Below are positions 1 through 21,051 of a stretch of DNA of 21,051 bases, piece by piece. Every line of letters begins with the position of its first letter. The first letter of the stretch is position 1. This DNA is from Armatimonadota bacterium (GTDB taxonomy: Bacteria > Armatimonadota > Hebobacteria > CAIYQO01): positions 1-21,051 of the forward strand of contig JBBRXO010000049.1 in assembly GCA_038248345.1 (NCBI GenBank). Reading direction: 5' to 3'. The notes under the pieces are model-generated. The model did no database searches. It had not been told where the DNA came from and saw only the letters and a list, made by a program, of their open reading frames with translations. Made by a program: the position numbers and the translations under genes.

Positions 1-1
1 G

Positions 2-286
2 CCCGATGAATTTGAAGACCCCGAAGAAGAATGGGTAGTACGCATCGACGAACACACCTGGACGGTGGACGGCCGCACCTCCATCAGCGATATGGAAGAG
101 GTGCTCGGGCATGAACTCCCCTGCGAAGAAGCCTGCGACACCGTCGGAGGCTACGCCTTCTACGCCTTCGGCCGCATCCCCGCAGTCGGCGAACAAATAA
201 AAAAAGAAGGCATAAATCTACGCGTCCTCAGCATGGATGGCCTGCGCGTAGACCGCGTGCAGATAGTGGCGACACCGGAAGCCTAA
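2..286 (+). CDS. C-terminal part of a hemolysin/CorC-HlyC (transporter-associated domain) family protein, 5'-truncated by the window edge
   Basis: Frame is open from base 2: PDEFEDPEEEWVVRIDEHTWTVDGRTSISD...DTVGGYAFYAFGRIPAVGEQI...LRVLSMDGLRVDRVQI. This matches the DEF..., DG, T(V/L)GG, GRIP and R(I/V)xxV pattern of the CorC_HlyC domain. Confidence 0.88.
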   Translation, partial: PDEFEDPEEEWVVRIDEHTWTVDGRTSISDMEEVLGHELPCEEACDTVGGYAFYAFGRIPAVGEQIKKEGINLRVLSMDGLRVDRVQIVATPEA

Positions 287-291
287 GGCTG

Positions 292-355
292 ATTGTAACA
301 TAAAAATTCGTTTGTAACATTGGTGATGTTACAAACGAATTTTTTGTGTTACAAT
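292..355. promoter_or_regulatory. Long inverted repeat, probable autoregulatory operator of the downstream gene pair
   Basis: Left arm 292-320 ATTGTAACATAAAAATTCGTTTGTAACAT; right arm 326-355 ATGTTACAAACGAATTTTTTGTGTTACAAT (1 mismatch, one 1-nt indel, 5-nt spacer). Contains four TGTAACA/TGTTACA boxes at 294, 313, 327 and 347 and ends 9 nt before ATG 364. Confidence 0.8.
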
Positions 356-363
356 TAGGGCAA

Positions 364-1356
364 ATGGATAACTTACTCGTAAAACTGGTGAACTATTTGC
401 AGATGACGCTGGGAATTTCGGTGATCTCCGAACCCTGGCAGCTGCCAGTTGGTCTGCCTTTTTTTATGCGAAACAGTTATCTGTTCTTCAGCATCAAGTT
501 ACAGGATACACCATTATTGCTCTTACAAGAAAAAGCGCCTGGGTCGCACACCCCGCTGAACATCAACAAAAATATTGAGATGATGCGACAATACTGGGGG
601 GGCGAGGTTGGATACCTGGGAGCGGCAATATCACCCTACATGCGTAAGCGAATGATAGAGCTTCACATCCCATTTATAATACCCAATAACCAGATGTACT
701 TACCTGCACTAGGTATGGATCTGCAAGAGAATTATAGGAAGCGGTTGCCGAAGGCGCTAACTTTCACGCCAGCTACGCAGGCGGTGGTATTGTATGCACT
801 AAATCATGCGGGCGAGCAACCCTTTACTCCCTCATTTCTGGCAAAGCGCATGGGTTATACTCGCATGACTATGGGACGGGCTTTCGATGAATTACAAACG
901 GTAGGGATCGGTGAGAACGTCACCAGGGGCAGGGAGCGGATGCTTCATCTCCCGCAAGGTAAACGAGTACTGTGGGAACAGGTAGAGAAGTATCTGGTTG
1001 ATCCGGTGGTAAAACAGCTATATCCTTCAACAATAAGTAACGAAAACCAAGGAATAACTGCAGGGATATCTGCTTTAGCGTCATATAGTATGCTTGCTGC
1101 ACCCGATAAACCTGTTTATGCCTTCGGCTCCGCCCAGTGGAAAGATGCGCAGCACAAATTCACTAGCACGACCGTTTTGGCATATCCGGATGAACAGGAG
1201 TATAGCTGTGTGATAGAGTTGTGGAGTTACAACCCCGGATTATTTGCCAAAGCTGGCCTAGTTGATCCGTTCTCCCTCTATTTGCATCTTAAAGATGAGC
1301 CAGATGAGCGGGTTCAGTCTGCTCTGGCCGAAATGATGAAGCAAACGCTATGGTAA
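364..1356 (+). CDS. AbiEi-like (type IV TA antitoxin-type) winged-HTH transcriptional regulator
   Basis: Central HTH (FTPATQAVVLY...TPSFLAKRMGYTRMTMGRAFDEL), the segment GISALASYSML and a C-terminal VDPFSLYLHL..DERVQ motif resemble long AbiEi-type antitoxins. The gene overlaps the downstream nucleotidyltransferase by 7 nt. ATG 364 is preferred over GTG 346, which lies inside the palindrome. Confidence 0.7.
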   Translation: MDNLLVKLVNYLQMTLGISVISEPWQLPVGLPFFMRNSYLFFSIKLQDTPLLLLQEKAPGSHTPLNINKNIEMMRQYWGGEVGYLGAAISPYMRKRMIELHIPFIIPNNQMYLPALGMDLQENYRKRLPKALTFTPATQAVVLYALNHAGEQPFTPSFLAKRMGYTRMTMGRAFDELQTVGIGENVTRGRERMLHLPQGKRVLWEQVEKYLVDPVVKQLYPSTISNENQGITAGISALASYSMLAAPDKPVYAFGSAQWKDAQHKFTSTTVLAYPDEQEYSCVIELWSYNPGLFAKAGLVDPFSLYLHLKDEPDERVQSALAEMMKQTLW

Positions 1357-2114
1357 AGGGTATCGATATCTTCGTCGACCATTTTCGTAACTATACTGAT
1401 CGCTACGTGCTCATCGGTGGAACTGCTTGCACATTCCTCATGGAGGAGGCAGGCCTTGCATTTCGCGCTACTAAGGATGTTGATATTGTCCTTTGTGTTG
1501 AAACGCTCGATGCTGAGTTTGTGCAGATATTTTGGGAATTCATTCACCTGGGTGGTTATCAGAACAGGCAGAAAAGTACGGAGAAAAGGTTGTTCTATCG
1601 TTTCTATCAACCAGATAATCGGGCATTTCCTACTATGTTGGAACTGTTCTCACGTGTACCGGATGTTATAACTGTCCCCCCGGGAAGTCACCTGACTCCG
1701 ATACCCATTGACGAAGAGATCTCCAGTCTATCCGCCATATTATTGAATGAGGAATACTACCAGCTTATACACGTCGGGAAAAGGGTTATTAACGGTGTTT
1801 CGATTGTGGGGCATGAGTACCTTATCCCGCTCAAAGTACGCGCATGGCTTGAGCTAAATGAATTACAACAAGCAGGGAATGCGATACAAATGAATGATAT
1901 CAACAAGCATCGAAGTGATGTCTTCAGGTTATTCCAGCTACTTGCACCTGATACCCGGGTGAACTTGCCAGCAACTGTGCATGCAGATATGATGCGGTTT
2001 ATTAGTATCACCGAGGAACAAAAAGTGGTAAATCTGGATAGTCTCGGACTTCATAACACCTCCCTGGCAGAAGTATGTGAGATTTTGCGGACAATTTATG
2101 GAGGTAATTATTAG
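1350..2114 (+). CDS. AbiEii/AbiGii-like DNA-polymerase-beta-superfamily nucleotidyltransferase (putative type IV toxin)
   Basis: N-terminal YVLIGGTAC...FRATKDVDI fits the GGxA...RxTxDxD signature; C-terminal LIPLKVRAW...KHRSDVFRL fits the K...KDxxD-like helix. Coupled to the upstream HTH gene. Confidence 0.75.
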   Translation: MVKGIDIFVDHFRNYTDRYVLIGGTACTFLMEEAGLAFRATKDVDIVLCVETLDAEFVQIFWEFIHLGGYQNRQKSTEKRLFYRFYQPDNRAFPTMLELFSRVPDVITVPPGSHLTPIPIDEEISSLSAILLNEEYYQLIHVGKRVINGVSIVGHEYLIPLKVRAWLELNELQQAGNAIQMNDINKHRSDVFRLFQLLAPDTRVNLPATVHADMMRFISITEEQKVVNLDSLGLHNTSLAEVCEILRTIYGGNY

Positions 2115-2135
2115 GTGTTATTGATAGGAAAAAAA

Positions 2136-2188
2136 TTCCGCTGGGATTGAAATCCCGGCTGCAGGGCGCTACGCGCCGGTCGTCCGCC
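2136..2188 (+). repeat. 53-bp REP-like dispersed repeat, copy 1 (copy 2 at 16756-16808)
   Basis: TTCCGCTGGGATTGAAATCCCGGCTGCAGGGCGCTACGCGCCGGTCGTCCGCC; 50/53 identical to 16756-16808 in the same orientation; internal hairpin GCTGGGAT-TGAA-ATCCCGGC. Confidence 0.9.
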
Positions 2189-2217
2189 TTCGTGGACTTT
2201 TCTGAACCGAATGATAG

Positions 2218-2265
2218 CCGTGGCATGGGCGTCCCGCCCATGCCACGGGCAGGCGGGACGCCTGC
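2218..2265. repeat. Tandem REP-like hairpins
   Basis: Perfect 14-bp stem CCGTGGCATGGGCG-TCC-CGCCCATGCCACGG (2218-2248) followed by GCAGGCG-GGA-CGCCTGC (2249-2265). Related sequence GTAGCATGGGTGTCTCGCCCAT at 16511-16532. Confidence 0.8.
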
Positions 2266-2295
2266 GTTCCCATGGGTACCCATATTTCCTATCTT

Positions 2296-2365
2296 CTCTG
2301 TGCTCTCTGTGCCTCTGTGTTTAATTTTTCCTTTTCTCTCTTTGTGCCTTCGTGTCTTCGTGGTT
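2296..2365. repeat. Two short tandem arrays of 8-9-nt units (CTCTGTG x3; CTTYGTGN x3)
   Basis: CTCTGTG at 2296, 2305 and 2313; CTTTGTGC-CTTCGTGT-CTTCGTGG at 2340-2363. Confidence 0.7.
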
Positions 2366-2421
2366 TCCTCGTTGCCCATGCCACATTTGCCCCCACCCCA
2401 CACACCTGCTAAAATATCCCG

Positions 2422-3924
2422 GTGAGCAATAGTGATGTAAAAACTGAAGCTCCGGCTTCTAAAATGTCGAAATTCGGGACTGACCTTACCGTGGGGAATA
2501 TCCCTCGGCATCTGCTTCTGTTTGCCTTGCCGTTGCTGGCGGGCAATTTTATCCAGGCGGCTTATACGTTTGTTAACCGTTTCTGGGTAGGGCGATATCT
2601 GGGGGCGGACGATATTGCGGCAGTCACCACTACTATGCAGCTGGCTTTCATCCTCATCGCGGTGGCGAATGGGGTGACTATCGCCGCCAATATCCTCATC
2701 TCGCAGTTTGTGGGGGCGAAGAACTGGGCGGGGGTGCGCCGCGTGGTGCAGTCCTCGGTGCTGGTGGTGGGGTTGCTCAGCCTGGTTCTGGTGGGTGTCG
2801 GGCAACTGGTTACCGTGCCGCTGTTACACGCCATAAATACCCAACCGACGGTTTTTCCGCTGGCCGAGGGGTACATGCGGCTCTTTATCTGTAGCTTTCC
2901 ACTGATATTTCTCGGGTTTCTCTTCGCTTTCATGCTGCGCGGGGTGGGTGATTCCGTCACGCCGCTCATCTTTCAAGCCATCGGAGTGGTGATTAATGCT
3001 ACGCTCGATCCGCTATTTATGTTGGGTTGGTTTGGCTTTCCTAAATTCGGCCTTAACGGCACCATCTATGCCACCTGGATCGCGCAGTCGATCACACTGA
3101 TAGCATTTTTAAGCTACCTGCACTATAAGAAACATCCCATCTCGCCAGACTGGCGGCACCTACGCGCGGACTGGGCTACCAGCAAATTGATGCTCACTAT
3201 CGGACTGCCCGCCGCCACACAGCAGCTGCTCGTCTCGGTCGGCGCTTCCATGATGCTGCTCTTTATCAATAGTTACGGCAAAGATGCTATTGCGGGCTTC
3301 GGAGCGGCATCGATGATCGACATGATAGCCTTCTTCATCGCCATGTCCTTCAGTATGGCCATCAGCTCTATCGCCGGGCAGAATATCGGCGCCCAACGCT
3401 ACGACCGGGTGAAGCAGATATTCTGGTGGGGGATACTCTACAGCGGGGTGCTGATAGGGATCGTTTCTTTGATCGCCCTCTCCTTCCCGGAACAATTGAT
3501 GAATGTCTTCATTGATCGCGCCAAAGAGGCTAATATCCCGGCGCATGATATCGGCGTCGGCTACCTGAAGATCGTCGGCTGGTCGTATATCTGTTTTGCG
3601 GTGATGTTCGTCTGTGTGGGTATCATCAACGGGGCCGGGCATACCATGGTCACCACTATCATGACGCTCTTCGGCCTGTGGATCGTCCGCATCCCCCTCG
3701 CCTGGTACCTATCCAATAAGTACCATGATGTCCGCACCATCTGGGTGGCACTGGCCTTCGGCTTCTTCGTCTCCATGTTGCTCACCCTGTCATATTACCT
3801 CAGCGGCATGTGGCGTAAATCAATCTTCAAACCAAAAGGCCCGCCGATGAGACTCCCTGAAGCCAACGCCGCCACCGAATGCATCGTCGCTGGCGAGGTA
3901 TGTGATGGCGAGGTAAATCGGTAA
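2422..3924 (+). CDS. MATE family efflux transporter
   Basis: DLTVGNIPRHLLLFALPLLAGN..Q..Y..V, SQFVGAK, LRGVGDSVTPL, LDPLF, GLP...QQ, GQNIGA and GAGHT motifs; about 12 hydrophobic segments in two halves. Start is GTG 2422 or ATG 2464. Confidence 0.93.
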   Translation: MSNSDVKTEAPASKMSKFGTDLTVGNIPRHLLLFALPLLAGNFIQAAYTFVNRFWVGRYLGADDIAAVTTTMQLAFILIAVANGVTIAANILISQFVGAKNWAGVRRVVQSSVLVVGLLSLVLVGVGQLVTVPLLHAINTQPTVFPLAEGYMRLFICSFPLIFLGFLFAFMLRGVGDSVTPLIFQAIGVVINATLDPLFMLGWFGFPKFGLNGTIYATWIAQSITLIAFLSYLHYKKHPISPDWRHLRADWATSKLMLTIGLPAATQQLLVSVGASMMLLFINSYGKDAIAGFGAASMIDMIAFFIAMSFSMAISSIAGQNIGAQRYDRVKQIFWWGILYSGVLIGIVSLIALSFPEQLMNVFIDRAKEANIPAHDIGVGYLKIVGWSYICFAVMFVCVGIINGAGHTMVTTIMTLFGLWIVRIPLAWYLSNKYHDVRTIWVALAFGFFVSMLLTLSYYLSGMWRKSIFKPKGPPMRLPEANAATECIVAGEVCDGEVNR

Positions 3925-3926
3925 CT

Positions 3927-4089
3927 CCCGGGTACGCCAATCTCCGCACTCGCCCGTCCCACCCCGTCGAAAGGTGATGCTGTTTCGGCAGGTGGGGACA
4001 ATCCCCGCCGGAGGCTGAAAAAGAAAAAGAGGCTAACTATGGAAGGTCTTAATTACGCATATACCAGCTGCTGTGCGCGAGGACAGACC
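3927..4089 (+). repeat. Composite dispersed repeat, copy A (34-bp arm 3927-3960 plus 97-bp body 3993-4089)
   Basis: The arm is 31/34 identical to the reverse complement of 15017-15050; the body is 77/97 identical, ungapped, to the reverse complement of 14813-14909 (hand alignment). Confidence 0.85.
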
Positions 4090-4350
4090 ACTATTGTTGT
4101 CAAAAAGCATCGGTAGTTACTTGCGGATAACCTTGTTTTATCGTGCGATAATCTCCTTCAATATGCTATGGAGAGTAGTATTTTGCGTGCGGTTGACAAT
4201 CATTCTGGGGTAATTTACCGAATAGGAACATCGATTGTAAGAGCTAACCAACACGTGTATCATTTTTTTTACACACCAGCATGTTCTTCTCCGCTAATAT
4301 GTTTTTGACGCAAGCGAAGAGCTTGCGATCTAAAAAAAGGAGAACGTGTA

Positions 4351-4944
4351 ATGCAGAACACAATCTACGCAAGCTTTGACTCTAGTGATCAGGCAATTAA
4401 GGCCGCTGGAGCATTGTTGGATTACGGTGTAAAAAACGAGGATCTGACAATAATCAGCCAAGGTATCGAGTCTGAGCTGAATGCGGATGGAACTACTGTT
4501 CCAGCTGAGCAGGGCAATGGTAATGTCGTCGAGAATGCTGATGCCACGGCTAAAAATGGAATTAGTACGACTACCCCAGGCGACGCTGCCGCAGGTGCCG
4601 CAAAAGGCGCGGGAATCGGCTTAGGCGCAGGCGTCCTTGCCGGGTTGGCTTCCCTGCTAGTACCTGGATTCGGGTTGGTGATTGGCGGCGGCGCTCTTGC
4701 CATGGCTCTCACCGGCGCGGCCATCGCCACTGCCGGCGGTGGCATCGCGGGCGGCGTGACTGGCTTTCTGAAAGATCAGGGAATCCCGGAAGAACATATC
4801 GCCGCATACGACAAAGCAGTAAGCTCGGGCGGCGCTATAGTGGCGGTGACTCAGTCTTCAAACGAAGTAGACACAAGCCAGATCATGGAAGTACTTAATA
4901 AGTATGGAGCCATGTACATAAACGATCGAAGTCAAGGAGTATAA
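4351..4944 (+). CDS. General stress protein (YflT-like N-terminus with Gly/Ala-zipper membrane region)
   Basis: IYASFDSSDQAIKAAGALLDYGV..EDLTII; Gly-zipper GAAKGAGIGLGAGVLAGL..LLVPGFGLVIGGG; GIPEEHIAAYDKAVSSGGAIVAV. RBS AAGGAG at 4337-4342. Confidence 0.8.
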   Translation: MQNTIYASFDSSDQAIKAAGALLDYGVKNEDLTIISQGIESELNADGTTVPAEQGNGNVVENADATAKNGISTTTPGDAAAGAAKGAGIGLGAGVLAGLASLLVPGFGLVIGGGALAMALTGAAIATAGGGIAGGVTGFLKDQGIPEEHIAAYDKAVSSGGAIVAVTQSSNEVDTSQIMEVLNKYGAMYINDRSQGV

Positions 4945-4948
4945 AACT

Positions 4949-5554
4949 ATGGACAACAAAATCTCCTTGGGTGAGGATCTGATGCGGGAGCATGGGTTGA
5001 TGAATCGCATGATCCTGCTGTACAAGGAATCCGCTAGTTGTTTGGGGCAAAACCCCGATGCGAAGGATGTTCTTCAAAAGACCGCCAAGATCATGAAAGA
5101 GTTCATACATGACTTTCATGAAGAAAACGAAGAACACGATGTCTATCCGCTGTTGACGGACAACGCGAAGTTGCGCACCCTCACGGAGACGATGGAGAAG
5201 CAGCACGAGGTCGGCAAGCAAATCACTGAGTACATTATCAGCGCTACAAAAGCCGGCGATCCCGATGCTACCGCCCTCTCCGCGATGACAGCGGCGTTTG
5301 AACGGATGTATCTGCCGCACGCTTCGCTGGAAGACACGGTGCTCTGGCCCGCCCTTCAGGAGCTGAAAGGCGATGCTTTCTATATGAAACTGGGCGCTGA
5401 CCTCGAGAAAAAAGAAGAGGAACGGTTCGGCGAGGAGTATTTCGAGAAACTCGAAGCTAAAATCGAGAAGTTCGAGAAGAAACTCGGAATCGGTGATCTG
5501 GCGAAATTCACCGCTAGCGTTCCGGATTCTGCTGCCGCTGAAGAGATGGCCTGA
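4949..5554 (+). CDS. Hemerythrin/HHE cation-binding domain protein
   Basis: LMREH, FHEENEEHDVYP, QHEVGK and PHASLEDTVLWP give the H / HxxxE / H / HxxxE metal-ligand pattern. RBS AGGAG upstream. Confidence 0.88.
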   Translation: MDNKISLGEDLMREHGLMNRMILLYKESASCLGQNPDAKDVLQKTAKIMKEFIHDFHEENEEHDVYPLLTDNAKLRTLTETMEKQHEVGKQITEYIISATKAGDPDATALSAMTAAFERMYLPHASLEDTVLWPALQELKGDAFYMKLGADLEKKEEERFGEEYFEKLEAKIEKFEKKLGIGDLAKFTASVPDSAAAEEMA

Positions 5555-5611
5555 TGCGTATCAGCCACGGCTCTCATATAGGGGCCGTGGCACGCCACTA
5601 CACCATAACGA

Positions 5612-5635
5612 TAGCCCCGGTATTTATGCCGGGGT
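5612..5635. repeat. REP-like palindrome, possible transcript-stabilising hairpin
   Basis: TAGCCCCGGTA-TTTA-TGCCGGGGT; same TAGCC-stem-TTTA-loop design as 16836-16858; no U-tract. Confidence 0.6.
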
Positions 5636-5676
5636 GTCGGACTTGGAATTTGGAACTATTTTGAAAGGAGCATATT

Positions 5677-5856
5677 ATGAAATCGAGCACAAACGACGAA
5701 ATCAAAGGTACTGCCAAAGAAGTAGCAGGCAATATCAAGGAAGCAGCGGGGAAAATCACCGATAATCCCAAGCTGAAGGCAGAGGGTAAAGCCGACCAGA
5801 CCTCCGGCAAAGTGCAGCAAAAAGTAGGCGAGGTGAAGAAAGTTTTTGGCAAATAA
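5677..5856 (+). CDS. csbD: CsbD family general stress protein (59 aa; absent from the ORF track)
   Basis: Hand translation: MKSSTNDEIKGTAKEVAGNIKEAAGKITDNPKLKAEGKADQTSGKVQQKVGEVKKVFGK*. Strong RBS AAAGGAG at 5664-5670. Confidence 0.93.
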   Translation: MKSSTNDEIKGTAKEVAGNIKEAAGKITDNPKLKAEGKADQTSGKVQQKVGEVKKVFGK

Positions 5857-6087
5857 GGCGTGGAGCCTATTGCGCCAGGGAGGGCACAGACACCAGGAAA
5901 TTCATGCCTGGCTCTGGGGTCAAGCAGGCACGATTGCCGCCATCGGAGACTGCAGAGAGACGATAATAATACCAAACGCCTGGACTTTTGATTGCACGGG
6001 CAACGCATGGTTAGATGATGCGGCCAACATACTGGAGAGGGCCGCCGACTCAATTCTGACACAACCAAGCTTAGGGAGGACGCGCAC

Positions 6088-7110
6088 ATGGATTTAACGC
6101 AGGCACGGATCGTTATCGCAGAAGTACAACCCGGTGAATTTAACTACATGAAACAGCATTTGCCCGAGGCAGAGCGCTATCTGGACTGCGCCCTCGAACA
6201 GTGCCCCCTCGAACAATACCATGATACCGAAATTCTCTCTGTTTTTGTGCACACCATGCTCACGCGCGAGGTGCTTAACCACATGCCGAATTTGCGCTTC
6301 ATAGCCACTCGCACCACCGGTTATGATCACATCGACCTTGACGTATGCAACACGCGCGGCATTCCCATCTCCAATGTGCCGCATTACGGAGAAAACACCG
6401 TCGCCGAGCACACCTTTGGACTCATCCTCTCGTTGTCACGCAAAATTTATCTCGCCTACCAGCGCACCATTGTCAATGATTTTTCGTTGGTTGAATTGGA
6501 AGGCTTTGATCTCAAAGGCAAAACGCTGGGAGTGGTGGGGGCGGGTAGCATCGGACTGCACGTGATCCGCATTGCCAAAGGGTTCGGCATGAATGTCATC
6601 GCCTACGATGTGAAACCAAATCCGTTAATCGCTGAAGTGCTCGATTTCGAATATATCGATCTTGATAACTTGCTCAATCGCGCGGACATCATTAGTATGC
6701 ACGCGCCCTATATGCCCGCAACCCACCACTTAATCAATATGGAAAACATCCGACGAATCAAACGCGGTGCACTACTCATTAATACCGCCCGCGGTGGATT
6801 GGTAGACACCCAAGCGCTGATCGCGGCATTGAACGAAGGCATCCTTTCAGGTGCCGGTCTGGACGTGCTGGAAGGCGAAAAATTGGTAGAAGAAGAAGAG
6901 CGCCTGCTGAATACCCCGGAAGCGGAGGAGAAAATGCGTATGCTGAACCAACGGCACATTCTGCTGCGCCGTCCCGATGTGTTAATCACTCCGCACATGG
7001 CGTTCTACAGCCGTGAAGCAACTGAACGCATTATGGATACAACCATCGACAACATTCGCGCCTTTTTGGCCGGCACACCGACAAATGTGGTAAACGCACC
7101 TGCCAAGTAG
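6088..7110 (+). CDS. D-isomer-specific 2-hydroxyacid dehydrogenase (D-lactate dehydrogenase-like)
   Basis: TRTTGYDHID, NVPHYG..VAEH, Rossmann motif GVVGAGSIG, INTARGGLVD, GAGLDVLEGE, ITPHMAFYSREA. RBS GGAGG upstream. Confidence 0.93.
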   Translation: MDLTQARIVIAEVQPGEFNYMKQHLPEAERYLDCALEQCPLEQYHDTEILSVFVHTMLTREVLNHMPNLRFIATRTTGYDHIDLDVCNTRGIPISNVPHYGENTVAEHTFGLILSLSRKIYLAYQRTIVNDFSLVELEGFDLKGKTLGVVGAGSIGLHVIRIAKGFGMNVIAYDVKPNPLIAEVLDFEYIDLDNLLNRADIISMHAPYMPATHHLINMENIRRIKRGALLINTARGGLVDTQALIAALNEGILSGAGLDVLEGEKLVEEEERLLNTPEAEEKMRMLNQRHILLRRPDVLITPHMAFYSREATERIMDTTIDNIRAFLAGTPTNVVNAPAK

Positions 7111-7154
7111 CGATTATCTCCCGACGATCAAGAGCGTATCGCAAATGTCACGCT

Positions 7155-7418
7155 TCACCCGGGATGCGGCAACCTTGCCAGCTTTTCCCGGATCTGCCGG
7201 TACAGTTCGTCCGTCCGTCGCGGCAATGTCGTCAGCGTGGAAGTGGGGATGGTTTTGCTGCGGACATCCAGCGGGGCGATGAGCACTTCGTTATGGGCGA
7301 GCCCCGTGTCAGCGGCCATGATGAAGATATCTTCGGCCACTTCGTCACCCATGGCGATGCAGCCTACCGAGACGGCGTTGCCGTGGATCATGATTTCGCC
7401 GCCCAGGTTGCGCCGGTT
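7155..7418 (-). pseudogene. 3' remnant of an L,D-transpeptidase (YkuD-type) gene
   Basis: Minus frame reads ..NRRNLGGEIMIHGNAVSVGCIAMGDEVAEDIF.., the HGxxxSxGC catalytic motif. The N-terminal part of the domain is missing; the frame runs into a GC-rich palindrome and an upstream in-frame TGA. Confidence 0.75.
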
Positions 7419-7528
7419 CCCGCGCCGGGAAGGGGGCCGGGGGTTAGGTCGACCAAGGCTAACGTCATTGATACGTCATCAGATATTCATAACCAAATAA
7501 TGAAGAGCACTTCATTACTGATTCCATA

Positions 7529-7562
7529 TAAAAGACCCCCCTTGACGAACAAGGGGGTGTCT
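7529..7562 (-). terminator. Probable intrinsic terminator of the 692-aa gene
   Basis: Stem CCCCCTTG/CAAGGGGG (7537-7557), followed on the minus strand by GTCTTTTATAT, about 40 nt after the stop at 7599. Confidence 0.65.
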
Positions 7563-7598
7563 GACCGTCATGTCTATAACGTGTGGTGTGTTCTATAC

Positions 7599-9677
7599 TT
7601 ATTTATTTGCTGGTGCGTGGTCACCTAGCAGGTATGCTTTGCCGGCGGCCAATGCTAGCGTCCCAGTGGCTACTGACTTTGTCCCGGAAGCTACTTCGAG
7701 CACATCGCCGGTATAGGGCATCGAGGCGTCGTGGAAGGCCCAGATTACTGCTGGCTGATTGCTGCTGTCCAGCCAGAGGGCATATAGCCCATCCGCCGTG
7801 GTGCGCAGGCGTACCATGTGCGGCAATACCGCATTGTACAGGTGATTTACCTGCGCATAACCCTCAGCCAGCTCGCCTCCGGGCGTTCTTGGGCCGCCAT
7901 GCTCGGGGTCGATAGGATTGCCCCAGGGTCGTGCATCAATAATGGGGACGGCACGATAACCACAGAGCCAGAAATACTGCACTGGGTCCAGTTTGTCGGC
8001 GGTGAAGGGGGTGCCTTCGGTAAAGAAGCAGGGGCTGCAGTCCAACAAAGCGAAGGCGTCGTCGTTCTTCACGGTGTCCGACCAGAGGCGACGGCGGAAC
8101 ATATCGTTCTCAAAGCCGTACATCGCCACCTGGCTGACGCCGAAGATAGTGACGACTTCGCAGCGCTGTTTGTAGCCAGCTTTCTGCATCTCTGACTGCA
8201 TGTGCCAGATCTCCTCCGCCTGAGGCGCTTTATCAGGAGACTGCCAGTCTACGCAGGTGACGCCGAGGTTCTGGTAGGAATCCCAGAAAGCGTTATCGAG
8301 ACCAGTGTCAATGCGCACCTGCAGGATCTCCTGCAGCAGGTGGTCGCCAAAGCCAGAGTGCATCCGGCCCGCCTGGAGCACCTTGTAATTGGCATCCCAC
8401 GGGTCGCCATTGGCCTCATGTAATATCCAGTCGGGATGTTCTTTCCAGACGGGAGACCAGATAGAGTACTGCATGCCAAACCACTGGTATATTTTTATCC
8501 CATTATCACGTGCGGTGGAAATCAGGTGTTTCATCCCAGCGTTGCCACCGAAGGCCTCGGCATAACGGTTGGCATAGGGGCAGCAGATATTGCCGTCTTT
8601 CATATGTTCCGGGTCGGAGGTGCAAGACTCCCACACGCCATGGGTGAAGACTTCGCTATATCCGAGCTGCTTATAAAGCGGCATCACGTCTTCCAGCGGC
8701 TTTGTCCATGCCGGGCCGTAGGCACGTAAGTCATCATCCCAAAGGTGAGCGCTGACTGTCGGCAGCGGGATTTCCAGCTGGAAGTCATAGACCGCCAGAA
8801 TGCGGCGACGCACTTCAGAGAAGCAATCGAGCCAGAGGTTGCGCCACTCATGCCGGGCCAGCGGGGACGGATGTCGATACACCAGTAATTTACGCTCATT
8901 GGTCTTCAATTGCTCGGTGAGGTTGAAGAACGGGCGATCTGTGTAATGGATGACATTCTCATCAGCGAACTTATCCAACCGGGCACGCAAGAGTGACGGG
9001 CGTTCGACGAAGATCACCATGGCCAGGTCGTCTTTAACCTGAAAATCGCAGATGGCTGCACCGGCTGCCCGCGGGAGCATATCCATCGGGAAGCAGCCAC
9101 CACAGGCACCGGTTTCTTCAGTAAAGAAACGCTCGATGGTGCTAAAAACGCTGTCCGCTTGCACGGTCTGCTCCAGGTCGATGACGGAGACGTCCTGCTG
9201 AATGAGGGTACAACCGGCAGCAGCGCCACCGAGCTCCCAGGTGGTGTCCTCGATGATCCAGTGTATGGGGTTGCCGGGGGTATTTACTTCCAGTGACATA
9301 GCCAACCCGGTGTAGGTCTGCTCATAAATCTGCTCGGTAATGGGGCGGAAATGCCAGCGAAAAGTAGCTACTGGCGGATGTAAACGGCGGGATACGACGC
9401 GCGCATCGCCCATGGCATCAGCATCTTGCAGACGCGGCAGCCAACTGCCTTCGCTGGTGAAGACGATCGTCACCGCATCGCCATCCGTCTCTACACCTTG
9501 CAAGCGAAACTCATCGAAACGGAAGCCATGCTCGGACTCCGTGTAGACCGTCCACGGCAGTGCCGGGCTACGCAGGGGTGTACCTTGAAAGGTCACCTCT
9601 CCGATACCCAGAAACCGTTCACCGTCCTGGGCTAAAGCCAGGGTGAAACCATTCGCCATTGTAATTGGCTTACTCAT
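7599..9677 (-). CDS. Uncharacterised 692-aa protein with a probable glycoside-hydrolase-like (beta/alpha)8 domain
   Basis: Long ORF with RBS GAGG and no obvious signal peptide. Beta-rich N-terminal half; then FGGNAGMKHLISTARDNGIKIYQW, SPVWKEHPDWIL and GLDNAFWDS, recalling GH13/GH36/GH101-like barrels. Confidence 0.6.
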   Translation of the reverse strand: MSKPITMANGFTLALAQDGERFLGIGEVTFQGTPLRSPALPWTVYTESEHGFRFDEFRLQGVETDGDAVTIVFTSEGSWLPRLQDADAMGDARVVSRRLHPPVATFRWHFRPITEQIYEQTYTGLAMSLEVNTPGNPIHWIIEDTTWELGGAAAGCTLIQQDVSVIDLEQTVQADSVFSTIERFFTEETGACGGCFPMDMLPRAAGAAICDFQVKDDLAMVIFVERPSLLRARLDKFADENVIHYTDRPFFNLTEQLKTNERKLLVYRHPSPLARHEWRNLWLDCFSEVRRRILAVYDFQLEIPLPTVSAHLWDDDLRAYGPAWTKPLEDVMPLYKQLGYSEVFTHGVWESCTSDPEHMKDGNICCPYANRYAEAFGGNAGMKHLISTARDNGIKIYQWFGMQYSIWSPVWKEHPDWILHEANGDPWDANYKVLQAGRMHSGFGDHLLQEILQVRIDTGLDNAFWDSYQNLGVTCVDWQSPDKAPQAEEIWHMQSEMQKAGYKQRCEVVTIFGVSQVAMYGFENDMFRRRLWSDTVKNDDAFALLDCSPCFFTEGTPFTADKLDPVQYFWLCGYRAVPIIDARPWGNPIDPEHGGPRTPGGELAEGYAQVNHLYNAVLPHMVRLRTTADGLYALWLDSSNQPAVIWAFHDASMPYTGDVLEVASGTKSVATGTLALAAGKAYLLGDHAPANK

Positions 9678-9846
9678 GATAATCCTCTTGCGACGTTTTA
9701 TTAATTATCTTCTCCCCACTGTCGCCGGGTAGTGAAGAAGTTTCTTTGAGGTATTTCGATACCCAGCTAGCGTTCACCTGCCAGTATGCAAAAATGATTA
9801 AACAATTTCTCACCGGACGATGAAATGGATGAGGCGGAACTCGACA

Positions 9847-10584
9847 TCATTCCTCCTCATATCCCAAGAAGGTGCGCTCGTAGGCGACGGCGATGGCGAT
9901 GGGGAGCACCGCGGTATATGCGATGTGTGCGATAATATCGAGGTGAATAATATTCAATAATGCTGAGGCAACGTACATGATAACGCCGATTACCGGGAAA
10001 TAGACCAGGAAGAAGAAAACTTCTTTCCCGGTAGTCCGGTATGACTCGAGCAACGCTTCTTTGACGGTCACCGAGCGGTCAATCATGATAGGAGCGGCCA
10101 GACAGAAAAGCGCCACGGTATAGAGTACGCCCAGGCAGCAGGCAAACCACCCCAAAGCGATTACCATGCTGATGAGGAAAAATCCCCTGCCGAATCTGAC
10201 GCCGCTGAAGATACCCAGCACGCTGACGCGCTCGCCCCGCATCTGCTTCAGTGCCGTGTTGATCATCCCGGGAAGAAGCGTGGCAATGGTCACCGACATC
10301 AGCAGGACGATCAATACCAACATCGAGGAAAATAATACAAGCTGGCCTTCTACCTGATGCATCAACGCCGGCTTGGCGCCCGTGGTGAAGATCGGCAACA
10401 GCACATCAATATGCGACAATTTTGCGATAGCCACCGCTGGAAGCACGAGCAGCGTACTGAAGATTAGCCCCTGTAAGAGCCAGAGCCACCATTTGCCGAT
10501 GAATAATTCAAAGATCTCCATGAGCCACATGCCCAATTTATCAAAACTATTACGTGGCGGGTGCGAGAAACTGCTATTAGCCAT
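9847..10584 (-). CDS. Integral membrane protein of unknown function
   Basis: Five to six hydrophobic segments; ALKQMRGERVSVLGIFSG, ACCLGVLY and APIMIDRSVTVKEALLESYR patterns are typical of a widespread uncharacterised membrane family. RBS GAGG upstream. Confidence 0.75.
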   Translation of the reverse strand: MANSSFSHPPRNSFDKLGMWLMEIFELFIGKWWLWLLQGLIFSTLLVLPAVAIAKLSHIDVLLPIFTTGAKPALMHQVEGQLVLFSSMLVLIVLLMSVTIATLLPGMINTALKQMRGERVSVLGIFSGVRFGRGFFLISMVIALGWFACCLGVLYTVALFCLAAPIMIDRSVTVKEALLESYRTTGKEVFFFLVYFPVIGVIMYVASALLNIIHLDIIAHIAYTAVLPIAIAVAYERTFLGYEEE

Positions 10585-10666
10585 ATCTGTCGAATCCTCT
10601 GTGTAAATTGCATTTGCTGTGTTATCTGTTGCTTGTATTATTCGCGCAATGGGGGAGAATCCCTGC

Positions 10667-12109
10667 TCATTGATGACGCAGGGGCATTTCTCCGGCCATT
10701 TTGCGCTTCTTATCCGGCAAAATAACCAGCAACACCACTGGCACCATCAGGATGAAACCGGCCCAGACGATCCAGGCGGAGACGATGAAGCTGGATTGGA
10801 GCTGCTGCAGTGGGGTCTCGTTGCGGAACATGTGCAGCAGCACCTCCGTGCCCAGGAAGGGGGCGATGACGCCGCGGATGCCTACCAGGAAGTTATGCAG
10901 CGCCATGTAGATGGGGATATCCTCACCTTTGGCAAAATGAAAGACGGCAGTGAGCGCGCTCAATTCTACCCCCGGCCCCACCAGCCCCTGCACCAGTGCG
11001 GCCACCACCATGATGGGGACGGCATGGGCATCGGGGGCCACATAGACGAAGAGTACCGGTACTATCCCCTGCAGCAGGAAGGCCGCCAGCAAGGTGAAGA
11101 AAGGGTTGAAACGATCCATCAGCCAGCCCCAGGCGATGTAGGCACCTATCGAGGCGGCGGAGGATACCGTGGCCAGCACCCCCACGGTGGCATCGCTGAT
11201 ATGCAGCGCATCCACCTGCAGCATGGGCACCAGCGGGCCGCGCAGCCAGTTGCCAAAACCGAAGACGAGGAAGGCCAGGCAGTAGAGGCCGAAACGCCAA
11301 TCAACAATTGGCACGCGGAACATCTTGCCCAGGTTATGGAAATACTGCCCCATGGTGGCCAGGGCATTCTCCTGCACCTCTGGCGGGGGCACCGGTTTCT
11401 CATACATGTGGGTGAACATCCATATACTTAGCACCCCGAGGATGCCGCCCACCGGGAAGACCACGCGATAGTCCAGCGGGTGTCCTAGCAACGGTATTGC
11501 CAGCAACCCCAGCGCAACCACCCCCGCGCCGACGAGGAGTTTTTGCCGCATCCCCTGCACTTCATGCGCGATGAGTAGCGCTGCGCCCAGTGTGAAGAGC
11601 GCCACCCACCACCAGGGCAGCCCGCTGGCCATCAGCTTGCCCGCGTACAGCCCGGCCACCATGGCGGCCAGCGTCATGCCGATACGCACCGTGCCCATCA
11701 CCTGCCCGCGGCAGTCATCCGGGTAGGCGTCCTTCATTATCATGGCGTAGGCGGGGCCGGCGAGACAGCCGAGGAGCTGCGAGGCGAAAACCAGGGCAAC
11801 GAACTCGAAACGTGTGGTGGCAAAAGCCATGAGCACCAGCAGGCCACGCGCCACGCTGTTCAGCCAGAAGAGGTAGGGCATCTTCTGCCGGCTCTGCATC
11901 AGGCAGGCCACAAACATGGCGATGACGTTGCCGATAGCCGTGGAGGCCACCAGCATCTCCATCTCGAAGTTGCTGGCCCCCATGCGCCGGGCGATAACCC
12001 CGAAAAATGGTACGGTGAAGCCGGCAAATAGCCCAAAAAGCCACGCCGCCCGCGCGTCCCAGCGGTATGACTCCCGCGCATGTCGGGGAATGAACGACTG
12101 TAAAAACAT
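10667..12109 (-). CDS. MFS transporter
   Basis: YPDDCRGQVMG (TM4-TM5 loop), WGWLMDRFNP (motif-A-like, second half), GIRGVIAPFLG; 12-14 hydrophobic segments. Confidence 0.88.
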   Translation of the reverse strand: MFLQSFIPRHARESYRWDARAAWLFGLFAGFTVPFFGVIARRMGASNFEMEMLVASTAIGNVIAMFVACLMQSRQKMPYLFWLNSVARGLLVLMAFATTRFEFVALVFASQLLGCLAGPAYAMIMKDAYPDDCRGQVMGTVRIGMTLAAMVAGLYAGKLMASGLPWWWVALFTLGAALLIAHEVQGMRQKLLVGAGVVALGLLAIPLLGHPLDYRVVFPVGGILGVLSIWMFTHMYEKPVPPPEVQENALATMGQYFHNLGKMFRVPIVDWRFGLYCLAFLVFGFGNWLRGPLVPMLQVDALHISDATVGVLATVSSAASIGAYIAWGWLMDRFNPFFTLLAAFLLQGIVPVLFVYVAPDAHAVPIMVVAALVQGLVGPGVELSALTAVFHFAKGEDIPIYMALHNFLVGIRGVIAPFLGTEVLLHMFRNETPLQQLQSSFIVSAWIVWAGFILMVPVVLLVILPDKKRKMAGEMPLRHQ

Positions 12110-12202
12110 GTAAAACTGCTCTAATCTGGTTTAATGCTGTGTACTACTGTTATTGATTATTCTCCCCACCCGCGCCATCTACCTTGTTGTTCTTCTATAA
12201 TA

Positions 12203-12231
12203 TTGCGAATTCGGCAAATATGGAATAAAAT
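12203..12231 (+). promoter_or_regulatory. Putative sigma70-type promoter of the Uma2 gene
   Basis: TTGCGA (12203-12208), 17-nt spacer, TAAAAT (12226-12231); RBS GGAGGT at 12246-12251. Confidence 0.55.
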
Positions 12232-12257
12232 GTTGTAATAGAAGCGGAGGTGGCAAG

Positions 12258-12911
12258 ATGGCTTTAGCGCTACGAAAAGTGAAATATCGGTATACCTACG
12301 GCGATTACCTGCACTGGGATGACAGCCGACGCTGGGAGATTATTGACGGCGAAGCTTATGACATGTCGCCTGCCCCTACTCGCAGGCACCAAAGAATATC
12401 CATTGAGTTGGTTCGGCAATTATCGAACTATCTTGTGGGAAAGAAATGCGAGGCCTATTCCGCTCCATTTGACGTAGTACTGCCCGTTCTCGGCGAGAAT
12501 GAAGAGGAATCTGAAACGGTAGTACAGCCGGATATCGTGGTTGTCTGCGATCAACGCAAATTGACCAAACGCGGTTGCACCGGCGCGCCGGAAATGGTGA
12601 TAGAGATACTCTCGCCGTCTACCGCGGTAAAAGACCTGAAGGTAAAGAAAGACCTCTATGAGCGCGCGGGCGTGCGCGAGTACTGGATTGTCCACCCCGA
12701 CGAGAAATGGGTGAACATCTTCCTGCGCGACGAAAAATCCAAATTAGCGCTCCTGGGAACCTTCAGCGCGGAAGACACCCCCGAAGTAAATATCCTACCC
12801 GGCCTGCAGATAGACCTGGCCCAAGTCTTCGCCGCATCCGCCTGGATGGAAGAGACGCTGGAGAAGAACAAAGTGGTACATGGGCCACCGGGGACTGGCG
12901 AAGGCGAGTAG
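12258..12911 (+). CDS. Uma2 family (PD-(D/E)XK) putative endonuclease
   Basis: RWEIIDG..YDMSPAP..RHQ, APFDV, VVQPDIVVVCD, GAPEMVIEILSPST..D..K..LYERAGVREYWIVHP. Confidence 0.95.
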   Translation: MALALRKVKYRYTYGDYLHWDDSRRWEIIDGEAYDMSPAPTRRHQRISIELVRQLSNYLVGKKCEAYSAPFDVVLPVLGENEEESETVVQPDIVVVCDQRKLTKRGCTGAPEMVIEILSPSTAVKDLKVKKDLYERAGVREYWIVHPDEKWVNIFLRDEKSKLALLGTFSAEDTPEVNILPGLQIDLAQVFAASAWMEETLEKNKVVHGPPGTGEGE

Positions 12912-12973
12912 CCCGCGCCCGCCGTGGCGCGTATCACTGGGGCAGATAAGGAATGGGTTATGGGGAGATCGAG

Positions 12974-13324
12974 TTATAAATCAAACGTCTCTCTTAGAGC
13001 AGCGTCTATTCCTTGTTGTACATCTACTGAACATGTTCCAATTTTTCTAATGATCTCTTTAGGGCTCATAGTCGCAATATTATCTACGATAATCATAGAG
13101 TCTATACTAAGCCCCATTTTATTGCCATCTTCACTATTATAGGATATAGGGATGCGCGTAGAGCCTGTTTTATTCAATTTTGAGGTTATGCACACAACGA
13201 GTTTATCACCATAAGTAGTAATTAGCTTATCGGATTGAACAATTAGTACAGGGCGCTTCTTATAGGTTATCTTATCAGCATTAGGAAATGAAACAAGCAC
13301 AACATCGCCCCGACTATAACTCAT
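12974..13324 (-). CDS. mazF: PemK/MazF family endoribonuclease toxin
   Basis: RGDVVLVSFP....KKRPVLIVQ, VVCITSK, GLSIDSMIIVDNIAT. Start ATG 13324 (or 13327) follows GGAGG and overlaps the upstream gene's last codons; the track's 13363 start is probably too long. Confidence 0.92.
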   Translation of the reverse strand: MSYSRGDVVLVSFPNADKITYKKRPVLIVQSDKLITTYGDKLVVCITSKLNKTGSTRIPISYNSEDGNKMGLSIDSMIIVDNIATMSPKEIIRKIGTCSVDVQQGIDAALRETFDL

Positions 13325-13676
13325 CATAAGCCTCCATACCAGGAGCATCCCAGTCTTGCTCAAATGATCTAAACCTCATACGGATTTCCATCGCCTCTTC
13401 TTGAGAAATGTTCATATCAGAAAGTAGTAATTGTTCCTTTACTGTTGTTTTGTGTACGCAAATAAGCCAACTTACACTATAGGCTTTGTCGAATCGACAT
13501 AGTTCATTTTCATTCACAGATTGTGTATACTCATAACCTGTACTTGCATACCAGGGTTGAGCGAATGCGCTAAAGTCTGCGAATGGCTTGAATTCATAAA
13601 TTGTCTTCATATTCCAAGTTAAAGGCGACTGTGAGACATCATAAATCTTCACGGGTGATGCATCGGTATTAACCAT
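13314..13676 (-). CDS. Putative antitoxin (120 aa) with an aromatic-rich N-terminal extension
   Basis: ATG 13676 overlaps the upstream stop and has a GGAGG RBS. The acidic C-terminus ISQEEAMEIRMRFRSFEQDWDAPGMEAYDEL resembles the DW..P.M..YD tails of antitoxins preceding mazF/pemK genes. Confidence 0.7.
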   Translation of the reverse strand: MVNTDASPVKIYDVSQSPLTWNMKTIYEFKPFADFSAFAQPWYASTGYEYTQSVNENELCRFDKAYSVSWLICVHKTTVKEQLLLSDMNISQEEAMEIRMRFRSFEQDWDAPGMEAYDEL

Positions 13677-14445
13677 TGAACTCATCCTCCAGATCACCTT
13701 TAATAAGGGTAAAAAATATATAATCTGTTTTTCTGTGTGCAGCTTCTAGCCATTCAGCAAAATCATCTTGCATTACAGGTACGTCATCATCAGTACTCTG
13801 AATTACTGTTTCCCATATTATTATAGGGCTTCCATTCCCATTTGAACCAGTAGCAAACCTGATGCTTATTTGGCCAATCGGATTATCACAGCGGAAAGAA
13901 GATATCCAGTTCAGATTATTCGGTTGCTGTTGAATATGAGTCCCATTAAAAAGAGCTTCCGGTAGATTAACATTAATTTTCAACTTTTCATGCAAAAAAG
14001 CAAATATGTCATTGTTATAATAATCAAAATTGACAGCGTCAACATAACGTAGTTGCAAACTGTTAATTCTAAATTCATCAGTTTTCGGATGCGCGTCATA
14101 TAATCTACGTACAACTTCAATTGCTCTATTCTGGAATTCACTCCACACATATTTATCGGTTTCGTTTAGTGTAAGCAATCCAGGTCCAAGTTGGATTAGT
14201 GGCCATTGGTCCGCGGCTACTCGAAATCTATGCTGTGGGATATATCCAGCAATTTCTTCTGGAAGCATTGATGATGGCAATTGTTCATGTGCAGGATAGT
14301 CAGGAGCAAGGCGATCATATAATCTTCCCATTAAAAGCTTATAGTGTGGGTCAATACTAGTATTTGGCGTTAAGACTTTCAGAGCCCATTTTATCTCTAA
14401 AATAACCTCAACGAGCGGTTTTGATTTCAGTACTATTTCTGACAT
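13669..14445 (-). CDS. TIGR04255-like protein
   Basis: KPLVEVILEIKW, HRFR...WPLIQLGPGLLTLN..KYVWSEF, INSLQLRYVD and AHRKTDYIFFTLI are characteristic of this family. Start ATG 14445 with GAGG RBS (track start 14481). Confidence 0.8.
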   Translation of the reverse strand: MSEIVLKSKPLVEVILEIKWALKVLTPNTSIDPHYKLLMGRLYDRLAPDYPAHEQLPSSMLPEEIAGYIPQHRFRVAADQWPLIQLGPGLLTLNETDKYVWSEFQNRAIEVVRRLYDAHPKTDEFRINSLQLRYVDAVNFDYYNNDIFAFLHEKLKINVNLPEALFNGTHIQQQPNNLNWISSFRCDNPIGQISIRFATGSNGNGSPIIIWETVIQSTDDDVPVMQDDFAEWLEAAHRKTDYIFFTLIKGDLEDEFNG

Positions 14446-14520
14446 AAATTTTTCCTCAACACCAGAACTAATCATTCCCATAATATATCACATTATTCAC
14501 GTAGTGTGTAGGCAAATCAG

Positions 14521-14743
14521 ATTCTGTCCAGGAGCGGCTGGCAATGTAAGGGATAGCCGTTCTCGTACTCCATTGTTATAGGCAACAAAGGAGGGCAACA
14601 TAGAGATTATGAACATCTTACTTGATAACAATGCTGATCCGAACATGACAGTTGAATCAGGTCGTATTTCTCCTCTGGGGCTGGCAATAAGGGAAAAGCA
14701 TCGTGATATTGAAGTTCTGTTAAGAAAGTACGGCGCTTGTTGA
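14521..14743 (+). pseudogene. Ankyrin-repeat gene remnant (absent from the ORF track)
   Basis: Frame from 14531: GAAGNVRDSRSRTPLL*ATKEGNIEIMNILLDNNADPNMTVESGRISPLGLAIREKHRDIEVLLRKYGAC*. This is two ankyrin repeats with an in-frame TAG at 14579-14581, a likely frameshift near 14530 and no start. Confidence 0.8.
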
Positions 14744-14770
14744 TAATAGTTCGAGTAGAACGATGCTAAC

Positions 14771-15050
14771 CTTGGGAACTCCAATCTCCGCATTGGCGTC
14801 TGGCCAAATCGGGGACTGTCCTCGCGTACAGCAGCGGGTATAAGCGTGATTTGTGCCTGCCATGGTTAGTCTCCCTTTCGTTTTCAGCCTGCGTTCGGGA
14901 CTGTCCCCAGCTGGGTAGCATAGACGAAAACGGGGGCAAATATGGGGGCTGTACTATTGGAAAACCGGGTGCTGTGCGCGAGGACAGTCCCGTTTTCCCC
15001 CGCCACTTCGTGGCGGGGGACGGGCCAATGCGGAGATTGGCGTTCCCGGG
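14771..15050 (-). repeat. Composite dispersed repeat, copy B, with nested inverted repeats (MITE/BIME-like)
   Basis: Outer IR 14771-14797 / 15024-15050 (GGGAAC-CCAATCTCCGCATTGGC); inner IR about 14812-14833 / 14970-14991 (GGGACTGTCCTCGCG-ACAGCA); perfect 11-bp hairpin 14996-15020; homologous to 3927-4089. Confidence 0.85.
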
Positions 15051-15057
15051 GTGTTAT

Positions 15058-16431
<1,374 letters not shown>

Positions 16432-16459
16432 AATTTACCTCACATTTAATCTTTGCTAC

Positions 16460-16488
16460 AGTATACCGGCTTTGCGGATTTGTATCAA
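16460..16488 (-). promoter_or_regulatory. Putative sigma70 promoter of glyQS
   Basis: Minus strand TTGATA (16488-16483), 17-nt spacer, TATACT (16465-16460); RBS GAGGT just before ATG 16431. Confidence 0.7.
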
Positions 16489-16510
16489 AAGATGTGGCGG
16501 CGGTAGGTAC

Positions 16511-16858
16511 GTAGCATGGGTGTCTCGCCCATTCACCACGCGCTAAAGCACATGGCTATAAGATCAAGCACCCTGAAGGGCGCTATTGGCCAAGATTATT
16601 CATACGACCCTAACCATCATAAACTTGTTCCACCATGCATGACATCGTATCTTAATTTGTTCCTAACGTGGGCGCAAGCCTTGCGCCCCTACACCCACGT
16701 TGGGAACGTCGCTGAATTTTTTTCATCAACTTGAGGTGAATGGAAACCCCAATATTTCCGCTGGGATTGAAATCCCGGCTGCAGGGCACTGCGCGCCAGT
16801 CGTCCGCCATAGCCAGGATGGCGACGGCGGATTGTTAGCCACCTCCTTTAGGGGGTGG
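16511..16858. repeat. Cluster of REP-like palindromes of several types
   Basis: GTAGCATGGGTGTCTCGCCCAT (16511-16532); AGCACCCTGAAGGGCGCT (16567-16584); GGGCGCAA-GCC-TTGCGCCC-CTAC (16670-16692, a GTAG-led REP on the minus strand); 53-bp repeat copy 2 (16756-16808); TAGCCACCTCC-TTTA-GGGGGTGG (16836-16858). Confidence 0.8.
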
Positions 16859-17136
16859 TGCAAACCTGGTCGTTCACGGCCATGGTAGGGCCGGATTATC
16901 ACTAAAATCGATACTCCTACTGCTTAATCTGTATCAATTCATCGGGGAACTCAAGGAATGTAGCGCCATTTTCTTCTATTGTTGCATTATAAGCATAAAG
17001 ATGTGGTAACATAGTAGCAAAGTATTGTAAATGTGAGAAGTAGGATGTTTTGCAGAACATGCTTTTTTTGTTTATACTTGGTGCCATATATTGCTATCTA
17101 CGGTGATAGGCGCTTTTATGCTAGACCGGGTTAAAT

Positions 17137-20100
17137 ATGACAGACATATACCATAATGGAAATATGCAGGCGAATAATGACCCGCTGACGGGCCTGCCCA
17201 CCCTGAAAGGATGGGCGGGCGGATTGCCGGAAGGCCGTTTTGCATCTATGGGGCATATCCTCTCCCTGCGCCTCTCCGACCTGGTGCAAATAAATCAGAT
17301 GTACGGTTTGGCGGCGAGCGACATCCTCCTTACGCAGGTAGCGACATTGCTGAAAAATTGGCTCTCCGGGCAGCAACTGCTGGTACGCGAGTCGAGATCA
17401 GACGCCTTCTACCTCTGGATGCCCGGCAGTTCGCATGATGAAACGCAACAGCTGGCGTTGCGCTTGCAACAGTCGCTCTTTGCCTCCGGGGTGATGATTA
17501 CCAGCGGGGTAGAGATTCATCCGCGGATGGCAGTTACGATACTTCCCGTCGCGGCGCAGGCTAGCGTTTATAGTGTGATTGAAGAACTTGACCGCATGGA
17601 GGTACGCGAACCCGCTCTCGAAGCCCCCACCGTGAACAACGGCGATAGTGCGCTGGCGATGTTGAATGTCGCACTGGAGCATCATCGCACCTTCGGGTTG
17701 GAACAACTGATTGAGCAGATCCATGCCAGTATCAATCAGCAGTCAATGAAGCAGCCCCAGACGATCTTCTTACTGGCTCCGCCGCCAGCAGTTAAATCAC
17801 GTACACTGGGGGTCGTCGGGAGCTTTCTCGGCAGCAGCAATATTCCGATGGCGCACGTCTCTAGCCATGCCAGTGACCGTGACGTCAGTTGTGGTTTGTT
17901 AGTAGCAATTTTGCTGGCGCTGATGCCCTCTTATCAACCGGAGTTGCTCTTCGCCCGTGTGTTGCCACTCTGTGACGCTAGTCCATGGTTATGTGGGCTA
18001 TTCCCTACTTTAATAAAGCATGATGCCGCGCCGCCACCACCAGGCAATCACAAACTGGTCTGTGATACCCTGACACAAGTACTGCTGGCAATGGTGGAGA
18101 ATTACTCCGCCATTGTGATTATTAATGGGCTGAACTTCGCCGATAATGATTCAATTTCAGCGTTAGGGGCGTTGCAACAGCGCGATGATCATGGTCTGCT
18201 CATCCTCGCCGGGGTCGACCCGGAAAACAACGTCATGCCCGCACTGGTCAGCCCGCTGCTCTCCAGTAATACTGTCATCATCACCCAGCAACCTTTCAGC
18301 AAATTCATCATCGGAGAATACCTGAACAACGTACTCCCGGGGGTAAAAACTCCCGAACTAACCAACTTATTGCTGGAGCGTAGCGGTGGTTGGATTCTTG
18401 ATATTGAGGGTCTTTTGCGCTCCTGGGCGGAGAGTGGGGCGTTAAATCACGACTTTGGCAAATGGCATCTAGAGGCTACTACTATCCCTGCGGAGTTGTT
18501 CTCCGCGCTATCCCCGCAGGAGAAGCAATATCTGGCGCAAGCGGCACTGGTCTGCCCGGTCACGTTGGATTTCCTGACAACGTTGTGGAAATTCACCAAT
18601 AAGGGCATAACCATGGCGATTGTCACGCATGGTCGTGCCATGGGGTTGTTGCTGCCAGAAGATCCCAATAATCCCCAGCAGGTGGAATTCCGCGATGAAG
18701 AGTATGCAACGCAACTGACGGAACTGCTCTCGCAAGAGGAGGTCCTGCGGATTCATGCAGACATCTTCAAATTGATGGATGGCACGCCAACGCATCTGCC
18801 GCCTTTGCAGCAAAATCAAAACCCGCTAAGTGCCTTTGCGAATATCATTAAGACGCAACATCAGGGGGTGAATTACCATAGGGAAGAGGTGCCGGAGCCG
18901 CTCCCGCCCATCCGGCCACTGGAGCAGGGTGAACTGCCAATACTTATTGACGTACTGTTGATGATACGGCTAGTCGGCGTCGGCTATCGCTACTATCCGC
19001 CCAACTCCGAAATTGTACGTGAACATATGGAGTCAGCTATCGCCAAGTTAGCGGAAGTATTTCAGACACGTCCGGCGATATCCATCAGCACCGACGGGAG
19101 CAAAGTTGCTATCGAAGGCCGTACCGTGGATCGCCGCGACCTGGCCACGCCCTTGAAAGACTATCTAGCGTGGATGAATGAAGCGCACCTGAAGACGCTG
19201 GGCATAATGAAAGGTGTGACGACGAACGAACTGAAAGAGATGTTCATTACTATCGCTGAATATGATGGTCAGAATGATGCAGATCCATTGCTGGAGATTC
19301 TGCAGGGATTGAGTCTCCCGCACATACGCTTCATACCGCGACAAACTCAGATGAATGACGCTAGTGCGGGCACCATCAATTTGCCCGTGGAACTGGCCGG
19401 GTCACTGATGATGAATTTTGCGAACAACGCCGCACCTGCCGCATACGGTGCCCCCGGTGTTGCCGCACCTGCCAATACCCCCTTTGTTATCCCTGACGGA
19501 AAAAGGGGGTTGCCAGTGAGCGGGGGGGGCGGGCCAGCAGCATCCGTGGCACTGCCAGCATCGCCCGTTAACGCGCTGGAAACCCCGCGCACTATACCGA
19601 TATACAACCCAGCCTTCCTGACCGCCGATGAATGGGCAGAGATGCCAGTGGTAATGGAAGGGGCGAACAGCCAGGCACGCCAGGCAATGATGGAGAATCT
19701 CTATCGCTGGCTTTCCCACTCCCCGGAGATCGCCAGTAAACAGGAGAATGTATGCCTGGATAACCTGCTGCTGGAAAGACTGGAGCAAGAGCAAGATTCA
19801 GCGGCGATGCATGAAACAGCCCGCGCAGCCATGGAGCGGCTGCAGGCGCTGGTGCGGCGCCACGAGTGGAGCCAGATGCTTTCCATCGTGGAATCAGTGC
19901 ATAATCGCATCAGTAATGAAGATGATACGGGGTTGCAGGAAGAGATAGCCGCCATCCTTGACAGTACTGCCCAGTCTGATGAATTTCTCCAACTGGTGAA
20001 TGACGCGCTGAAAGATGCCGAACATATGGACGACTTACGGCGTCTCATCGGCTACTCTGGGAATATTACCTGGCCAATATTGATGAATACCCTCATCAAC

Positions 20101-20760
20101 TCCCCCGTGCTGCAGATACGAATGCGGGTGATGACGTTGATGAAAGAATACGGCCCGAAGGCCATGCCGTTACTCAAGGAAGAGTTACGCCACCCCTATC
20201 CCTGGTACGTCTACCGCAACCTGTTACTCGCAGCCAGTGAAATCGGTTCCCCGGAAGCGATGCCCGAAATCGCAACACTGCTGGGGCATATCGACCCCCG
20301 CGTGCGCTCCTCCGCGCTCAACGCTGCCATGCGCCTCGGGGGTGATGGATCAGCAAATATATACCTGCTGCAGGGTCTGAATGACAACGCACCTGAAGTC
20401 CGTGCGCAGGCGGCTTCCCTCGCGGGCACCTGCCGTGACCGCGCTGTGATGGCCAAACTGATCCAACTACTGCTACGCGGGATACTCGATAAGGATGAGC
20501 CAGAAAATATTCAGATAGCAGCCACCCTGGCACTGGGCCAATTTGAGGAAAAAGAGGCGCGTGCGTGCCTGATCAATATTCTCTCCCCGCGCATCTTTCG
20601 CCGCAAGCCAGATCACGTCCGCGTCGCGGCCGTCAACGCCCTCGCCGCCCACCTCGCTGACCCTACCGTCCAAGATGCGCTAAAACAAGCCGCCCAGGAC
20701 CGCAACCGCACCATTAAAATAGCGGCTAACCGGGTGTTGCAGCAGTTGAAGACTAACTAA
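17137..20760 (+). CDS. 1207-aa multidomain protein: degenerate GGDEF domain, degenerate STAND/AAA-like ATPase domain and C-terminal HEAT repeats
   Basis: DPLTGLP and INQMYG..SDILLTQVA (GGDEF scaffold, with SRSDAF at the active-site position); LLAPPPAVKSR, IVIINGLNFAD and ERSGGWILDIEGLL (STAND-like); WYVYRNL, DPRVRSSA, APEVRAQAA and HVRVAAVNAL (HEAT). Confidence 0.8.
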   Translation: MTDIYHNGNMQANNDPLTGLPTLKGWAGGLPEGRFASMGHILSLRLSDLVQINQMYGLAASDILLTQVATLLKNWLSGQQLLVRESRSDAFYLWMPGSSHDETQQLALRLQQSLFASGVMITSGVEIHPRMAVTILPVAAQASVYSVIEELDRMEVREPALEAPTVNNGDSALAMLNVALEHHRTFGLEQLIEQIHASINQQSMKQPQTIFLLAPPPAVKSRTLGVVGSFLGSSNIPMAHVSSHASDRDVSCGLLVAILLALMPSYQPELLFARVLPLCDASPWLCGLFPTLIKHDAAPPPPGNHKLVCDTLTQVLLAMVENYSAIVIINGLNFADNDSISALGALQQRDDHGLLILAGVDPENNVMPALVSPLLSSNTVIITQQPFSKFIIGEYLNNVLPGVKTPELTNLLLERSGGWILDIEGLLRSWAESGALNHDFGKWHLEATTIPAELFSALSPQEKQYLAQAALVCPVTLDFLTTLWKFTNKGITMAIVTHGRAMGLLLPEDPNNPQQVEFRDEEYATQLTELLSQEEVLRIHADIFKLMDGTPTHLPPLQQNQNPLSAFANIIKTQHQGVNYHREEVPEPLPPIRPLEQGELPILIDVLLMIRLVGVGYRYYPPNSEIVREHMESAIAKLAEVFQTRPAISISTDGSKVAIEGRTVDRRDLATPLKDYLAWMNEAHLKTLGIMKGVTTNELKEMFITIAEYDGQNDADPLLEILQGLSLPHIRFIPRQTQMNDASAGTINLPVELAGSLMMNFANNAAPAAYGAPGVAAPANTPFVIPDGKRGLPVSGGGGPAASVALPASPVNALETPRTIPIYNPAFLTADEWAEMPVVMEGANSQARQAMMENLYRWLSHSPEIASKQENVCLDNLLLERLEQEQDSAAMHETARAAMERLQALVRRHEWSQMLSIVESVHNRISNEDDTGLQEEIAAILDSTAQSDEFLQLVNDALKDAEHMDDLRRLIGYSGNITWPILMNTLINSPVLQIRMRVMTLMKEYGPKAMPLLKEELRHPYPWYVYRNLLLAASEIGSPEAMPEIATLLGHIDPRVRSSALNAAMRLGGDGSANIYLLQGLNDNAPEVRAQAASLAGTCRDRAVMAKLIQLLLRGILDKDEPENIQIAATLALGQFEEKEARACLINILSPRIFRRKPDHVRVAAVNALAAHLADPTVQDALKQAAQDRNRTIKIAANRVLQQLKTN

Positions 20761-20841
20761 ATAACCCTGCATCTTTCCACAAAAGGATTTCAGCACCCCA
20801 CCGGCGAAATAGCGGTTATCTGCTGATAAAAGGGGCTTATC

Positions 20842-21051
20842 ATGATTCCGTATCGTACTGATTTAATTGAAACTGTCATCGGGCAGGCGTCCTTTGGCAT
20901 CTGGGATCTGCTGAATAAAGGCTCGGATACCTTCGGCGCGGCGACGCGCGAGGCGTTTACTGCCGAGAACAGCATCCAACTGCTGGGCAAGTGCGGAGTA
21001 CCGCATGTGTCGCTGCATGACTTGGATGTAGGGCTTGACCCGTGGGTAACC
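20842..21051 (+). CDS. xylA: N-terminus of a class I xylose-isomerase-like protein, truncated by the window edge (absent from the ORF track)
   Basis: Hand translation: MIPYRTDLIETVIGQASFGIWDLLNKGSDTFGAATREAFTAENSIQLLGKCGVPHVSLHDLDVGLDPWVT. This aligns to the class I XylA pattern FTFGLW....GRDPFGDATR...GVTFHDDD, keeping the Trp, Phe and catalytic His-x-x-Asp. RBS AAGGGG upstream. Confidence 0.75.
   Translation, partial: MIPYRTDLIETVIGQASFGIWDLLNKGSDTFGAATREAFTAENSIQLLGKCGVPHVSLHDLDVGLDPWVT

Follow-up and report, generated by a model that had tools for sequence, protein, structure and literature searches.

A TIGR04255-antitoxin-MazF trio in an Armatimonadota genome as a member of a three-gene toxin-antitoxin cassette family with exchangeable toxins

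In toxin-antitoxin-chaperone (TAC) systems, a toxin-antitoxin (TA) pair is followed by a SecB-like gene, and the antitoxin carries a C-terminal, graftable addiction element (10.1101/2024.02.24.581848). The extensions are described in that preprint as modular grafts, and in the known systems they lie at the C-terminus and finish with a ClpXP degron (10.1101/2024.02.24.581848; PMC11618068). CmdC, a validated TAC chaperone, aligns to SecB at just 4.13 Å rmsd, so that TAC chaperones can drift far (PMC11618068). We describe here a trio of genes which, to judge from its sequence, is armed with MazF and belongs to an extensive family of TA cassettes of three genes, in which the protein added to the TA pair stays constant.

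The window, i.e. the whole stretch of 21,051 nucleotides that was analysed (contig JBBRXO010000049.1 of assembly GCA_038248345.1, Armatimonadota bacterium), carries the trio at 12974..14445, where ORF analysis reads, all on the minus strand, a TIGR04255 protein, an antitoxin-like protein and MazF, in this order. The first gene, g1 (13669..14445), encodes a 258-aa TIGR04255-family protein recognised by its NCBIfam match and predicted structure, for which we propose a role as guardian of the antitoxin, in the manner of a chaperone or sensor. The second, g2 (13314..13676), encodes a predicted antitoxin of 120 aa, as indicated by its overlap with the g1 stop, its position and its tail profile. Its residues 1-82 (13431..13676) make up an N-terminal extension, a candidate chaperone-addiction-like element, and residues 83-120 (13314..13430) an acidic, MazF-specific tail predicted to be the neutralising module. 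The last, g3 (12974..13324), encodes a predicted MazF/PemK endoribonuclease-family toxin (PF02452) of 116 aa, or 117 aa from an alternative ATG at 13327. The end of g1 and the start of g2 overlap by 8 nt, with a GGAGG ribosome-binding site inside g1 (13686..13690) 9 nt before the g2 start; the end of g2 and the start of g3 overlap by 11 nt, with a GGAGG inside g2 (13331..13335) 6 nt before the g3 start. Our coordinates, overlaps and internal sites confirm the three coupled minus-strand genes of the initial annotation, and the g1/g2 overlap is kept in most homologues. Preceded by GAGGA (14453..14457, minus strand), g1 overlaps nothing upstream. A 98-aa ORF at 14497-14793 was rejected as a fourth gene, having no family match in Pfam or NCBIfam, and promoter and terminator scans stayed at chance level (4 found, 5.9 expected).

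One striking feature of the trio is its base composition, with a GC content of 0.376 in a genome at 0.54 and between flanks at 0.58 and 0.61, and a GC3 of 0.27-0.35 compared with 0.62-0.88 in glyQS, uma2 and an MFS gene; windows this AT-rich amount to 0.09% of 5,516 equal-sized genome windows. The block had been noted as clearly more AT-rich than its flanks, which is correct, except that it is slightly wider than the trio: the GC scan and an empty-site comparison place the insert between glyQS and uma2 at about 12940..14770 (this feature and the two repeats that follow are unstranded). The empty site, found in the same-genus genome G187 (contig C134), measures 318 bp instead of the 1,856 bp seen here and lacks the cassette; the G187 assembly is 77% complete, with both flanks on a single contig. 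At the downstream edge of the insert lies a REP-like short repeat (12908..12931; 51 exact copies of the 24-mer in the genome), which is present at the G187 empty site too, and at the upstream edge a cluster of genome-wide intergenic repeats (14761..15066; 41 BLAST hits on 31 contigs). Low GC, the empty site in G187 and REP-like repeats at both edges therefore make a recent horizontal insertion the most likely origin of the cassette. Reading the trio as an integron cassette is unsupported, the flanking repeats being genome-wide REP-like elements.

Several other features of the window deserve mention. Further short intergenic repeat families, REP-like and with tens of genomic copies, occur at 16500-16830 and 3930-4090, and the REP-like families of the window are also found in the same-genus genome. 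Convergent with the cassette is a Uma2-family endonuclease gene (12258-12911; PADLOC PDC-S03, E 1.9e-55) that has several genomic paralogues. An overlapping gene pair of lower GC (0.47 and 0.44) at 346-1356 and 1350-2114 encodes a MarR-like HTH protein together with a protein of 254 aa that has no family match and whose start in our reading resembles a nucleotidyltransferase motif; the pair is possibly a type IV TA or AbiE-like system. A 1,207-aa protein encoded at 17137-20760 combines a degenerate N-terminal GGDEF domain with C-terminal HEAT repeats.

Both family identities proposed at the outset hold. g1 matches TIGR04255 (NCBIfam) with E 8.5e-29 and 101.1 bits, for a cut-off of 30, in a full-length alignment (residues 6-257 on profile positions 2-252), and g3 matches PF02452 (PemK/MazF) with E 6e-18 and 65.5 bits, for a gathering threshold of 23.1. 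Residues R24 and T47 of g3, which we take to be the positions of the catalytic Arg/Thr pair of MazF, are present and conserved in its subfamily; the profile match to EndoA has an E of 1.6e-10, and the nearest solved structures are B. subtilis EndoA (4MDX/4ME7), M. tuberculosis MazF6 and S. aureus MazF.

The predicted model of g1 (pLDDT 97) is a two-lobed, curved beta-sheet, each lobe running strand-helix-3/4 strands-helix, so that a helix follows the first strand in each half, which is a TBP-like pattern. Fold searches with the whole model and its C-terminal half ranked TBP, AdoMetDC, YwmB, START/Bet v1 (helix-grip) and guanido kinases at the top, with middling scores and Z values, and RepDE is also among the structural neighbours. 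The C-terminal half consists of a strand, a three-strand meander, a long helix and a short helix, an order that resembles SecB save for one inserted helix. The suggestion that g1 adopts a tandem SecB-like fold is thus unproven: the order of its C-terminal half is like that of SecB, but it is TBP-like, helix-grip and guanido-kinase-type sheets that match best. We found no sequence repeat between the two halves and no sequence relative of g1 in the PDB. The ESM Atlas returned solely TIGR04255 or 'hypothetical' clusters, and BFVD yielded a single unnamed protein with a TM of 0.50, its further matches being TBP-like proteins of viruses with low TM. The protein is acidic (pI 4.9, net charge -13), as are SecB-type chaperones, and so is the family, with a median pI of 5.3-5.5 and a pI above 8 in 0/39 diverse and about 1/160 close members. 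Complex prediction of g1 with g2 residues 1-82, run without controls, gave ipSAE values of 0.09 and 0.01 for a mark of 0.32, which we take neither for nor against binding.

For g2, we found no match in Pfam, NCBIfam, PADLOC or PHROG, and no sequence relative in the PDB. Comparison across loci nevertheless divides the middle proteins in two: their last ~40 residues are strictly toxin-specific, while a front of ~80 residues is common across toxin classes. Profiles of the tail (last 42 residues) match their own toxin class only, with zero cross-class matches, and the tail of the window's g2 matches the MazF-class profile at E 5.5e-22. In contrast, profiles of the front (first 78 residues) cross classes, from MazF to QDCD in 47/84 and from QDCD to MazF in 13/24 cases, and likewise from QSCD to PIN in 5/8 and from PIN to QSCD in 18/22; within-class matches of front profiles are circular and were left out of these counts. 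The front of the window's own g2 is too diverged to match any of the four front profiles, and the role of the extension in this copy is for that reason argued from its position and length. In 21 disjoint pairs, dN/dS was 0.39 for the extension, 0.27 for the tail and 0.13 for g1, which indicates that the extension is coding sequence constrained by purifying selection; its rate of evolution is about threefold that of g1, and no motif in it is strongly conserved. The antitoxin had been thought to carry an aromatic-rich addiction extension, and this copy does have 14 F/W/Y in residues 1-78, above every one of 145 homologues. Family-wide, the median is 7 (9.3%) and the extension is instead Ser/Thr-rich (19%). 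That the antitoxin is extended is borne out by the MazF-specific tail and by the confinement of the extension to loci with a TIGR04255 gene, the extension being N-terminal.

The g1 family is large, with 503 relatives in a 90% database and at least 1,728 clusters at 50% identity, and its profile matches 59 of 301 host-phylum genomes and 0 of 14 control genomes. No PADLOC model was matched by any TIGR04255 protein scanned. For the neighbourhood survey, we took the best 80 of 220 genome loci and the best 80 of at least 521 metagenome loci, a choice of best-scoring loci that biases this set to close relatives. In 145 of these 160 close loci, an ORF of 95-260 aa starts between -14 and +25 nt from the g1 stop, and contig ends account for 12 of the 15 misses. 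A more distant set comprised the best 30 of 79 listed profile matches (in 28, the identity to g1 is 13-20%), where a middle gene is coupled to g1 in 30/30 loci and all keep the order g1, middle gene, payload gene as far as the contig allows. The conserved three-gene unit that had been predicted, with the additional gene preceding antitoxin and toxin, is thereby established in both sets. Searches with g1 in phages and plasmids (tblastn) and in viral contigs found none; the g1 alignment found 2 viral loci, and searches with distant members found 8 plasmid and 2 phage records. Four plasmid loci and one phage locus have the same three-gene layout, some of their middle genes encoding an HTH-like domain; in the four plasmid loci the antitoxins are 213-228 aa long and carry the extension, at least two having the HTH-like domain.

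The payload in the last position varies. Among the 160 close loci it is QDCD in 85, MazF in 25, QSCD in 22, PIN in 8 and another gene in 6, with 14 loci too short to tell; after de-duplication at 95% (n=134) these figures become 69, 19, 21, 8, 5 and 12. MazF had been named as the toxin partner, and it is one, in 25 of 146 assessable close loci from bacteria and archaea, but as a minority, swappable payload beside PIN, others and the 107 loci that carry QxCD, that is QDCD and QSCD, two families that align with each other (prob. 93.7). The trios with MazF come from Thermodesulfobacteriota, Gammaproteobacteria, Deltaproteobacteria, Planctomycetota, Atribacteria, Cloacimonadota and archaea, and three of the 25 (L041, L150, L157) have a different MazF and tail. 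The six other genes are DUF7689 (L036), HEPN-like (L040, L146), ART-like (L143) and MazF-type tails without MazF (L010, L031). At L010 (4767-5321) a MazF-tailed antitoxin is fused to an extra segment with no MazF, and at L031 (3989-4918) the TIGR04255 frame runs into antitoxin-like sequence; both are decayed or rearranged copies. One metagenome contig has the whole trio twice, head to head (L083, 2036-3525 and 3989-5463), either an inverted duplication or an assembly artefact. The 30 distant loci carry 9 HEPN-like, 8 ART-like, 8 QxCD, 3 PIN and 1 HNH payload, with 1 cut off and 0 MazF. Five of the nine HEPN-like genes have a Pfam match at E 0.02 or better, two of them above the cut-off; the remaining HEPN-like and the eight ART-like genes are presumptive assignments by motif, and one of the ART-like genes also matches PADLOC PDC-M32B.

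The commonest payload of TIGR04255 operons, QxCD, comprises proteins of 170-230 aa with QGD and Q-x-C-D motifs (e.g. L046:5051-5572, L007:5132-5785, and 105 further loci). No match to it was found in Pfam, NCBIfam, PADLOC or the PDB, and its profile does not align with those of MazF, so that a MazF fold for it is conjecture; it is also found in two-gene pairs, and is likely to be a toxin of unassigned fold. Longer forms of ~280 aa occur on plasmids (L217-L221).

In a quick IQ-TREE phylogeny of 120 g1 proteins (14 short loci left out, near-duplicates removed at 90%), the MazF label requires 13 changes, at least 7 of which are forced by starred branches; a QDCD locus (L007) and a MazF locus (L100) are starred sisters. 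Class-bound tails, fronts that cross classes and label changes in the tree thus mean that tail and toxin have been exchanged together while g1 and front stay, so that g1 and the extension, as read from these sequences, were kept during repeated tail-toxin swapping.

The reverse comparison starts from the toxins. Among the closest MazF relatives in 401 host-phylum genomes, a TIGR04255 gene lies upstream in 0 of 29 loci, 28 of which had at least 1.2 kb upstream to inspect. A related tail is found in 24 of these 29 stand-alone loci (g2 tail versus stand-alone tail: hhalign prob. 98.5, E 2.7e-15), mostly on antitoxins of 76-96 aa with a different short front. By motif, we take these fronts to be DUF104/AbrB-type (15) or ribbon-helix-helix domains; no PDB match was found for them. 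Since stand-alone modules carry a short DNA-binding-type front, the extension replaces such a domain exactly where the TIGR04255 gene appears, which supports a link between the two. QxCD matches adjoin a TIGR04255 match in 18 of 28 cases; the other 10 include several two-gene pairs, some ambiguous cases and one (L242) beside a remote TIGR04255-like gene (E 0.07). Both comparisons show that predicted MazF and QxCD warheads also exist without the TIGR04255 gene. The host genome has a second, minus-strand locus (G000:C53:4843-5200) encoding, in the absence of a TIGR04255 gene, an antitoxin of ~70 aa whose tail is the same (64% over 42 aa) and a MazF 86% identical to g3 that is cut off after about 37 residues. 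At another of the 10 QxCD loci, L229 (298-966), a 222-aa protein without a TIGR04255 match occupies the first-gene slot before a Ser/Thr-rich antitoxin and a QSCD gene; its weak alignment to the first protein of DS-42, DS-42A (E 0.07, 101 columns), hints at a wider superfamily.

The genomic context of TIGR04255 trios suggests defence, though the picture is mixed. Upstream, the neighbour seen most often is a SNF2/ResIII-NOV_C helicase (18 of the 121 loci that have an ORF there), a DUF1156 methylase follows the trio in several loci, and restriction genes and integrases recur nearby; among the 66 representatives of upstream clusters that were scanned, the majority are housekeeping genes or lack annotation, and the copy in the window sits between glyQS and uma2 in no clear defence island. 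Where helicase and methylase flank it, e.g. L007, L085, L083 and L082, the trio seems embedded in a restriction-modification-like operon. Neither TIGR04255 nor its other identifiers, including those of InterPro, appear in any main text of the literature searched. The initial annotation regarded the combination as unlike any characterised system, and we likewise found no description of such a trio in this literature, the scope of which leaves aside figures, bioRxiv supplements (e.g. Fig. S1A of the TAC preprint) and most subscription papers. This includes passages of PMC10440598, PMC11980606, PMC13069673, PMC12429752, 10.64898/2026.10.19.760177 and 10.1101/2025.01.08.631726. In the DefensePredictor supplement, TIGR04255 proteins are found among the predicted novel defence genes (PMC13092281).

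The trio is coupled and widespread, its antitoxin has two parts, its toxin has been swapped repeatedly and the extension goes with the TIGR04255 gene. To account for this we favour, at slightly better than even confidence, a mechanism in which the TIGR04255 protein binds and stabilises the extension of g2 and MazF is blocked by the tail, until g1 binding is lost and the RNase is freed. Made first, g1 would catch the nascent extension, the concave face of the g1 sheet being the probable site of binding, and translational coupling of g1 and g2 would favour this; the tail of g2 would fill the cleft of the MazF dimer, as in ordinary MazE-type antitoxins. A foreign protein, for example from a phage, might then compete for g1, leaving g2 open to proteolysis or aggregation, and the freed MazF would cut RNA, so that growth halts or infection is aborted. 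g1 and the extension would together serve as a sensor platform that has been used repeatedly, with many different toxin-tail pairs grafted to it. Because this tail and MazF are also found without the TIGR04255 gene, they may need none here. A broader proposal, which we consider a serious possibility though short of even, regards TIGR04255 proteins as a second class of sensor-chaperones, of a non-SecB kind, that use an N-terminal addiction segment, a plug-and-play immune platform arming MazF, PIN, HEPN, ART-like, HNH, DUF7689 and QxCD, which may extend to, and explain, DS-42.

Other roles for g1 have to be weighed against that of a stabilising partner. It might be an enzyme that modifies or processes the Ser/Thr-rich extension, or a sensor of small ligands, in either case switching the antitoxin on or off; charged residues are conserved in g1 in a manner compatible with an enzyme too, and we regard this as unlikely, if conceivable. 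If g1 were a remote tandem SecB-fold chaperone, the trio would be a TAC with reversed gene order. The acidity of g1, the near-SecB order of its C-terminal half (one inserted helix aside) and the distance to which CmdC has drifted all fit this idea, which we nonetheless judge improbable, given the TBP-like helix after the first strand of each half, the non-SecB folds that lead the ranking, and halves without a sequence repeat.

We give similarly little credence to the notion that g1 acts on its own as a defence or accessory gene beside a self-sufficient g2-g3 TA, with the extension a leftover spacer kept by translational coupling: across toxins and phyla g1 is almost always accompanied by a coupled middle gene, and the extension is under purifying selection and was retained through swaps of tail and toxin, even though the same tail and MazF subfamily form two-gene modules, a short-antitoxin remnant survives elsewhere in the host genome, and the extension is poorly conserved and unrecognisable in this copy. 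Finally, g1 could be a DNA- or RNA-binding operon regulator that replaces the lost DNA-binding domain of the antitoxin, following an omega-epsilon-zeta or paaR-like logic, since the extension occupies the place of the DNA-binding-type domain of stand-alone relatives and both TBP and RepDE are structural neighbours of g1. We hold this to be very improbable, because g1 and its family are acidic, because at least two of the four plasmid antitoxins combine the extension with an HTH-like domain of their own, and because such a regulator leaves the retention of the extension unexplained.

The stabilising role we favour for g1 would give a candidate function to a widespread family absent by name from the main texts searched, and it points to a large class of three-part TA systems that two-gene surveys skip by design. 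If g1 is a sensor, TAC-type immunity would have arisen a second time on another scaffold, and the cassettes would provide natural evidence of one sensor being re-armed with at least seven toxin types, which could help to identify phage triggers and to build conditional switches. QxCD also emerges from the survey as a common and unnamed toxin candidate.

Among known systems, the comparison with TACs covers M. tuberculosis HigBAC, E. coli MqsRAC, HigBAC and CmdTAC (10.1101/2024.02.24.581848; PMC11618068). Like these, the trio is a three-gene operon with a translation-targeting toxin (predicted here), a dedicated third protein that stays constant while the toxin-antitoxin warhead is exchanged, and an antitoxin made of a neutralising part (predicted here) and a grafted, poorly conserved extension. 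It differs in that the additional gene precedes the TA pair, both in the window and in every locus examined, instead of following it; in that the extension of g2 is N-terminal and Ser/Thr-rich, the C-terminus being the toxin-specific module, with no degron identified; and in that the third protein has 258 aa and a two-lobed model for which non-SecB folds rank first. MazF, PIN, HEPN-like, HNH and QxCD are absent among the TAC toxins named in the passages compared. From these likenesses and differences we infer that the trio may follow TAC logic with order and extension reversed.

Resemblance to MazEF/PemIK lies in g3, which belongs to PF02452 with its catalytic positions kept, and in the tail of g2, which is homologous to stand-alone antitoxins of the same subfamily; as in type II TA systems generally, g2 is coupled upstream of the toxin and its C-terminal part co-segregates with it. 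Unlike MazEF/PemIK, g2 has no recognisable DNA-binding domain, having instead the extension of ~80 aa, and its gene is coupled to one for a TIGR04255 protein upstream. Two defence candidates come close. ART-like TIGR04255 trios match PADLOC PDC-M32 (antitoxin domain PDC-M32A, E 7e-8; toxin PDC-M32B, E 2e-4), whereas g2 and g3 of the window match neither model. UniRef gives the name 'TIGR04255 family protein' to one homologue of the first DS-42 protein; that first protein itself has no TIGR04255 match and no hhalign alignment to g1 profiles, though the DS-42A profiles are shallow (Neff 1.3-2.4). The layout of DS-42 (PRO1) of E. coli, from the DefensePredictor study, is alike, with a 238-aa protein of no known identity, a protein of 190 aa that overlaps it and whose front is Ser/Thr-rich, and an effector, and its protection against Bas1 is weak (-log EOP 1.1; PMC13092281). 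According to the same source, the DS-42 effector is an MBL hydrolase where the window has MazF, and the C-terminal domain of the middle gene differs too.
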